This document shows positions 1 to 64,000 of a stretch of 64,000 bases of DNA, piece by piece. This DNA is from an uncultured Alphaproteobacteria bacterium. Its GTDB lineage: Bacteria; Pseudomonadota; Alphaproteobacteria; Rs-D84. Below the pieces are notes generated by a model. It did no database searches, had not been told where the DNA came from, and saw only the letters and a list, made by a program, of their open reading frames with translations. Numbering within the stretch: the stretch's first letter is position 1; the number at the start of each line of letters is the position of its first letter. A program made the position numbers and the translations under genes. Where the stretch lies: contig CALXXY010000003.1 in the NCBI GenBank assembly GCA_944392815.1, positions 32,001 through 96,000 of the forward strand, given 5' to 3'.

Positions 1-2
1 CT

Positions 3-1193
3 GAATACAACGCGTTATTGGAAACAGTTCGCGCAAATTATAACGAATATCACACCGCGCAAAATAAATTGACCGAACTGCAACAAATGTTGGAAAAATC
101 GGCCACAGAACGTGAATTTTTGGAACACAATGTCCGCGAATTGGAATCTTTGAACGTTCAACCGGGCGAAGAAAACGAATTGGCCACCAAACGCGCCACC
201 ATGATGAACGCGGAAAAAGACGCGGCAATTTTATCCGACGCCATTGCGGCATTAAACCCACACGGACAATCGCTGTCCGAACACATTTTTGCAGCCGCGA
301 ACACATTATTGCATATAAAAACAGACCCAAATCCATACGCTGAACAAATCGACAATTTATACGGCGTGGCCAACGCATTATCTGAAATAGAAGAAAAATT
401 GGCACCCAACGAAATAGACACAGCCGACCTGGATTCAATCGAAGAACGTCTGTTTGCCATTCGTGCCGCCGCCCGCAAATATCGCGTTTCGGCCGACGAA
501 CTGCCGCAAACACTGACAAAAATGGCCGCGGAATTAAACACGATTGAAAATTCAGACGCAGAATTAAAAAAATTAACTTCCTGCGTCACCCAGAAAAAAA
601 CCGAATTTGATAAATCGGCCACAAAATTAACCGTCGCCCGCACAGCGGCCGCCGAACAATTGCGCGCACAAATATTGGCCGAATTGCCGGATTTAAAACT
701 GGGCACCGCGGATTTCATGGTGGAAATCACGCCATGCGCGCCATCTGCAAACGGGATTGATAATATCACGTTTATGATAAAAACGAACCCGGGCATGCCA
801 TTTGCGCCATTGCACCGTGCGGCGTCTGGTGGCGAATTGGCACGCCTAATGTTGGCATTGCGCGTGGTGCTGGCGGATACAAACACTGCGCACACATTCA
901 TATTCGACGAAATCGACACAGGCATCAGCGGCGCCACGGCGTCCGCCGTGGGCAACCGGTTAAATCGCCTGGCTGCCACGTCCCAGGCGTTGGTAATCAC
1001 CCATTCGGCCCAGGTTGCCGGCTATGCCGACAAACATTTCAAAATTGCGAAATCTGTGGAAAATGATGTCACAAAAACAACAGTGACCGAAATCATCGGT
1101 GACGCGCGCATAAATGAAATCGCCCGCATAATCAGTGGCGCCGAAATCACCCCAGAATCACTGGCCACCGCAAAAACATTGATAAAAAATTAA
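3..1193 (+). CDS. recN: DNA repair protein RecN, 5'-truncated by window edge
   Basis: Coiled coil followed by ASGGELARLMLAL signature, FIFDEIDTGISG Walker B, ITHSAQVA and EIARIISG; frame open from position 3. Confidence 0.95.
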   Translation, partial: EYNALLETVRANYNEYHTAQNKLTELQQMLEKSATEREFLEHNVRELESLNVQPGEENELATKRATMMNAEKDAAILSDAIAALNPHGQSLSEHIFAAANTLLHIKTDPNPYAEQIDNLYGVANALSEIEEKLAPNEIDTADLDSIEERLFAIRAAARKYRVSADELPQTLTKMAAELNTIENSDAELKKLTSCVTQKKTEFDKSATKLTVARTAAAEQLRAQILAELPDLKLGTADFMVEITPCAPSANGIDNITFMIKTNPGMPFAPLHRAASGGELARLMLALRVVLADTNTAHTFIFDEIDTGISGATASAVGNRLNRLAATSQALVITHSAQVAGYADKHFKIAKSVENDVTKTTVTEIIGDARINEIARIISGAEITPESLATAKTLIKN

Positions 1194-2425
1194 ACTTTCA
1201 CAACGCCATCGGCGAATTCAATCGACGCAGGACGTGCACCGTCCGCCCGACTGATTATTTGATTTTTTTCATCACGCACAATTGCATATCCGCGCGATAA
1301 AACGCTTTTATAACTTAACGAATTCAACATTTGCCCTAAATGATTCAATCCCTGGGTCATGACCATCATTTTATTTTGCAATATGTTCGGAAACGCAGCC
1401 ACGGCGTCCATACGCCCACGCGCAGCAACAATTTTCCCGTTAATTATCACATTCAAAGTACGCGAAATATCGTCCAAACGCTGTTGCTGTTCCATCACCA
1501 ATTGTTTTGGATTTTTTACAACAATGGATTCCACGCGCGCCCGGGCATTGGTCAAACGCGTAGTAAAATTATTCGACAACCTGTGCCACAAATTATCCAA
1601 TTCCTGAATCAACGACAACTTGGTCGGCACAACCATTTCGGCCGCCCCAGTCGGCGTCGGCGCGCGCACATCGGCCGCATAGTCAATCAGCATCCAATCC
1701 GGTTCGTGTCCGACACCGGAAATCAACGGAATTTCACTGGCCGCAGCGGCACGAACAACAATCTCTTCGGAAAAAGGCAACAAATCTTCCAACGCACCGC
1801 CACCACGTGCAACAATAATCACATCAACATTTTTTGCACGATTAAAATATTCGATACCGGCGGCAACCTCGGCCGCGGCAGTTGTGCCCTGAACAGTCGC
1901 AGGATACAACACAACCGTCACCGGAAAACGTTCACGCAATCTGTTTTGAATATCCTGAAACGCGGCACCGGTCGGACTTGTCACCACGCCAATTCGCTGA
2001 GGCAGTCGGGGCAGCGGCTTTTTACGTGCCTGGTCAAACAGTCCCTCGGCGGCCAGTTTACGTTTGCGTTCCTCCAACATTTTCAGGATTGCGCCCACAC
2101 CCGCCATTTCTATTTCAGACACAATAATTTGATAATTGCTGCGCGCGGGATACGTTGTAAAACGCCCGGTAATAATAACCTCCAACCCGTCTTCTAATTT
2201 AAACGGAACGGGCGTACCGCGCCAAATAATCACAGATATGGCCGCCCCAGCATCCTTTATCGTCATATACATATGCCCGGACGTGGCGCGCGTAATCTGC
2301 GACAATTCACCACGCACACGAATGCGCGGGAACGCCGTTTCCACGACGTTTTTCAATAACGCAGACGCATCAGTCACGCTAAACACTGTATCCGGCTGGA
2401 CAAAAGGTTGTGGTTTTTCCAACAT
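1190..2425 (-). CDS. xseA: Exodeoxyribonuclease VII large subunit
   Basis: VRGELS..SGHMYMTIKD OB fold, IGVVTSPTGAA, DVIIVARGGG, ISGVGHEPD, RAPTPTGAAE, LSRGYAIV. Confidence 0.97.
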   Translation of the reverse strand: MLEKPQPFVQPDTVFSVTDASALLKNVVETAFPRIRVRGELSQITRATSGHMYMTIKDAGAAISVIIWRGTPVPFKLEDGLEVIITGRFTTYPARSNYQIIVSEIEMAGVGAILKMLEERKRKLAAEGLFDQARKKPLPRLPQRIGVVTSPTGAAFQDIQNRLRERFPVTVVLYPATVQGTTAAAEVAAGIEYFNRAKNVDVIIVARGGGALEDLLPFSEEIVVRAAAASEIPLISGVGHEPDWMLIDYAADVRAPTPTGAAEMVVPTKLSLIQELDNLWHRLSNNFTTRLTNARARVESIVVKNPKQLVMEQQQRLDDISRTLNVIINGKIVAARGRMDAVAAFPNILQNKMMVMTQGLNHLGQMLNSLSYKSVLSRGYAIVRDEKNQIISRADGARPASIEFADGVVKV

Positions 2426-2427
2426 AA

Positions 2428-2919
2428 TTAACGCCTATCAAGTTCTTTTTTAATTTCCGCAATAAATTTTTCTTTATTGGGTGTTTTCATATCACCCATA
2501 CGGCGATTAATCGGCGTTCCCAATTCATACGGCACGCGCAGCGGCGCAAACTGATCCCCGGTGGTATCAAACGGAATATCCAATTCACGATTGTGCAAAA
2601 ACACCACAGGCGCATGTTCCCACGCCCCCAACTTTATCGCAGACGGTTGCCACACGGTATCCCCACCATACAAATTATAAATGCAAATCGTGGACAGGGC
2701 ACAAAAACCCTTGGGATACGGGACGAACCCCATAAACGGCATATTGCCAACATATTTTTTGCGAAACGCTGCGTCTTTGAATTTATTGCGCAACACGTAC
2801 GAAATATCATACAATGTATATTCAGCGTCGAATTTATCCAGCATTACGCTGTCAATTCGCTGTGCTGTTTCCAAAACTTTGCGGGTTGCCGCATCATATT
2901 TTTCCAAATAATCATTCAT
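2428..2919 (-). CDS. Hypothetical protein with putative Cys-His-Asp (transglutaminase/papain-like) triad; paralog of neighbour
   Basis: GFCALS...WEH...PFDTTGDQF pattern shared with 2959-3507; upstream TTGTTT-N16-TATAAT. Confidence 0.6.
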   Translation of the reverse strand: MNDYLEKYDAATRKVLETAQRIDSVMLDKFDAEYTLYDISYVLRNKFKDAAFRKKYVGNMPFMGFVPYPKGFCALSTICIYNLYGGDTVWQPSAIKLGAWEHAPVVFLHNRELDIPFDTTGDQFAPLRVPYELGTPINRRMGDMKTPNKEKFIAEIKKELDRR

Positions 2920-2958
2920 AATGCGTTAATTATAGCACATCTGGCATTAAAAACAAGT

Positions 2959-3507
2959 TTATCTGCTGCCGCGTCCCAACGCCCGCAACGAATTAACAAA
3001 AACCACATAGCCCAAATCAATACCCAACCGTCGCGCAAAAGTATACGCACGTTTAAATTCGAAATCGCTGCTGTTATAATCGCCCACTTTGTCATACGGA
3101 ATTTTTAAATATTCCCCATCATCACCCACAAATTGGTCAAAGGTCAAATCCAGTGGTTCGCCCGTAAATTTATTTTCCAACCACACATGATCCCACTTGT
3201 CCCCGACTATCAGTTTTAATCGCCAAACTTCGTCCCCATCTGGCATACGAAATAAATGATTCCACGTATAACTGGCAATACCACAAAAACCAGCAGAATA
3301 CGCCCCATGCGCAACACGGGCCTGTTCATATTTTTGTTGTAAAACCCGCCTGCGCAAACGCGTGTCACAAAACGCCCTGCGGAAATCGCGCACCATACAC
3401 GACATATCATATTTCGGATTAAAATCGGACGGCAAATTTAACCATTGTGATTGTACCTGGTGCACCAATGATTCAGTGGCCTCATTATACCGCATCATAT
3501 CAACCAT
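2959..3507 (-). CDS. Hypothetical protein with putative Cys-His-Asp triad
   Basis: GFCGIAS...WDHVWLE...PLDLTFDQF; starts 1 nt after tsaD stop. Confidence 0.65.
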   Translation of the reverse strand: MVDMMRYNEATESLVHQVQSQWLNLPSDFNPKYDMSCMVRDFRRAFCDTRLRRRVLQQKYEQARVAHGAYSAGFCGIASYTWNHLFRMPDGDEVWRLKLIVGDKWDHVWLENKFTGEPLDLTFDQFVGDDGEYLKIPYDKVGDYNSSDFEFKRAYTFARRLGIDLGYVVFVNSLRALGRGSR

Positions 3508-3508
3508 A

Positions 3509-4639
3509 TTATAACTCCGTCAACGGCCAACGGGGGCGGGGCGCCACAGGCGACGTGACAACGCGTCCCAACCTGTAATTTTCCAACCCGGCCCACGCAA
3601 TCATGGCACCATTATCCGTGCACAAATTCATCGGTGGCGCAGCAAACACCACACCATGCGCCGCCGCCAAACGTTCCATCGCACTGCGCACAGCACTGTT
3701 TTTCGCAACACCGCCCGCCACCACCAAAGTTTTTGGCGCGGCCGCAATCACCCGCGAATCAGCATACGCGTTTTCCAACCGATTAATAATGCAATCAACC
3801 ACAGCCGCCTGGAACGACGCACAAAAATCGTTTATATATTCATCACTGTACGGCGGTGTTTGCCGCGACAAAAACGTACGCGCAGCCGTTTTAATTCCAC
3901 TGAACGAAAAATCACACCCAGGCCGGTCGCACAACGGACGCGGGAAATGAAACGCACGCGGATTCCCGGCCGCAGCACGTTTATCAACAACCGGCCCACC
4001 GGGATACCCCAATCCCAACATTTTTGCAACTTTATCAAATGCCTCGCCAGCACTGTCGTCCAGCGTTTGACCAATCATTTCATACTGGCCAACACCGCGC
4101 ACCAATAAAATCTGGCAATGCCCGCCCGACGCCAGCATCAACAAATACGGAAAATCAACATTGGTCGCGCCGTCCGCACCATTTGCCGCCGCTGCATGTA
4201 AACGCGGAACCAGGGCGTGACCCTCCAGATGATTAACGGCAACCAACGGTTTGCCTGTTGATTGCGCAATACCTGTTGCGGCCAACCAACCAACCAACAC
4301 GCCACCTATTAACCCAGGCCCGGCCGTCGCAGCAACAACATCGATATCATCAATCGATTTGCCAGCCGCGTCCAAAGTTCTGTGAATAACGTCATCAATC
4401 GCCAAAATATGCGCACGCGCCGCCAATTCAGGCACCACCCCGCCATACTTTTGGTGTTCAGGAATTTGCGAATAAATAATATGTGCCAAAATATTACGGT
4501 CAGAATCCACCACAGCCGCCGACGTTTCATCACACGATGATTCTATGCCCAAACACAATGTCGCGCGTGGCGTGGCACCATCATGCTCGTCACCATGCAA
4601 AGTGCCCATATCCATCTGAATAATTTTATCCGTATTCAT
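3509..4639 (-). CDS. tsaD: tRNA N6-threonylcarbamoyladenosine transferase TsaD
   Basis: LGIESSCDET, GGVVPELAARAH, VNHLEGH, SGGH, DDSAGEAFDKVAK, CTDNGAMIA. Confidence 0.97.
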   Translation of the reverse strand: MNTDKIIQMDMGTLHGDEHDGATPRATLCLGIESSCDETSAAVVDSDRNILAHIIYSQIPEHQKYGGVVPELAARAHILAIDDVIHRTLDAAGKSIDDIDVVAATAGPGLIGGVLVGWLAATGIAQSTGKPLVAVNHLEGHALVPRLHAAAANGADGATNVDFPYLLMLASGGHCQILLVRGVGQYEMIGQTLDDSAGEAFDKVAKMLGLGYPGGPVVDKRAAAGNPRAFHFPRPLCDRPGCDFSFSGIKTAARTFLSRQTPPYSDEYINDFCASFQAAVVDCIINRLENAYADSRVIAAAPKTLVVAGGVAKNSAVRSAMERLAAAHGVVFAAPPMNLCTDNGAMIAWAGLENYRLGRVVTSPVAPRPRWPLTEL

Positions 4640-5322
4640 TTTACTTCCACCAACATAATTCCCAAATTATTTTTATTTTCTGCGCGCGCACGGGCATATT
4701 GATAAAAATCCACGTCCATCACACGCCCATATTGCGACGACGCATGCCGCAATACACCGCCCGGCAATAAAAATCCCATATGCCGCACGGCTAAATCAGT
4801 ACCTATTTTACCACTTTTTTCAAATTGTCCAGAAATAAATAACACTATCATGGGTTTTGTCACATTTATCCCAGCCACTTGTTCATACGGGATATAATTC
4901 AAATCAACCGCCACAGGCGCAAAATCTGAATCAATTCCATGCACGGCACGCAACCAACTTTGTTTATCAATCACCACATGACGCACAGACACATCACCAT
5001 ATTGTTCTGTCACATCAGTCACCAAATCTGCATTGTTTGCCAACCAATCAGTTTCAATAAAATGATTACGATTTACAAAATCAACAACGCCGCCTTTGTA
5101 CCTGATTTTATTTAATTTTTGTACATCACCGCCCGCCAACGACGTTTCCACAAACGTCACACAATCAAACGCATCATCGCGAACAAGTGGATCAGAATCA
5201 GGCGCAACACCTTCGCCCAATGGATCGGCCACATATGCCGCCCCCAAATATTCACGCCCAGGGTCATCAATGTCGCACACCGCGCACCCAACCAACGCGA
5301 ATAAAAACATCAGCCATTTCAT
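4636..5322 (-). CDS. DUF1460 / N-acetylmuramoyl-L-alanine amidase-like (NlpC/P60 superfamily) secreted protein
   Basis: YLGAAY..PLGEG, FDCVTFVETSLA, RNHFIETDW, HMGF...LRHASS; signal peptide. Confidence 0.8.
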   Translation of the reverse strand: MKWLMFLFALVGCAVCDIDDPGREYLGAAYVADPLGEGVAPDSDPLVRDDAFDCVTFVETSLAGGDVQKLNKIRYKGGVVDFVNRNHFIETDWLANNADLVTDVTEQYGDVSVRHVVIDKQSWLRAVHGIDSDFAPVAVDLNYIPYEQVAGINVTKPMIVLFISGQFEKSGKIGTDLAVRHMGFLLPGGVLRHASSQYGRVMDVDFYQYARARAENKNNLGIMLVEVK

Positions 5323-5324
5323 GA

Positions 5325-5642
5325 TTAATTATTTTGATTCACCAAAATCCCAGTATTGCACAACGACACAGCGTCCCGCACAGCCATCTCGCCACTTCCC
5401 GGCAGGGTTGCAACCTTGTCCACACATTGAACCAATAATTCCAAATTATCTGTACTGGCAATAATAATCTGGGCGGCGGTTGTGCGTCGCGCCACATCAG
5501 CGGCACGCCATTGCCGCAAATTTCCATTTTCCAAATCACTGGATTTCATGGCAAAGAAAAACACCACAACCACAAAAATCAAAACAGCAATTCCGATAAC
5601 AATTTTTAAAATTTTTTTAAACGAATTCATATGCGCCACCAC
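5325..5642 (-). CDS. Hypothetical membrane-anchored protein
   Basis: 105 aa, N-terminal TM helix, tightly packed in operon. Confidence 0.65.
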   Translation of the reverse strand: MVAHMNSFKKILKIVIGIAVLIFVVVVFFFAMKSSDLENGNLRQWRAADVARRTTAAQIIIASTDNLELLVQCVDKVATLPGSGEMAVRDAVSLCNTGILVNQNN

Positions 5643-5648
5643 AATCTG

Positions 5649-6002
5649 CTATTCACAACGGACCAACCACAAATCATAATCCGCATTTTGCACAGGATTA
5701 TCACCGGGTTCATTCGCGCTGGTCCAACCGCTGTAAATTTTCCCCTCGTCCGATTTGTTAATTTCGATAAACATGTAAAAATCCTGGGCATCAAAAGGAT
5801 CCGTTTGCTTGCACGAACGCACCACCATGTCCAATTTTTCAAACTGCGTCGGCACGCCAACGGGCAGGGCAACCGTCTGCACTTTACCGGCGGCCTTGTT
5901 CATAATGCGCACAACGGCGGTTTGTCTGTCAACATATGCGTCCGCCGGACGCGCCGCCCCAAACACAGCCAAAATCAAACCAAACAAAAATAATTTTTTC
6001 AT
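5649..6002 (-). CDS. DUF2155 family secreted protein
   Basis: ATG 6002 with signal peptide; AVVRIMNK..G, FEKLDMVVRSC, IYSGW, YDLWLVRC. Confidence 0.8.
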   Translation of the reverse strand: MKKLFLFGLILAVFGAARPADAYVDRQTAVVRIMNKAAGKVQTVALPVGVPTQFEKLDMVVRSCKQTDPFDAQDFYMFIEINKSDEGKIYSGWTSANEPGDNPVQNADYDLWLVRCE

Positions 6003-6061
6003 AACAAATATTTTACAGACACACGCCCCCAAAGTCAAATCGTTAATCGCCCAGCGCCCCA

Positions 6062-6096
6062 AAACAAAAATCCCGCACACAGCGGGATTTTTGTTT
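6062..6096 (-). terminator. Intrinsic terminator after rplS
   Basis: AAACAAAAATCCCGC-N5-GCGGGATTTTTGTTT hairpin. Confidence 0.75.
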
Positions 6097-6115
6097 ACAA
6101 TAATTTCGCACAAAA

Positions 6116-6517
6116 TTATTTGTCTTCTGCTTTGGCCGCTTTTTCAGCAGACGCCGCGGACAAATCTTCGACAATACGTGCCTTTTTACCGGACAATCCA
6201 CGCAAAAAGAACAATTTTGCACGACGAACTTTACCTGTGCGAACCTTTTCAATTTTTTCAATCGCAGGGCTGTACAGCGGGAATTTACGTTCCACACCAA
6301 CACCATACGATTCACGGCGCACTGTAAAGGACGCATTATTCCCGGCACCACCATCGCGCGCGATTACGACACCTTCGAAAACCTGGATACGGAATTTATC
6401 GCCATCTTTGATTTTCACGTGTACTTTTACTGTATCACCGGCCTTGAAATCCGGGATTTTTTTATCGCCACGCAGTTTTTCAATTTGTGCCTGTTCAATT
6501 TTTTTAATAATGCTCAT
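6116..6517 (-). CDS. rplS: 50S ribosomal protein L19
   Basis: [49 protein letters not shown]. Confidence 0.98.
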
Positions 6518-7200
6518 TTTTCATTTTCCTTTATTAAATCCGGACGACGTGATTTTGTTATTTCGTCCGATTGTTGTTTCCGCCATCTTTCTATATTGCC
6601 GTGATGGCCAGACAGCAGGACTTCTGGGACATTACGTCCACGCCATGCCGACGGGCGGGTATATAACGGCCATTCCAACCCCCCGATTTCAAAACTTTCA
6701 TTGCGTGTGGCCTCGGCGCCACCGCCCAGGACATTATCCATCACACGAACCACGCTGTCAATAAAAACTTGCGCGGCAATTTCGCCACCCGACAGTATAT
6801 AATCGCCAATGGACAATTCCATTATGTTATACTCGTCTATGACCCGTTGATCAATGCCTTCGTATCGGCCACACAACAGGGTATAATTCGCATCACGTAC
6901 CGCGGCAAATTCGCGCACCATTTTTTGCGTCAATTGCGGTCCACGCGGCGAAAAGTATATGATTTTACCGCGATTTTTAATCGAATCAATTGCGTCACCC
7001 AAAACATCTGCACGCATAACCTGGCCAACGCCACCGCCGAATTGTTCGTCATCGACACTGCCATAGTTGTCATGTGCAAAATCGCGAATGTTTATGGCAT
7101 CATACGACCAAACCCCATTGGACAGCGCACGCCCAACAACCCCGCCACCCACAGTGCCGGGAAACATTTCCGGAAAAATGGTCAGTATATTGAAATGCAT
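6514..7200 (-). CDS. trmD: tRNA (guanine37-N1)-methyltransferase
   Basis: [51 protein letters not shown]. Confidence 0.97.
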
Positions 7201-7202
7201 GT

Positions 7203-7475
7203 TTAACGCTGTTTGCCCCCACAGTTTTTACACAAATAATCCGCCAACTTTATCACGATATCGGTCATATGTTCGTCGGGCAACGCCGCCGAACGAATAA
7301 CCTTGATACGACCTGGAACCTCGCGCAATACAGAATGTTCCAATTCCAGCCCGTCCAGATATTTCAACACATGGCACGACGCCATATCAGCGTCACATCT
7401 GTTGAAAACACTTTTACGCCCCATTGAATCAAAACGAAAGACAACCTGTATAGATTTTTTATTAATATTCGGCAT
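7203..7475 (-). CDS. Hypothetical small protein inserted between rimM and trmD
   Basis: ATG 7475 preceded by AAAGGTGG; ends CKNCGGKQR 2 nt before trmD start. Confidence 0.6.
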   Translation of the reverse strand: MPNINKKSIQVVFRFDSMGRKSVFNRCDADMASCHVLKYLDGLELEHSVLREVPGRIKVIRSAALPDEHMTDIVIKLADYLCKNCGGKQR

Positions 7476-7509
7476 TAACTTTCCACCTTTGTATATTGAT
7501 ATAACAAAA

Positions 7510-7803
7510 TTATTTTGATTTTTGCCACACACGTTTATAAACATGCACCAAACCGCCATCAAAATAAAATTTACCGTCCATAAACAAACGCTGACCATTG
7601 CAATCCGGCAAATTACCATACTGATTTACAATATACGGACATTTTGCCCCAGACGGAATAATTCTGTATCCATCATCAGTGTATTTATAATTGGCAAATA
7701 CAGGACACACATGCACACACGGACAACGCCCAGCACGAATAACCCCACGTGGCACATAAACACGGTCTTTGACATCTTCTAAGACAAATGGTTTTGGCAT
7801 CAT
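7510..7803 (-). CDS. Hypothetical small Cys-rich protein
   Basis: 97 aa, preceded by AGGGTG after rimM stop; CPCVHVCP...CP...C. Confidence 0.6.
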   Translation of the reverse strand: MMPKPFVLEDVKDRVYVPRGVIRAGRCPCVHVCPVFANYKYTDDGYRIIPSGAKCPYIVNQYGNLPDCNGQRLFMDGKFYFDGGLVHVYKRVWQKSK

Positions 7804-7815
7804 ATTGTTTTCACC

Positions 7816-8280
7816 CTATAATTTTACAATTTTATTATCAAAATCCACATTTGCACCAACAAACGAAACAAAATCGCCGTTATCCAGTTCGATAATATCG
7901 CCGGCCCCAAAATTTTGAAATCCGGCAATGCGCCCGATTTCCACACCATAGCGCAGCACACGCATACCAATTAAATCGGCCTGATAATATTCCCCAGCAC
8001 CCGGCGCCGGCAAATCATCACGATTGATAAACAATTCAACACCACGCAACATTTCAGCCGCATTGCGGTCATTCACACCATCAATCCGGGCGATAATAAC
8101 AGACGACGACGGCACCACGCGCACGAAATGAAACGCCCCATCTGGAACATGCGTCCCATGCACCCGCAAATCTTTCATATCAACGGGTGTGGCGGTATAT
8201 GTTTGGACACGAACCTCGCCCCGGACGCCCTGGGGTGCGACAATTTTCCCGACCAAGATTTGTTTACCGTTATCGTGCAT
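7816..8280 (-). CDS. rimM: Ribosome maturation factor RimM
   Basis: VGKIVAPQGVRGEV, DRNAAEMLRG, EYYQADLIG, NFGAGDIIE; ATG 8280; operon context. Confidence 0.93.
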   Translation of the reverse strand: MHDNGKQILVGKIVAPQGVRGEVRVQTYTATPVDMKDLRVHGTHVPDGAFHFVRVVPSSSVIIARIDGVNDRNAAEMLRGVELFINRDDLPAPGAGEYYQADLIGMRVLRYGVEIGRIAGFQNFGAGDIIELDNGDFVSFVGANVDFDNKIVKL

Positions 8281-8515
8281 TTTCTTGTTTTTTGTCCGCC
8301 AATTTTTTCCGCAGCAATTCAAAGAACGCAAACGGATTTTCATGTTTTTGATCCGCCAGATATCTGCAATACACCGGCATAGCAGGGCAATCGCCATACT
8401 GATAAACGTAAATTTTACTGTTTTTATACGCAGATATTTTCAATTGACGTTGAAATTCAGCATTTTGTTGCGAATAAGTGCATTCAATATCTGGATTAAT
8501 TGGACATTTTGGCAT
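8270..8515 (-). CDS. Hypothetical small Cys-containing protein between rpsP and rimM
   Basis: 81 aa, GGGG RBS-like upstream, stop overlaps rimM start. Confidence 0.55.
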   Translation of the reverse strand: MPKCPINPDIECTYSQQNAEFQRQLKISAYKNSKIYVYQYGDCPAMPVYCRYLADQKHENPFAFFELLRKKLADKKQENAR

Positions 8516-8572
8516 TTATCAACCCCATACATTCGAAAACTATGCCCGGGAAATCCCGGGCATATTGCAAAA

Positions 8573-9040
8573 TTATTCGGCAACAGGTGCAGTTTCTTCT
8601 GCAGCAGGCGCTTCCTCGGCCGGGGCACTTTCTTCGGCTGGCGCTTCGGCGGCCGCCTTGGCAGCGGCCTCGGCTGCGGCTTGTTCTTCGGCTATTTTGG
8701 CCAATTTTTCCTGTTTATCTTTGATTTTCATCAAAGTTTTTTCTGACTGTTGATTTTTCTTGGTCTGATTTGGCACCACACGTGCAGCCACCAACCCAGC
8801 ATTCGCCAGAAAACGATACACACGGTCAGATGGTTTTGCACCCTTGGCCAACCAATCTTTGATTTCATCAATTTTTAAAATAACGCGTTTTTCGCTGTCG
8901 CGCGGCAACATCGGGTCATATTTACCCACAGTCGCCAAAATATTGCCAGAATTACGCGCATTGCGTGAATCCGTGACAACAACATGATAATACGGGCGTT
9001 TTTTTGCACCGAAACGCGCCAATCTGATAACAGTTGCCAT
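8573..9040 (-). CDS. rpsP: 30S ribosomal protein S16 with Ala/Glu-rich tail
   Basis: IRLARFGAKKRPYYHVVVTDSR, VGKYDP, WLAKGAKPSDRV; AAGGAG RBS. Confidence 0.97.
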   Translation of the reverse strand: MATVIRLARFGAKKRPYYHVVVTDSRNARNSGNILATVGKYDPMLPRDSEKRVILKIDEIKDWLAKGAKPSDRVYRFLANAGLVAARVVPNQTKKNQQSEKTLMKIKDKQEKLAKIAEEQAAAEAAAKAAAEAPAEESAPAEEAPAAEETAPVAE

Positions 9041-9181
9041 AATTTTGCTCCTTTTTTCATTAACTGTTTAACCCCATACAGAAAACCACACACCAAAGAC
9101 GAACACTCGTCAGATGATGTACCAAGTGCATACCGCACACTGGGATAACTGTGATGGCAATCTTTGGGATTTGCGTTGGCT

Positions 9182-9210
9182 ATTTTGTACTAAAAAACCG
9201 AAAAAGTCAA
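9182..9210 (-). promoter_or_regulatory. Putative sigma70 promoter of the rpsP operon
   Basis: TTGACT-N17-CAAAAT on minus strand. Confidence 0.5.
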
Positions 9211-9293
9211 ATATTTTATGTATTTTTATAATGCAAACAAAAATATTCTTTTGTATACTTACATTCGCGAAACAACAATCAAAAGGAGAAAAC

Positions 9294-9707
9294 ATGAAAA
9301 AATTATCCGCATTGGCATTGGCCACCATCGCATTGACCGCATGCGGCGACAACGCGCCAACACCGGCCGATTTCGCCACAATTGAAACAGAAATTCAAAA
9401 TTCTGCCACCGCCGACACACCAATTTCCATTGTTGCCCTGGGCGCAAATGGCGACTATGTAATCGCTTTGCCGGCGAACGAAACAGTGACGGCCATTGCC
9501 GCGAAAAAGAAATCCGTCGCATTCCTGTCCGTTGAAAATCCGGCGCAATACGTGACCGAGGGCAAATGTTTACTGAACATCATTCCACAAAACACAATGA
9601 TGGCAATGAACACCCCAGAAAACAAATGTAATTTCCGTTTGTTCTGTGGCACAGCCGACGACATCAACAACAACGAATTCTATGCAGTTGAACTGTGTTC
9701 GGAATAA
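9294..9707 (+). CDS. Hypothetical lipoprotein
   Basis: AAGGAG RBS; MKKLSALALATIALTA-C lipobox. Confidence 0.8.
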   Translation: MKKLSALALATIALTACGDNAPTPADFATIETEIQNSATADTPISIVALGANGDYVIALPANETVTAIAAKKKSVAFLSVENPAQYVTEGKCLLNIIPQNTMMAMNTPENKCNFRLFCGTADDINNNEFYAVELCSE

Positions 9708-9720
9708 TAAAAACACAAAA

Positions 9721-9752
9721 ATAAAAAATCCCGCAAATGCGGGATTTTTTAT
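9721..9752. terminator. Bidirectional intrinsic terminator
   Basis: ATAAAAAATCCCGC-AAAT-GCGGGATTTTTTAT between convergent genes. Confidence 0.85.
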
Positions 9753-11005
9753 TAATACCAACCGCGCAATTTCATAGCGGCCGCCACACGTTTGATTGAA
9801 TGCATGTATGCGGCTTCGCGCATAGACACATTGTATTCTTCTTTGATTTTATAAATCGCATCAAACGCAGATTTCATCGCGGCGATTTCTTTTTGTTCCA
9901 CTTCGGATTCAGGCCAATAATACCCATACCGGTTTTGCACCCATTCGAAATATGACACAGTCACACCGCCGGCGTTTGCCAAAATATCCGGAACAACCGT
10001 CACACCGTTTTTCAGCAAAATTTCTTCGCCGTCCAGTGTTGTCGGGCCGTTGGCGCCTTCGACCACCAGTTTTGTTTTAATCAATGGCGCAGTATCATCA
10101 TTGATTGTATTTTCCATCGCACACGGCGACAACACATCAACGTCCAGCCCCCAGAATTCTTCGGCACTGATTTCTGTCGCACCTGGGAATCCCTGGATAT
10201 TGCCTTTGTGTTGCGCCTTGTATTCCATTAACGCATCGATATCCAACCCGCCTTCGTTATACAGCGTCACATTCCATTCGGCAATCGCAACAATTTTTGC
10301 GCCCATATCATGCGCACATTTCGCGGTAAAACTGCCGACATTGCCAAATCCCTGAACAGCAATACGCGCACCACGAATGTCTTTGCCTTGCTTTTTCAAC
10401 GCTTCGCCCATGATAATGGAAATCCCCAGGCCTGTTGCCTTGCCACGACCCAAAGATCCCGCTAATTCAACGGGTTTGCCTGTAAATGTACCAAACGCAG
10501 ATTCACCAGATAATTTGATATATTCGTCCGTCATCCACGCCATAATCTGGGCGTTGGTATTAACATCAGGGGCGGGCACATCGCGCTTTTCACCCAAAAT
10601 AGGATAGATCGCATCAACATATCCACGACACAAACGTTCCAATTCACCGGCGGACAATTCTTTTGGATTAACGATAACGCCACCTTTGCCGCCGCCATAC
10701 GGAATGCCGGTCACAGAACATTTAAATGTCATCCAAATGGACAGGGCAGCAACCTCGTCCCGGGTCACATTTTGATGGAATCGAATTCCACCCTTGGACG
10801 GGCCCACAGCGGTATTATGCTGGGCACGGAACCCAGTAAACACGCGCACAGAACCATCGTCCATTTTAACAGGAATCGACACTTCGACCATACGTTGCGG
10901 ATATTTTAAAATTTCATAAACGTCCGCCGGCATGCCCAATTTTTCACACGCGACACGCACACGCTGCTGTGCAGCAATTAACGGATTTAAATTTTCATTT
11001 GCCAT
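9752..11005 (-). CDS. gdhA: Glutamate dehydrogenase (Glu/Leu/Phe/Val family)
   Basis: GPSKGGIRFH, IPYGGGKGG, DVPAPDVNT, VQGFGNVG, EGANGPTT, ANAGGVTVSYFEWVQN. Confidence 0.95.
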   Translation of the reverse strand: MANENLNPLIAAQQRVRVACEKLGMPADVYEILKYPQRMVEVSIPVKMDDGSVRVFTGFRAQHNTAVGPSKGGIRFHQNVTRDEVAALSIWMTFKCSVTGIPYGGGKGGVIVNPKELSAGELERLCRGYVDAIYPILGEKRDVPAPDVNTNAQIMAWMTDEYIKLSGESAFGTFTGKPVELAGSLGRGKATGLGISIIMGEALKKQGKDIRGARIAVQGFGNVGSFTAKCAHDMGAKIVAIAEWNVTLYNEGGLDIDALMEYKAQHKGNIQGFPGATEISAEEFWGLDVDVLSPCAMENTINDDTAPLIKTKLVVEGANGPTTLDGEEILLKNGVTVVPDILANAGGVTVSYFEWVQNRYGYYWPESEVEQKEIAAMKSAFDAIYKIKEEYNVSMREAAYMHSIKRVAAAMKLRGWY

Positions 11006-11084
11006 AACTTTTCCCCTTTATTGGTTTGCATACAGCAATGAAAAATCCTAGAACCATAGTATAAAAAAATCAATCACAAAATCA

Positions 11085-12299
11085 TTACCGCCGGTTTACA
11101 GCACGCAAAATTGGATTCAGCATTACAACCAATACAAATGCCAACGCAAAAAACAAAATAATTGTTGGAACGATACCGAAACTATCCAGTATTGGCTTTA
11201 ACAAAATCATTATTACGCCAGACACCCCACTTTTTATCATAGAACCAATTGAAATAACCGTGCCACGTTCATGCGATTCCGTGCGTTCATGAATAAAACC
11301 ATTAAACACTAATTTTACCAACGCCTGGACGGCCGGCACAATCGCCATAATCACACACAACACATAAACAATTGGCATATTACCCGCGGCCCAAATTGCG
11401 CCCAACGCTGCCCCAAAACCAGCAAAAATCCATATTACTGACAACCACAGGGTTTTATTATTGCCCAACCGTTCAATTGATTTATACGCAAATTTATAAC
11501 ACAACATGCGCGCCACATTGTTTATCCCCAGAATCACACCAAACAACGCCACCGGCACCAACGCCGCAACCATAACGGGCTGCATCAACCACAGCACAAT
11601 TGTAGCAAATGTCCCATACAATGCCGAATACAGCATCAGTTTTGGCAACTCTGGGTGCCGGGCCGTCATACTAACAATTTTCAAACAATCCCGCAGCGGG
11701 CTGGATTCTGGGGCAACCTTGCGTTTTACTTCTGTTATTTCTGGGATAAAGAACAGTATTAAAAACATAATCAATGCCGCCATAGCATTTACCGCCAAAA
11801 CTAAATTTTGACTGATTGCGAATAACGCGCCACCAATCAAAGTTCCAACCATTGTCCCAGCTGTGCCAATCGTATTAACTGAACCATTTTCGCGCAAATA
11901 CGTCTTTTCTGCACCATCGCGTTTCAGCAAATCATATATGTATGCTTCTTTGGTTCCGCTGAACAGCGCAGTTGCCACCCCCAATCCGGACTCGCACAAC
12001 AGCACCGCCCAAAAACCAGTTCCAAACAATAATATTGAAAAAGACAAAAACGTCGCAAGCGCGCCCAAAATCAATATTTTCCGCCGCGAAAAAACATCTG
12101 CCAAATACCCACTGGGGATTTCAAACAAAAACGCGACAATGCGAAATATTCCCTGAATCATAAAAAAATCGCCCAATCCGACCCCTTTGTTTTGATAAAT
12201 CAAAACGATAACAGGCAATATTGGAACAAACAGATGGAAAAATTCGGCAACCTTCAAAATCCATAACGCGGTTTTCGTTTCCCGCGACAACATAGACAT
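11085..12299 (-). CDS. MFS transporter
   Basis: About 12 hydrophobic segments; EIPSGYLADVFSRRK motif A; ALFSGTKEAYIYD. Confidence 0.9.
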   Translation of the reverse strand: MSMLSRETKTALWILKVAEFFHLFVPILPVIVLIYQNKGVGLGDFFMIQGIFRIVAFLFEIPSGYLADVFSRRKILILGALATFLSFSILLFGTGFWAVLLCESGLGVATALFSGTKEAYIYDLLKRDGAEKTYLRENGSVNTIGTAGTMVGTLIGGALFAISQNLVLAVNAMAALIMFLILFFIPEITEVKRKVAPESSPLRDCLKIVSMTARHPELPKLMLYSALYGTFATIVLWLMQPVMVAALVPVALFGVILGINNVARMLCYKFAYKSIERLGNNKTLWLSVIWIFAGFGAALGAIWAAGNMPIVYVLCVIMAIVPAVQALVKLVFNGFIHERTESHERGTVISIGSMIKSGVSGVIMILLKPILDSFGIVPTIILFFALAFVLVVMLNPILRAVNRR

Positions 12300-12320
12300 T
12301 TTGTGGTCTTTTTATTTTTA

Positions 12321-12505
12321 TTGGTGCGCGACGCGAGGATACCCGACTCACACCAACCCAAACGTATTTCTGGTGCGGGCGAAGGGAATCCGAACGATTA
12401 AGCACCCGACGCGCGCCGTTATTAGGCGCAAGTCGTTGGTGCGCGACGCGAGGATACCCGACTCACATCAGCCCAAATAAATCTCTGGTGCGGGCGAAGG
12501 GAATC
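12321..12505 (-). repeat. tRNA-linked repeat: 115-bp-period duplication containing the 3' 20 nt of tRNA-Gly
   Basis: 12321-12390 near-identical to 12436-12505; 12371-12390 identical to tRNA 12486-12505. Confidence 0.85.
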
Positions 12506-12559
12506 GAACCCTCGTCTTCAGCTTGGGAAGCTGACGTGCTACCATTATACCACGCCCGC
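12486..12559 (-). tRNA. tRNA-Gly(CCC)
   Basis: GCGGGCG...TCAGC-TTCCCAA-GCTGA...GGTTCGATTCC...CGCCCGC-ACCA, 74 nt. Confidence 0.96.
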
Positions 12560-12609
12560 GCACTGCGTGATTCTATACCACGCACAAAAAAATGTCCAGT
12601 TTTTATTTT

Positions 12610-13248
12610 TTATCTGCTTTGCGAATATACATTTATTGGACGCCTGTCCCAACTCGCATTTTCTTTGACAACACGTGCAGGGTTCCCAGCAATAACACAA
12701 TTTGGTTTGTCAAATGTTCCGCTTACCACCGCACCAGTGCCAATAATGCACCCATCTGCAATTTTTGTATTTTTGCATATTGTGGCACCATAACCAACCC
12801 AGACATGATTTCCAATTGTCACATATTTGCCAAAATTTGTCACATTACCCTGCATATCTGTAATCGTATGCGTATCACTGGCCCAAATAATAATTTTTTC
12901 TGAAAACTGACAATCTTCGCCTATGGATATATTGACATTATCTTCGCGCACACGAATATCAGCAGAAACAAACGTAGTTCCAGCCCCAACAGATAAAGAA
13001 CAATTATTGCAATCGCCAGCCCCAAACCCCAGGTGTACCGCCAATCCCCCACCCACAGAATCGATACGTACACGGTTATTATCACCATAAATGCTCAATT
13101 TTGGTACAGAATGTTTCCCAACCACAACATCGTTGCCAACACCATGAATTCCGCGATAATTTTTAATACTATAACTGATAATCTTTATGCCGAACACATA
13201 TATATGAACACGTCCAGAATCACTAATCGTCTTTTTTATAATGCGCAT
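12610..13248 (-). CDS. Hexapeptide-repeat (LbH) acyltransferase, probably surface-glycan O-acetyltransferase
   Basis: ISIGEDCQFS, SDTHTI, VTIGNHVWVG, IIGTGAVV, VIAGNPARVVK. Confidence 0.88.
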   Translation of the reverse strand: MRIIKKTISDSGRVHIYVFGIKIISYSIKNYRGIHGVGNDVVVGKHSVPKLSIYGDNNRVRIDSVGGGLAVHLGFGAGDCNNCSLSVGAGTTFVSADIRVREDNVNISIGEDCQFSEKIIIWASDTHTITDMQGNVTNFGKYVTIGNHVWVGYGATICKNTKIADGCIIGTGAVVSGTFDKPNCVIAGNPARVVKENASWDRRPINVYSQSR

Positions 13249-13260
13249 ATCCCCCCCCCA

Positions 13261-13476
13261 TTATCGTTGCTTTGCATTTAATTCGCGCTGTAATTTTTCA
13301 AATTGTGCAGGTGCGGCCCGCAACAGTTTTCTGTTTGGATTGCTGCGCGCCATAGATTTACGCAATGCCGCCAATTTTCCCAAAATCGTAAACGCCCCGC
13401 ATGATTTCGCACAATTTTCCGCCGATGAAATCATCGCCAACAATTGATTCCAATCTAATTCGCGTTTTGCGTCCAT
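13261..13476 (-). CDS. Hypothetical small protein
   Basis: 71 aa, start overlaps upstream stop (TAATG). Confidence 0.6.
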   Translation of the reverse strand: MDAKRELDWNQLLAMISSAENCAKSCGAFTILGKLAALRKSMARSNPNRKLLRAAPAQFEKLQRELNAKQR

Positions 13477-14630
13477 TATTTTCCTGTACCACCAGTTGGA
13501 ATTTGTAAATTTTGATTTGGGAAAATCAAATTTGGATTTTCGATATTATTACGTTCGGCGATTATACTGAACAACACGCCACGACGCAGGAAATTGCGCG
13601 CAATAATCCACAAACAATCACCACGACGCACAGTATAATACGTATCGTCATCACCGGTCATTTCCGGCATAGTAAATTTATGATTTACTTCGGCAATAGT
13701 GCGCCCATCGCCATCATGCAAACGCACAGTCAATTTATATTCCTGGCCAGATTTTAAATCGCCAACGTCCGCACCCAATCCAAAATGTTTGTAATCAGAA
13801 ACGCGTGCAAACCCCAGATATTTATCGTCCAACGACAACGACACACGCAACCGTGGCAATGAATCACCCGTCACCACAATACGCCCAGTATCCAGATAGT
13901 CAATTTTGGACACAACCAAATCGCCATCAACCAACATAGTTGGTGCCTGCAACAAAGTGCTGCCATCATCTGTCATCAATAACGATACAGAATTTTGATA
14001 TCCACGTTCAGAAATATACACAAACACATTTTCATCAGATTTCACATTTCCACGAATGCCAATCAATGAAATTGTATAGTTTCCTGCCTCAAACGCACGG
14101 GCGGGCGAATACACAAACTCGCCATTTTTGTCTGTGCGTTCTGTTGCAACAATTTCGCCATTTATAACAATGGAAACACTGTCATCTGCGACCCAACGTC
14201 CCGCGACAACAACTGTACCCTGGGGTTCAATACGCACAATATCAAACGTCGGCACGCTGACCTGTTCAAACGTTTCGGCCACAATACGTGTTGTTGGTTC
14301 TGCGACCGGTGGCACAACGACGACAGTATCACTTGGGCGATGAAAAAACGCCACCCATACCGCCACCAACACAACAAACACAGCACACAGAATAGGGAAC
14401 CAATACGCAGCCACCCCACCACGACGCGTTTCTTTTTTCTGACCCGTCGGATTTTTATCTGCATCATGTGTCGGATTTGGACGGGCAAAAATATTCAGCG
14501 TTTTCAAAAAACGCCGCGCAAAAGTACGTCTGTTTTCCATCCAATCATTTTGCTGCGCAATTGCACTGTCAATCAAATCGTCCGTTGAACGTTTTGTTTT
14601 TCCCATACTAGATTTATTGCTGGCGACCAT
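13476..14630 (-). CDS. LysM peptidoglycan-binding membrane protein with Ig-like repeats
   Basis: TM helix; PTFDIVRIEPQGTVVVAGR (alphaproteobacterial LysM family); C-terminal YTVRRGDCLWIIA...NPNLIFPNQ. Confidence 0.88.
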   Translation of the reverse strand: MVASNKSSMGKTKRSTDDLIDSAIAQQNDWMENRRTFARRFLKTLNIFARPNPTHDADKNPTGQKKETRRGGVAAYWFPILCAVFVVLVAVWVAFFHRPSDTVVVVPPVAEPTTRIVAETFEQVSVPTFDIVRIEPQGTVVVAGRWVADDSVSIVINGEIVATERTDKNGEFVYSPARAFEAGNYTISLIGIRGNVKSDENVFVYISERGYQNSVSLLMTDDGSTLLQAPTMLVDGDLVVSKIDYLDTGRIVVTGDSLPRLRVSLSLDDKYLGFARVSDYKHFGLGADVGDLKSGQEYKLTVRLHDGDGRTIAEVNHKFTMPEMTGDDDTYYTVRRGDCLWIIARNFLRRGVLFSIIAERNNIENPNLIFPNQNLQIPTGGTGK

Positions 14631-14744
14631 ACTGAAATCTCCTGATAAATTATTAAATTTAATCTTTGGACAAATTATTGCAAATATAATTTCTTTGTCA
14701 ACTTATTTATGATATAATAGGGTGTTAATAAAACGGGGAAATTC

Positions 14745-15824
14745 ATGAAAAGAATAGGCATCATGACAACCGGCGGCGATTGTTCCGGTTTGAATACAGT
14801 AATCCAGCGTTTATACCGTGGCGCAACATTGCGTGGTTGGCGCACCATCGGAATTCTGGACGGCACAGACGGCCTGTGCACAACGCCACCAATGGTTCTG
14901 GAATTTGACAACGACACTTTACCGATTGAATCGGCACGCCTGGCGGGCAGTTTTCTGCACAACGGTCGCGCGGGCGCATTAAATTTTGAAACCGCGGCCG
15001 AAACGGGAAAATTGTCACAATTTAATAAACAATTACGCAAATCATTAACAGATTTAAAACTGGACGCGTTAATTTTAATCGGCGGCAATGGCAGTTTATC
15101 ACTCGCATGGCGCAATCGCGACATATATTCAGATCTGCAACTGATATGCATTCCAAAAACAATTGATATGGATATCCCGCTGACCGATAAAACAATCGGA
15201 TTCAACACTGCGGTTCAACAATTAACATCTTTCTGTGATCAATTAATGTTAACCGCCCGCAGTCATCACCGCTGGTTTGTGGTGCAAACAATGGGGCGCG
15301 ACTGCGGCCAGTTGGCTTTAAATGCAGGCATTGCAATCGGCGCAACCGCGATATTAATTCCAGAAATAAAATTCGACGTAAATTCATTAATCGAACACAT
15401 AAAAAATTTCCCACGCGATTATGGAATAATCCTTGTATCCGAAGGCATATCCCTGCGGGGACATTCTGGCCGCCCGGCGGATATGATATCCCGCAAATTA
15501 ACCGCGGCAAAAATATGCAATCGCACCGCATACCCCGAACACACCCAGCGTGTTGGCGACACCACCGCAGCGGACAGAATCCTGGCCGCCCGCATGGCGG
15601 ATTGTGCACTGCGTGCAATTGAAAATAATGAAACATATGTAATGACGGCGATCAAGGATTGCAAATGCGAAACGGTCAGTTTGGCGGACTTTTTCGCGGC
15701 GGGCGACGTGACGGCCGACCCCAATATTCCAGATTTACAAACGTCCGACGCATATGTATCACCGGACGACCCATTACTGGACATCGCAACCAGCATGGGC
15801 ATATACCTGGGCGAAATAAAATAA
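14745..15824 (+). CDS. pfkA: 6-phosphofructokinase (PfkA family)
   Basis: IGIMTTGGDCSGLN, IGGNGS, IPKTIDMD, TIGFNTA, TMGRDCG. Confidence 0.9.
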   Translation: MKRIGIMTTGGDCSGLNTVIQRLYRGATLRGWRTIGILDGTDGLCTTPPMVLEFDNDTLPIESARLAGSFLHNGRAGALNFETAAETGKLSQFNKQLRKSLTDLKLDALILIGGNGSLSLAWRNRDIYSDLQLICIPKTIDMDIPLTDKTIGFNTAVQQLTSFCDQLMLTARSHHRWFVVQTMGRDCGQLALNAGIAIGATAILIPEIKFDVNSLIEHIKNFPRDYGIILVSEGISLRGHSGRPADMISRKLTAAKICNRTAYPEHTQRVGDTTAADRILAARMADCALRAIENNETYVMTAIKDCKCETVSLADFFAAGDVTADPNIPDLQTSDAYVSPDDPLLDIATSMGIYLGEIK

Positions 15825-15861
15825 TCCCACACCACGTGGGATTTTTATATTTCTTGTTTTT

Positions 15862-16127
15862 ATTGAAGTCAATGGGGACATTGTTTTCGGGACCTAGAAA
15901 ATCCTGTAAGTATACACCCTGGAAGAAAACAAACACTGCTATTGTCGTATGATTATATTACTATCGCACAGGATGCCTGTTCAGATGGCTATATATCCGC
16001 CGGTACAGCCACCAGTTGCCTGGCACCCAATCCGGGCGGTTCGTGCATAATGTACGCCCCGGTGGGCGTATCGTATACAGACGCCACCGGCACATATGAA
16101 TTCGAACAACCCTGCGCCATGGAATAA
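15862..16127 (+). pseudogene. Degenerate fusion remnant of the Cys-rich gene pair found intact at 58246-59028
   Basis: 15922-15954 reads EENKHCYCRMI (gene A: DDNKYCWCRMI) in a frame with stops; 15987-16127 closely matches the 3' part of gene B; no signal peptide or RBS. Confidence 0.75.
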
Positions 16128-16149
16128 AATACAAACCGTCGCGTTCTAA

Positions 16150-16398
16150 AATGCCCACCGCCACCGGGTCCCGCGCAAACATAGTTTGCGTGGGTGGTTC
16201 CAGGGCGGGGGGGGGGGTGACGGTCGTCAGACCGTCGGGGGGTGGAGCACAATGACCACCCCATCGCAGAACAAAGTTCCCCTCTACGGAGGGGTGGCAC
16301 GTAGTGCCGGGGTGGTATCCCGCGCCATTGGCGCGGACAACATCTACACTCTACACTCTAAACTCTATTATTCCCGCGCCGATGGCGCGGGAATAATA
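16150..16398. repeat. Mosaic palindromic repeat, locus 1 (module X, half of module Y, heptamers plus palindrome)
   Basis: 16150-16263 near-identical to 36423-36536; 16276-16316 matches arms of 59029-59140. Confidence 0.9.
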
Positions 16399-17178
16399 CT
16401 ACATAACCTTGCCCTGGGTGGGGTAAAACGTCAATTGGATTTTTTCCCATTTTTCAAATTCATTGGTGGGCAACATTTTAAATGGCTGACAAACATTTAT
16501 CGCACTGCGAATAGTATCCAACACATACGCAAACGCAGGATCCGTTTCTGCACGCGCGGCTGATTCAAACCACACGTCACGCACGGTACCATTCCGCCGC
16601 ATCGTCAAATGTGCCACTGCACGAATATCGCCAATGTCATCGCGCGTTGTGTCAATTGTCCAACACCGCGTCATCGCCACACGCAACGCGTCAACCACAG
16701 ATACCGTCAATGTTCTGTCTAATGACACAACCTCGCGATTAACACGGATAACCGTTTTTTTCTTTTTCGGTTTTTCAACCGTTTCGTCGGATTTAACAGT
16801 ATTCACCACGGGTTCCGGTATTTCGGGCGCATCCGGCGCACTGTCCACCAAACTGGGCGCAACAATTGGTTCGGGCTCGCTATCTGCGGGCTGCGCCTCG
16901 GGCTCAGGCGCCTTGACCGGTGCGGGCGGGGTGGGGGTGGCGGCATCGCTGTCATCGTCCATTTCCGCATCAGCATTCACATTATGCAAAATTGTTTCAT
17001 CGCCACTGACCCGCACAGAGCCCAAATCAATTTCCAAAATTTCAATCCTGTCCGGGGCAACCAATCCGGCGCGTTCAACCACCACGGCAAACGACGTCAG
17101 CATTATCGCCAACAATGCCAAATGTCCGCACACAGACATCAAAAAATTTTCCGATGAAAATCTGTCGCCAAATTTCAT
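16399..17178 (-). CDS. TolA/TonB-like envelope protein
   Basis: N-terminal TM with SxxxH motif (SVCGH), Pro/Glu-rich linker, C-terminal RCW...AINVCQPFKMLP...WEKIQLTF; follows tolQR. Confidence 0.8.
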   Translation of the reverse strand: MKFGDRFSSENFLMSVCGHLALLAIMLTSFAVVVERAGLVAPDRIEILEIDLGSVRVSGDETILHNVNADAEMDDDSDAATPTPPAPVKAPEPEAQPADSEPEPIVAPSLVDSAPDAPEIPEPVVNTVKSDETVEKPKKKKTVIRVNREVVSLDRTLTVSVVDALRVAMTRCWTIDTTRDDIGDIRAVAHLTMRRNGTVRDVWFESAARAETDPAFAYVLDTIRSAINVCQPFKMLPTNEFEKWEKIQLTFYPTQGKVM

Positions 17179-17190
17179 GTTTTATATCAA

Positions 17191-17595
17191 TTATTCCGCA
17201 TCTATTTCTGTGCGCAGTCCAACACGTTGAAAACCCGCATCCTTTAATTTCCCCATAACAGCCATCACCGCGCCATAATCAGCCGCCGCGTCGCCATTTA
17301 TCATTATGGTCAAATCAGGATTTTCCCCGCGCATCGCAACCACACGTTTAACAACATCGTCACGCGTCAATTCAGTCGTTCCCACATAATAACGCCCGGC
17401 CGCATCAACGCTGATTTGAATGGCGTGATCATTACCGGTCAAAGCAGAATTTCCCGCCCGTGGCAAATTTAAATCTATCCCTGTGGTCAACATAGGTGTT
17501 GTCACCATAAACACCGCCAACAACACCGTCATAATATCAATCATCGGCGTCAGCGAAATATTGACATCAGTATTTCTGTATCTTCTGCGTGTCAT
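17191..17595 (-). CDS. tolR: TolR/ExbD
   Basis: ISLTPMIDIMTVLLAVFMVTTP, INGD..ADYGAVMAVMGKLK.AG. Confidence 0.88.
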   Translation of the reverse strand: MTRRRYRNTDVNISLTPMIDIMTVLLAVFMVTTPMLTTGIDLNLPRAGNSALTGNDHAIQISVDAAGRYYVGTTELTRDDVVKRVVAMRGENPDLTIMINGDAAADYGAVMAVMGKLKDAGFQRVGLRTEIDAE

Positions 17596-17604
17596 GGGGT
17601 ACAC

Positions 17605-18108
17605 CTATTTATGTTTAAAACTTTTGGCCTTTAATTCTTTGACATGTTCGGTCAAAACATCATACAGGTCATCTGATTTTTTACTGAAATATTGATACGC
17701 AATCGCCGCAGGCACCGCCGCAATCAACCCCAACGCGGTCGTCCCCAGCGCAGTCGCCAACCCCGGTGCAATAACACCAATTGACACAGATTGATTTACA
17801 CCAATCGACGCAAACGAATCCATCACGCCCCAAATCGTACCGAACAAACCGATAAAAGGCGCGACATACGACACCATGGATAAAAACCACAAATTTTTAT
17901 CAAACGGCCGAATTAATTTATCCGCGATAATGGATAAATTATCATTGGCCCTGACCTGGACAGGGTGCTTTTTCTGTCCGTGCCACATACGAATTTTTTC
18001 AATAATCACAGCCCATGAAATAACACTGCCCAACACCAAAACGATTGATATAAACAGCGTCATCAAATCGCCTGTAAATAACGTAGTCAAAGAAAAAGTA
18101 TTCGTCAT
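17605..18108 (-). CDS. tolQ: TolQ/ExbB/MotA proton channel (short form)
   Basis: APFIGLFGTIWGVMDSF, IAPGLATALGTTALGLIAAVPA. Confidence 0.9.
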   Translation of the reverse strand: MTNTFSLTTLFTGDLMTLFISIVLVLGSVISWAVIIEKIRMWHGQKKHPVQVRANDNLSIIADKLIRPFDKNLWFLSMVSYVAPFIGLFGTIWGVMDSFASIGVNQSVSIGVIAPGLATALGTTALGLIAAVPAAIAYQYFSKKSDDLYDVLTEHVKELKAKSFKHK

Positions 18109-18130
18109 TATTTATTCCCCCATATTAAAA

Positions 18131-18508
18131 TTATTCCCGAAACGGCGCGGCCACACTTTCTGGAATCCGCTTTGGTTGCATATCGGCCCCTATATACGCC
18201 GCTGTCCCAGACAGTATAGCACAAATTTCACCATCTTTCACGAATTTTTGTTCAACCGACATAGACGCCGCGCCAAATTTAGTCACAGTTGTTTCAACAA
18301 CAAACTCGTCGCCCAAAAACAACGGCCGCACATAACGAATGCTTAAATCGCGGATAACAAACCCCACATCGCCATCTGGGAATTTTATACCACGTAAAAT
18401 ATTCATACGTGCGCGTTCTGCGATTTCGATATATCGTCCATGATACGCGATACCACCCGCATCAGTATCTGCATACGCAATCGCAAAAGGAAAAGTATAC
18501 GTTTTCAT
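18131..18508 (-). CDS. ybgC: YbgC-like acyl-CoA thioesterase
   Basis: YADTDAGGIAYHGRYIEIAERAR; conserved ruvB-ybgC-tolQRA order. Confidence 0.88.
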   Translation of the reverse strand: MKTYTFPFAIAYADTDAGGIAYHGRYIEIAERARMNILRGIKFPDGDVGFVIRDLSIRYVRPLFLGDEFVVETTVTKFGAASMSVEQKFVKDGEICAILSGTAAYIGADMQPKRIPESVAAPFRE

Positions 18509-18541
18509 TTTTTATTTCCCCACAATTAAAAAAACATGAAA

Positions 18542-19540
18542 TTATTTGACCAAACCCAAATGTGCATAGCCCGCATCAGTCACTACGCGTCCACGCGGTG
18601 TACGCTGGATAAATCCCAATTGCATTAAATATGGTTCGATAACGTCCTCGATAGTATCGGCGGGCTCGGACAATGCCGCCGCCAGATTTTCAATCCCAAC
18701 CGGTCCACCGGCATAGTGCCGCACAATCGCATTCATGTATTCACGGTCCATTTCGTCCAAACCACTGGCGTCAATATGCAATTGCACCAACGTTGTATTA
18801 ATCGTATCGGCGGAAATCACATCACGCCCCAGGGCGGTGGCGAAATCACGTGCACGCTTTAATAATCTATTGGCAATACGTGGCGTGCCACGCGCACTGC
18901 GTGCCAGCATATTGGCGCCATCTGCATCAATTGGCGTTCCCAAAATATTCGCACTGCGCATGATAATTTTTGCCAAATCATCGGGCGAATAAAACGACAA
19001 ACGTAAATCTATGCCAAATCGGTCGCGCAACGGATTAGATAATAACCCAGTCCGCGTGGTTGCCCCCACCAACGTAAACGGGGGCAGGTCAATCCGCACA
19101 CTTTTGGCAGACGGCCCTTCGCCCAGCATGATATCCAGTTTAAAATCTTCCATCGCGGAATACAAAACTTCTTCGATTGCAGTTGGCAAACGGTGAATTT
19201 CATCGATAAACAACACGTCCATCGGTTCCAGCGACGTCAGTATCGCCGCCAAATCACCCTGTTTGGTTAACATAGGCGCGGCAGTCGCCCTGAAATTGGT
19301 TCCCAATTCATTCGCGACAATATGCGCCAACGTTGTTTTTCCCAACCCCGGCGGCCCATACAGCAAAACATGATCCATGGCCTCGCCCCGGGATTTCGCG
19401 CCCGAAATGAACACAGACAAATTCTGTTTCAACGCATCATGCCCGATAAAATCAGACAACGTACGTGGCCGAATTGTTGCAGCCATATCGTCCGGGATAT
19501 TTGGATCCAAAAAACGTTCAGTATTATTTTGCATATCCAT
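18542..19540 (-). CDS. ruvB: Holliday junction helicase RuvB
   Basis: [51 protein letters not shown]. Confidence 0.98.
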
Positions 19541-19547
19541 TTATTAA

Positions 19548-20207
19548 TTATAACAATTTGTCATCTGCATTTTCACGCCCGACATACGCCTTTAAATCAT
19601 TATACATCTGGCGCAGGTCAGCAGGTTGCGCATAATGTTCATCTGCATTTTTAACCCGAATAGTTTCCAAATCAATTTGCGCCTGTTTTTTCAAAACCTG
19701 GGTCAGATGCGTTGCAAACGCTTTTGCTTCATCAGATTCATTTGCGCCCTGCAACAACAACCCACGATTTGGACGTGGCGATAAAAATGCAAAATCGGCA
19801 ATCGTCGGATCAGGCGACACCAACGCAAACCCAGAAACCTCGGGCCGGCGCATCATCGCCTGCAACACGTACCACGCCCCCAATTGATTCCCAGCCAACC
19901 ATATACGATCGCTGTCTTCATTTTTATTTTGAATCCAATCAATTACCGTCGCGATATCCAGCATATTTTCAGCCGTGGTTCCGATTGCGCCCTCGGAATT
20001 ATTCACACCCCGATAATTAAAACGAACAACAGAAAACCCGATGTCCATAAACGCACGAAACATCGCATACGACACGCGGTCATTCATATGACACTTTTGC
20101 CGCGGATTCCCAGCCAGCACCACCGCCAACGGGGCGGCCGGCGTATCAGATTTATGATACACCGCGTGTAATTTGCCGGCTTCGCCTGAAATCATTAAAT
20201 CAACCAT
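19548..20207 (-). CDS. Alpha/beta-hydrolase fold protein with degenerate catalytic motif
   Basis: ISGEAGKL, GFSVVRFNYRGV..SEG, LQAMMRRPEV; nucleophile elbow reads AGNQLG. Confidence 0.8.
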   Translation of the reverse strand: MVDLMISGEAGKLHAVYHKSDTPAAPLAVVLAGNPRQKCHMNDRVSYAMFRAFMDIGFSVVRFNYRGVNNSEGAIGTTAENMLDIATVIDWIQNKNEDSDRIWLAGNQLGAWYVLQAMMRRPEVSGFALVSPDPTIADFAFLSPRPNRGLLLQGANESDEAKAFATHLTQVLKKQAQIDLETIRVKNADEHYAQPADLRQMYNDLKAYVGRENADDKLL

Positions 20208-20344
20208 AATTACGCCTTTCTTGGAATTTATATTCTGATAATACTTATAGAACAATCCAAACACAATTTTCAACAGAAATTTTTGCTTTGACACAATGCC
20301 TGCGAATGTTTTAAGATTTATCAGAGAGAAAAAAGGCGTTGACT

Positions 20345-21268
20345 ATGGCAAGATTTATTTTAACAACGGTTTTTGCCGGACTGGTTGCGTTTTCGGCGTA
20401 CGCCGCAACCCAGGATATTGTTTACGATAATTTCCAAACAATATATACGGAAACACCTGTTCAATCGTATTACGCGTATCCAGACGATCCGAATTTTATT
20501 CCGGAAACTGAATTCATGAACCGCGCCGACAGTTTGGATTACGATTTGAATATAGAGGCCGCCCGCCAAAGCGAATCCATGGCACACCCGGGTGTTATGT
20601 TTGCCGATCGTCCGATGGTTATATGCCGCAATTTTGGTTGTACACGCCTGAACGACCGCATAACGCGCACATTTTTATTCAACAGTTTGGCAAATATGTT
20701 CATGATGAACACGCATTCGCGCCTGTATATATGCGAGGCCGACCCGTTTTCACGTGACTGCCTGCAATCCGGCATTTCATTCCCAGTTCGCAGTGGTATT
20801 GCCAACGCATTGGTCAAAATACCCAAGGCCACAATTTCCCAGGTCAACATTTCAACCGGCCTGTCACGCGCCACGGTCAGCATGACATACGAATTTCTGG
20901 TCAACGGCATTGCCCGCACATGCGAACCAACCATTATGGACATCGTAATCCCCGTCAATTCCCAGGCCACATTATCCAATCGCGAATTCGCATGCAATAT
21001 GACCAGTGACGGATTAAGCAACGTATCACTGCTGGTAAATATCGATTACATAGATTTGGATTACGGCATTTTGGGCGGTTATTATTCATTGGGCATGCAG
21101 GGTCCAACCACGGGCGGCGGCACAGGTTATGCACTGTTCAAAACAGAATTCACCACTGGCGGCATGCAATTCCGCGCAGCCGTCACAGGCGAAGAAGACA
21201 TTGCCGGCACAAATTCTGCCATGACTATCCAGCCCGGCGAATATGCAGTGGAACCATTGAAAAAATAA
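20345..21268 (+). CDS. Hypothetical secreted protein
   Basis: Signal peptide ending AYA; 6 Cys; host-like codon use. Confidence 0.8.
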   Translation: MARFILTTVFAGLVAFSAYAATQDIVYDNFQTIYTETPVQSYYAYPDDPNFIPETEFMNRADSLDYDLNIEAARQSESMAHPGVMFADRPMVICRNFGCTRLNDRITRTFLFNSLANMFMMNTHSRLYICEADPFSRDCLQSGISFPVRSGIANALVKIPKATISQVNISTGLSRATVSMTYEFLVNGIARTCEPTIMDIVIPVNSQATLSNREFACNMTSDGLSNVSLLVNIDYIDLDYGILGGYYSLGMQGPTTGGGTGYALFKTEFTTGGMQFRAAVTGEEDIAGTNSAMTIQPGEYAVEPLKK

Positions 21269-21293
21269 ATTTGTGTTCCATATTAGTTCTGTA

Positions 21294-21962
21294 ATGAATA
21301 AAACAGTTTTAATTATTGACGACGATGATATGTTGCGCAAAACGCTGGCCAGTGGTTTGCGCGACAATTCTTTTGACGTATTAACCGCCAACAGCGCGGA
21401 AACAGGCGCAGAAATTTTGTCACGTGTATCCGTGGACGCCATTATATTGGACAGAATGCTGGGCGGTACAGACGGATTGACCATGTTGCACGAAATGCGC
21501 GCACGCGGCGTCACAATTCCTGTTATAATGCTGACGGCCATGGGCGGGGCGGAAAATACAATCGACGGCCTGGCGGGCGGGGCAAATGACTATCTGGCAA
21601 AACCGTTTCAATTGCGCGAATTGGTGCTGCGACTGAACAATATTATTCGCGCCACCCCAACGGGCACAGCCACCAAATTACCAGACGGCCTGGTATTTAC
21701 AGACGACGAGTTTTTTATCACAGACGCACATAATCCGGGCACCGCGCCACGAATATTGCCATTATCGGGCGAAGAAAAAAAATTATTGCGTAATTTAATC
21801 ACGCCCATCGGAAATGTGGTACCCGCGTCACCAATGGTTGCAAAACGCTTGCGCAGCAAATTAAATGTAGTATTATCTGATACAGATATCGTCACAATCC
21901 GCGGCCGTGGGTATAAATTAATACACATGGCGACGGGCAAAAACAACGGTGAACAGGAATGA
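21294..21962 (+). CDS. OmpR-family response regulator
   Basis: LIIDDD, IILDRML, PVIMLTA, ANDYLAKPF, TIRGRGY. Confidence 0.92.
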   Translation: MNKTVLIIDDDDMLRKTLASGLRDNSFDVLTANSAETGAEILSRVSVDAIILDRMLGGTDGLTMLHEMRARGVTIPVIMLTAMGGAENTIDGLAGGANDYLAKPFQLRELVLRLNNIIRATPTGTATKLPDGLVFTDDEFFITDAHNPGTAPRILPLSGEEKKLLRNLITPIGNVVPASPMVAKRLRSKLNVVLSDTDIVTIRGRGYKLIHMATGKNNGEQE

Positions 21963-23239
21963 GATTAATACCACGCAGCTTTTTATGGCGCACCATTTTG
22001 ATGATTTTAATACCCCTGATTATCGCCCAGGTTATCATTGCCAACGTATTTTTCGGCAATCACTGGACGCGCGTGCATGCAACATTGGCACGCAGTTTGG
22101 CGGTCGATATCGTCACAATGATGAATTTTATGGACGACGGCAACGCTGACGCCGCCCGCACCATGGCACGTGATACGGGGATAAACGTTTCAATTAATAC
22201 AAAATTAAATCGCCCCAGTCATAACGACAACACCTCGCGCGAGGCAGGCCTGTTGGCCAGCGAACTGTCCACACGCCTGAAACGCCCGGCACAAATTTAT
22301 ATTGATAAAGCCAAACGTTTGGTATTCATTGACGTACCAACAAACGATGGAAAAATCGCCACGTTTGGAACATCGCTGTACCGGATATATTCCACCAGTA
22401 CCGAAGTATTTATAATCTGGCTGATTGGGTCGATATTAATTGTATCAATATTAATAACGCCATTTATTATCATGCACACGCGGTCTATCCGCCGCATAGC
22501 GCGCGCCGCCGGCCGTTTTGGTCGTGGATTGGACGCGCCTGGTTTCCAACCAACTGGTTCCAAAGAAATCCGCGAGGCCGCCGCCGCAATGATTACAATG
22601 AAAGAACGTCTGAACAGATACAATCGCACCCGCAGCGACATGTTAAACGCGGTCAGCCACGATTTAAAAACCCCGCTGGCACGCATGCGCCTGGCGGTGG
22701 AAACAGATTCGGCATCAAAAGAAAATCTGTTGCAGGACATTGACCGCATGACCGAAATGGTTAACGGATATCTGGCGTTTGCGCGCGGCGAAATGCCGGA
22801 AATCGAACAAACAACGGAATTGCCGGCTATGTTGCTGCGCACTGCGCGCGACGCGGCCCCGGATAAAAATATTCAAACGGATTTCCCGGACGAACCGGCA
22901 CAATTCTATGCACGCCCAATGGCACTGGCACGCGCATTCAGCAACATTATTGAAAACGCGGCCAGATATGCAAAAAAAACGATTCGCATCACAGAACACG
23001 ATTCCGCGGATCAAATAGAAATTATTATCGAAGATGACGGTCCCGGTATCCCAGACGACAAAAAACGTGACGCTTTGCGCCCATTTGTGCGCCTGGACGA
23101 ATCGCGCAGTGATAAAACTGGCGGCACAGGGTTGGGGCTGTCTATTGCCCAAACAGCCATTGAAAATCATGGCGGGCAAATGTTTTTGGAAAACAGCGAT
23201 TTGGGCGGTCTGCGCGTGCGCGTTGTATTACCAATATAA
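21959..23239 (+). CDS. EnvZ-like sensor histidine kinase
   Basis: 2 TM helices, HAMP, VSHDLKTPL, NIIENA, EDDGPGIP, GGTGLGLSI. Confidence 0.95.
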   Translation: MRLIPRSFLWRTILMILIPLIIAQVIIANVFFGNHWTRVHATLARSLAVDIVTMMNFMDDGNADAARTMARDTGINVSINTKLNRPSHNDNTSREAGLLASELSTRLKRPAQIYIDKAKRLVFIDVPTNDGKIATFGTSLYRIYSTSTEVFIIWLIGSILIVSILITPFIIMHTRSIRRIARAAGRFGRGLDAPGFQPTGSKEIREAAAAMITMKERLNRYNRTRSDMLNAVSHDLKTPLARMRLAVETDSASKENLLQDIDRMTEMVNGYLAFARGEMPEIEQTTELPAMLLRTARDAAPDKNIQTDFPDEPAQFYARPMALARAFSNIIENAARYAKKTIRITEHDSADQIEIIIEDDGPGIPDDKKRDALRPFVRLDESRSDKTGGTGLGLSIAQTAIENHGGQMFLENSDLGGLRVRVVLPI

Positions 23240-23258
23240 AATCATACGGATATAAAAA

Positions 23259-24968
23259 ATGAACTTGTATAAATACGTATCAGAATCAATAAACGATAAA
23301 TTGGGATTCCCCGCCAATTTGGAAACGCCACGCAATCGTGACTTTGGCGATTTTGCAACGAATGCCGCGATGGTCATGGCGAAAACTGCGGGCAAAAATC
23401 CGCGGGAATTGGCAAATGAAATTTTGCCAAAACTGCGTGAATTGGATTTTGTGGCGGACGTATCGGTCGCCGGCCCCGGGTTCATTAACATTAAACTGCG
23501 TGACGATTTCATATGGCGCGCCGCAGCCGAACCACACAATATACAAACTGACAAGCCATTAGTAATTGATATGGATTATGGGTCATATAACGTTGCAAAA
23601 TCATTACATATTGGTCATTTGCGCACATCCATTGTTGGCGACACACTAAACAGAATTGCAAAATACATTGGCCATAAAACAATATCTTATAATCACATGG
23701 GCGATTGGGGGCGTTCAATGGGATTGGTCATTGCGTGGATAAAGCGTAATCACCCCGATTGGCCATTCTTTCAGCCCAATTTTGACCCAGACGCAGATTA
23801 CAGTAAATACGCCATGTCCGCCGAAGAACTTGACACATATTATCCAGCCGCCGCTGCATTGGCCAAATCTGATGATGCATTTATGGAAGATGCGCGTCAA
23901 ATTACCGCGGAATTACAACGCGGTCATCCTGGATATAACACATTGTATAATGTATTTTTACCCATAGCGACCAATTCCATGATGGAAACAGTAAAAAAAT
24001 TAAATATCATGCCATTTGACCGAAATCTTGGCGAACGCAATGCGGCCAAATATATTGAACCGGTTGAAAAAATGCTGCGTGAAAAAAATTTATTGGTCAA
24101 ATCGGACGGGGCTGAGGTAATTATTGTCAAAAAAGACACTGATACCGCCCCAATGCCGCCAATGATGTTTTATAACTCGCGCGGGGCTGTGCCATATGAC
24201 GCCACAGATATTATGGCATTGTACTATCGTAAAATAACTGATAACCCGAACAAGATTATATATCTGACTGATGTGCGCCAAAAATTACATTTTGAACAAC
24301 TGTTTCGTGTTGCAGAATTAACAGGTTTGTTCCCAGCCGCCGATTTAGAACATATTGGCTATGGCACAATTAACGGCGCAGATGGGAAACCATTTAAAAC
24401 CCGCGATGGCAATGCGGCTGGATTAAACGACATAATCGAAATGATAACCAATGCTGTCCAAAAACGTGTAAGTGACAGCGGAAAAAAACTGCCGCCCGAA
24501 ACTGTGGACGAAATTGCACTGGCGGCATTAAAATTTAATGATTTGATGCACGATTTACGTTCTGACTATGTTTTCGAACCGGAATCGGTCACCAGTTTCG
24601 AGGGTCGTACCGGCCCATATATTCTGTACACGGCGGTGCGTCTGAACAGCGTTTTAAAACGGGCAGGGGAATTCCCAGCCGCACCGGCCACAGATTTAAC
24701 AACCGATGAACGTAATTTGTTAATCGAAACGCTGGATTTTGAACGCACGGTACAAAGCGCATTTGACAATCGCGCGACCGACATGATTGCAAATTACGCG
24801 TACGATTTATGTCAATTGGCGAACGCATTTTACCACAATTGCCCAATTTTACGCGACGACGTGGACGCACGCACCCGCGCACGCCGCCTGGGGATTACAA
24901 AAATTGCACGCGACACATTGGCCACCGCAATAGATTTGATGGGATTAAAAATCCCGAATGAAATGTAA
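23259..24968 (+). CDS. argS: Arginine--tRNA ligase
   Basis: FGDFATNAAM, AGPGFINI, LHIGHLR, NHMGDWG, PFKTRDG, GPYILY, C-terminal PNEM. Confidence 0.97.
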   Translation: MNLYKYVSESINDKLGFPANLETPRNRDFGDFATNAAMVMAKTAGKNPRELANEILPKLRELDFVADVSVAGPGFINIKLRDDFIWRAAAEPHNIQTDKPLVIDMDYGSYNVAKSLHIGHLRTSIVGDTLNRIAKYIGHKTISYNHMGDWGRSMGLVIAWIKRNHPDWPFFQPNFDPDADYSKYAMSAEELDTYYPAAAALAKSDDAFMEDARQITAELQRGHPGYNTLYNVFLPIATNSMMETVKKLNIMPFDRNLGERNAAKYIEPVEKMLREKNLLVKSDGAEVIIVKKDTDTAPMPPMMFYNSRGAVPYDATDIMALYYRKITDNPNKIIYLTDVRQKLHFEQLFRVAELTGLFPAADLEHIGYGTINGADGKPFKTRDGNAAGLNDIIEMITNAVQKRVSDSGKKLPPETVDEIALAALKFNDLMHDLRSDYVFEPESVTSFEGRTGPYILYTAVRLNSVLKRAGEFPAAPATDLTTDERNLLIETLDFERTVQSAFDNRATDMIANYAYDLCQLANAFYHNCPILRDDVDARTRARRLGITKIARDTLATAIDLMGLKIPNEM

Positions 24969-25059
24969 ATGTGAAAAACAACTATTGCATAATATTGTAA
25001 TTTCAGGTATAATTGCACAGACAAGATCGTAACAAGTCAATTGCCACAGGGGGGACGGA

Positions 25060-25284
25060 ATGTCGCATTGGGTAAAAACAATTGTTGCCACATTCGCTAT
25101 TTTTCAACTGACGCCATTATTTGCGGCAGAAACGCAGCAAATTGCATCGGTTTCATATGTTAACAAAATAACAGATGAATTGGATACCAAGGTTGATATG
25201 GGATCAGCCCAAACAATATCCGGGGAAAAAACTTTTTCAGCCAGTCCGTTGGTTCCAACTCCACCATTACCACAGGATTTATAG
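25060..25284 (+). CDS. Small secreted protein with tail-fibre-repeat-like motif
   Basis: GGGGG RBS; signal peptide; IASVSYV and QTISGEKTF...PLVPTPPLP; stop overlaps next start. Confidence 0.65.
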   Translation: MSHWVKTIVATFAIFQLTPLFAAETQQIASVSYVNKITDELDTKVDMGSAQTISGEKTFSASPLVPTPPLPQDL

Positions 25285-27089
25285 TGTTCAAAAAAATCTG
25301 TGCCGCCATACTTGCAATATTTTTAATACTGCCAAATGTTGCAATCTCGGCGGAAATGGTAAATGTTGAATACGTTCACAATATCCTGCGTTGGCGCTGG
25401 GGAATTGATTTACCATATAATACAAACCTGACAAATCCTCATGTCGCTGCAAATATGAAATATTTGTTAACGGTTGTTGATATTGCAAACAAGCGACTGA
25501 ATGGTAAACAAACAACAGATTATGGCAACAGCGACTACGCCACACTGGCGGCGGCGGACACAGTTGCCACGAACACAGCGATTGACACATTGGTTCGTGG
25601 GCCTGGATTTTATTTGACGACCACTCCAGATACGACGAATTTTTCAATTACTATTACCGCCGCTGGAACTTTTGCAATTGATTGGGGTGACGGGGAACGC
25701 GAATCCATTGTCGATAAACCAGTTGCCGCAACAACATACTCTCACACATTTAAAACCCCGCAATCACACACAATTCGCATAACTGGCACCGCCACAGATT
25801 ACAGCGATGCCAACAACGTCAAAACATTATCTTTTAATAACAACACTGCTATTGCCAGAATTAATGGCAACCTGGGTTCTATATTTCCAACACTATCGGA
25901 CGGGACAAATCCGCGTTTTACCGAATTGTTTAACGACGCGACCAATTTGACGGGCGAAATTCCATCAGATTTATTCGACGGCATTACCGGTGCAGCAACG
26001 ACATATATGTTCGGCAGCTTGTTTCGCAATTGCTCGAAATTAACGGGCGAAATTCCCGCCGATTTGTTTGCGGGCATCACAGGCCCATTGGCCCAAGGTA
26101 CATTCGAAGCATCTTTTTATAGTTGCAGTGGACTGTCCGGCAGTATTCCTGGCGAATTATTTTCACGCATAACCAGCGACACACATGAAGTTTTATTTAA
26201 TCAAACCTTTCGCGGTTGCACTGGATTATCTGGTTCAATTCCCGGTGATTTATTCCAGGGTATCCGTGGCACGCCACGACGTGCAATGTTTTTTGCCGCA
26301 TTCCGTAACTGCAGCAACATAACGGGTTCAATCCCAGGCGAATTATTTGCCGGCATCCAGGGCGCGCCAGCAACTTCTGTATTTGCCGAAACATTTGCAT
26401 ACACGGGACTAACTGGTTCTATTCCCGGCGAACTGTTCTCGGGCATCCAGGGAGCACCAGCCCATCAATTATTCAGCTATACATTTGCTGGTAATCGCAG
26501 ATTAACCGGTCAAATTCCAGGTGAATTATTTGCAGGCCTCCAGGGTGCACCAGCCCCATATGTATTCTCGAATACTTTTGTTCAATGCAGCGGCCTTGAT
26601 AATCATATCCCAGCCGACCTGTTTGCGGGCATTCGTGGACAACCAGCCGAAGGAATGTTTGAGAGAACATTCAATGATGCCGGTGTAAGTTCAATACCCG
26701 ATGGCTTGTTTGCTGACATCCAGGGTGAACCCGCGAACTTTATGTTTGAATCAACTTTTAACTGGAACCCAAGGTTAAACACAATTCCAGATGGTTTATT
26801 TGCTGGAATTTCTGGATCTCCGGCAACAAACATGTTTAGCAATACGTTTAATTATACGAGTATAACAAATATCCCAGACAATTTGTTCGGCACATTCACA
26901 GATAACCCAGCGAATGGTATGTTTACCAGCACATTCGCCAATTGTCAAAACCTGACGGGACCATCTGCCAAAAATGGCGACGGCCGCTATCTGTACGAGG
27001 TATTCACAAACATCACATCTGATATGAACACATACGCAAATTCACCAAATTTGTCGGATTACGACCAAATTCCAAACAACTGGAAATAA
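25284..27089 (+). CDS. Secreted surface repeat protein (PKD-like domain plus about 30-aa BspA/DUF285-like repeats)
   Basis: Signal peptide; IDWGDG...SHTF; about 12 repeats of L(T/S)GxIPxxLFxGIxGxPAxxxFxxTFxxC. Confidence 0.85.
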   Translation: MFKKICAAILAIFLILPNVAISAEMVNVEYVHNILRWRWGIDLPYNTNLTNPHVAANMKYLLTVVDIANKRLNGKQTTDYGNSDYATLAAADTVATNTAIDTLVRGPGFYLTTTPDTTNFSITITAAGTFAIDWGDGERESIVDKPVAATTYSHTFKTPQSHTIRITGTATDYSDANNVKTLSFNNNTAIARINGNLGSIFPTLSDGTNPRFTELFNDATNLTGEIPSDLFDGITGAATTYMFGSLFRNCSKLTGEIPADLFAGITGPLAQGTFEASFYSCSGLSGSIPGELFSRITSDTHEVLFNQTFRGCTGLSGSIPGDLFQGIRGTPRRAMFFAAFRNCSNITGSIPGELFAGIQGAPATSVFAETFAYTGLTGSIPGELFSGIQGAPAHQLFSYTFAGNRRLTGQIPGELFAGLQGAPAPYVFSNTFVQCSGLDNHIPADLFAGIRGQPAEGMFERTFNDAGVSSIPDGLFADIQGEPANFMFESTFNWNPRLNTIPDGLFAGISGSPATNMFSNTFNYTSITNIPDNLFGTFTDNPANGMFTSTFANCQNLTGPSAKNGDGRYLYEVFTNITSDMNTYANSPNLSDYDQIPNNWK

Positions 27090-27183
27090 TTACGGTATAA
27101 TTATACCACACACATTTTACTTGACTTTTCTGGTGGGTTGGGGCATAATAGCCCCGCTAAATTCAATAAAAAGGTAAAAAACT

Positions 27184-27657
27184 ATGGCAGCAACAAAATC
27201 GTTAAAACGTTGTGAATTGGACGCCAAATGGTATCTGATTGACGCAACCGATTGCACGCTGGGGCGTTTGGCGGCATACACCGCGAACATTCTGCGTGGT
27301 AAAACCAAGCCGACATGGACACCCAACATGGATTGTGGCGATCATGTTATCATTATCAATGCGGACAAAGTTGCCCTGTCTGGGAAAAAGGCCGAAAAAA
27401 CAAAATTCTTTTGGCATTCCCTGTGGACCGGCAGCACCAAGGAACGCACCCTGGGCCAGATGCGCAGCGAAAAACCAGAAAAATTGGTATACAACGCTGT
27501 AAAGCGCATGATGGGCCGTCGCACAGCCGTTGCATTGGCGAACAAACGTTTGACCAAACTGCACGTATATGCTGGTGCGGAACACAAACATGCCGCGCAA
27601 AACCCAATTGTTATCAATTTTGCCGAATTGAATCGTAAAAATAAAAGGGGCGAATAA
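27184..27657 (+). CDS. rplM: 50S ribosomal protein L13
   Basis: [45 protein letters not shown]. Confidence 0.98.
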
Positions 27658-28157
27658 TGACAGAAGCAAAAAAAACTGCGACCAAGGCAGCAACAAAAAC
27701 TACCAAGAAAGCCGCCCCGGTCAAAGCGACAGCCGCCGCAAAAAAAACAGCCGTGGCCGACGTTAAATTAACAAACGCGACATACGCCACCGGCAAACGC
27801 AAGGATTCTGTCGCACGTGTATACCTGATTCCGGGCAAGGGTCAGATTATCGTCAACAACATTCCGATGACAGAATATTTCCGTCGTCCTGTGTTGCAAA
27901 TGATTATCGCCCAGCCATTCGGCATCACAAAACGCGAAACGGCATACGACGTACACGCCATTGTTATGGGTGGCGGTCTGTCGGGCCAGGCGGGCGCCGT
28001 TAAACACGGTATTTCCAAAGCATTGGAAAAAATCGAACCAGATTTGCGTAAAACACTGAAATCCGCAGGTTTCCTGACCCGCGACAGCCGTGTTGTTGAA
28101 CGTAAACACTTTGGTCGTCACAAAGCGCGTCGTTCCACACAGTTCAGCAAACGTTAA
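27657..28157 (+). CDS. rpsI: 30S ribosomal protein S9 with Lys/Ala-rich N-terminal extension
   Basis: [38 protein letters not shown]. Confidence 0.98.
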
Positions 28158-28172
28158 TCTGTGTATTTATAC

Positions 28173-28199
28173 AAAATCCGCCGTTTGGCGGATTTTTTT
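28173..28199 (+). terminator. Intrinsic terminator after rpsI
   Basis: AAAATCCGCC-GTTT-GGCGGATTTTTTT. Confidence 0.85.
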
Positions 28200-28281
28200 G
28201 TTATATTAAAAAAGTGTATTGCGTTTATAAAAAAACTGTGTATAATCATTCGGCAATTCATTATTTAATGGGGAAAATACT

Positions 28282-29577
28282 ATGTTCAAGAAAGAAAAAA
28301 TCAAAGATTTACACTATTCTGTAAATGGCGTCATCACCGCAGATGAACTGCAAAACGCGGCCGACGAAATTTTAACCGAATACGGGAAAAAGGCAAAAAT
28401 GCCGGGATTCCGTCCGGGTCACATTCCATTATCCATTTTACGCCAAAAATACAATGCCTCTGCCATGTCCGAGGCCATCGACAAATTAATGAACCGTGAT
28501 TTAAACGAATACGTCGCAGACAAAAAAATCCGTTTGGCGGGTTCACCACGTGCCGATTTGGCAAAATGGGAAATGGGCCAGGACGCAGAATACACATTGG
28601 AATTCGACATTCTGCCGACTTTGCCGGCGATTGATTTGGAAAAATTCACAGTGACGAAAAAAACGACCACCCTGGACGAGGCCGAAGTTGAAAAATCACT
28701 GGAAAATATCCGCAAATCCCGCAGCATCGCAGAAAAACAACCGGACGATTATGTCGCGCAAAACGGTGACACAGCCGTCATCGATTTTCGTGGGTTCATC
28801 GACAACGAAGAATTCGCCGGTGGCGCCGCAGAAAAGCATCACCTGGTGTTGGGTTCTGGCGCATTTATCCCTGGATTCGAAGATCAGGTTATCGGCCACA
28901 AATCCGGCGATGAATTTGATGTAAATGTCAAATTCCCGTCCGATTATCACGCAGAAAACCTGGCCGGCAAAGACGCACGTTTCGCGGTCAAGGTTCACGA
29001 AGTTCGCAAACACCAATTGCCTGAATTAAATGACGAATTGGCAAAATCCGTTGGCCATGAATCTGTGGACAAATTGCGCGAACACATTCGCACCATTTTA
29101 ACCGAACAATATGACGAGGCCGCCAAACGCGACATGCGCAACGAATTGTTGGACATTTTGGCCGACAAAGTAAAACTGGATTTACCAGAAAACTTGGTTG
29201 ACCAGGAATACAACATGGCTAAACAGGAATACGAACGCGCGGCCAAAAACGGCAGCACCGAAAAATGGGACGAAAAACAGGAACGCCGTGACGCCGAACG
29301 CCGTGTGAAATTGGGGCTGATTTTGGCGGAATGGGGCACCCAGAACAAAGTAGAGGTCACCCGTGACGATTTGCAACAGGCCGTCTGGGCCGAAGCCGCC
29401 CGTTATCCTGATCCGAAACAGGTATTTGAATTTTACAACAAAAATCAAAACGCTTTGGCAATGCTGCGCGGCATGATTTTTGAACGCAAGGCATTGGACG
29501 CAATGTTAACCCATGTCAAGACCAAGGAAAAATCCGTGAAACCATCGGAATTGTTCCAACAGTCCGACGTTCGTTAA
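28282..29577 (+). CDS. tig: Trigger factor
   Basis: MPGFRPGHIP, IDFRGFID..F.GG, LGSGAFIPGFEDQ, RRVKLGLIL. Confidence 0.97.
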   Translation: MFKKEKIKDLHYSVNGVITADELQNAADEILTEYGKKAKMPGFRPGHIPLSILRQKYNASAMSEAIDKLMNRDLNEYVADKKIRLAGSPRADLAKWEMGQDAEYTLEFDILPTLPAIDLEKFTVTKKTTTLDEAEVEKSLENIRKSRSIAEKQPDDYVAQNGDTAVIDFRGFIDNEEFAGGAAEKHHLVLGSGAFIPGFEDQVIGHKSGDEFDVNVKFPSDYHAENLAGKDARFAVKVHEVRKHQLPELNDELAKSVGHESVDKLREHIRTILTEQYDEAAKRDMRNELLDILADKVKLDLPENLVDQEYNMAKQEYERAAKNGSTEKWDEKQERRDAERRVKLGLILAEWGTQNKVEVTRDDLQQAVWAEAARYPDPKQVFEFYNKNQNALAMLRGMIFERKALDAMLTHVKTKEKSVKPSELFQQSDVR

Positions 29578-29634
29578 TTAACCGTAAAAACGCGTGCTGT
29601 TGCGCGCGTTTTTTAATACCACAGGACGATTTAC

Positions 29635-30591
29635 ATGAAAGCATATTTGGATATTTTGGACAACATCATGACCAACGGCCATGATTTACGCATGAACAGA
29701 ACAGGCATTCCAGATATTGGACTGTCTGCGGGCGCAGTATTTGAACACGACATGTCAACAGGGTTCCCATTGGTGACAACCAAAAAAATGGGATTAAAAA
29801 ACATCGCCACCGAATTGGAATTTTTCCTGCGCGGAATCACCGACAAAAAATGGTTGCAGGACAGAAAATGCCACATCTGGGACGAATGGGCAAACCCGGT
29901 CAAGGTCGAGCAAACATACAACATCGCCACCAGTCACCACCCAGAATTATCCGACACAGAACGCACACAACTGCGTAATTCTATTATGGACATGGAACGC
30001 GATTTGGGGCCAATTTACGGATTCCAGTGGCGTCATTTTGGCGGCGAATACCAATGGAACGCAAACCGCATAAACGCAAATCCTATGGACAATTTTGACC
30101 CGAAAAACCCAGGCATAGACCAGGTACAAAATGCCATCGACAAATTGAAAAATAATCCAAATGACCGCAGAATTTTGGTCAGCGCATGGAATCCTGTTGC
30201 CATTCCGCAAATGGCACTGCCGCCATGCCACGTCATGCACCAACTGGTCGTGCGCGATGGAAAATTATCCCTGATATGGACCCAGCGTTCATGCGATATG
30301 TTCCTGGGGGTGCCGTATAACATCGCCAGTTATGCGTTGTTGTTATTGCTGTACGCCAAAGAATCGGGGCTGACCCCTGGCACGTTAAAGGGCGAATTAC
30401 ACGACGCGCACATATACAAAAATCATATTCCCCAGGTTCGTGAACAATTAAAGCGCACCCCATACCCGTTGCCGACGGTTGAAATTCCAAATGAAAATTG
30501 GCGCGGAATGTTGAATTGGTCGGCAAACGGCGGATTCACGTTAAAAGATTACATTTGTCACGAAAAATTACGTGGCGACGTTGCGCGATAA
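29635..30591 (+). CDS. thyA: Thymidylate synthase
   Basis: NRTG, FPLVTTKK, IWDEW, LGPIYGFQWRH, MALPPCH, QRSCDMFLGVPYNIASY, HIYKNH. Confidence 0.97.
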   Translation: MKAYLDILDNIMTNGHDLRMNRTGIPDIGLSAGAVFEHDMSTGFPLVTTKKMGLKNIATELEFFLRGITDKKWLQDRKCHIWDEWANPVKVEQTYNIATSHHPELSDTERTQLRNSIMDMERDLGPIYGFQWRHFGGEYQWNANRINANPMDNFDPKNPGIDQVQNAIDKLKNNPNDRRILVSAWNPVAIPQMALPPCHVMHQLVVRDGKLSLIWTQRSCDMFLGVPYNIASYALLLLLYAKESGLTPGTLKGELHDAHIYKNHIPQVREQLKRTPYPLPTVEIPNENWRGMLNWSANGGFTLKDYICHEKLRGDVAR

Positions 30592-30666
30592 AAAACATTG
30601 ACATATGTCCCCACAGTGCTATAAAAATATGCGGTAAAAATTTTATTAACACTGGGGGTGACATAT

Positions 30667-31152
30667 ATGGAAACCAAATTAATGCCTATATTCGCATTGC
30701 GTGCCATGTTGCTGCAACAGGTCAGCCCACAATGTTTTGCGCGCAATCACGATTTAATCACACGCACATCTCTGGCGGCCCAGGACTATGTTCGTTCGGG
30801 TAAATTTTACGAATACGATCGTCGCACAGGCCACGCATTCAAACAATTACCGGGCTATATTGCCGTACATAAACGTTATAACATACCATATAATCCAACG
30901 TCGTCCCAATTGGGGCTGTCCACTGTTAACCCAGGCCTGGTTATGGATTTGGCATGGGCATTGAATTCAGACATGTTGGCAAACATAGTTGACCACAACG
31001 GCAACATAATTGCCCCCGACCGCCTGTTTTCATCAGAAGTCCTGCGTGTATATCACAATTCAAACGCATATGGCGTGCCAATTGACGCATTCAACGCGAT
31101 TCAGCGTCCCCAACGCACCGCCATGTTGTCGAAATTGCAACGCACAAAATAA
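30667..31152 (+). CDS. Hypothetical protein
   Basis: Own promoter (TTGACA at 30598), GGGGTG RBS, terminator 31151-31179; no recognised motif. Confidence 0.7.
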   Translation: METKLMPIFALRAMLLQQVSPQCFARNHDLITRTSLAAQDYVRSGKFYEYDRRTGHAFKQLPGYIAVHKRYNIPYNPTSSQLGLSTVNPGLVMDLAWALNSDMLANIVDHNGNIIAPDRLFSSEVLRVYHNSNAYGVPIDAFNAIQRPQRTAMLSKLQRTK

Positions 31153-31239
31153 AAAAATCCGGCCCCGCCGGATTTTTTTATTCACCTGTTGAAAAATTCA
31201 CCAAAACACGATACAGTACTCTCGCAAGGGGGCAAACAC

Positions 31240-31698
31240 ATGAAAAAATTTTTATTTGTATGCCTGGCGGCGGTGGTATTGACCGCATGCGGGGCAAATT
31301 TAAACAACGACAGATACGAAACATCTGGCACGGGTCACGTTAACACCGTGTCCCAGGGCGTAATCATAAACGCCCGCCCGGTCACCATCGCCACCGAAAA
31401 TGGCGAAGTGGGACAACTGGCCGGTGGCATAGTCGGCGGCGTTGCCGGCAGTATGGTCAGCGACAACACCCTGGCACAAACAATCGGCGCGGTTGGCGGG
31501 GCTGTTTTGGGCGGATACCTGGGCGGCAAAGCGCAACAGGGTCTGTCCACCCAGGGCGGCATGGAATACATAGTCAAACTGGATTCCGGCAAATCCATCA
31601 CATTAACCCAGGGTGACGACGAAATATTTTCGGTCGGTCAACATGTATACGTTTTGGACGCGGACTATGACGAACGCGCCCGCATAATTGCACAGTAA
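31240..31698 (+). CDS. SlyB/Pcp-like outer-membrane lipoprotein (glycine zipper 2TM)
   Basis: Lipobox LTA-C; GGIVGGVAGS...GAVGGAVLGGYLG; GMEYIVKLDSG..ITLTQ. Confidence 0.88.
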   Translation: MKKFLFVCLAAVVLTACGANLNNDRYETSGTGHVNTVSQGVIINARPVTIATENGEVGQLAGGIVGGVAGSMVSDNTLAQTIGAVGGAVLGGYLGGKAQQGLSTQGGMEYIVKLDSGKSITLTQGDDEIFSVGQHVYVLDADYDERARIIAQ

Positions 31699-31732
31699 AA
31701 AATGGTGCCACGGCACCATTTTTTATAATTGC

Positions 31733-31761
31733 TTGCTTTTTCTAAATTTTTCATCTATAAT
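31733..31761 (+). promoter_or_regulatory. sigma70 promoter of rpsA
   Basis: TTGCTT-N17-TATAAT. Confidence 0.7.
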
Positions 31762-31853
31762 GGCCGCAGTTTCGCGGGTGGGCGCGGAACTGGTCCGATT
31801 AACCCCACAAGTCCTCGCATTTTTTCTATAACACATGCGACGGCCAACTTTGT

Positions 31854-33554
31854 ATGAACTTTTTTATGAAAGATTTATCCAAAGATTTATTTAATCCATT
31901 ATCCGGCGAAGATTTCGTCCAAATGTTTGATAAAAACTATGGTTCCCAGGAGACTTTGCAGGGTTATGCAACCAAGGGCACAGTCAAAGACATTCGCGGT
32001 GATTTCGCGATGGTTGACGTTGGCCTGAAATCCGAGGGCCGCGTTCCATTAAAAGAATTCGGCGCATCTGTACCATCTGTGGGCGACATCATTGACGTTT
32101 TTGTTGAACGCTATGAATCGCGCGAGGGGACTGCCGTTCTGTCCTATACCAAGGCCCGTGCAGAAAAAGCATGGAAAGAATTGGAAAAAACAGTCGCCGA
32201 AGGTATCGATCCCGAGGGCACAATCATCGACGTTGTTCGTGGCGGCTATACCGTCGACATCAACGGCGTATTTGCATTTATGCCATCGTCCCAGGTTGAT
32301 CACAAACCTGTACGCGATCCGAAATCTTTGATTGGATTAAAAGATAAATTCCGCGTATTGAAAATGGACGCGCTGCGCACGAACGCGATTGTTTCCCGCC
32401 GCGCTATCCAGGCCGACACGATTGCCGCCGCCCAACGCGAAGCGATGAAAAACATTTCATTGGGCGCCGTTATCGAAGGCACAGTCAAAAACATCACCGA
32501 CTATGGTGTGTTTGTTGATTTGGGCGGAATTGATGGTTTATTGCACGTCACAGATTTGTCGTGGAAACGTGTTAATCACCCACGCGAATTGGTGCACGTC
32601 GGCCAGAAAATCAAAGTCAAAGTTATCCAATTCGATCCTGAATCCCATCGTATTTCGTTGGGTGCCAAACAATTGGAAGAAGACCCATGGGAAAATGCGT
32701 CCCGTGCATTTAATGTCGGCGACACAGTTTCCGGCAAAGTGTCATCTTTGACTGATTATGGTGCATTCATTGATCTGGGCAATAATATCGAAGGCCTGGT
32801 TCATATGTCCGAGTTATCATGGACAAACAAAAACATTCACCCCAGCAAAGTTTTGCAAGTGGGCCAGGAAATCAATGTTGTTGTTTTGGGCATTGACCAG
32901 GAAAAACGCCGTATTTCGTTGGGTTATAAACAACTGCAACCAAATCCATGGAAACAGTTTGCAGAAACACACAACGTTGGCGACGTTGTCACCGGTCCGA
33001 TTAAAAACACAACTGAATTCGGTTTGTTTGTGGCGTTAACGCCTGAATTGGACGGTATGGTTCACATTTCCGATTTGTCGTGGAACAAACTGGACGAAGA
33101 AGAATTGAAAAAATTCGTCCGTGGCCAGGAAGTGACCGCGAAAATCTTGGACATCAACCCAGAAAAAGAACGTATCACATTGGGTATCAAACAGTTGACG
33201 GAAAGCGCAGAAAACAACAGTGCTTCGTTGAAAAAGGGCGCCGTTGTTTCCGGTACTGTATCGGAAATCACACCAGACGAATTGATTTTGGCATTGCCGA
33301 ATGATATCCGCGGTGTTATTCGCCGCACAGACCTGTCGCGCGAAAAATCCGAACAGGATACCAATAAATTCAAGGTTGGTGACACAGTCGAGGCATCAGT
33401 CGTATCCGTCGACAACAATGTTGTCAAACTGTCTATCCGCGCATTACAAGTGACGCTGGAAAAACAGGCGGTCAAAGAATACGCTAACCAGGCCGACAGC
33501 GGTTCTGTGCTGGGCGATATTCTGGGTGCAGCGATTGAAAACAGCAAAAAATAA
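31854..33554 (+). CDS. rpsA: 30S ribosomal protein S1
   Basis: Six S1 repeats (VDVGLKSEG, VKNITDYGVFVDLGGIDGLLHVTDLSW, EGLVHMSELSW); start may be 31866. Confidence 0.97.
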   Translation: MNFFMKDLSKDLFNPLSGEDFVQMFDKNYGSQETLQGYATKGTVKDIRGDFAMVDVGLKSEGRVPLKEFGASVPSVGDIIDVFVERYESREGTAVLSYTKARAEKAWKELEKTVAEGIDPEGTIIDVVRGGYTVDINGVFAFMPSSQVDHKPVRDPKSLIGLKDKFRVLKMDALRTNAIVSRRAIQADTIAAAQREAMKNISLGAVIEGTVKNITDYGVFVDLGGIDGLLHVTDLSWKRVNHPRELVHVGQKIKVKVIQFDPESHRISLGAKQLEEDPWENASRAFNVGDTVSGKVSSLTDYGAFIDLGNNIEGLVHMSELSWTNKNIHPSKVLQVGQEINVVVLGIDQEKRRISLGYKQLQPNPWKQFAETHNVGDVVTGPIKNTTEFGLFVALTPELDGMVHISDLSWNKLDEEELKKFVRGQEVTAKILDINPEKERITLGIKQLTESAENNSASLKKGAVVSGTVSEITPDELILALPNDIRGVIRRTDLSREKSEQDTNKFKVGDTVEASVVSVDNNVVKLSIRALQVTLEKQAVKEYANQADSGSVLGDILGAAIENSKK

Positions 33555-33631
33555 TCTGAGATATTTTTTCAGATTATTAAAACGGAATCCGGCACTTGCC
33601 GGGTTCTGTTTTTTATGGTATAATCCCCAAC

Positions 33632-34186
33632 ATGAAACAGATGATTATCCTGATGGGCGGTCAGGGCGTAGGCAAGGGCACATTTGCACGCATGCTGCGC
33701 GAACGCCACAATTATGCATACATAGAAACGGGCAAAATGCTGCGCGACGCGGCGGCAACCGACAAAACAATCGGCGACATTATGGCACGCGGTGAACTGT
33801 TGCCATTTGAAATGCTGGCAAAACTGGTTGCGGATAATATCCCCACCGACACAGACGTGTTAATGGACGGTTTTCCCCGCACATTGCCCCAGGCCCAATG
33901 GTTGGTTGAAAACTATGCCGATAAATTTGACGTCCGCGTGATATACCTGAATGTCCCCGAAGAAATCATGATTGCGCGCATTCAAAAACGCATACGCGAG
34001 GGGGGCGGTCGTGCCGACGACGCTGACGCAGCCGCCGTGCGCAAACGTCTGGACATTTTTCAGTCGGAAACAATGCCGGCAATTGATTGGCTGCGCACAG
34101 TTCCCAACATATGTTTCGCAGATGTTGATGTATCGGGCGCGGTTGATGATAATTTCAAAAACATATTAACTGCATTGGAAAAATAA
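33632..34186 (+). CDS. adk: Adenylate kinase family NMP kinase (short LID)
   Basis: GGQGVGKGT, TGKMLR, DGFPRTLPQA, RADD. Confidence 0.88.
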   Translation: MKQMIILMGGQGVGKGTFARMLRERHNYAYIETGKMLRDAAATDKTIGDIMARGELLPFEMLAKLVADNIPTDTDVLMDGFPRTLPQAQWLVENYADKFDVRVIYLNVPEEIMIARIQKRIREGGGRADDADAAAVRKRLDIFQSETMPAIDWLRTVPNICFADVDVSGAVDDNFKNILTALEK

Positions 34187-34211
34187 AAAAATCGCCATTT
34201 GGCGATTTTTT
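34186..34211. terminator. Bidirectional terminator adk/corA
   Basis: AAAAAAATCGCCA-TT-TGGCGATTTTTT. Confidence 0.75.
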
Positions 34212-35095
34212 TATACCACGCGCTGGCGTATAACACTGAACAGCGCAAATCCAATTAACAATATCATAATTAAAACAAATATCACCATGGACGTTTGTTC
34301 ACTGTCTGCAAATGGCAAAGCCATATTCATGCCGTAATATCCAACTATCACGGTCGGCACCACCAAAATAATATTCCACATAGTCAGCCGATTAATATAC
34401 ATATTTGAATCCATGTTAATAACGCTTTCGAACGTTTCTTTGATGGATTTCAACATTTTGCTGTACGACGTGACAACTTCTATACCCTGGGATAATTCGA
34501 TACGTGCGTCTTCGGTTAATTCGCGCGCTTCTTCTGTTTTAACGAATCCGCGAACCTTTTCCAATTTATCCAACACAGCAACATTTCCCTTCAGCCCGGC
34601 CATATACAGGGTATAACTGTTTTCAACCTCTAACAGTGCCATCAGTTCGTTTTTACGCACCCGTTCCTGCAAAACCCGTTTGGACGCCAACACGCGCTTG
34701 TTTAATTCCTTTAAAAACCGCAGGTACGATTCGGCGATATAGTAAATAATGTTCAAAACAAATTCTTCGCGCGACGTTTTTTCGTCCCGTTTGATTCTGT
34801 CCAGCAAATCACAACGCTTGCGACACACAGTAATAACACGATTTGCCGAATAAATTATAGACAGCGGTTCAGTATGCCACAACGTATCAGTTTCGCGATT
34901 TATAATTGGGAAACGCACGATGATAACCTTGTAATCATCTTCGACTTCGAATCGTGGCTGTTCATCAGGATCCAAAATATCTGAAATAGTATCCTGGTCA
35001 ATTTTATATTCACTTTGCAGACGTTCAAAATCTTCGTGATCGGGATTTCCAACATTCACCCATGAAAAACTTTTTAATTTTTCAGTCACAAACAT
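34211..35095 (-). CDS. corA: CorA-family Mg2+ transporter
   Basis: ILDPDEQPRFE, two C-terminal TM helices with PT..VGYYGMN. Confidence 0.9.
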   Translation of the reverse strand: MFVTEKLKSFSWVNVGNPDHEDFERLQSEYKIDQDTISDILDPDEQPRFEVEDDYKVIIVRFPIINRETDTLWHTEPLSIIYSANRVITVCRKRCDLLDRIKRDEKTSREEFVLNIIYYIAESYLRFLKELNKRVLASKRVLQERVRKNELMALLEVENSYTLYMAGLKGNVAVLDKLEKVRGFVKTEEARELTEDARIELSQGIEVVTSYSKMLKSIKETFESVINMDSNMYINRLTMWNIILVVPTVIVGYYGMNMALPFADSEQTSMVIFVLIMILLIGFALFSVIRQRVV

Positions 35096-35124
35096 TGCGC
35101 ACCCCCAACGAATAAAAAAATTCA

Positions 35125-35356
35125 ACTCGCCACACTACGTTAAAACTTCGTGTGGCACTCCTTTGCGTTAAACGTTCCGCTTCGGCTTGCCACCCGAAGC
35201 GTCACGGACGCAAAGGGTGGTCGGGGCGACAGGAATCCCTCGCACGGTGCCTGGGCACCGGCTGCGGGGCATTCGTGACGATTTGGCCACACTACGTTTG
35301 CCAAATCTACTCATTGTCGAACCACGGCATGCATTGCATGCAACGCCGATTTCGTT
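35125..35356 (-). repeat. tRNA-Pro-linked repeat region with nested hairpins
   Basis: 35218-35237 identical to tRNA-Pro 3' 20 nt; TCGAACC resumes at 35317; GCCACACTACGTT occurs twice. Confidence 0.75.
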
Positions 35357-35414
35357 ATACCCACAAACATGAATAAAAATAACATCTCTCTGCGATTGAT
35401 ATTATTTTTATTCA

Positions 35415-35491
35415 TGGTCGGGGCGACAGGAATCGAACCTGCGACCCCTTGCACCCCATGCAAGTACTCTACCAGGCTGAGCTACGCCCCG
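35415..35491 (-). tRNA. tRNA-Pro(GGG)
   Basis: CGGGGCG TAGCTCAGCCTGGTAGAG...CTTGC-ATGGGGT-GCAAG...GGTTCGATTCC...CGCCCCG-ACCA, 77 nt. Confidence 0.96.
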
Positions 35492-35612
35492 ACGTACGCA
35501 TATTTATACAATTCCCACGCAGTAAAAGCAAGTATATTTTATGCTTGCACGAATCGGAAAAAAGTTATTAGTATTCGGCATATCAATATTAATAACACCA
35601 GGGAGTAAATCC

Positions 35613-35990
35613 GTGATAGCAGGTATTGGAATTGATTTGGTCGAATGCGACAGATTTCTGGATTGGTCTGCATTCAAAAAACAGCGTATATTTACAAAAA
35701 AAGAATTGGAATATGCCGACAATGACAATGCCAATTCTGAAAAACATCTGGCAAATTTCTGGGCCGCGCGCGAGGCATGCTTAAAAGCACTCGGCACAGG
35801 TTTCGGTGACGACATCGGATTTTCAGACGTATCGGTCACCCACAACGACGCGGGTCGGCCAGAATTATTAATAACCGGCGGGGCCAAGGCCGCGTTAAAG
35901 GAATTAGCCGGCCCCAACGCGTCAGTATTTTTGTCCATCACTGACCAGGAGGATTATTCCGCCGCGATGGTTGTAATTGAACGCCAATAA
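35613..35990 (+). CDS. acpS: Holo-[acyl-carrier-protein] synthase
   Basis: GTG after GGAG; GIGIDLVE, FWAAREACLKALGTG, GRP, LSITD..DYSAAMV. Confidence 0.92.
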   Translation: MIAGIGIDLVECDRFLDWSAFKKQRIFTKKELEYADNDNANSEKHLANFWAAREACLKALGTGFGDDIGFSDVSVTHNDAGRPELLITGGAKAALKELAGPNASVFLSITDQEDYSAAMVVIERQ

Positions 35991-36018
35991 AAAATCCGCC
36001 ACCCGGCGGATTTTTATT
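35988..36018. terminator. Bidirectional terminator
   Basis: TAAAAAATCCGCC-ACCC-GGCGGATTTTTA. Confidence 0.8.
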
Positions 36019-36418
36019 ATGGCTGATATCTGCAATCCTGATCATATACAAACGTGCCACTGGGTTCAATAAACGGGTCATTGGATTGCGCATAGCAGGC
36101 GGCAATGCCGTTTATGCCCGTTCTGGAATGAACCACAACAAATGGATTCCCAACAATCACAGGCACAGTCCCCGGAATTTCGAATCCGATCTCGCCATTA
36201 ACCCCGGCACCCAGGCAACAACTGATTGTCGTGCCTTCGTGCCCAACCCTCACACTATATCCGGCATATCCGGACGTGTTGGGTATTGCGGCAACAGTTT
36301 CTGTAAAGTTTCCATTTGTACCGCATTTATATATTGTGCCACACGGTTCGGGGAATGGGATCGCCACCGCCCCATGTGATATGTCGCGTTGGGGCAGTGG
36401 TATACGAACGGTGAAATA
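36017..36418 (-). pseudogene. 5'-truncated Cys-rich ORF, probable distant member of the gene-B family
   Basis: Frame open 36418 to 36017 with no ATG or signal peptide (GTG at 36367); C-terminus CY...FIEPSGTFVYDQDC resembles CIMY...YTDTTGIYEFEQPC; abuts repeat at 36423. Confidence 0.5.
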
Positions 36419-36422
36419 TCAG

Positions 36423-36790
36423 AATGCCCACCGCCGACCGGGCCCCGCGCAAACATAGTTTGCGTGGGTGGTTCCAGGGCGGGGGGGGGGGTGACGGTCG
36501 TCAGACCGTCGGGGGGTGGGGCACAATGACCACCCCGTCGCGCAAAGCGTGGCGATCCAGTAAATAAAAAAGTACTGCGGGCGAACGCCCGCAGACATAT
36601 TGCACTGGATTGCCACAGTCGTACGCCAACGTTTTCAACGTTGATCGTACTCCTTCGCAATGACAGGAGCAGAGTGGACATTATCTACACTCTATACTCT
36701 ACACTCTTCACTCTATTATTCCCGCACCAGCGGGAATAATATAACTCTCCACTCTATTATTGTCACGCTGTGCGTGACAATAATATCACT
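36423..36790. repeat. Mosaic palindromic repeat, locus 2 (module X, module Z, heptamers plus two palindromes)
   Basis: 36423-36536 matches 16150-16263; 36542-36665 near-identical to 59249-59371. Confidence 0.92.
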
Positions 36791-36803
36791 CTGCGCGGGA
36801 AAT

Positions 36804-39170
36804 TTATATCAATGGCGGGAAACAATCGCCCCCTGATTGTGGGCAACAATTAAATCCCATGTCGCCCATATCTGTATAAATCTCGCCTGGGCAACAGCCA
36901 TTCACATCGGGCGCACTGCCGTCTGGACACGCCGGCAAATTTGATGGAACTTCTTCCTGCCACACAACGGACGTCACCGATTGCGGCACGTATTCATCAT
37001 TGGTCGCAACTGCGCCACCGCCAACATTCGTGGTCGCACCCGCCGTCACCACAGACGGCCCAGTCGTATCCACAGCCACCATATTTTCATTACGCAACGT
37101 TTCCGTATCGTAATTCGAATCGGCAACGAACATATTTTCATTCTGTGATACGTTGTACGCGGGCTTGCTGGCCAAAATATCCTCTTCGGATTCCACAACA
37201 ACTGATTCGGGTTCGCTGACCGGCACAGGCGGTGTCACATTCACCGATTCGATAACAACATCAGCGTCCTGGACAGGTTGCGGTTCCAACACAACCGTTT
37301 CCGGTTCGGGCTGCGCCACAGGTTCCGGTTCACTGACCGGCACAGGCACAGGTTCTGGTTCGGGCTGTGCCACAGGTTCCGGCTCGTCTACAACGGGCGC
37401 CGGCACTTCGACAACAGCGGGCTCGACCACCGGGGCGGGCGTTTCAATTTCAGGTATAAACGGACTGTCGGCCGCATCACCGCTTTCATCAGTCGCGACA
37501 TCAGCCACCTGGGCTGTTGGCACCGTTGTGGTTAAATCGGGCACCTGGTCATTGGTATTACGCTGATACAGCCACAATGTAAATATCGACAACCCGATCA
37601 ATAATATCAACAACAGATAATACACAAACGTCGGCTTGCGCGGGGCAGGATTTGTCGGCGCAGCGGTCCCCGTTATTGGCGACACAGGGCGGGGTGCATT
37701 CGCACCGGCGGGTGCATTTACCGCCGGTGACACCGGTCGCGCCGCGGCACTGGCCGCTGGGGCGGGTGTCGGCATCGGATTTTGCATTCCCGCATTATTC
37801 CCGGGCGCCGCCACACTATCGTCCGCAACCGGCGGCACCGGGGCGGGACGTACAGGTTGTGCGGGTTGAACTGGCTGTACAGGTTCAGTCGTATTCGCCC
37901 CCATTAATTCAGAATCCAATTGAACATTTGAATCCACATCATTCGGCTGGGGAATATCAACCGACGTAATCGTATCCAACACAGGCGCAGATTGTGGCAC
38001 AGTGGGCGCAACATCGTCGTTCGTCACAGGCGTCACATTTATTGGTGCACTATCCCCAACCGGGGCGGGCGCCGCCGCGGGTTCAGATTGCGTTGGTGGC
38101 GTAAACGACAACGGTTTTTCATCAATCACACTGTCATACAAATCATCAGTCGACTGACCAGAATTTTCCACAGGACTGGACACACCGAATTCAATCGGTT
38201 TAAACGCGATATCTTCGTCCATTATATCTGGATTTTTGTCGAACAAAGGTTGTACTTCGTCATTTTTCATTGTTTCGTCGGCCATATTTTCCGCCTTTGG
38301 TTCTGCTGTATTAAATTCAATTTCTTTGTCATATGTTATATCAGCGACGTCATTGTCATCATCAACATCGTCCACGTCATCATCATACGAAATATTATAC
38401 GACGTCACCACAGGTGCGTCCACAGATTCCGCCGGCATAACAACATTTTTCGCCGGCGCCACATTTGCGACCATGGTCGCGTCACTGGTTGCGGGGCGGG
38501 CCAAAATCTCGCGCGCGGCGGCGGCATCTTCATCAGCCACTATCAAACGCCGTTGTGCATTGGATAAACGTTTTTTCGCGCGACGCAATTTTTCATTTGT
38601 CGCATCAATTTGTGCATCTGTCCGTAAAATTTTCGACGCAGATTGTTTTGTCGGCTCGCGCCCAACTTTCTTTTTTTGCTGTGATAACTGTGCCCGCAAA
38701 GAACGCAATTTGACCTGTAATTCATCGATAGTTTCACGCGCACGGGTAATGGTTTCGCGCGCCCGGTCAGCATTCGATTCCGCCATAGCCAACCGTTCAG
38801 CCGCAGCGCGCCGGACTGAATCCTCGCGAAAATGGGTTAATGCAACCAGCGCATCGGACAAATCAGCCCCATTTTCATACGCACGAATTAAATCGTCGTA
38901 TTCCGACAGCCCGCTGTATTCAATATCCAACTTTTGATATTTATTATTTTTCTTTGGCCGCACAGTTTCCAAATCAACCCCATAATCATTGGCCAAAATA
39001 TCGTCCCATTTGCGATCACCCACGGGATTAATCACCAACAACGCGTTAGGTTTGCGATTATCAACGGTATTATCCAACACGAACACCAATTTACCGTCCG
39101 CGTCATAATACGCCCGCAGCGCATTTCCGCCGATATTATATTCCCTGAATGTTAAAACAGAATTATCCAT
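36804..39170 (-). CDS. Hypothetical bitopic membrane protein (coiled coil, acidic/Pro-rich linkers, C-terminal Cys cluster)
   Basis: 788 aa; GAGGG RBS; single TM FVYYLLLILLIGLSIFTLWLY; ends CPDG...GCCPGE...NCCP...DCFPP. Confidence 0.85.
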   Translation of the reverse strand: MDNSVLTFREYNIGGNALRAYYDADGKLVFVLDNTVDNRKPNALLVINPVGDRKWDDILANDYGVDLETVRPKKNNKYQKLDIEYSGLSEYDDLIRAYENGADLSDALVALTHFREDSVRRAAAERLAMAESNADRARETITRARETIDELQVKLRSLRAQLSQQKKKVGREPTKQSASKILRTDAQIDATNEKLRRAKKRLSNAQRRLIVADEDAAAAREILARPATSDATMVANVAPAKNVVMPAESVDAPVVTSYNISYDDDVDDVDDDNDVADITYDKEIEFNTAEPKAENMADETMKNDEVQPLFDKNPDIMDEDIAFKPIEFGVSSPVENSGQSTDDLYDSVIDEKPLSFTPPTQSEPAAAPAPVGDSAPINVTPVTNDDVAPTVPQSAPVLDTITSVDIPQPNDVDSNVQLDSELMGANTTEPVQPVQPAQPVRPAPVPPVADDSVAAPGNNAGMQNPMPTPAPAASAAARPVSPAVNAPAGANAPRPVSPITGTAAPTNPAPRKPTFVYYLLLILLIGLSIFTLWLYQRNTNDQVPDLTTTVPTAQVADVATDESGDAADSPFIPEIETPAPVVEPAVVEVPAPVVDEPEPVAQPEPEPVPVPVSEPEPVAQPEPETVVLEPQPVQDADVVIESVNVTPPVPVSEPESVVVESEEDILASKPAYNVSQNENMFVADSNYDTETLRNENMVAVDTTGPSVVTAGATTNVGGGAVATNDEYVPQSVTSVVWQEEVPSNLPACPDGSAPDVNGCCPGEIYTDMGDMGFNCCPQSGGDCFPPLI

Positions 39171-39200
39171 TTTTCCCTCTCGCTTTGCGTGCGCCCAATT

Positions 39201-39752
39201 CTATTTTTTCTTTGGCGGTGTAAATTGATATGCCTGCTTGCAGTGCTCATAACAATACGGTTTGCCAACAAACACAGGTGCGCCACAGAAATGGAACCCC
39301 TCGGAATCAGGGTCACCAATTGGCCACCGGCATTGATTTGGTTTCAAATTCGCCAATTCCAACGCATGCTGTACAATACGCTGATGCATGGCCAAATTTT
39401 TATTCAAAGATTTCCCACCACGTGCGGTCGTCGTGGTCGTGGTTGCCTTTTTTGCGCCACCAGCCACAGTTTTCCCGCCGCGGGTCGCTGTACGTGTCGC
39501 AGTGGCACGCCTGGCCGTGGTGGTTGATTTTTTCACAGTCACCTTGGGCGCAGTTTTTTTTGCGGGTTCCTTTTTCTTGGCCGTGGCACCGGCAACCCCG
39601 CCGGCCTTGGAATTCCAGCCCAGTCGATTTAATTTGCCAACAACGGCGTTTTTACTCATGCCCAAACGTTTGCCGATTTCGGCGGTGGACAAACCCTTGC
39701 CCGTCAGGGCTTTTAATTTTTTCAGTGTGGCGTTATCCCAACCTTTACTCAT
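39201..39752 (-). CDS. gcrA: Cell-cycle regulator GcrA
   Basis: W...LKAL...GLSTAEIG..LG.SKNAVVGKLNRLG; CRWPIGDP....FHFCG......PYC.EHC..AYQ. Confidence 0.93.
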   Translation of the reverse strand: MSKGWDNATLKKLKALTGKGLSTAEIGKRLGMSKNAVVGKLNRLGWNSKAGGVAGATAKKKEPAKKTAPKVTVKKSTTTARRATATRTATRGGKTVAGGAKKATTTTTTARGGKSLNKNLAMHQRIVQHALELANLKPNQCRWPIGDPDSEGFHFCGAPVFVGKPYCYEHCKQAYQFTPPKKK

Positions 39753-39825
39753 TTTAAAAAATCCTTGTTATACATATCGGTATAATTGTAGCATAGTTTC
39801 GAATCGAAAGGCAAGGGGGAAAAAT

Positions 39826-40284
39826 ATGTTTTATTATATCTTTTTTATTATTTTGTTGGCGGGTGCCGCCGCATGTGCATGGGGTATTTCGCGCGCAGAT
39901 TTCCGTCGGCGTATTATCCCGGACGCATACCTGTTTCCACTGTTGCTGATTGGATTGGTCGTCACCCAGTTTTTCCCATGGCCCGTCACCCCATCAGACG
40001 GCGCAATTGCGGCCGTGGCCGGATATACATTAACATCATTAATCGGATTAATATTTGAAAAATTCCAACCCAGCCAAACACCCCCCATCGGCATGGGCGA
40101 TATAAAATTGATTTCAGTGGCCGGCATTTGGCTGGGGTCAGTTGGATTGGCGGGCGCATTGGCATTGGCGTGCATATCGGGCATGATTTGGGGCGCAACA
40201 AAAAAACAAAAATACATTCCATTTGGACCGTTTCTGATAATCGGTGGAATTTTATCTTTAATTACAATAACGTTTTTGATATAA
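39826..40284 (+). CDS. Prepilin peptidase (A24 family)
   Basis: AGGGGG RBS; ADFRRRIIPD, IGMGDIKL, IPFGPFL; multiple TM helices. Confidence 0.88.
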   Translation: MFYYIFFIILLAGAAACAWGISRADFRRRIIPDAYLFPLLLIGLVVTQFFPWPVTPSDGAIAAVAGYTLTSLIGLIFEKFQPSQTPPIGMGDIKLISVAGIWLGSVGLAGALALACISGMIWGATKKQKYIPFGPFLIIGGILSLITITFLI

Positions 40285-40310
40285 TATAAAAATAAACGGG
40301 AACCCGAGAG

Positions 40311-41192
40311 ATGAAATCATACACTATATCAGCACTGTCAGCATTTTTGTTGCTGTTGACCACACCGGCCATGGCGACAACTTTTCCAACGCCCACAACG
40401 CCATTTTCGCAATACGGTCAAATTCAAAATGTGCAAAATTATTCGTCCAATCCATTTTGGGACCCCAGTTCACCGTATAATCAACGCATGCCTGTGCCGG
40501 TATACGTGACGGGCACAGACGTTGACACAGCCGATTGTACCACGGTGGTTGGCGCACTGGTTGCATCATTTTGCGCAACACGTAATAATTGCGTGGGAAT
40601 GGATGTAAACGACGCCCGCCCAACAATCACTGTCCAATTGGCCAGTTTGCCCAACCACAACTATGTGACGCCGTGCGCGGGCTATATCGACAGCGAATTT
40701 GATAAATACGTATCACAAAACGCGGTTGCCGCCCCAACGGGGAAAACAGTGGCATTTCCAACCGCAACCACGGCAAACCCGACGGTAAATCAGCAAAACT
40801 ATCAATTTACAAATCCATATGATCCAAAACCCGCCGATTGGCAAATTGACATGATGGAACGCAAAAACGAATTGCAGAATTTGCAATCGGCAAATACAGC
40901 GGGTACATCGCAATTGGCACGCGCCAGTTTCCCAACCACCGCGGCCGATTTATCGTTTACCGAACGCATTCAAAATGATGCGGCTGGATACGCCCCATAC
41001 GCCGGCAAATCTGCATACGAACCATTAAACATAGAAAGCGAGGAAAAATATCGCCAACGCACGAACGCATATTGCAATTCCAAAATGGCGACATTACGCA
41101 CAATCGACGCAGATTTACAAACCATATCAGATTGCAGAACGTCCGGCACACCATTCAACGATTGTGTTAAAAAATTACAGGGGATATATTAA
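40311..41192 (+). CDS. Hypothetical secreted protein
   Basis: Signal peptide ending AMA; 293 aa; several Cys. Confidence 0.8.
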   Translation: MKSYTISALSAFLLLLTTPAMATTFPTPTTPFSQYGQIQNVQNYSSNPFWDPSSPYNQRMPVPVYVTGTDVDTADCTTVVGALVASFCATRNNCVGMDVNDARPTITVQLASLPNHNYVTPCAGYIDSEFDKYVSQNAVAAPTGKTVAFPTATTANPTVNQQNYQFTNPYDPKPADWQIDMMERKNELQNLQSANTAGTSQLARASFPTTAADLSFTERIQNDAAGYAPYAGKSAYEPLNIESEEKYRQRTNAYCNSKMATLRTIDADLQTISDCRTSGTPFNDCVKKLQGIY

Positions 41193-41195
41193 AAC

Positions 41196-42362
41196 ATGTT
41201 TTTACGACCAATCGTATTTTCTGTATTGTGCACATTCATCGGCATACACGGTGCGAATGCCCTGATGTGGAATGATCCGAATGTAAACCTTGTCCAAAGC
41301 GTATCTGATCACCGTTATCGTGACGCCAACACGGGTCGATATGTAAGTACCGCCGGAATGCCAGCGGTACCGCCAGTGGTCGGCAGCCCAACTGGTACTG
41401 GTACAGGCACCGGAACCGGTACTGGTACAGGAACTGGAACAGGTACGGGAACCGGTACTGGTACAGGCGCTGGAACAGGTACGGGAACTGGAACCGGTAC
41501 TGGTACAGGCGCTGGGGCTGGTGGCGGTGGCACCGCCGGCAGAATTCGCACCAATTGGTCAAATATGTCACGTGGCGCACGTATCGGCACTGGGATTGGT
41601 ATCGTCGCTGGTACAGCGGGTGTTGTGACATCTGGCCTGGGGAACCAGGAACACGGTGCCGGCAACGTGGTTGGTGGCGCATTAAGTGGTGCCGCAGCGG
41701 GCGCCTCTGTTGGCAGTTTAATCGCCCCAGGTCTGGGTACTGCTATCGGTGCAGGTGTTGGCGCATTGGCCGGTGCATTGTACCCTGCGGCAAAGGTATT
41801 TTCCGAAACAGATTGCCTGCGCGATCCTGTCACCGGGGCATACACATGTTGCAATACCGCATTTAACAAAGGCGACCGCGTCGTTCCAATTGGCGGATTC
41901 ATGTTCTGTGGCGCCGAAGATGGCTCGCAAAACACACCGTTCCAGGTACGTCAATGTCTGCAGGGCAAACCAAAGGACGAATCAACCTGGACCGACCAGG
42001 GTAAAAAATGGTACGAAGGCGGCATGTGGGTTGATGATTTTTGGGCACCTGAATGCACGGTCAGATTTTGCAACACCGCCCCAACCCAGGGCATAGAAAA
42101 TTATATTATACCGGTCCAGGACACAACAAATTTCTGTTGGGATTGGAAATGTATTGATGGATACGAACGTTCCGGGGACACATGTGTCATCGCGGGCGGT
42201 GGCGGCAACGGAACGACGGGTGGCGCACCGGTCACACCATATACAAATCCGACAAACCCGACCGCCGATCAATACGATGAATTAATCAAACGACTGCAAT
42301 TGCAACGCCAATTAATATTGCAGGAATGCGGTTATATGGTGAACACACAAAACCAAAATTAA
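41196..42362 (+). CDS. Secreted protein with (GT)n linker, glycine zipper and Cys-rich domain
   Basis: Signal peptide; about 20 TG repeats; GGALSGAAAGASVGS..PGLGTAIGAGVGALAG; 10 or more Cys. Confidence 0.85.
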   Translation: MFLRPIVFSVLCTFIGIHGANALMWNDPNVNLVQSVSDHRYRDANTGRYVSTAGMPAVPPVVGSPTGTGTGTGTGTGTGTGTGTGTGTGTGAGTGTGTGTGTGTGAGAGGGGTAGRIRTNWSNMSRGARIGTGIGIVAGTAGVVTSGLGNQEHGAGNVVGGALSGAAAGASVGSLIAPGLGTAIGAGVGALAGALYPAAKVFSETDCLRDPVTGAYTCCNTAFNKGDRVVPIGGFMFCGAEDGSQNTPFQVRQCLQGKPKDESTWTDQGKKWYEGGMWVDDFWAPECTVRFCNTAPTQGIENYIIPVQDTTNFCWDWKCIDGYERSGDTCVIAGGGGNGTTGGAPVTPYTNPTNPTADQYDELIKRLQLQRQLILQECGYMVNTQNQN

Positions 42363-44131
42363 TGCGGCGGATATTTATATCTTGGCTGATTGCACTTTGC
42401 GCCACAAATGTGGCGCTTTGTGCGAATGTGACACAAACAACCGCACCAATATCACTGGTCGGGGGTGGGGCGGGTGACATAACCGTCCCGACAACGTCGC
42501 CAGATTTTGTCCCAATTTCTGATATAAACCAAATCACACCGAACGATACAGAATGCGCCACTGCCGTATTTGCGGACGCGCTGGCCAACAATTCTGCGGC
42601 TGTATCGGAAACGGACGAAGATATTGTCATACGTCAATGGATTTATCAAACTTTTGCAAATCCTGACGTTCTGCGCGCGGTTATGAAATGTCCCGAATTC
42701 GCAAACGCTGCCGATGACGAAACGATTACACTGCAACCAATAAAATACGTTTTTCCGGGCGGGCGCGAAATAGTCATCAATTACGAAACCCAACCAAAAA
42801 TTTTGGCCCAACGAATAACATTGGGCGAAAAAAATGAATTGGCTGATTTGAATCCGAATCCGCGTATTGACCCGACCGACGGCACGGTTTGGACAAACAC
42901 AGATCCTGCATGGTATGCAATCATGGTTGTTGAATCGGGCACGCTGGATGAATTCGTGGGTCCTGGGAAAAATAAGACGGTATCCATGCGATATATTAAT
43001 GACAACATAGACAGGTTATTTCCACATGGCAACCAGTGCACCAGCAAATCCGCACTGGCCGGGGACAGAAGAATGATAAACGTTGCCACCCGCGAAACAG
43101 TTGGCATTGATAACGATACAAATGATTACTATGTGGCGGGCGACGTAAGTTTGCAATGGATATCTTATCTGGAAATCGGTCTGGACGTGGCAATAACAGT
43201 TTTAACGATGGGCGGCGGCACAGTTATTTTGGGCGCAACAAAATCCGCCCGCGCGTCCCGTGCATTGCACGGATTAACAAACACAATCAAAACATTGCGC
43301 ACGACAGATTCCGTACGCGATTACGTGCGCATATCGCAACAATATACGCGCGTGGCCGAACAATTGCGCAACATTGACCGCGTCGCCGACGCCGCGCAAT
43401 ACGAACGCCTCGCCGCCCAGGCCGATGATTTGGCGCGCACTATGCGCACACTGGAACAAACAGACGACAACGTTCGGCAATATCGCAATGCCACAAACGC
43501 ATTCACATCACTGAATCAATACCGCCGCACTTTGCGCAGTTTACGCACCCCACAACGTGGCAATATCATCGCACGCGCATGGCGCGCAATCCGCGCGGCA
43601 AACACAGGCGGGAAAACCATTCGCAACGCGGAAAAAATCGCCCGCAGCAGCACACTGTCCGGCCAAATTCGCGATTGGTTGTTTCAATCAACATTAACAA
43701 ATGCCGGGGCATTGGCGCGCCTGGAACGCACGGGCGGATACATATACGGCGCATTGCGTTTTTTCGGTGGCATGTATGATTGGACGGAAACCAGCACCGG
43801 CGAATTCACCAGTGGCATTGATTTCAAACCATTGACACTGCTGTCGGCCGACGATTTACAGGGCCAGGAAAATGTCATAAATCACGGCATGTGGCTGATG
43901 TGGGCGGGCAATGCATATTCCGCCGCAGACGATGACGCCGCATATCTGCAGGCCATGGATTTTGCCAACAAATTCCATTTCAACCTGGACAAAATTCAAA
44001 CGGAACAAAACAATCACGCGTGCAATGTGGATATTTTCGTCGTGCGTCCAATAATCCATAACCCCGGCACAGATAACGCAGAATTATATTACCTGATAAT
44101 GAATGACACCCCGTGGACAACGCGCGAATAA
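42362..44131 (+). CDS. Hypothetical secreted protein with central hydrophobic helix and basic coiled coil
   Basis: ATG overlaps upstream TAA; signal peptide; EIGLDVAITVLTMGGGTVILGATK followed by Arg-rich helices. Confidence 0.8.
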   Translation: MRRIFISWLIALCATNVALCANVTQTTAPISLVGGGAGDITVPTTSPDFVPISDINQITPNDTECATAVFADALANNSAAVSETDEDIVIRQWIYQTFANPDVLRAVMKCPEFANAADDETITLQPIKYVFPGGREIVINYETQPKILAQRITLGEKNELADLNPNPRIDPTDGTVWTNTDPAWYAIMVVESGTLDEFVGPGKNKTVSMRYINDNIDRLFPHGNQCTSKSALAGDRRMINVATRETVGIDNDTNDYYVAGDVSLQWISYLEIGLDVAITVLTMGGGTVILGATKSARASRALHGLTNTIKTLRTTDSVRDYVRISQQYTRVAEQLRNIDRVADAAQYERLAAQADDLARTMRTLEQTDDNVRQYRNATNAFTSLNQYRRTLRSLRTPQRGNIIARAWRAIRAANTGGKTIRNAEKIARSSTLSGQIRDWLFQSTLTNAGALARLERTGGYIYGALRFFGGMYDWTETSTGEFTSGIDFKPLTLLSADDLQGQENVINHGMWLMWAGNAYSAADDDAAYLQAMDFANKFHFNLDKIQTEQNNHACNVDIFVVRPIIHNPGTDNAELYYLIMNDTPWTTRE

Positions 44132-44183
44132 TTCCCATTGTATTTTTTATCACAACCACATATAATAACTATACAGGGGGTGC

Positions 44184-44510
44184 ATGAATATGATTAAAAA
44201 AATATTTATGGCATTGTGTATAACCGCAATATCCGTCACCGGCGCAAACGCGTATCAATTATTATCGTCCAAAGAAATGGGAAAAAACGACGCCAAAAAT
44301 CAAACTGTCGTTGTAAAATGCACAACCGACACAGGCAAAGTTTCTGCCCAAACATGCACATTGCGCAGATATGCAAAATGCAGCGGCACTGGCACAAAAA
44401 AAACATGCAACGGCTGGCAACCATGGCAGGATTTACGCACCCCGGGCAAAAAATATTCTGATTGGCGCAGTGCTGCGTCCGCATGCTGTCGTGCCAAAGG
44501 ATTACGATAG
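44184..44510 (+). CDS. Small basic secreted Cys-rich protein
   Basis: AGGGGG RBS; signal peptide ending ANA; 6 Cys in mature part; Lys-rich. Confidence 0.8.
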   Translation: MNMIKKIFMALCITAISVTGANAYQLLSSKEMGKNDAKNQTVVVKCTTDTGKVSAQTCTLRRYAKCSGTGTKKTCNGWQPWQDLRTPGKKYSDWRSAASACCRAKGLR

Positions 44511-44525
44511 ATAATACCATAAAAC

Positions 44526-44552
44526 AAAAATCCGCCACCTGGCGGATTTTTT
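44526..44552. terminator. Bidirectional terminator
   Basis: AAAAATCCGCCA-CC-TGGCGGATTTTTT. Confidence 0.8.
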
Positions 44553-44556
44553 ATTC

Positions 44557-44633
44557 TGGTGGATGAGATTGGACTCGAACCAACGACCCCCACGATGTGA
44601 ACGTGATGCTCTAACCAACTGAGCTACTCATCC
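44557..44633 (-). tRNA. tRNA-Val(CAC)
   Basis: GGATGAG TAGCTCAGTTGGTTAGAGC..CACG-TTCACAT-CGTG...GGTTCGAGTCC...CTCATCC-ACCA. Confidence 0.95.
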
Positions 44634-44774
44634 AAAACACATATTTTCAATTGCGGACTGTATTCTATCACCACCCTAAAATCAGCGCAAGCAAAAAATT
44701 TATACAAAAACTTGATTTTTGTCATTATTTTTCTATCATGAATTCAGAATATTCAAACCAAAGGGGTTCAGTGT

Positions 44775-45665
44775 ATGAAAGGCATAATTTTAGCGGGCGG
44801 CAGTGGCACACGCCTGTACCCATTGACCAAAACCACATCTAAACAGTTATTGCCGGTATACGACAAACCGATGATTTATTATCCGATGTCAACGCTGATG
44901 CAATTTGACATACGCGATGTTCTGATTATTTCCACGCCCCAGGACACGCCAAACATCGAACGTCTGTTCGAAAATGGCAGCACATTGGGCATGCACATTC
45001 AATACGCAATCCAGGAAAAACCCCAGGGCATCGCCCAGGCATTCACCATCGGTGAACAGTTTATTAATAACCAGGACGTATGCCTGATTTTGGGCGACAA
45101 TATATTCCACATGGGCGGACAATTGCCATGGTTCCGTAAAAAAGTCGCAAAAAACCAGGGCAAGCGCGCAACAATTTTTGCATACCATGTATCCGACCCA
45201 GAAAGATTTGGCGTCGTTGAATTTGATGATAAATTAAACGCTGTATCAATCGAAGAAAAACCCAAAAATCCGAAATCAAATTTCGCATCAGTGGGGCTGT
45301 ATTTTTACCCCAGCGACGTCGTGGACAAAGCCAAATCTTTGACCCCATCGGCGCGTGGCGAATACGAAATTACCGATTTGAACAACATGTATTTATCAGA
45401 ACACAGAATGTCCGTTGTACCAATGCTGCGCGGGAACGCATGGTTGGACGCAGGCACCCCAAAAAGTTTGTTGGATTCCAGCAACTTTGTTCAAATTATC
45501 GAAGAACGCCAGGGCCTGAAAATCGCCTGTATCGAAGAAATCGCATACAGACGCGGGTTCATTAACAAAAACCAATTAAAAGATATCATCAATAAATTAA
45601 AAGACAGTGACTATAAAAAATATTTAATGAAAGTATCAATGGAAACAAAACACAAATTGTATTAA
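44775..45665 (+). CDS. rfbA: Glucose-1-phosphate thymidylyltransferase
   Basis: GIILAGGSGTRLYPLT, SKQLLPVYDKPMIYYP, LILGDNIF, PSARGEYEITD, WLDAGT. Confidence 0.97.
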   Translation: MKGIILAGGSGTRLYPLTKTTSKQLLPVYDKPMIYYPMSTLMQFDIRDVLIISTPQDTPNIERLFENGSTLGMHIQYAIQEKPQGIAQAFTIGEQFINNQDVCLILGDNIFHMGGQLPWFRKKVAKNQGKRATIFAYHVSDPERFGVVEFDDKLNAVSIEEKPKNPKSNFASVGLYFYPSDVVDKAKSLTPSARGEYEITDLNNMYLSEHRMSVVPMLRGNAWLDAGTPKSLLDSSNFVQIIEERQGLKIACIEEIAYRRGFINKNQLKDIINKLKDSDYKKYLMKVSMETKHKLY

Positions 45666-45699
45666 AAACAGGGGCGAAATATTTCGCCCCTGTTTTTTT
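45664..45699. terminator. Bidirectional terminator
   Basis: AAAAACAGGGGCGAAAT/ATTTCGCCCCTGTTTTT perfect palindrome. Confidence 0.85.
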
Positions 45700-45708
45700 A
45701 TAACCGTT

Positions 45709-45795
45709 TGGTGGGGATAGTGGGACTCGAACCCACACGGTCGCAATGACCAAAGGATTTTAAGTCCTCAGCGTCTACCATTCCGCCATATCCCC
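45709..45795 (-). tRNA. tRNA-Leu(TAA)
   Basis: GGGGATA TGGCGGAATGGTAGACGC..GAGGA-CTTAAAA-TCCTT, long variable arm, CCA; 87 nt. Confidence 0.95.
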
Positions 45796-45823
45796 CATTG
45801 CAATTTGAATCGATAAAAAATTT

Positions 45824-45899
45824 TGGTGGAGCTGATGGGACTCAAACCCACGACCTCTACGATGCGAACGTAGCGCTCTATCAACTGAGCTACAACCCC
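45824..45899 (-). tRNA. tRNA-Ala(CGC)
   Basis: GGGGTTG...CTACG-TTCGCAT-CGTAG...CAGCTCC-ACCA with G3:U70; T-loop TTTGAGT. Confidence 0.92.
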
Positions 45900-45906
45900 A
45901 GAACTT

Positions 45907-45993
45907 TGGTGCGGATAAGAGGACTTGAACCTCCAAGGCATTGCTGCCACTAGTACCTGAAACTAGCGCGTCTACCAATTCCGCCATATCCGC
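45907..45993 (-). tRNA. tRNA-Leu(CAG)
   Basis: GCGGATA TGGCGGAATTGGTAGACGC..CTAGT-TTCAGGT-ACTAG, variable arm, CCA; 87 nt. Confidence 0.95.
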
Positions 45994-46119
45994 AATTGCC
46001 CCATTATCTTATATTAACTTTACCAATTTTGCAACAGAAAAATCAAATAAACCAAACACATTAAAAAACATAAAAACACTTGCCCTGAAAATCGCAATTT
46101 TGCTAACATTTAATTCAGA

Positions 46120-48837
46120 ATGAGAAGGATTCTGTATTTTATCACTACTTTTGCCCTGTGCATTGGCATTGCCAACGCGGCTGTGCGTGATGAAAATGCA
46201 ACGAATCGCAATACGAATAATGCCAATCAAACAGTTTCGCGCACGGCGTCCACACGCGCCGTCGCTGGGCGCAGTGCAACTGTGCGCACGGCCACGCCAA
46301 CTGTATCGCGCACAGCATCACAAAATAACGCCACGCGAACCACCGCCGCGCGCCCATCGTCATCGTCAAATCGCCCAAATGCCACGCGCACGTCGGTGGC
46401 CCGCACGGGCAACAACACGACCCGCGCGGCAACTGCGCGCGCCGCAGCGCCGGTTGTATCACGCGCCGCCACAAACACCAGTGCAATGTCCGAAACACGC
46501 ACCGGCGCAGAATACGAGCAATGCAAAAGTGCATATTTTACATGCATGGATCAATTTTGCGAATTAAAAAACGACGACTATCGTCGCTGTTCTTGCAGTA
46601 ATCGCGTGTTTGATTTAACCGAAATCCGCGACACCATGCAGGACGCCAGCGACCAATTAACCGTATTCAATGAAAATCTGAACGTTGTCGGCATGACCGC
46701 GGCCCAGGCAACCGCCATGAAAACCGCGACCGAGGGCGAAAATGCCCTGACGTCGGACACATCTGCGTCAAAACAATTATTACAGGCCATCATGAATTCA
46801 ATACGCGGTGGCGACACGTCTGTTGGTGGCAAATATTCCGATTTGAACAGCATAACATTATCGTTTGACACAGTAAACGCGTTTGGCACTGCGGACGCGG
46901 GTCAAATCATCGCGTCATACAACGGCCAAAATCTGTACGACGCCGTATACCCCCAATGTCGCGAGGCCGTACGCGCCGACTGTACCGACGCACAATTACA
47001 GCGCGCAATCACCGCATATTTAATGGCAATTGAACAGGACTGCAACAGTGTCGAAACAGCAATAGAAAACAAGCAAAAGGAAATAAAATCTGCTATCCGC
47101 GAAAGCAGCGCTATGTTGGATTTGGCCCGCGTAGAAAATCGCCAGGCGCACAATTCCAGCGACATGGCAACATGCCTGACCAATGTTGAAAACGCCATTT
47201 TAAGCGAGGAAGTTTGTGGTTCCAATTACCACAAATGCCTGGACAATGGCGAATTTATCGATGTTTCCACAGGCGCCCCAATCGCAGGCGTGGAAAATTT
47301 TTACGAATTGGGAAATCTGCTGAAATTTGCAGACGGTGTTGACGCCGCCGATCAAAAATTATCGCAAATCACATACAACAGGACTTTCGTTAAAAATTTT
47401 GAAAATCGCGTTAAAAAATTCGCGGAACCAGAATTGGACAAATGTACGGAAATTGCCGACGTTGTTTGGTCGGAATACCTGGACAAAGCCATGCTGGACA
47501 TATACTATGCCCAACAATCCAAAGTATCCGAAATCAAACAGGGTTGCTTTGATTTTGTATCTGCCTGCTATATGAACAGCGAGGCCGCCATCACAGACGC
47601 CATGGCATCACTGACCGGCGACGACACGGTTATTTTACAACCGGACAGCGTCACATTAACAACAGAAATGTGCCGTGATTATATTAATTCGTGCAACATG
47701 ATGTTCTATGACCAAACTGGCGGCCAAAACATCGTGACGGACTATATCAACAACCGCCAGGAAACAGACACATTGACCGCATGTCGCGCAGTTGTAAAAC
47801 AGTGCTTTGATAACTTTGGCGGATCCGGATATGAAAACTTCTATTATCCATACAGCGGCCTGTTCAAAACGGGCGAGGCCCTGGACTGGTTCACCCTGTA
47901 TGAATATGACGAAAATGGCAACCCCAACACGGACAAACCGGTATCAAAATGCGCCCAGCAATTACAGGAAATCGCGTCATGCAATACCCCCGAAATGATG
48001 GAGAACGCCTTTGGTGGATTCGACCGCATAATCGCCGGCCGCGGGACATTCGGCGACGAAACTGTATTCTATTTTGATAAAAACGGCCAATATAATGGCG
48101 AACCACTCGAAGATCATGCCAACATAACATACAACCATAAAAAATATGGACTGCTGGACGATGTGGCAACAGAAAACATAACCCCGATAGATATCGCAAC
48201 AAACCAGGCCAGCGGTAATAAAATCAATGCGCGCGTGCTGTCGCACCACGAACCACGCCCAACTGGGGTTGCCACCGAAATTTATAACCAGATTGTCGAC
48301 ACACTGGCCACCCAGTGCACCAACCTGCAGGGCCGTTTTGTTGAACTGCAATTCATCAAACAAGGTTTGTACCAGGAATCCAATCTGTGCCTGTCCAACT
48401 TTGAAGGTTCAATTGAATACGGTGGTAGTGGTGGTAATGGGGCCGGAACAGCCGAAACCCCGAACCTGGTCTATTTGTACGGCATTGGCCAAGGCGAAGA
48501 TATGTGCCCGCGGCAATATAATCTGGACGTGGATACCCAATCATGGGGCGCGTGCCTGTGCTGGGAAAATGGCGGTCGACGCAGCAAATGGGGCAAAAGC
48601 CCGAAATGCATCGCCGGTGTTCCGACCAGCACTGCAATGAACGATGCGAAATGCACGTCGTCCACCGTCCCCACATCAACCAGCGCCACCGCGCCAGAAA
48701 ACTGGTGCACACTGGATTTAAACTCGTCCCGCCAGGTATGCCCATATGATTCTACCGAAGAAGAGGGCATGTGCAAAACACCTGAAACATCTGCTGGGGA
48801 ACTGCTGCTGCATAATCTGCCCGACGCGGTCATATAA
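46120..48837 (+). CDS. Large secreted Cys-rich hypothetical protein
   Basis: 905 aa; signal peptide; Arg/Thr/Ala-rich disordered N-terminus, then CxxxYxxCMDxFC.......RCSCS and many further Cys. Confidence 0.88.
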   Translation: MRRILYFITTFALCIGIANAAVRDENATNRNTNNANQTVSRTASTRAVAGRSATVRTATPTVSRTASQNNATRTTAARPSSSSNRPNATRTSVARTGNNTTRAATARAAAPVVSRAATNTSAMSETRTGAEYEQCKSAYFTCMDQFCELKNDDYRRCSCSNRVFDLTEIRDTMQDASDQLTVFNENLNVVGMTAAQATAMKTATEGENALTSDTSASKQLLQAIMNSIRGGDTSVGGKYSDLNSITLSFDTVNAFGTADAGQIIASYNGQNLYDAVYPQCREAVRADCTDAQLQRAITAYLMAIEQDCNSVETAIENKQKEIKSAIRESSAMLDLARVENRQAHNSSDMATCLTNVENAILSEEVCGSNYHKCLDNGEFIDVSTGAPIAGVENFYELGNLLKFADGVDAADQKLSQITYNRTFVKNFENRVKKFAEPELDKCTEIADVVWSEYLDKAMLDIYYAQQSKVSEIKQGCFDFVSACYMNSEAAITDAMASLTGDDTVILQPDSVTLTTEMCRDYINSCNMMFYDQTGGQNIVTDYINNRQETDTLTACRAVVKQCFDNFGGSGYENFYYPYSGLFKTGEALDWFTLYEYDENGNPNTDKPVSKCAQQLQEIASCNTPEMMENAFGGFDRIIAGRGTFGDETVFYFDKNGQYNGEPLEDHANITYNHKKYGLLDDVATENITPIDIATNQASGNKINARVLSHHEPRPTGVATEIYNQIVDTLATQCTNLQGRFVELQFIKQGLYQESNLCLSNFEGSIEYGGSGGNGAGTAETPNLVYLYGIGQGEDMCPRQYNLDVDTQSWGACLCWENGGRRSKWGKSPKCIAGVPTSTAMNDAKCTSSTVPTSTSATAPENWCTLDLNSSRQVCPYDSTEEEGMCKTPETSAGELLLHNLPDAVI

Positions 48838-48879
48838 CACGCCCGGCGGCCGCGCGCATGGGGCGGGGCACAACAAAAT

Positions 48880-48915
48880 AAAAATGCGTCACGAATTTTC
48901 GTGACGCATTTTTTA
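48880..48915. terminator. Bidirectional terminator
   Basis: AAAAATGCGTCACGAA-TT-TTCGTGACGCATTTTT. Confidence 0.85.
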
Positions 48916-48931
48916 CGTTCATACACAAAAA

Positions 48932-50077
48932 CTATTTACCGCGCACAGCCGCCCGAACAGATTTCGCAATCAACGCCGCGGGCGCGCCATCAGGTCTGCG
49001 CCATAAATCATCGGCCGACGCCAACGCGTCCGTCATTTTATCGCGCACCGATGGTATTGTTAACTGTTGTACATCGTCCAAAACATTTTCTGTTGTCGCG
49101 GCGGGACCCAAAAATTCCGGATACACACCACGATTCAGCAAAATATTAACCAACGACACCCAATTAACGCGAATGACCTGGCGCACCAGCCACGTTGTTA
49201 TCGGATTCATTTTATAAATAATAATCGCCGGCACATGCAACATCGCCAATTCGGCCGACACAGTACCACTGGCCGCAATCGCAATATACGTTTTTTCATA
49301 CACATCATATCGCATATCCGCCGTCACCAATTCAGGTTTCACGTCCCAATGTTTAATTTGCTGACGAATGTATGCGTCCGTCGTTTCAACGGTTGGGATA
49401 ACAAATTTATACCCAACATAGCCGTCCGCAACCAACTGATGCGCGACATCGCGAAAAATCGGGAACAGACGTTTGACCTCGGACATGCGGCTGCCGGGAA
49501 TTAAAGTGATAATTTTTTCGTCCGTGTGCGATTTTCTTTTACGCCCCAGCAATCCATCTGCTATGGGGTGACCAACCGCAACTGTGTCCAACCCATATTT
49601 AGTAAAATACGGTACCTCGAAATCAAAAAACGCGTATAATTTATCAAATGTCTGGGCATATTTTTTTGCGCGCCCAGCACGCCAGGCCCAAACCTGGGGC
49701 GCAACAACATGATGGAATTTCAACCCATCGGCAATCAGCGCACGCCCAGCTGGCATTTTACGCAATTTTTTTATCACGCTGCGCGCGAACCCGGGCGAAT
49801 CAATCGTCAAAACTATATCGGGCCGCATTTCGACAATGGCGTCAACCGTCTGATTAATACGCCGCGTTAATGTACGCGCATGGGCCGCGACCTCTATCAC
49901 CCCCATAACGGATAAATCAGACATCGGGAACAGCGATTTCAATCCCGCCCCAATCATATTTTCACCACCAATACCAACGAACGCGGCATCGTCCATTTCG
50001 CGCATAATACGCGCGCCCAAAACGTCACCAGACACTTCGCCGGCAATAATAAAAACTTTGATTTTTTTATTCTGCAT
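48932..50077 (-). CDS. lpxB: Lipid-A-disaccharide synthase
   Basis: IIAGEVSGDVLGA, IDSPGF, VAPQVWAWR, VGHP, PGSRMSE, ASGTVSAE. Confidence 0.96.
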   Translation of the reverse strand: MQNKKIKVFIIAGEVSGDVLGARIMREMDDAAFVGIGGENMIGAGLKSLFPMSDLSVMGVIEVAAHARTLTRRINQTVDAIVEMRPDIVLTIDSPGFARSVIKKLRKMPAGRALIADGLKFHHVVAPQVWAWRAGRAKKYAQTFDKLYAFFDFEVPYFTKYGLDTVAVGHPIADGLLGRKRKSHTDEKIITLIPGSRMSEVKRLFPIFRDVAHQLVADGYVGYKFVIPTVETTDAYIRQQIKHWDVKPELVTADMRYDVYEKTYIAIAASGTVSAELAMLHVPAIIIYKMNPITTWLVRQVIRVNWVSLVNILLNRGVYPEFLGPAATTENVLDDVQQLTIPSVRDKMTDALASADDLWRRPDGAPAALIAKSVRAAVRGK

Positions 50078-50864
50078 TTTTAGAAGTACCAATTCCACGT
50101 TTCGAACGATTTTCTATGAAATCAATCGCGTCCATGGCGTATTTGTTGTTTTTTACATCTTTACGGACGCGGGCCAAACGTTCAGAAACAGTTCCATCAG
50201 TACTGCGGAAAACAGCCGAATATACACTGTGGATTGCGTGCATATCTTCGTTTGTAAAACCATGACGCATTAATCCAACACGATTAATCGTGCGATACAC
50301 AGCACGCGGCGTCCCGTCATAAATGGCATACGGCAAAACATCGTTTCCAACGCCGGACATTCCGCCAATAAACGCATTACGCCCAATACGCGCGAATTGC
50401 AACACCATAACGCCACCGGACAAAATCGCGTAATCTTCGACCTCTACGTGACCAGCAACCTGAACCAGATTGGACATAACAACACTGTTGCCAATCTTGC
50501 AATCGTGCCCCACATGGGCATTCACCATAATTTGACAATCGTCACCGATAACGGTCCCGTCCGACGCAGGCGTCCCAGAATGAATGGTCACATATTCGCG
50601 AATTTTGCACCGTTTACCGATACGCAACCCGGTCATAGCGGATTCGTCCTGCCATTTTAAATCCTGGCTCATCACGCCCAAAACGGCGAACGGATAAACA
50701 ATAGAATCATCGCCTATGGACGTTTTTCCATCAATAACGACATTTGATACCAATTCCACACGGTCACCCAAAACCACATTTGGGCCAACGATACAGAACG
50801 GTCCTATTTTGCAATCGGCGCCCAAAACGGCGCCATCATGAATAATTGCTGTTGGGTGTATCAT
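50067..50864 (-). CDS. lpxA: UDP-N-acetylglucosamine O-acyltransferase
   Basis: IHPTAII, hexapeptide repeats, QDLK, IREYVTIHSGT, HVGHDC, AGHV. Confidence 0.96.
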   Translation of the reverse strand: MIHPTAIIHDGAVLGADCKIGPFCIVGPNVVLGDRVELVSNVVIDGKTSIGDDSIVYPFAVLGVMSQDLKWQDESAMTGLRIGKRCKIREYVTIHSGTPASDGTVIGDDCQIMVNAHVGHDCKIGNSVVMSNLVQVAGHVEVEDYAILSGGVMVLQFARIGRNAFIGGMSGVGNDVLPYAIYDGTPRAVYRTINRVGLMRHGFTNEDMHAIHSVYSAVFRSTDGTVSERLARVRKDVKNNKYAMDAIDFIENRSKRGIGTSKNAE

Positions 50865-50948
50865 AATATTCAGGCCTATATTTTTTTACTTTTCGCCTGG
50901 AATAATACATTATCCGCGCATAAATTGGTATTCAATAAATATAACGAA

Positions 50949-51956
50949 TTATAACAGGAATTTCATCTGGCCCCACGCATTGCCACGTGGCAAAGTTATC
51001 CAGTACAAAATCCCCAAACCGCTGACCGCGGGCATAACTGTGATTATCCCGAACAGCCCCAGCATTATCGCAAACATACGTTCACCAACATGTTCAGGCA
51101 ACTTTTCCGCATGCCATATGGACATAGCAAACAATATGAAAAACACAAACGTCATGCCCAGGAAAATCACCACGGATTCAGTCAAAACAAACAACGCCAT
51201 ACACAGCACTGCTATAAATCGTACCAGCCATTTTAATTTCACATACGCACTGTGCCGAATTGCACCATGTGGCCGCAGATTACGCAACGCAATCGTCGCC
51301 GCAACCGCCGCCGCCATTAAAATCAAAAACAACAAATGCACCGGCGTCAATGCCCCCAATTGACCAAACCGGAAAAATTCCGGCTGCATTAACATGGCGA
51401 CAGTCGTCACCCCCATAACCAGCGCAGTTCCCGCTATGGGTCGCATTTCGCACCGCGCCATACGCCCAACCAGTCCACCAAACAAAAACGCACCGATTTG
51501 CAACAGTGGTCCCCACCACGCATGAATATCAGACAACCCAATCGCGGCCAAAATCATCACCCAACAAACAACAATTCCCCATTTTTGTCGGCCACTGGCA
51601 CCACGAAACTTTGGCAAATTAAACCCACGCGAATACGACCCGACAAACACAGACGCCACAAAAACTATGGCCGCGATTAAAAACGGCAACACAGTTGCAT
51701 TATCACGCAACACGGCATAATTGCCGCCAAACAACACAACCCACGCCAACGTCAGAATCACCGCAGCCAGCGACGTGCGCGACATAATATTTTCTGAATT
51801 CCAGCCAATGCGCTGCAAAAACGCATGCCCACAAAAATACACCATCATAAACACAGGCACCGCCAAAATCGCCCACCACAAAAACGCAGGCGCCGCCAAC
51901 GCGGCATTATTAAACGCGCTTATTGCACTTTGCACAATCATACTGCTTTCAAACAT
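50949..51956 (-). CDS. Hypothetical polytopic membrane protein
   Basis: 335 aa, about 10 hydrophobic segments, AAGG RBS. Confidence 0.8.
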   Translation of the reverse strand: MFESSMIVQSAISAFNNAALAAPAFLWWAILAVPVFMMVYFCGHAFLQRIGWNSENIMSRTSLAAVILTLAWVVLFGGNYAVLRDNATVLPFLIAAIVFVASVFVGSYSRGFNLPKFRGASGRQKWGIVVCWVMILAAIGLSDIHAWWGPLLQIGAFLFGGLVGRMARCEMRPIAGTALVMGVTTVAMLMQPEFFRFGQLGALTPVHLLFLILMAAAVAATIALRNLRPHGAIRHSAYVKLKWLVRFIAVLCMALFVLTESVVIFLGMTFVFFILFAMSIWHAEKLPEHVGERMFAIMLGLFGIITVMPAVSGLGILYWITLPRGNAWGQMKFLL

Positions 51957-51994
51957 AAACTTGCCTTTTTACTTTGTTGGATTATTATACAGAC

Positions 51995-52669
51995 ATGGCG
52001 CAAAAACAAGAAATTTTTACCCTGATGGGCGGTCGTGTCCGCATAAGTCGCGGTCGATACAACCCCACGTCCGACGCAGTTTGGCTGGCGGCATTCGTGC
52101 CGGCGGGCGCAAAAACCGTGCTGGACGTCGGCATCGGCACGGGCGGGGCGGGGCTGTGCACACTGGCCCACGATGGGAATATTCGCCTGACAGGCATTGA
52201 CACATCGAACGAAATGTTGGCCGAATGCGCCAAAAACGCGGAACTGAACAATCGCGACATTGAATTAATTAACGCAGACATCACCACATGGCGCACCGCG
52301 CGCACGTTTGACGTGGTCATCACAAACCCGCCATATTTTCGTGGCACCCCGGCGAAACATAACGCCCACCACAATGCAGATTTAACCACCTGGACACGAA
52401 AATGCATCGCACGCACACGCCCGCGTGGACATTTTTGCATAATTATCGCGGCCGACCGCATGGCCGAAGTCACCGCAGAAATGTCAAAACACTGTGGCGA
52501 CATAACCATTATCCCATTGTTTGGCGCAAAACAAACCGCAGAACGCGTGCTGCTGCGTGGGCGTGTTGGGACACGGGGCGGGGCAACGTTGCATATTGGC
52601 CTGTCCATGAATAATGACGCCATATTACGTGATGGCTTGACTATTTCGGATACATTGGGTACCCTGTGA
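51995..52669 (+). CDS. SAM-dependent methyltransferase (TrmN6/YfiC-like)
   Basis: DAVWLAAF, VLDVGIGTG, FDVVITNPPYF. Confidence 0.85.
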   Translation: MAQKQEIFTLMGGRVRISRGRYNPTSDAVWLAAFVPAGAKTVLDVGIGTGGAGLCTLAHDGNIRLTGIDTSNEMLAECAKNAELNNRDIELINADITTWRTARTFDVVITNPPYFRGTPAKHNAHHNADLTTWTRKCIARTRPRGHFCIIIAADRMAEVTAEMSKHCGDITIIPLFGAKQTAERVLLRGRVGTRGGATLHIGLSMNNDAILRDGLTISDTLGTL

Positions 52670-52673
52670 CAAT

Positions 52674-53951
52674 ATGATAAATTTTATAACACGATATTTT
52701 ACGTCCCTGTGGGCATTTATAACATCGCCATTTCGCGCGATGTGGCGTGTAATATGCCGCGTATTTCCACCACGCGAATTCACAGTTATGGACACCCCCC
52801 GCGGAAACGTATACACTTTTAAACAAAGCAGTTTTTGGCGCTTTACAAAATTCTGTGGGAAAATAGGTCTGGTTTTATGGGCCACATGGTCGACATACGT
52901 ATTTGTATACCACCGCCCATTACTGCAAAAACGCACCCAGGAATTGGATGCGGCAAAATCCATGCACGCGCGTCAAATGACTGATTTACAGGTATACCTG
53001 CAGAAATACAATGATTTAACCCGCGATTTAAATGTCACAGACGATAAAATCCTGAACGCCGCCGATTTAACAGACACCCAACGCGAAGATTTAATGAACA
53101 GCCGTCTGAAAACATGGGGCGAATTGGATTTTCTGCGCACTCGCCTGACGGAAATGTTCACAAATGACGAGTATGCAGCGGAATATACAAACCTGTCTGA
53201 ATTGTCGGCCGAACTGGAATTGACACGCGCAGAAAACGAAATGCTGAAAAAACGCAATACCCAATTGGTTGCGTCAATGGAACAAATCGCCACCGCAGAC
53301 ATTCAAATTGTTGACGCGGTATCAAAATTGGCCACTGAAAACATAGACAACCTGCGCGACAATATCCGCGGCATCAGTACAACCATCGCGTCACTGGGAC
53401 TGACCCAGAAAAAATTGGTAAACAGCGCGAACAAATTTTCAAATCCATTTGTGGGCGCGGCATATTCACCAATTGAATTTGACGATGAATTGGACCCAAA
53501 ATACCAGAAATTGGCCGATGATTTAGAATTATGGAACGGCCTGGCAAAATTAAATACTATGTTGCCATTGGGCGCACCTGTGGAAAAAATGCGCGTCACA
53601 TCAAATTTTGGCACACGCAACGATCCATTCACCGGCGAACCCAAACGCCACCGCGGCATTGATTTTGCCGGTAAAATCGGCACAGAATTAATGGCTGTCG
53701 CCCCCGGCCGCGTGGTATCTGCGGGCGAACGCGTGGGATACGGCACAACGGTGGAAATCGACCACGGATTGGGATTCACGACACTGTACGCCCACCTGTC
53801 ACAAACATTGGTCACACGTGGCGATTGGGTGCGTCCGGGCACAGTCATCGGCCTGGCTGGATCCACGGGCCGTTCAACTGGACCGCATTTGCATTATGAA
53901 ATTCGGTACAAGGGCGTCCCATTCGACCCCGCAAAATTTGTAAAGGAATAA
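52674..53951 (+). CDS. M23 family metallopeptidase with coiled coil
   Basis: TSNFGTR.DPF, HRGIDF, YAHL, STGPHLHYEI; adjacent to bactofilin. Confidence 0.93.
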   Translation: MINFITRYFTSLWAFITSPFRAMWRVICRVFPPREFTVMDTPRGNVYTFKQSSFWRFTKFCGKIGLVLWATWSTYVFVYHRPLLQKRTQELDAAKSMHARQMTDLQVYLQKYNDLTRDLNVTDDKILNAADLTDTQREDLMNSRLKTWGELDFLRTRLTEMFTNDEYAAEYTNLSELSAELELTRAENEMLKKRNTQLVASMEQIATADIQIVDAVSKLATENIDNLRDNIRGISTTIASLGLTQKKLVNSANKFSNPFVGAAYSPIEFDDELDPKYQKLADDLELWNGLAKLNTMLPLGAPVEKMRVTSNFGTRNDPFTGEPKRHRGIDFAGKIGTELMAVAPGRVVSAGERVGYGTTVEIDHGLGFTTLYAHLSQTLVTRGDWVRPGTVIGLAGSTGRSTGPHLHYEIRYKGVPFDPAKFVKE

Positions 53952-53955
53952 AACC

Positions 53956-54309
53956 ATGTTGGCATTTACAAACGCAAAAGAAAAACAATCACCGACAATT
54001 ATCGGCGCGGGCTGTAAATTAACCGGCGACATAAAAACTGACCACACCGTGCAAATTCACGGCAACGTCGTTGGCAACGTCACGGCCGACACAGTCATCA
54101 TTGGCCGCGGCGGTCATGTGGTTGGCAAAGTGACCGCGACAAACCTGTTTTTGCACGGTTCGTTGGACGGCCCGGCAACGGTAAACACGGCCAACATTTT
54201 CAGCAACGCCCAAATGACCGGCACACTGTCTTATTTCACATTAAACATCACTGGGAACACAGGCCTGGAATGCAAATTGGCCAAGCGCAAGGATAAAAAA
54301 AATGAATAA
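53956..54309 (+). CDS. Bactofilin (polymer-forming cytoskeletal protein)
   Basis: TIIG.G..LTGDI......IHG.V.GNV.A..V.IG..G.V.G.V.A beta-helix pattern; M23-bactofilin synteny. Confidence 0.88.
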   Translation: MLAFTNAKEKQSPTIIGAGCKLTGDIKTDHTVQIHGNVVGNVTADTVIIGRGGHVVGKVTATNLFLHGSLDGPATVNTANIFSNAQMTGTLSYFTLNITGNTGLECKLAKRKDKKNE

Positions 54310-54748
54310 AAACATATCAAAAATATACATAGCCGCCGACCACCGTGGGGTGGGGGTAAAATTATACCTGATTGAAATGTTGGCGGCAATTGGATACAAC
54401 CTGGTAAATCTGGGGACTGACGATTTAAACACACCCGTCGATTTTCCAGACATTGCCAAAACATTGGCCGACGCAATGGCGAACGACGAAAAATCCCGCG
54501 GCATTTTAATCTGTGGCACTGGCGCAGGTATGCAAATCGCGGCCAACCGTTATCGCCACATTCGCGCATCACGCTGTGAACGCCCGGACCAGGCCCGCGA
54601 CGACAGATTCCACGACGACATCAACGTGCTGGCATTGGCCGCCGACGATATTGATATAGAGGTATCTTTCCTGGTCGCGCGCGCATTTTTGGAAAGCCCA
54701 TTTGACAATTCCGAACGCCGCGTTCGCAGATTGAAAAAAATCTCGTAA
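54302..54748 (+). CDS. rpiB: Ribose-5-phosphate isomerase B
   Basis: IAADHRG, VDFPD, GILICGTGAGMQIAANR, NVLAL. Confidence 0.92.
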   Translation: MNKNISKIYIAADHRGVGVKLYLIEMLAAIGYNLVNLGTDDLNTPVDFPDIAKTLADAMANDEKSRGILICGTGAGMQIAANRYRHIRASRCERPDQARDDRFHDDINVLALAADDIDIEVSFLVARAFLESPFDNSERRVRRLKKIS

Positions 54749-54774
54749 TCAAAAAACGCCCAACCGGGCGTTTT

Positions 54775-57171
54775 TTATTTCTTTACAACAAAATTCACCA
54801 TTTTATTTGGCACAACGATGGTTTTGATTATTTCAGCATCGCCCAAACGTCGTGCGGCCACATCACGCGCGGCGGCAACAATTTCAGATTCCGGCGCGTC
54901 AACACCAATCTGAAAATCGCCCGCGCGTTTACCGTTAACCGACGCGACAATGGTCATTGTCGTTTTAACCAATTTGGCCGCGTCATACGTTGGCCACGGT
55001 TGAAACACCAACATATCCGCGTGCCCCAAACGTTCCCAGATTTCTTCTGTCAAATGTGGCGCAAACGGATTTAACATTTGAATCAACACTTCGTACGCAG
55101 CGCGCGGCATACCACCATCAAATTGATTGATAAATTCCATCATTGCAGAAATCGCGGTATTAAAACGCATATTTTCCAAACGTTCGGTCATATCAGCAAT
55201 TAATTGATTAACCAAACGTTCCTGTTCGGGCGTCATAACATCGTCTGTCAGTTTGTCCGCCATATTTTCCACACGTTTCAGGAATCTTTGCACCCCGGCC
55301 AGCGCACCGTCCGACCAGTTCACATTCGTATCCCACGGTCCCAGCGACAACACAGTCGTACGCGCGGCATCGGCACCAACACGCGCCACCATTTCATCAA
55401 CCTGGAATCCATTGCCGGCGGATTTAGACATTTTTTTACCGTCCGACCCCATCAGCAATCCGTTCGTGGTACGTTTTTTATACGGCTCGACAGTGTTTAC
55501 AAAACCCAAATCATACAACGCTTTGTGCCAAAAACGCGAATAAATCAAATGACGCGTATTGTGTTCATTGCCGCCATTATAATGATTTACCGGCATCCAG
55601 CGTTCCATTTGTTCCCGCGAACAAAATTCTTTGTCATTACGCGGATCCAGATACCGCATATAATACCACGACGAACCCGCCCACTGCGGCATAGTATCCG
55701 TTTCGCGTCGCGCCGGCGCGCCACATTTCGGACACATGGTATTCACCCAATCAGTCGCGCGGGCCAGGGGACTTTCGCCGTCCTCGGTCGGACGGTAATT
55801 TTCCATATACGGCTGCATTAACGGCAATTCAGATTCAGGCACCGGCACCCAACCGCATTTTTCACAATAGACCAATGGGATTGGCTCGCCCCAATACATC
55901 TGGCGCGAAAAACCCCAATCAGTCATTTTGAAACGTGTTTTCGGGCGGGCAAAGCCGTGTTCCTCGCCATACTTAATCGCGGCGGCGATTGCATCGGCCT
56001 TGTTCATGCCATTTAAAAATCCTGAATTAATATGCGCGCCGTCACCGGTCCAAACCTTGTCGGATTCGCCACCATCAATCACAGGAATAATTTTCAAACC
56101 GAATTTTTTCGCAAAATCCCAGTCGCGTTCATCGTGCGCCGGAACAGCCATAATAGTACCATGCGCATAATTCACCAATACATAGTCCGCCACAAACACG
56201 GGGATTTCATCGCCTGTAAATGGATTGCGCGCCATTATGCCGTCCAAACGCACACCTGTTTTTTCTTTTGTTGCGTCCGTCCGATCAAATTCGGATTTTT
56301 CGGCCGATTGTTTTATATACGCACGCACCGCGTCCGCGTTTTTAATGCGCCCGTCAGCCAGCCATTTGGCAACCAATTTGTGTTCCGGCGCAATCGCACA
56401 GAATGTCGCACCGAATATAGTATCAACACGTGTGGTGTAAACGGTCATTACATCGTCACCGACCATAAAATCAACGTCCGCACCAGTGGATTTACCAATC
56501 CAGTTTATCTGATCGCGCTTTACACGTTCCGGATAATCAACCAATTTCAAATCATCCAACAAACGCTGGGCATATTTAGTAATCGCCAGATTCCACTGCA
56601 TTTTTTCACGAATTTCGACTGGTCCATGACAACGATTGCATTTGCCATCTTCCAATTCTTCGTTGGTCAACGTGGTGCGGCAATTCGGACACCAGTTCAT
56701 CGGCAACATGGACTTGTACGCCAAACCTGCATTGAAAAATTGAATAAACATCCACTGGGTCCATTTGATATATTCAGGATCCGACGTCGCAATTTGCGAT
56801 TTCAAATCAATCGACCAACCCATTTCCACCATATTGGCAGTAAACTTTTGCACCAGGTCACGAACAACCTCGGACGGGTGTTTGCCAATTTTCGTGGCAT
56901 AGTTTTCCGCCGAAATCCCCAATGAATCAAAGCCCAACGGATATAAAACATCATAACCCTGCATACGACGAAAACGCGCCATAACGTCACACCCGGTGTA
57001 ATTCAACATATGTCCGCCATGCAATCCAGTGCCCGATGGAAAAGGAAATTCCGCCAACATATAAAACGGTGTCTTGCTGCCATCATTTTTAGGGGTAAAA
57101 ACACCGGCGTCCGCCCAACGGCGTTGCCATTTTTCTTCGCGTTCATGAATTTTTTTAATATCGTCTGCCAT
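54775..57171 (-). CDS. leuS: Leucine--tRNA ligase
   Basis: FPFPSGTGLHGGH, NWIGKS, YTTRVDT editing domain, AVPAHDERD, KMSKS, LNPFAPH. Confidence 0.97.
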   Translation of the reverse strand: MADDIKKIHEREEKWQRRWADAGVFTPKNDGSKTPFYMLAEFPFPSGTGLHGGHMLNYTGCDVMARFRRMQGYDVLYPLGFDSLGISAENYATKIGKHPSEVVRDLVQKFTANMVEMGWSIDLKSQIATSDPEYIKWTQWMFIQFFNAGLAYKSMLPMNWCPNCRTTLTNEELEDGKCNRCHGPVEIREKMQWNLAITKYAQRLLDDLKLVDYPERVKRDQINWIGKSTGADVDFMVGDDVMTVYTTRVDTIFGATFCAIAPEHKLVAKWLADGRIKNADAVRAYIKQSAEKSEFDRTDATKEKTGVRLDGIMARNPFTGDEIPVFVADYVLVNYAHGTIMAVPAHDERDWDFAKKFGLKIIPVIDGGESDKVWTGDGAHINSGFLNGMNKADAIAAAIKYGEEHGFARPKTRFKMTDWGFSRQMYWGEPIPLVYCEKCGWVPVPESELPLMQPYMENYRPTEDGESPLARATDWVNTMCPKCGAPARRETDTMPQWAGSSWYYMRYLDPRNDKEFCSREQMERWMPVNHYNGGNEHNTRHLIYSRFWHKALYDLGFVNTVEPYKKRTTNGLLMGSDGKKMSKSAGNGFQVDEMVARVGADAARTTVLSLGPWDTNVNWSDGALAGVQRFLKRVENMADKLTDDVMTPEQERLVNQLIADMTERLENMRFNTAISAMMEFINQFDGGMPRAAYEVLIQMLNPFAPHLTEEIWERLGHADMLVFQPWPTYDAAKLVKTTMTIVASVNGKRAGDFQIGVDAPESEIVAAARDVAARRLGDAEIIKTIVVPNKMVNFVVKK

Positions 57172-57236
57172 TTTTATAACCTGTTGTTAAATTCTGGAAA
57201 AATTTTATACATAAAATATGCTGGATTCAAGGAGTT

Positions 57237-57953
57237 TTATTGCGCCACCCGGCGCAAAAGTGCCAAATATTCCACATTGCCACTGCCGCCGCGAATGGGC
57301 GATTCAATAATACCAGATTGTTTATAGCCATTTTTTTCAAAGTTTTGTACAACGTTTTGAATGGCCGCGGCACGTTCAGATTCACTTTTAATCACACCAT
57401 GCGCACGGGCGGCAACATTGCGGGAAACCTCGAACTGGGGCTTAATCAGGGCGATAATTTGCGGCGCATTCCATGCGACCAGCGCATCGCTGATGTTGGT
57501 TAATGAAATAAACGACACATCAACCACAATCAAATCAACCGACCGCATGGGGGACAACGACCGAATATCCGTCTGTTCCAGCGCGGTCACACGCGCATCA
57601 TTTTTTAACGAATCCACCAATTGATTTGTGCCGACATCAACCGCAATCACATGCGCCGCCCCGCGCGATAACAGCGTTTCTGTAAAACCACCAGTACTGG
57701 CACCAACATCCAAACAAACATACCCCGCGGGATTCACCCCAAACGCGTCCAGCGCAGCCCCCAATTTCAAACTGCCGCGCCCAGTGGAATAGGGCAGCGC
57801 CCCGCCAACAATCACATCTGTGTCGGCAACGTCCATACTCGGCTTTTGCGCACGCGCCCCATTCACAGTCACCAGACCCGATTTAATCGCCGCCGCCGCG
57901 CGCGCCCGCGTGGAATACAGATTTCGTGAAACCAGTGCGATATCTAATCTCAT
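57237..57953 (-). CDS. tlyA: TlyA-family rRNA 2'-O-methyltransferase
   Basis: RLD S4 domain, LDVGASTGGFT, AVDVG..QL, DVSFISL, LIKPQFE, GNVEY. Confidence 0.93.
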   Translation of the reverse strand: MRLDIALVSRNLYSTRARAAAAIKSGLVTVNGARAQKPSMDVADTDVIVGGALPYSTGRGSLKLGAALDAFGVNPAGYVCLDVGASTGGFTETLLSRGAAHVIAVDVGTNQLVDSLKNDARVTALEQTDIRSLSPMRSVDLIVVDVSFISLTNISDALVAWNAPQIIALIKPQFEVSRNVAARAHGVIKSESERAAAIQNVVQNFEKNGYKQSGIIESPIRGGSGNVEYLALLRRVAQ

Positions 57954-57997
57954 ACCGAAAATTGTACCGCAGCATTCACGTAAAATCAAATAAGTCC

Positions 57998-58026
57998 TTG
58001 CACCACCCGCGCACACGCGATAATAT
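57998..58026 (+). promoter_or_regulatory. Putative promoter of the C4-like RNA / Cys-rich gene pair
   Basis: TTGCAC-N17-TAATAT, divergent from the tlyA promoter. Confidence 0.55.
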
Positions 58027-58115
58027 AACAAATGTCGGTGGGTGTTCCACCGATGGGGTGTCGAAACCCGTTAAACTAGCGTCAGGCAACTGATGAATTA
58101 AACTCCGATCTAGCA

Positions 58116-58187
58116 TGGTTGGAGGGCTTGCGAATATATTGAATAAGCAGCACTATTCTAGTTTATAGTTTCGAACCTCCAACCACC
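58116..58187 (+). ncRNA. C4 antisense RNA-like element
   Basis: Closing stem TGGTTGGAGG/CCTCCAACCA; internal CTAGTTT and GTTTCGA are exact reverse complements of upstream AAACTAG (58073-79) and TCGAAAC (58061-67); layout resembles phage C4 RNAs. Confidence 0.65.
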
Positions 58188-58245
58188 TGAATTTTTCTGG
58201 TGGTTTTTTCATTATCAAAACAAATGAAACAAGGGAGGTTGCATA

Positions 58246-58689
58246 ATGAAAAAACATTTAATACTGGTCGGGGTGTTTTCCGTGGCCATAGTCCAATCAC
58301 AACCCGCGATGGCCGTGACGAAGTGCGTGGCGTTAAACAGCCGCAGTACAACGTGTGCATATGCAAGTTCAGAATTCGATGTTACTGATTGGACAACAAC
58401 ATGCACTACAAACGATGTAAGTATTCCGATAAAAGGCATAGGGATATGTGCTAATGCAAGTGCTAGCGCCCTAGGAACAACAACAACACAACTAGACCTG
58501 TCGTCCACTGCTGATGATAACAAATATTGTTGGTGCCGTATGATAAGTCCTGCTGTGTCGCGCTGGGTGTATGTCAACTCAACCCCGACAGCGGGCGATT
58601 GTCACCATAGGTGCGCATCATACTGCGCGACGAATGTTCGTGATACACCGCTCTTTCGGCGTGGAATGTTCGGCTCGCTTTCTGACTAA
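58246..58689 (+). CDS. Secreted Cys-rich protein, gene A
   Basis: GGAGG RBS; signal peptide ending AMA; 9 Cys in mature part incl. YCWCRM and CxxxCxxxC. Confidence 0.85.
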   Translation: MKKHLILVGVFSVAIVQSQPAMAVTKCVALNSRSTTCAYASSEFDVTDWTTTCTTNDVSIPIKGIGICANASASALGTTTTQLDLSSTADDNKYCWCRMISPAVSRWVYVNSTPTAGDCHHRCASYCATNVRDTPLFRRGMFGSLSD

Positions 58690-58701
58690 TGGGGGCGCAC
58701 A

Positions 58702-59028
58702 ATGAAAAGAATACTGATTTTATTTGCATTATGTTGTCCGGTATCTGCGATGGCCCTGGATATAGAAGGTGGAGTAGTCGTTGGTCCGCCAGTGCAGGCA
58801 ATAAGCACCCCATCAACTTCATGCCCGTCGGGTTATACTGCGGTGGTCGAGGAACATATGGATATTGCGAACAGTTCATGCCCATCGGGCTATACGTCCG
58901 CCGGCACAGCAACCAGTTGTATCGCGTCCAACCCCGGCGGGTCGTGTATTATGTACGCCCCGGTGGGTGTATCGTATACAGACACCACCGGCATATATGA
59001 ATTCGAACAACCCTGCGCAATGGAATAA
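58702..59028 (+). CDS. Secreted Cys-rich protein, gene B
   Basis: GGGGG RBS; signal peptide ending AMA; two SCPSGY repeats; paralogous fragment at 15987-16127. Confidence 0.85.
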   Translation: MKRILILFALCCPVSAMALDIEGGVVVGPPVQAISTPSTSCPSGYTAVVEEHMDIANSSCPSGYTSAGTATSCIASNPGGSCIMYAPVGVSYTDTTGIYEFEQPCAME

Positions 59029-59371
59029 ACCACCCCGGCACTTCGTGCCACCCCTCCGCAGAGGGGAACTTTGCCCCGCAACGGTACGTAGCTAGTTCCC
59101 CTCTGCGGAGGGGTGGCGCGCTTTGCGCGACGGGGTGGTTTACTCGTGACTCGTGAGTGTGTCGCTCGGGCGCGTTGCGCCCTGTGCGTATCCTCGTATT
59201 TATTCGGTCTGCACTTCGTTTGACCTCATATACTCGGATTCATCGCGAGCAAAGCGTGGCGATCCAGTAAATAAAAAGCACTGCGGGCGAATGCTCGCAG
59301 ACATATTGCACTGGATTGCCACAGTCGTACGACAACGTTTTCAACGTTGATCGTACTCCTTCGCAATGACA
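59029..59371. repeat. Mosaic palindromic repeat, locus 3 (full module Y plus module Z)
   Basis: ACCACCCCG..GCCACCCCTCCGCAGAGGGGAACT inverted pair 59029-59140; TCATCGCGAG..GTGGCGATCCAGT...ACTGGATTGCCAC..TCGCAATGA 59240-59370. Confidence 0.92.
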
Positions 59372-60107
59372 GGGGGATAGTATGCCCGAATAACGTGTCG
59401 CACCCGAACGCCATCCGCCCCATTTTGACATATTTTTTTATTCAAAAATTACTTTAATTTATACATATATCTATATATTTTTAGTAAATTTTTAAATTTT
59501 ATACAATAATACACCATTTTAACATCAAAAATACACCAAAAATCGCTGAAAACCCGCAGAAATCCGCCATTTTTTGCATTTTTACGGTCAGAATAGGGCA
59601 CAAAAACCGATTTTTCCGCCCCCGACAATGACAAAAAACGGCCACACAGGCAACCAAAACCACAGAAACACATAAAAACACATTATATCACTAAATACAA
59701 AGTGTTATTTTATTTTTACAATAAATATCTTCAATAAATTTCACCAATAAATATGCGTAAAAACATTCACAAAAAAAATCCGAAACACGCCCGATACAAA
59801 AACACGCCGCACAAAACTGCACGAAACAAAAAAATCACCAAGTCAAAAACTAAACCCAAAATTCATCGTGCTATGACGCAGATGAATTTTATTTAACGTA
59901 CATTTATATGTTCATCTGCGCCACAGCGAACAAAAAATAATACCGACGACAGCGACAACACACATCACAGCAAATTTTTATCACGCGCGACTACACACAC
60001 ATTTTCACAAATTATAATATTTGACACGTCCGACACACAAAACCACAAAACAAATCTGCTTGTATTCATGTATCATTTTGGAACACACCAACACATCATA
60101 TTCTCGT

Positions 60108-60320
60108 TATATTACGTACAGTTTTTATGAGCCCCGGCGACCACATAATCCTCATATATTATGTATAGTTTTGGGGGCGCCAGCACTCCACATTCCTGTT
60201 ATATTATGTATAGTTTTATGAGCCCCAGCGGGCACATAATCCTCATATATTATGTATAGTTTTGGGAGCGCCAGCACTCCACATTCCCATTATATTATGT
60301 ATAGTTTTATGAGCCCCGGC
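60108..60320 (+). repeat. Tandem array (91-bp unit) carrying five copies of the dif XerD-side half-site TATATTATGTATAGTTTT
   Basis: Copies at 60108 (2 mismatches), 60155, 60200, 60246 and 60291; spacers alternate between two types. Confidence 0.9.
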
Positions 60321-60327
60321 GAATAAA

Positions 60328-60355
60328 ACTATACATAATATACATTATGCGCCTT
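60328..60355 (-). other. dif-like XerC/XerD recombination site
   Basis: AAGGCGCATAA-TGTATA-TTATGTATAGT versus E. coli dif GGTGCGCATAA-TGTATA-TTATGTTAAAT: 22/28 identical, 20 contiguous. Confidence 0.8.
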
Positions 60356-60781
60356 TTGGCATGGTTTACAAATCGGTGTCCCCTGGGGCGAAAAACTGGC
60401 CGAAATTTCGTCCTGACACACAACAAAACGGCAACAAAAAAATACGGTACAAAAATGAATATAAATATAAACATCACTGTGGCGCGAACAATAATAAATC
60501 ACACGACAAACACAAAATCATCGCGCAAACGTCGCCACATCGACAAACTTTTTATAATTTGCACGATATTTGCCGTATACCTGACAGCCATCATTTTTAT
60601 CATCACGACATAATATGAAACAACGAAAATACGCCCCGGTCCAACAAAACCGCCCTGTTCCGCCGTCCACCCCACCAATTACCACACGACGCCAAAACGA
60701 AACACGCCCCGGCGGCGGCGCGCAAAAAAAACACAAAAAACGGCGGAAATTCGCCGTTTTTTACACATTTCACCACACAAA

Positions 60782-61354
60782 TCACCGTGATTTGCGGCCG
60801 CCATGGGCCACTTTCGTGATTTTTGTAATTTTATCCCTGGCAACCCGGGTCACAGTTTTAATCCCCTTTTCTAAATCACTGGGTTGGGCAGGTATAATTT
60901 GCTCGGCCTGTAATTTCGAACAGCAATTTGGGCATTTTGTCGCCTGGATATTTATAGTAGATTTACAATACGGGCACGTCCGCGTCGTCACGGCCTTTTT
61001 CGCACGCAATTTGTTCATCACGCGCACCATTAAAAACACCGCAAACATAGTAATCAGAAAACTGACCACAGTATTCAAAAACACACCTATATTCATAGTG
61101 GCGGCCCCGGCGGCCTGGGCTTCGGCCACAGTGTTATAGTGCGCACCCGGCGCCCCACCCGACAGAACGATAAAAAATTGCGAAAAATCAATATCCCCGA
61201 TCAGCATACCGATTGGTGGCATAATAACATCTTTGACCAGCGAATTAACCATAGTCGTCATGACACTGCCGACGATGATACCAACGGCCATATCAATCGC
61301 GCTGCCACGTTCCAAAAACGTTCTGAATTCGGACAACAATTTATTTTTAGCCAT
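60782..61354 (-). CDS. mscL: Large-conductance mechanosensitive channel with C-terminal zinc ribbon
   Basis: EFRTFLERGSAIDMAVGIIVG, VNSLVKDVIMPPIG, N.G.FLN.VV.FLI; CPYC..CPNC; start could be 61372. Confidence 0.93.
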   Translation of the reverse strand: MAKNKLLSEFRTFLERGSAIDMAVGIIVGSVMTTMVNSLVKDVIMPPIGMLIGDIDFSQFFIVLSGGAPGAHYNTVAEAQAAGAATMNIGVFLNTVVSFLITMFAVFLMVRVMNKLRAKKAVTTRTCPYCKSTINIQATKCPNCCSKLQAEQIIPAQPSDLEKGIKTVTRVARDKITKITKVAHGGRKSR

Positions 61355-61910
61355 TTTTTTCACCTTTGCCATTATTCAAATAATCTTTTAATTCAGCGAC
61401 CACCTTGTTCAGTGTTTTCCGCAAACTTTCATCGCGCGTTTCCACGGTAATATCAGCGGTTGCATAAATATCATATCGTTCATCAATCAATTGCGCCAAA
61501 ATTTTCCGACTGTCCGTGTGCAGCAACTGCGGCCGCGTATGCCGAAACCCAGTTCGTTTTACCAACAAATCCAAATCCGCCCGCAGCCACACAGACACCG
61601 CGCGTTCCAACACCATTTTTCGCACGGCCGGGGTTATAAATGCGCCCTCGCCTGTGGAAATAACCTTTAACGCCGGCGGCGTATCAAACAGCCGTTCAAT
61701 GACCCTCTGTTCAGCGCGACGAAATTCGGCCTCGCCATACATGGCGAAAATATCCACCACGCTGCAACCGGCTGCGGCCTCGATTTCTTTGTCTGAATCA
61801 ACGAACGGAATCCCCAGCCGTCGTGCCAACGCGCGCCCTACACTGGTTTTACCGGCCCCCATCAGCCCAACCATAACAATCGGCTTGTTCAGTTTTATAT
61901 TTTCTTTCAT
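61347..61910 (-). CDS. aroK: Shikimate kinase
   Basis: VGLMGAGKTSVGRALA, FVDSDKEIE, GEAEFR, RPQL. Confidence 0.93.
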   Translation of the reverse strand: MKENIKLNKPIVMVGLMGAGKTSVGRALARRLGIPFVDSDKEIEAAAGCSVVDIFAMYGEAEFRRAEQRVIERLFDTPPALKVISTGEGAFITPAVRKMVLERAVSVWLRADLDLLVKRTGFRHTRPQLLHTDSRKILAQLIDERYDIYATADITVETRDESLRKTLNKVVAELKDYLNNGKGEKNG

Positions 61911-62034
61911 ACCGCAAATTTTACTAAAAAATACGCCCATTCTCAACAAGAATTAAAAACGCTTTTTATTTTAAAATCACGAAAAATATGATATAATGCA
62001 AACATATCAATTACGTAGGGGACGAGAGAGCATC

Positions 62035-63162
62035 ATGAACAAAACATCTTTATTGGCATTGGCCACATTTATACTGTCCATGGGCGGCGCTTTTGCGGCC
62101 GGCCCGCATATTTACGCAAATTCATTTGCAGCGCACAACATCACCGCAATCCAGCATTCGGTTATGACAACCGCCATGCAAACGTTCGAGGGCACAGCCG
62201 CCGCCGCATTGGGCGGTCGCGCCAACATAATCAAACACAATGACCCAGACGCCAGATATTTATACGGCACAACACCGATGTACGGCTGGCCACGTCTGTA
62301 CGGCGAATATGGCGACGATGGCACAGTCCAACAAACCGGTCGCAATGGCGGCGACACCGTGTCCATGGATATGACCATGGAAACACGCGACCCGCGCCCA
62401 GTATTAAACAGCGCATGGATAAATTGGCAACACATCGATGATGACGTAAAATTCCACGATATTGATGGACTGGACACTGATACAGATTTAATCATGTTCG
62501 GATTGGCGGGCGGCGAATCCCAGCGCGGCATCGGCATATCAGAATGGGGAATTTTCGGCGGATACATTGGCGGCGGTCAAACCAACAGTTTTATTGACAT
62601 GTCTGAAAACGGTGGCTATGTCGGGTTATACGGCGGATATAATGTCCACAATTTCAATTTATCTGTGGCGGCAAATGCCGGCGCATTGTACAACAGCGCC
62701 GAAACAGAATACGGCATTGACGAATTCGCAAACATGTGGGCCGGCGTCGCAATGAACGCAACATTTAACATTGCGCTGGACAACACATTTACAATCCAGC
62801 CCGGCGTATACGCGGGATATACATGGATTGGTTCGGCGGATTATATATCTATGTCGGGCGACGCTATTGCGAACGCAAATTATAATATGTTCGAAATAGC
62901 CCCGGAAATCCGTGCAATAAAACACGTGGGGCGCGGCTGGTTCGGATATATTAATTTCAAATATGCATTTGTCATGGGCACCCCAGGCGACGTATGGGTG
63001 AACGGCACACTGTACGACGAATTGACAACCCGCGATTATGCAGAATATGGAATCGGTATTGAAAAATCCATAGACAGATTTAATGTTGGCCTGCAAATCA
63101 ACCGTCGCGATGGTGGCCGCGCCGGCTGGAACGGCAGTGTTAATTTAAAATACATATTCTGA
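62035..63162 (+). CDS. Outer-membrane beta-barrel protein, autotransporter-beta-like
   Basis: Signal peptide; GRNGGD linker then amphipathic strands (GGYVGLYGGY, TIQPG..AGY); C-terminal LKYIF. Confidence 0.8.
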   Translation: MNKTSLLALATFILSMGGAFAAGPHIYANSFAAHNITAIQHSVMTTAMQTFEGTAAAALGGRANIIKHNDPDARYLYGTTPMYGWPRLYGEYGDDGTVQQTGRNGGDTVSMDMTMETRDPRPVLNSAWINWQHIDDDVKFHDIDGLDTDTDLIMFGLAGGESQRGIGISEWGIFGGYIGGGQTNSFIDMSENGGYVGLYGGYNVHNFNLSVAANAGALYNSAETEYGIDEFANMWAGVAMNATFNIALDNTFTIQPGVYAGYTWIGSADYISMSGDAIANANYNMFEIAPEIRAIKHVGRGWFGYINFKYAFVMGTPGDVWVNGTLYDELTTRDYAEYGIGIEKSIDRFNVGLQINRRDGGRAGWNGSVNLKYIF

Positions 63163-63167
63163 TAAAA

Positions 63168-63196
63168 CAAAAATCCCGCGATATGCGGGATTTTTA
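63168..63196. terminator. Bidirectional terminator
   Basis: AAAAATCCCGC-GATAT-GCGGGATTTTT. Confidence 0.8.
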
Positions 63197-63253
63197 TTGC
63201 ATTTCATGGTGATTTTATTAACGGGGGCTTTTGCCCCTGTTATCAAACCCAAA

Positions 63254-64000
63254 TTATTCCAGATTAGCCAAACGATCCAATTGATCGGCGGCAATTAACG
63301 CATCTATCATTTCGTCCAACGCGGGGCCACCGGCCAAAATATCGTCCAATTTATACAACGTTAATTTAATACGATGATCCGTCACGCGTTGTTCAGGAAA
63401 ATTATACGTGCGAATTTTTTCACTGCGGTCGCCAGACCCAACCATGCTTTTACGCGCAGAATTACTGGCGTTTTGCTGTTCATTGCGCTGTTTTTCATAT
63501 AATTTAGACCGCAAAACAGCCATAGCCGCCGCCTTGTTCTGGAACTGGCTGCGTTCATTTTGACACGTGACAACTATTCCAGTCGGGAAATGTGTAATAC
63601 GCACAGCACTGTCGGTTTTATTAACGTGCTGTCCCCCCGCCCCAGACGCACGGAACACGTCGATACGAATATCCTTGTCATCAATAACAATGTCTATGTC
63701 CTGGGCCTGGGGCATAACAGCCACCGACGCAGCACTGGTATGGATACGGCCACCGGCCTCGGTTTCGGGCACACGTTGCACACGATGAATACCAGATTCA
63801 AATTTCAACCGCGCGTACGCGCCCGCGCCGTCTATTTTGAAAATAATTTCTTTGTACCCGTGCAACGACGTAGGATTTTCATCAATCACTTCGGTTGTCC
63901 AACCATGACGCATGGCGTACGATTTATATTGATTATACAAATCGCCCGCGAACAGCGCGGATTCTTCGCCACCAACACCGGCACGAATTTCCATAATAAC
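63254..64000 (-). CDS. prfA: Peptide chain release factor 1, 5'-truncated by window edge
   Basis: [21 protein letters not shown] (PxT), [21 protein letters not shown]. Confidence 0.97.

Follow-up and report, generated by a model that had tools for sequence, protein, structure and literature searches.

A multi-copy leader RNA of C4-like architecture, a candidate transcription attenuator of exported-protein genes in Alphaproteobacteria of the order Rs-D84

Upstream of a gene pair for Cys-rich exported proteins in an uncultured alphaproteobacterium of the order Rs-D84, we found a structured leader in which two short segments, a1 and b1, are complementary to two downstream segments, a′ and b′. 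These a1:a′ and b1:b′ pairings are real and covary strongly among the copies of the leader. On balance, we favor the reading that the leader is a transcription attenuator of C4 architecture, without translational switching of the P1 type. The window is the 64,000-nt stretch of DNA analyzed here (assembly GCA_944392815.1, contig CALXXY010000003.1, positions 32,001 to 96,000). A first-pass annotation had proposed a C4-type antisense switch at this place, and direct reading located every sequence element that it listed at the positions given below. Its C4-like layout was retained; however, it had overlooked segment 1 of the attenuator (58103-58110). Segment 1 offers the 5′ strand of the closing stem a rival partner, and therefore the leader takes the form of a classical 1:2 / 2:3 / 3:4 attenuator. 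The parts of the window copy are as follows (positions in the window).

57998-58026, + strand: promoter-like TTGCAC (57998-58003) -N17- TAATAT (58021-58026), by direct reading
58035-58053, + strand: P0, 5′ hairpin TCGGTGG/CCACCGA of 7 bp with loop GTGTT, by isolated fold and covariation
58055-58069, + strand: a1 hairpin GGGG-TGTCGAAA-CCC, whose loop displays a1 TCGAAAC (58061-58067), by isolated fold
58072-58079, + strand: b1 TAAACTAG, partner of b′ at 58158-58165, core AAACTAG at 58073-58079, by covariation
58080-58095, + strand: P3 hairpin with a GCAA loop, by whole-leader and isolated folds
58103-58110, + strand: segment 1 CTCCGATC, pairing with segment 2, putative anti-antiterminator, by pairing in the alignment
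58116-58187, + strand: C4-like domain made up of closing stem, P5, P6, a′, and ACC
58116-58125 with 58176-58185, + strand: closing stem TGGTTGGAGG : CCTCCAACCA, which forms in the isolated fold
58125-58153, + strand: P5 hairpin with a conserved 15-nt loop GAATATATTGAATAA (58132-58146)
58153-58168, + strand: P6 hairpin, which displays b′ CTAGTTT (58158-58164)
58168-58174, + strand: a′ GTTTCGA, single-stranded in the C4-like fold
58181-58209, + strand: intrinsic terminator AACCACC..GGTGGTT plus T6, sharing the 3′ strand of the closing stem
58215-58233, + strand: a2 TCAAAAC (58215-58221) and b2 AAACAAG (58227-58233), 6/7 look-alikes of a1 and b1
58234-58689, + strand: gene A, SD GGAGG (58234-58238), ATG at 58246, 147 aa, signal peptide, Cys-rich
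58702-59028, + strand: gene B, 108 aa, signal peptide, Cys-rich

The other nine copies in the genome have TTG(C/A)..-N16-18-(TG)nTAtAAT-like boxes at the position equivalent to the promoter-like sequence. By eye, the −35 hexamer TTGCAC of the window copy matches the consensus at three of six positions, and a simple consensus scan called neither the promoter nor the terminator of the leader. We accepted both because their positions are conserved in the copies and, for the terminator, also because of one covarying pair (AU 24 / GC 13, with 95.3% of the stem paired) and its isolated fold (−11.1 kcal/mol, z = −3.62). The terminator hairpin has an 11-nt loop, and its overlap with the 3′ strand of the closing stem, pointed out in the first-pass annotation, was evident from direct reading. 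The closing stem of the proposed small-RNA domain is likewise present, but it encloses 70 nt and not 72. Read from the sequence, the domain begins directly after AU and runs GGUUGGAGG...CCUCCAACC-ACC over 71 nt.

The leader, about 180 nt in length, occurs in 10 copies in its own 0.93-Mb genome. Our covariance model (R1), which, like alignment A1, leaves out the copy C1:75575 with its 40-nt insertion, gave 10 matches at E ≤ 1.4e-20 in this genome. Of 36 other genomes of the genus that were sampled, 34 had leader matches, at most 42 in one genome (E ≤ 0.01), and the family was also found on three IMG/VR contigs. Public records with the same motif are labeled as Candidatus Enterousia or as uncultured Alphaproteobacteria; PMC12306168 assigns the genus Candidatus Enterousia to the order Rs-D84. 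Tandem and truncated leader copies occur (L156; C2:2823), and in the C2:2823 copy the gene is truncated and the b1 match is absent. Four metatranscriptome contig sets cover only the conserved parts of the leader; these contigs derive from other copies or relatives, run on into sequence unlike the window, and do not allow RNA starts, ends, strand, or level to be read. Rfam 15 scans and literature searches returned no description of the leader. The leader is thus a multi-copy, lineage-specific RNA family, a fact missed in the first reading.

The whole 233-nt leader folded at −76.8 kcal/mol (z = −5.45), a value reached by none of 200 shuffled sequences, and its minimum free energy (MFE) structure is the closed junction followed by the terminator. 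In an alignment of 40 leaders (A2), the covariation score was 0.507, compared with 0.148 in shuffles, none of 500 reaching the observed score, and 0.06-0.08 in slid controls. In P0, all 7 pairs were compensated and 98.2% of cells were paired, while the GGG/CCC stem of the a1 hairpin was 85.1% paired with one of three pairs compensated. The a1:a′ helix had 5 of 7 compensated pairs and the b1:b′ helix 7/7 to 8/8, with 95.8% paired. Within the C4-like domain, the closing stem (2:3) was 94.8% paired and gave an isolated fold of z = −3.84, P5 had three to four compensated pairs, and P6 was 100% paired with AU 20 / UA 19 at one pair. The hairpin P3 was seen by eye in all copies; it is misaligned in A2 (35% paired), so the statistics cover the other helices. 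The a and b pairings were also examined in an independent regex-anchored test. The regular expression, which misses variant stems, parsed 111 leaders, of which 82 had a terminator and full flanks and were kept; 78 of these carry distinct codes. In the 78 leaders, the upstream run complementary to a′ averaged 7.32 for the cognate leader versus 4.60 for non-cognate leaders, and that for b′ 6.55 versus 4.39. The complementarity of a1 with a′ and of b1 with b′, proposed from one copy, therefore holds up in both paralogues and orthologues through conservation and compensatory change, and the covariation anticipated among homologous leaders is strong in both the aligned and the distinct-code sets.

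Two alternative partners are open to segment 2, GGTTGGAGG: segment 1, CTCCGATC, and segment 3, CCTCCAACC. For segment 3, the alternatives are segment 2 and segment 4 (GGTGGTT plus T6). The 1:2 pairing was 98.1% paired and nearly invariant in the 40 leaders. Segments 1, 2, and 3 co-vary in the variant copies C1:75575, C2:26054, and C3:98627, where the segment 1/2/3 sets are CTCCTGACC/GGTCAGGAGG/CCTCCTGACC, CCCGAC/GGTCGGGG/CCCCCGACC, and CCTGAC/GGTCGGG/CCCGACC, and in one further copy 2:3 is compensated and 1:2 is not. Because segments 1-3 hardly vary in the main family, the 1:2 and 2:3 pairings rest on few variant copies, and the mutually exclusive antiterminator and anti-antiterminator pairings appear to be under selection on a thin covariation base. 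A same-strand ORF follows the leader in 10/10 own copies, and the distance from the terminator to the start codon has a median of 27 nt (range 16-196 in 79 leaders). The hairpin with its U-run thus stands just before the gene. Since the interval leaves no space for a separate promoter, genes A and B would depend on read-through. In the state with 1:2, a1:a′, and b1:b′ formed, segment 3 would be free for the terminator, and genes A and B would not be transcribed. In the 2:3 state, which is the C4 fold, the terminator would be removed.

In trp-type, T-box, and PyrR-type attenuators, the pairings 1:2, 2:3, and 3:4 are exclusive, and 3:4 is the terminator before the gene. The leader shares these exclusive pairings with the classical attenuators; unlike them, it has no conserved leader peptide, tRNA-binding motif, or known protein-binding motif. 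A leader-peptide reading was dropped: by eye, the 5′ NTG is ATG, GTG, TTG, CTG, ACG, CCG, or GCG across copies.

The fold calculations covered 31 of the 40 rows of A2, those that the regular expression could segment. In nested folds of these 31 leaders, forcing 2:3 cost a mean of 14.5 kcal/mol with a1/b1 free versus 4.8 kcal/mol with a1/b1 masked. For a transcript ending just past segment 3, the MFE structure contained 2:3 in 0/31 leaders with a1/b1 free versus 20/31 with a1/b1 masked. We infer that occupancy of a1/b1 is the preferred input: when a1/b1 are unavailable for cis pairing, the nascent RNA would prefer 2:3. A possible occupant is an earlier-made C4-like RNA of the same code, which would be processed as in P1. 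These calculations are blind to pseudoknots; the C4 fold and a cis kissing interaction of a′/b′ with a1/b1 may coexist, and this may uncouple the a/b pairing from termination. The full form of this idea is that the 10-40 leaders per genome, each with private a′/b′ codes, are self-addressed switches, in which the C4-like RNA released from read-through would bind the nascent a1/b1 of its own locus, block the cis lock, and favor the antiterminator. We regard this extension of the attenuator as unlikely.

The main alternative input would be a common factor that binds the invariant 15-nt loop of P5. Here, the leader would act like an attenuator or riboswitch in which a1:a′ and b1:b′ are purely structural and a shared signal is read by the P5 loop GAATATATTGAATAA; the input may be protein or small-ligand binding, or a tertiary contact of P5 with P3, whose loop is GNRA-like. 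No other unpaired stretch is as conserved across the 40 leaders as this loop, and variation is about equal among the a, b, P0, and P3 helices, as neutral compensated drift predicts. The many copies per genome before varied envelope genes suggest a shared signal as well, and the MFE structure, in which the junction is closed ahead of the terminator, is also consistent with such a sensor. Against it, neither the window nor 20 relatives' loci matched any Rfam riboswitch or leader family, the analysis identified no candidate ligand or protein, and an AAUA-rich loop is also present in sRNA-Xcc1, so that the loop may characterize C4-like RNAs in general rather than mark a new sensor. We consider a sensor of this kind possible but doubtful. 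A point against the attenuator itself is that the genes downstream of the leaders are heterogeneous and point to no single physiological signal.

Gene A had no Pfam family at threshold, the sub-threshold DUF2673 being the only hit, and no usable Atlas match. It has paralogues, and the pair of genes A and B recurs at C4:90193 and C1:75575. By a crude rule, 54 of 79 genes after leaders encode signal-peptide-like proteins, and the remainder includes HTH and glycosyltransferase proteins. Judged from translations, the neighbors in the window are leuS, a tlyA-like methyltransferase gene, mscL, aroK, and prfA. The locus shows no immunity context of a phage or prophage (icd/ant, KilA-type cargo), and the cargo of the family is mostly exported proteins. 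Such accessory-type cargo, together with the high copy number, the tandem and truncated copies, and the presence on three IMG/VR contigs, would fit a non-regulatory cassette of promoter and structured RNA, a mobile or duplicated insulator or stabilizer that travels with accessory genes. However, the orientation and spacing before ORFs are strict, unpaired loops are under purifying selection and helices are compensated across species, and a terminator between promoter and gene makes neutrality costly. These points leave a non-regulatory cassette with very little probability, and the leader probably decides the transcription of many exported-protein genes.

The architecture of the attenuator was compared with that of the immI region of phages P1 and P7, whose layout is a1-b1 / c4(b′a′) / a2-b2-RBS and whose processed C4 RNA silences icd-ant. 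Beside Rfam's own consensus structures of c4-a1b1 (RF03163) and C4 (RF01695) on P1, the leader is collinear, and the P1 a1-b1 / c4(b′a′) architecture named in the first-pass annotation is present. The leader has the two hairpins of c4-a1b1 with a1 in the second loop and b1 3′ of it, complementary to b′/a′ downstream, and the closing stem, two hairpins, b′ in the second loop, and single-stranded a′ of C4. Both systems share a promoter, a 7-bp hairpin, and a short hairpin with a1 in an 8-nt loop and b1 just 3′, followed by a closing stem, a hairpin, a b′-loop hairpin, about 7 nt of single-stranded a′, the stem, and ACC, with a 5′ end of GGU and a′/b′ complementary to a1/b1. By eye, P1 c4 runs GGUGGGG...CCUGCC-ACC, and the leader domain runs GGUUGGAGG...CCUCCAACC-ACC. 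C4 is processed by RNase P excision from a longer transcript to about 77 nt. The sequence features of this processing, a 5′ GGW and a 3′ ACC overhang, are present in the leader domain, which is 71 nt long versus ~77 nt. The P1 record annotates mature c4 at 48343-48419 and calls a1/b1 only "putative" targets; c4-a1b1 is described in PMC2864571.

Several differences separate the leader from immI. The closing stem has 9-10 bp compared with 17 in P1 C4, and the loop of the first hairpin is a conserved 15-nt sequence in the leader and UUCG in P1 C4. Unlike P1 C4, the leader has an extra stem-competing segment 1 and a terminator on the 3′ strand. It lacks conserved a2/b2, and its a′/b′ pair with a1/b1 of the own leader and not with the ribosome-binding region. 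The leader is chromosomal and multi-copy, and its cargo consists of exported, HTH, and other proteins, whereas that of P1/P7 is icd-ant. In addition, covariance models gave no match in either direction. No Rfam model reached its gathering score for any copy tested (gathering scores: C4, 45 bits; c4-a1b1, 46.7 bits; sRNA-Xcc1, 53 bits), and neither C4, c4-a1b1, nor another C4-clan model matched at gathering score over the whole window or at E ≤ 10 on the 451 nt around the element (57900-58350). The same held for the C4 clan at E ≤ 10 in 20 relatives' loci and four further own loci, so the hit to C4-type models that the first-pass annotation anticipated did not appear, while P1 as the positive control scored 68.8 bits with C4 and 51.0 bits with c4-a1b1. 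In the reverse search, R1 on P1 47000-50000 with filters off produced 24 weak matches (E ≤ 10), none aligning the leader to c4-a1b1 or C4; the best match near P1 c4 was terminator-like, on the opposite strand, and scored 16.4 bits. The homology with C4 is architectural and not demonstrated.

In P1, the processed RNA acts near the ribosome-binding site of icd-ant, and the first-pass annotation had accordingly described a complete switch in which a processed C4-like RNA pairs with a2/b2 and blocks translation of gene A. In the window copy, a2 matches a1 and b2 matches b1 at 6/7 positions, and the pair abuts GGAGG; each site carries a central mismatch, which argues against such silencing. Pairs of this kind (≤1 mismatch each, spacing 2-12) are uncommon: they were found in 3 of 758 SD+ATG contexts genome-wide, and a search of the UTR of the window copy with 111 foreign codes gave such a pair for 3 of them. 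A family-wide signal was nevertheless absent. The downstream runs in the own 10 copies were similar for cognate and non-cognate codes (a′, 4.9 vs 4.27; b′, 3.9 vs 3.77), as were those of the 78 distinct leaders (a′, 4.50 vs 4.32, rank fraction 0.456; b′, 4.13 vs 4.14, rank fraction 0.503; 0.5 expected by chance). Among the 10 gene-A-type leaders, a set that excludes the window copy (for which an overlapping 49-aa frame was called) and C1:75575 (missed by the regular expression), b2 was within one mismatch in 0/10 and a2 in only five. These five, with the a-code TAAGAAC, have TAAGAAT between SD and ATG, which might favor silencing; however, because one code and one UTR are common to them, this points to shared ancestry and not to covariation. 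We rejected a2/b2 as a family feature, since cognate downstream complementarity equals non-cognate, and we judge the pair in the window copy to be coincidental. The a2-b2-RBS arm being neither conserved nor covarying, translational silencing of gene A as in P1 is highly improbable, and the look-alike in one copy is insufficient to infer it.

The a/b codes differ between copies (78 distinct codes in the 82 parsed leaders), as the first-pass annotation expected of an RNA address system; the expected excess of trans targets was not observed. For the 10 own codes, the numbers of genome-wide a+b sites for the real, reversed, and reverse-complement codes were 10/10/5, 3/14/0, 18/11/13, 29/51/19, and 12/7/12 (codes 1-5) and 5/4/4, 10/26/8, 11/13/12, 4/15/8, and 4/26/5 (codes 6-10), without excess over the two controls. 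These counts weigh against trans-acting "address" sRNAs, in which the C4-like RNA of each leader would target another mRNA, that of murJ in the case of the window copy. The start of murJ, TCGAAAC-T-ATG-AAACTAG (G000:C1:21958-75, − strand), matches both the a1 and b1 7-mers exactly and flanks the start codon with them, which speaks for such a target. However, among 151 genomes this site recurs exactly in eight others, and among the matches listed none of these has the corresponding code within two mismatches; the exact a/b code of the window copy occurs in G000 only. We rejected murJ as a conserved target, since among the matches listed the genomes sharing the site lack a matching code. Orphan modules with the a1b1 part only also exist and would suit address RNAs; their search in the assembly returned only their own antisense strand and no cognate partner. 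The multi-copy C4-like group of Acinetobacter baumannii, with its variable a′ (available part of PMC5320573), offers a precedent. Taken together, trans-acting address RNAs appear very unlikely.

Other known RNAs resemble the attenuator in part. In strain AB5075 of Acinetobacter baumannii, the C4-like sRNAs of Group 1 are, in the available text of PMC5320573, numerous and chromosomal with a variable a′ region, apparently cut at a GGW motif from longer transcripts, and recognized by the Rfam C4 motif. That text does not describe them as terminator-fused leaders with covarying a1/b1, and they belong to another bacterial class. In Rfam, sRNA-Xcc1 (RF02221) was the sole model with full-length sub-threshold matches to leader copies, scoring 37.0 bits in a relative's copy (L034) and 23.4 bits in the own variant C2:26054 (L172) against a gathering score of 53; it matched only 1 of 20 relatives' loci at E ≤ 10 and did not match the window copy at that threshold. 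sRNA-Xcc1 is found in integron cassettes or phages, ahead of symE or ORF6N genes. It shares the C4-type architecture with the leader, and its corresponding hairpin has an AAUA-rich loop similar to that of P5. It precedes a gene of the same orientation, according to 10.1101/2025.06.18.660453 and 10.1101/2020.03.17.996009, and the portions of the literature at hand report neither an a1b1 part nor a fused terminator for it.

The isrK model (RF01394), which covers two a1b1-type hairpins plus a terminator, matches P1 at 48230-48311 with 35 bits; in the leader family it matched one copy only, at 13.8 bits. IsrK of Salmonella Gifsy-1 is produced in two forms, a short RNA that stops at the terminator and an mRNA that arises by read-through, and the former works in trans on the latter (PMC4825925). 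Such control of a longer transcript by a short RNA from the same locus follows the logic of the input that we prefer for the attenuator. IsrK differs in that the terminator follows directly after a1b1, where the leader has the C4-like domain in between, and in that the regulation is translational activation of orf45.

The leader is a structured RNA family unrecognized by Rfam 15, with unusually rich covariation and up to 42 matches in genomes of about 1 Mb. Its host lineage is uncultured, lives in the gut, and has few recognizable regulators, and most variable exported and outer-membrane proteins of this lineage would sit behind one type of RNA gate. If the leaders were self-addressed switches, each exported-protein gene would be under RNA-based positive feedback and could be kept ON or OFF separately from the others in individual cells, giving phase-variation-like surface diversity without DNA change in a genome of ~0.9 Mb; the a1/b1 sites of P1-type C4 systems, long unexplained, would then also gain a role. 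The conservation of a1/b1 without that of a2/b2 constitutes a natural experiment on the role of a1/b1 in C4-type systems, and the leader family provides a handle on surface control in reduced-genome bacteria.

Every sequence element that the first-pass annotation had listed for the leader at 57998-58245 was found at its coordinates on reading the window from 57700 to 58700, except that the RNA closed by the C4-like stem (TGGTTGGAGG/CCTCCAACCA) is 70 nt and not 72 nt long. For the 233-nt leader, the predicted folding energy is -76.8 kcal/mol (z = -5.45), and in the minimum-energy fold the sites a1 and b1 near its 5' end are paired inside one molecule with a' and b', their complements in the C4-like domain. 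The predicted promoter and terminator of this copy are both absent from the consensus-scan listing; their support is comparative. Tandem repeats with a period of 45 (4.7 copies) or 91 (2.4 copies, 90% matches) occupy 60100-60322, an ORF-poor stretch with gene B on one side and mscL on the other.

The window's own 927-kb genome (G000) has 10 copies of the leader core (BLAST and nhmmer), and a same-strand ORF lies 19-66 nt downstream of the leader in all 10. A covariance model built on 9 of these copies (R1) found 10 copies at E<=1.4e-20 and, besides these, weaker variants.

Genes downstream of the 10 own copies
3 pairs of gene A and gene B, including the window's pair (147 and 108 aa, both Cys-rich signal-peptide proteins)
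1 more gene A, interrupted by a contig end
1 truncated gene-A fragment
2 proteins of 222-244 aa with signal-peptide-like N-termini, read as outer-membrane-protein-like
1 PAP2 phosphatase, orthologue confirmed
190-aa protein and 53-aa protein without signal peptide

The one outer-membrane-protein-like protein tested of the two matched no Pfam family. The copy at G000:C2:2740-2918 (+), the only own copy in which b' lacks a b1 partner, is joined to the truncated gene-A fragment (64 aa) and resembles a duplicate, now decaying, of the copy at 288-465 of contig C4.

The a1:a' and b1:b' pairings proposed in the first-pass annotation covary among 40 leaders (alignment A2).

Compensated pairs and paired cells of each helix (A2, 40 leaders)
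P0, the 5' hairpin: 7/7 compensated, 98.2% of cells paired
a1:a': 5/7 compensated, 96.7% paired
b1:b': 7/7 compensated, 95.8% paired
P5, hairpin inside the C4-like domain: 3-4 compensated, 77-80% paired
P6, hairpin showing b': 1/4 compensated (one pair AU 20 / UA 19), 100% paired
Terminator: 3/7 compensated (one pair AU 24 / GC 13), 95.3% paired

The overall covariation score was 0.507 on the 40 leaders, against 0.148 for shuffles (0/500 as high) and 0.06-0.08 for slid controls. Since A2 was fitted to a model already holding a:a' and b:b', the pairing was retested alignment-free on 78 leaders with distinct codes, and the test agreed: the longest upstream run complementary to a' averaged 7.32 nt in the own leader and 4.60 nt in other leaders, and that for b' 6.55 and 4.39 nt. 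The evidence for the leader as a real structured RNA is strong.

The leader's element order is that of the C4 module of phage P1, as the first-pass annotation had rightly proposed. The P1 record annotates a1, b1, c4, a2, and b2, and the Rfam matches on P1 are at 48217-69 (c4-a1b1) and 48337-422 (C4). The c4-a1b1 consensus has a 7-bp hairpin, a 4-bp hairpin showing a1 in an 8-nt loop, and then b1; the C4 consensus has a closing stem, a hairpin, a b'-loop hairpin, an unpaired 7-nt stretch (a'), the second strand of the closing stem, and ACC. Both orders are identical in the leader, whose C4-like domain also has in its sequence the terminal motifs of mature P1 c4 (5' GGU and 3' ACC). Membership in the Rfam families did not follow: C4-clan models scored on no copy tested, and R1 did not find c4 in P1. 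We place the leader outside both Rfam families and class it as built like, and probably working like, a C4/a1b1 module. The sole objective bridge to C4-type models is the sRNA-Xcc1 model, whose architecture is the same and which aligns over its full length, below threshold (GA 53), with two copies: one in a relative, at 37.0 bits, and the own variant copy at G000:C2:26054-26238 (+), at 23.4 bits. According to excerpts of the sources, sRNA-Xcc1 is located ahead of symE or ORF6N genes (10.1101/2025.06.18.660453, 10.1101/2020.03.17.996009), and A. baumannii has a multi-copy chromosomal group of C4-like sRNAs (PMC5320573). Literature searches returned no description of the leader studied here.

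The first-pass annotation had also proposed that the RNA silences gene A through a2 and b2, the a1/b1 look-alikes at the RBS. Downstream complementarity was alike for cognate and non-cognate codes in the 10 own copies, and in 78 leaders the cognate rank fractions were 0.456 and 0.503 (chance 0.5). Among 10 gene-A-type leaders, none had b2 within one mismatch, and a2 was that close in only five, all alike in code and UTR; these results do not support such silencing. The look-alike in the window copy is moderately unusual (3/758 SD contexts, 3/111 foreign codes) and may have a function private to this copy, for which comparative support is nil.

An RNA address system was likewise not borne out, as a+b sites were not above controls for any of the 10 own codes. 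The murJ start codon (G000:C1:21958-21975, -) is flanked by the exact a1 and b1 7-mers of the window leader (TCGAAAC-T-ATG-AAACTAG). Among the matches listed, 8 other genomes of the genus have the exact site, none with a matching b'-a' code. We rejected murJ as a conserved trans target, the site being the conserved murJ start of the genus, and the match is most likely a coincidence. Three orphan modules lack a C4-like domain but have the promoter, both 5' hairpins (P0 and a1), and b1:

G000:C1:91541-91725 (-), orphan module
G000:C1:71381-71420 (-), orphan module
G000:C1:24862-25004 (+), orphan module

One of them closes with its own terminator and is isrK-like; no cognate C4-like partner for these modules was found in the assembly. 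In P1, the a1b1 hairpins and the next terminator-like hairpin (48230-48311) match Rfam isrK at 35 bits. The abstract of PMC4825925 describes IsrK as a pair of a terminated short and a read-through long RNA, acting on itself.

Four segments of the leader form a 1:2 / 2:3 / 3:4 set, nearly invariant across the main family.

Segment 1: CTCCGATC in the window copy, but CTCCAAC in the majority of copies
Segment 2: GGTTGGAG
Segment 3: CTCCAACC
Segment 4: GGTGGTT and a T-run

Segments 1, 2, and 3 are altered in concert in three variant copies, and 2:3 alone is compensated in one relative. Among the variants are two divergent full-length leaders:

G000:C2:26054-26238 (+), segments CCCGAC/GGTCGGGG/CCCCCGACC; downstream gene begins MTHTKSAPDATDARIGELIKQART
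G000:C3:98627-98854 (-), segments CCTGAC/GGTCGGG/CCCGACC; downstream protein with a signal-peptide-like N-terminus

In P1, segment 1 may have a counterpart in an ACGCCC immediately 5' of c4, which by eye is able to pair with GGGCGU in the 5' strand of c4.

The start codon lies a median of 27 nt after the terminator; therefore, the gene would have to be transcribed by read-through. In nested-fold thermodynamics of 31 leaders, 2:3 was in the MFE of the transcript ending just past segment 3 in 0/31 with a1/b1 free and in 20/31 with a1/b1 masked, and the cost of forcing 2:3 fell from 14.5 to 4.8 kcal/mol. These folds suggest that 2:3 antiterminator pairing is coupled to a/b pairing, which we infer only, because the calculation cannot represent a pseudoknotted C4 fold kissing a1/b1.

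Leader matches (E<=0.01) occur in 34 of 36 relatives' genomes from the genus, with 1 to 42 in each of the 34, and more patchily elsewhere in the order, where the counts by family are 2/4, 8/14, 0/1, 1/2, and 1/3 genomes. A motif scan of public genomes gave at least 119 stretches; among the matches listed, the titles name Candidatus Enterousia or uncultured Alphaproteobacteria, as MAGs recovered from the guts of animals and humans. Excerpts of PMC12306168 describe Enterousia (order Rs-D84) as a gut lineage with a reduced genome and do not mention any RNA element. Three IMG/VR contigs carry the leader. On one of them (L169, 11960-12320), a complete leader with an a/b code of its own lies ahead of the gene for an exported protein of 316 aa, close to phage-like genes; by eye, the neighboring ORFs resemble a DNA methyltransferase, a PLD-like nuclease, and a muramidase-like protein, and the locus is possibly a prophage or an island binned wrongly. 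Of 20 relatives' loci, 4 (L021, L024, L025, and L033) have a tRNA gene no more than ~200 nt upstream of the leader, and a tandem leader pair with an identical a'/b' code, the first without a terminator, occurs at 3470 and 3670 (+) of L156.

An ORF was callable for 79 of 111 parsed leaders of the genus, and a signal peptide was likely in 54 of these by a crude rule. Among the downstream products are Cys-rich secreted families, PAP2, a Listeria-Bacteroides-repeat protein, a GT2 glycosyltransferase, and HTH proteins of the XRE type. The best reading of the leader, which we hold with moderate confidence, is a transcription attenuator of C4 architecture that would gate the accessory exported-protein genes behind it.

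Follow-up and report, generated by a model that had tools for sequence, protein, structure and literature searches.

Inverted arrays of predicted XerD half-sites beside dif in Candidatus Enterousia and its relatives

[quoted passage not shown] What is new here is the combination of tandem, side- and orientation-locked XerD-only sites beside dif with genomes that have no recognisable SMC. The array described in most detail lies in a 64-kb window (that is, the whole stretch of DNA analysed, contig C3:32001-96000 of its own genome, G000), which belongs to a Candidatus Enterousia genome of 927 kb in 18 contigs (45% GC, 96.8% complete).

The dif site and the array facing it

The full dif site occupies positions 60328-60355 of the window on the minus strand, with the XerC arm at 60345-60355, the central region at 60339-60344 and the XerD arm at 60328-60338 (an 11-6-11 architecture). 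The first-pass annotation of this DNA had given 22 of its 28 positions as shared with E. coli dif, and an ungapped alignment to the chromosomal site of that species gives the same count, including a 20-nt identical core. It is the single 28/28 match in the whole 927-kb genome, the second-best 28-mer matching at 19/28, and the dif core was present in 24 of the 24 same-genus genomes sampled. Judged by its sequence, the 28-bp site is the genuine dimer resolution site of this genome, and XerC, XerD and a gamma-domain FtsK are predicted to act on it. One XerD-like and one XerC-like protein are encoded, each with its best NCBIfam score against the matching model; both fall under the NCBIfam equivalog cut-offs, and the XerD-like protein clears the threshold of subfamily model NF001399. 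Two phage-type integrases are encoded as well. In the single FtsK, the C-terminus resembles gamma domains of known structure, among them those of the KOPS complex 2VE8/2VE9 and the XerD-gamma fusion 5DCF (E about 1e-10).

The site is placed in non-coding DNA, between mscL and a gene-poor stretch. On the XerC side its neighbours are mscL (60782-61372, minus strand; Pfam MscL, 1.2e-32) and aroK, and mscL adjoins dif in 76 of at least 107 loci, a sample made up of 27 loci from genome searches and at least 80 from a contig scan (99 after removing identical ones). The XerD side of the window begins with 2.3 kb without Pfam matches, followed by a gene for a tlyA-like rRNA methyltransferase (57237-58031, minus strand; Pfam FtsJ, 4.6e-37, plus S4) and by leuS; a tlyA-like gene lies within 1.5 kb of dif in 26 of the at least 107 loci, and the stretch between the two varies among species from 0.4 to more than 2.3 kb. 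Within this stretch, two small cysteine-rich open frames with signal-peptide-like starts and no Pfam family (58246-58689 and 58702-59028, plus strand) run opposite to all their neighbours, and relatives of the former lie 449-621 bp from dif in three other loci. Nested GC-rich palindromes at 59030-59140 draw spurious Rfam matches to microRNAs on either strand; they probably form the terminator of these two small genes. In Logan contigs from three gut metagenome runs, the segment 59300-59420 is covered about 30-90 times as deeply as its flanks, many raw reads of a fourth run have loose ends there, and no tRNA was found in it; it looks like a short element common to many genomes. Elsewhere in the genome, a 989-aa open frame with HNH and RuvC-III/Cas9 RuvC domains (G000:C4:81138-84107) is likely a compact Cas9.

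Facing dif are five copies of an 18-mer on the plus strand, in opposite orientation and at the 45-47-bp spacing that had been noticed at first pass. Copy 1 (60108-60125), the most distal, is decaying and has two mismatches in the arm, and copies 2 (60155-60172), 3 (60200-60217), 4 (60246-60263) and 5 (60291-60308) are exact; start-to-start distances are 47, 45, 46 and 45 bp, and adjacent copies are 27-30 nt apart. Alignment to the E. coli site bears out the earlier description of the repeat as the XerD arm together with 4 central-region nucleotides, and extends it by TTT. Direct reading of the sequence likewise confirmed the CATAA pseudo-XerC arm upstream of copies 2 and 4, at a spacing of 10 nt, and its absence from the other copies. 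Tandem Repeats Finder (TRF) reports a period of 45 (4.7 copies) and one of 91 (2.4 copies, 90% matches, score 374), the latter being the higher-order unit already described; the two 91-bp units (60123-60213 and 60214-60304, plus strand) are 93% alike, and each consists of two 45-46-bp subunits in which two unrelated spacer types alternate. Copy 5 points the opposite way to dif, the two arms being 22 nt apart, and forms with a short GC-rich dyad and the XerD half of dif a long imperfect palindrome (60291-60342), whose 25-nt arms (60291-60315 and 60318-60342) are 92% complementary around a 2-nt loop. The array region folds more stably than shuffled sequences (z = -4.7), and the palindrome, as a stem of 20 pairs, dominates both the minimum-energy and the centroid folds. 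We predict that the five repeats are extra, XerD-only half-sites. Outside the array, the 18-mer (at most two mismatches) occurs once and the 12-nt arm (at most one mismatch) twice in the 927-kb genome.

A GC-rich imperfect dyad lies on the outer side of each half-site (60126-60154 and 60309-60324 in the window, with equivalents in relatives); its GCTGRCGC-like core recurs in a fixed orientation and is kept at some loci where the arm has decayed. These dyads fail as intrinsic terminators on either strand, since T precedes and A follows them. A known RNA was also considered and rejected, the Rfam scan of 57500-62000 returning sub-threshold chance matches only, and a tRNA scan of 57000-62000 found none. 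A promoter scan gave 10 promoter-like sites against 5.9 expected, two of them in array units and matching at 9/12 only.

That the array is an assembly artefact of a metagenome bin is a reading we give almost no weight. It could draw on the failure to find any short-read contig (Logan) that spans the whole array, contigs breaking inside it, and on several related dif loci that lie at contig ends. Against this, the array is 15 kb away from the contig end, its words occur in sequencing runs from other studies, and the same layout with other spacers appears in the interior of contigs in dozens of assemblies made independently. Since no short-read contig crosses the array, five is the copy number of this assembly and the exact count is provisional. 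A possible copy-number variant, a joint that skips 138 bp (about three units) in a single contig from another study's run, was set aside as too weak for a copy-number claim since only 23 nt lie on its shorter side.

Layout, constraint and turnover across relatives

We searched for the 15-nt half-site (at most two mismatches) within 600 bp of dif at the 99 loci, and the extra half-sites fell almost entirely into one class. The XerD side carries 103 inverted sites, spread over 49 of the 99 loci listed, and one direct site (one locus of the 99); the XerC side carries four direct sites, at four of the 99 loci, and no inverted site at any of them. Shuffled XerD flanks gave 1.65 sites, both orientations summed. 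The multiplication is also specific to the XerD half: an equivalent search for extra XerC halves returned 0, 0, 0 and 1 in the four side/orientation classes. With such XerD half-sites at 49 of the 99 loci, the relatives do not show what the first-pass annotation had named as evidence against its reading, a single dif with unconserved flanks. An exact pattern of arm, 8-38 nt and inverted arm was found in 47 of 299 family genomes (35 of the 205 high-quality ones) and in 4 of 18 genera, and the reversed pattern, used as a control on the same family genomes, had no match.

A half-site copy lies within 100 bp of dif at 42 of the 99 loci listed, and none was detected within 600 bp at 50. Counted as contiguous arrays, 57 of the 99 listed loci have no copy, 17 have one, 14 have two, five have three, three have four, two have five and one has seven, these counts being lower bounds because seven loci end at a contig edge within 400 bp. 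Copy number among related loci thus ranges from 0 to 7 or more, and it shifts between close relatives (e.g., five copies in this genome vs. at least four and at least seven in the two closest, both of which are cut by contig ends). A quick tree with several long branches was made from 1.1 kb of XerC-side flank at 92 loci, the other seven of the 99 having been dropped for short flanks (fast MAFFT plus FastTree). On this tree, presence of the array changes at least 19 times, 12 of these changes being forced by well-supported branches. Shuffling presence over the tree gave a mean of 30.3 changes, and none of 500 shuffles was as low as 19. Taken with the 50 of 99 loci that have no half-site, the at least 19 changes indicate that the array is dispensable and labile.

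The arms themselves are strongly conserved among spacers that have diverged. In a logo of the 86 unique half-site copies, arm positions reach about 2 bits, the spacers to either side stay below 0.5 bit, and no XerC arm is conserved. The arm signal is partly biased by detection (at most two mismatches in the 15-mer); an AAA that lies outside the 15-mer, and is free of that bias, is conserved as well. Inverted sites are not restricted to the immediate vicinity of dif: 11 of the 99 loci listed have one more than 300 bp away, and among 15 loci listed with distal half-sites (176-593 bp) the arm is kept amid unrelated contexts. A motif of about 25 nt at 59546-59575, GGCGGATTTCTGCGGG-rich on the minus strand, occurs in relatives about 60 nt before a distal XerD half-site.

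Spacing follows a few preferred values. Distances from dif to the first copy fall into two clusters, 21-24 nt and 30-34 nt, and this gap usually reads as an imperfect palindrome in which a GCTGRCGC-like core recurs in one orientation. The spacing between units clusters at 45-47 and 68-72 bp and shows no helical phasing, which argues against an ordered nucleoprotein filament.

Strand skew and KOPS-like words around dif

The lack of a skew switch at dif, noticed by eye in the first-pass annotation, holds well beyond the window. GC skew is negative on both flanks of dif in the window, and is also unswitched at dif over 40-100 kb on each side in three other species (G003, G013 and G002); GC and AT skews at third codon positions, computed per gene strand from crude gene calls, agree, and in none of the four genomes does dif sit at a GC-skew switch. 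The offset can be read most directly in G003, which is assembled in two contigs of 515 and 430 kb, the first (C1) G-rich almost throughout and the second (C2) C-rich. Its cumulative G-C maximum lies at C1:478 kb and its dif at 388.65 kb, i.e., about 89 kb apart, the maximum being on the XerD side, at a distance of roughly 9% of the chromosome. For proteobacterial chromosomes, the accessible text of PMC2731167 gives a median distance between dif and the skew switch of 7.3 kb and a third quartile of 21.4 kb. The third-codon-position skews of the G003 interval from dif to 475 kb group with the XerC-side replichore.

Candidate FtsK-orienting words of this lineage behave differently from the skew. 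Among the top 40 strand-skewed 8-mers of G003, only GGGCGGGG and GGGGCGGG reverse in the interval between dif and the skew maximum, and the polarity of these two flips at dif, at 20-kb-bin resolution, in all four genomes. An unbiased scan of 8490 8-mers over the four genomes ranked GGGCGGGG (p = 2.8e-9), GGGGCGGG (p = 3.3e-9) and GGGCAGGG (p = 2.4e-7) first for convergence on dif, and these three are our candidates. On the XerC side the KOPS-like family occurs 32 times forward and 6 times in reverse, and on the XerD side 5 and 42 times, respectively (Fisher p = 3e-12). Skew and KOPS-like polarity are therefore discordant over the XerD-side interval (positions 1-60100 of the window) in four species. 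We also observed that TGCGCTGG is the most abundant strongly strand-skewed 8-mer of G003 C1/C2 (103 leading, 16 lagging), and it is a candidate Chi-like word. The dnaA gene (G000:C2:70400-70852) lies within a 216-kb contig of uniform skew, away from any skew switch.

The discordance bears on several questions about the position of dif. The first-pass annotation had proposed a displaced or recently inverted site, and this proposal is not supported: skew and KOPS-like words would be flipped jointly by an inversion, yet the two disagree across the whole XerD-side interval, convergence of the words on dif is seen in 4 of 4 genomes, and the offset is common to all four and hence old. The reversal of KOPS-like polarity at dif instead identifies it as genuine, neither displaced nor inverted. 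Nor is the array the cause of the offset, because G003 has the same offset and no array. Finally, a replication-fork barrier to XerC-side forks was rejected, since outer faces that stopped such forks would switch the skew at dif, and the skew runs through dif even with five copies.

A possible role in the FtsK step and the competing readings

We suggest that XerD would bind the half-sites alone and that the array would act on the FtsK step of dimer resolution; we infer both the binding and every effect on FtsK by extrapolation from E. coli. In that organism, according to the available text of PMC2800217, XerD alone binds its dif half with a KD of about 10 nM, XerC alone binds poorly, and XerD on a dif half-site stops FtsK about fivefold better from its outer than from its inner face. 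In the accessible part of PMC2673442, FtsK activates recombination only if loaded on the XerD side, and nucleotides beside the XerD arm matter. A XerD monomer bound to a half-site that is on the XerD side and inverted would confront dif with its outer face and the chromosome arm with its inner one. Only one orientation occurs in numbers on either flank, and it is the one predicted to present inner faces to an FtsK bound for dif, and it is for this reason that we read the array as docking sites for XerD monomers on the approach of FtsK.

Under this hypothesis, FtsK would be guided along the XerD-side arm by KOPS-like words, and it is on this side, too, that replication appears to end. An FtsK bound for dif would meet weakly blocking inner faces only and could reach it, and a motor in the 21-34-bp bay beside dif, or one overrunning dif, would meet strongly blocking outer faces. 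The approach path would consequently be permissive inward and blocking outward, with XerD kept concentrated and FtsK confined to the bay. We regard it as probable that the half-sites are selected XerD-binding sites. A XerD-loading array with an effect on the FtsK step is our best explanation overall, although we put it at somewhat short of an even chance, and the specific effect of the half-sites on FtsK is a possibility that we advance with more hesitation still. The GC-rich dyad and the GCTGRCGC-like core beside each arm lie outside what the FtsK model explains. Of the earlier proposal of a XerD-loading array, the part that remains the best reading is the loading array itself, with XerD-only half-sites whose logo has no conserved XerC arm; its SMC-unloading variant is not supported. 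A close precedent is the E. coli XerD roadblock, where a XerD monomer on a half-site obeys an inner/outer-face logic that fits the orientation lock seen here; however, that roadblock is an engineered in vitro substrate, and the accessible text of PMC2800217 describes no natural dif-side array.

The main rival to the docking hypothesis is that the array is a by-product without function: a fold-back duplication at the small GC-rich dyad beside dif would have copied dif's XerD half, slippage would have amplified the copy, and copies would persist only in the orientation that does not halt FtsK ahead of dif. If this were so, the layout would reflect tolerance rather than use. The palindromic gap between dif and the first copy could simply record such an inverted duplication, and the differences in copy number between the closest relatives, the changes of presence on the tree, the loci that have no half-site and the decay of the most distal copy in the window all point the same way. 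However, a by-product would hardly leave near-invariant arms between spacers that have diverged beyond alignment, nor distal arms kept in unrelated contexts; the XerC half has not been comparably duplicated, and the copied segment stops at the same central-region position across lineages. Hence, we consider this explanation unlikely, if well worth keeping in view.

Less probable again, and in our view rather improbable, is control of recombination itself, whereby extra XerD would shape the synapse, bias which recombinase cuts first, or decoy Xer-integrating phages away from dif. The XerD-side flank is indeed the variable side, with small lineage-restricted genes, and an analogy exists in the plasmid sites cer and psi, whose accessory sequences lie on the XerC side of the core. 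At these sites about 200 bp of protein-binding DNA flanks the Xer core and modulates its use, yet, in the available text of PMC5357621, this DNA binds PepA, ArgR or ArcA and not XerD, it makes recombination FtsK-independent, and the recombining cer copies are in direct repeat. The repeated element of the Enterousia array, unlike those binding sites, is the XerD arm itself. The unphased spacing of the half-sites also argues against this reading, as does the absence of any sign of a Xer-integrating element: no second dif-like site was seen, and the dif core pattern had no match among 2.9 million viral contigs.

The first-pass annotation had also raised the possibility of scars left by serial integrations of IMEX, i.e., Xer-exploiting mobile elements, which we now judge to be highly improbable. 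In its favor are the variable length of the XerD-side flank among species and the two small secreted-protein genes on the opposite strand within it. However, such integration leaves direct, full sites, two-armed and flanking an element, whereas the copies here have the inverted orientation, no XerC arms and only 27-30 nt between them, and a second dif-like site of at least 19/28 is absent anywhere near. The arm palindrome did have five matches in viral contigs, but each of these is an AT-rich hairpin of unrelated sequence. Like the array, the folded attP of CTX phage and IMEX have inverted dif-like halves able to form a hairpin, but a hairpin of the Enterousia array would rebuild the XerD arm only, and no element is present. 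Similarly, the pdif modules of Acinetobacter plasmids have neighbouring Xer sites in inverted orientation, but these are full XerC/XerD sites that alternate around gene modules, in contrast to half-sites in one orientation with no genes between them.

Unloading of SMC-ScpAB at the terminus by sites like the XDS of Bacillus subtilis, the other form of the earlier proposal, is scarcely tenable for these genomes. The XDS of Karaboja and colleagues (2021) are reportedly dispersed single sites, not a dif-abutting tandem array of fixed side and orientation. The likeness is otherwise real: in both cases the XerD half is kept and no working XerC half accompanies it (here, in the logo of the 86 unique copies), the sites lie close to dif in the terminus region, and XerD at XDS is DNA-bound and not acting as a recombinase, according to the accessible portions of PMC11840125, PMC11894783 and PMC12322038, the first of which also describes, citing the 2021 work, an artificial XDS array that blocks Smc translocation in B. 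subtilis. However, XDS act on SMC-ScpAB, and no such complex was found in the Enterousia genome: profiles for the SMC hinge and for ScpA had no match in the 96.8%-complete genome, and ScpA was found in 0 of 5 relatives (94-97% complete). ScpA is the stronger negative of the two, because the hinge profile also missed a Caulobacter control. SMC_N matched only open frames of 237-606 aa, none of them SMC-sized, and the two above the cut-off correspond in length to RecF (378 aa) and RecN (570 aa). The 19 longest open frames (at least 989 aa), six of which have no Pfam family, include nothing SMC-, Muk- or Mks-like. These results remove the SMC-unloading reading.

Literature listings and abstracts, together with the accessible text of the Xer review PMC5357621, gave no account of naturally occurring arrays of XerD half-sites next to dif, the arrangement of XDS having been judged from papers that cite the original work. 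The combined proposition is a demanding one, namely that these are XerD-only sites with an SMC-independent function, in a family whose dif lies about 90 kb (roughly 9% of the chromosome) from the apparent end of replication, and in which FtsK-guiding and replication polarity would be uncoupled over all of that interval; we therefore offer it as a whole as doubtful. To our knowledge, XerD acting away from dif as a plain DNA-binding protein has so far been known only from SMC unloading in Bacillus. XerD-only sites of strict geometry in SMC-less, reduced-genome gut Alphaproteobacteria point to a second, SMC-independent use of XerD. Further, FtsK-guiding words and strand skew, which normally coincide, are separated by about 89 kb in these genomes, which makes these genomes well suited to the question of how dif is positioned where no fork trap exists.
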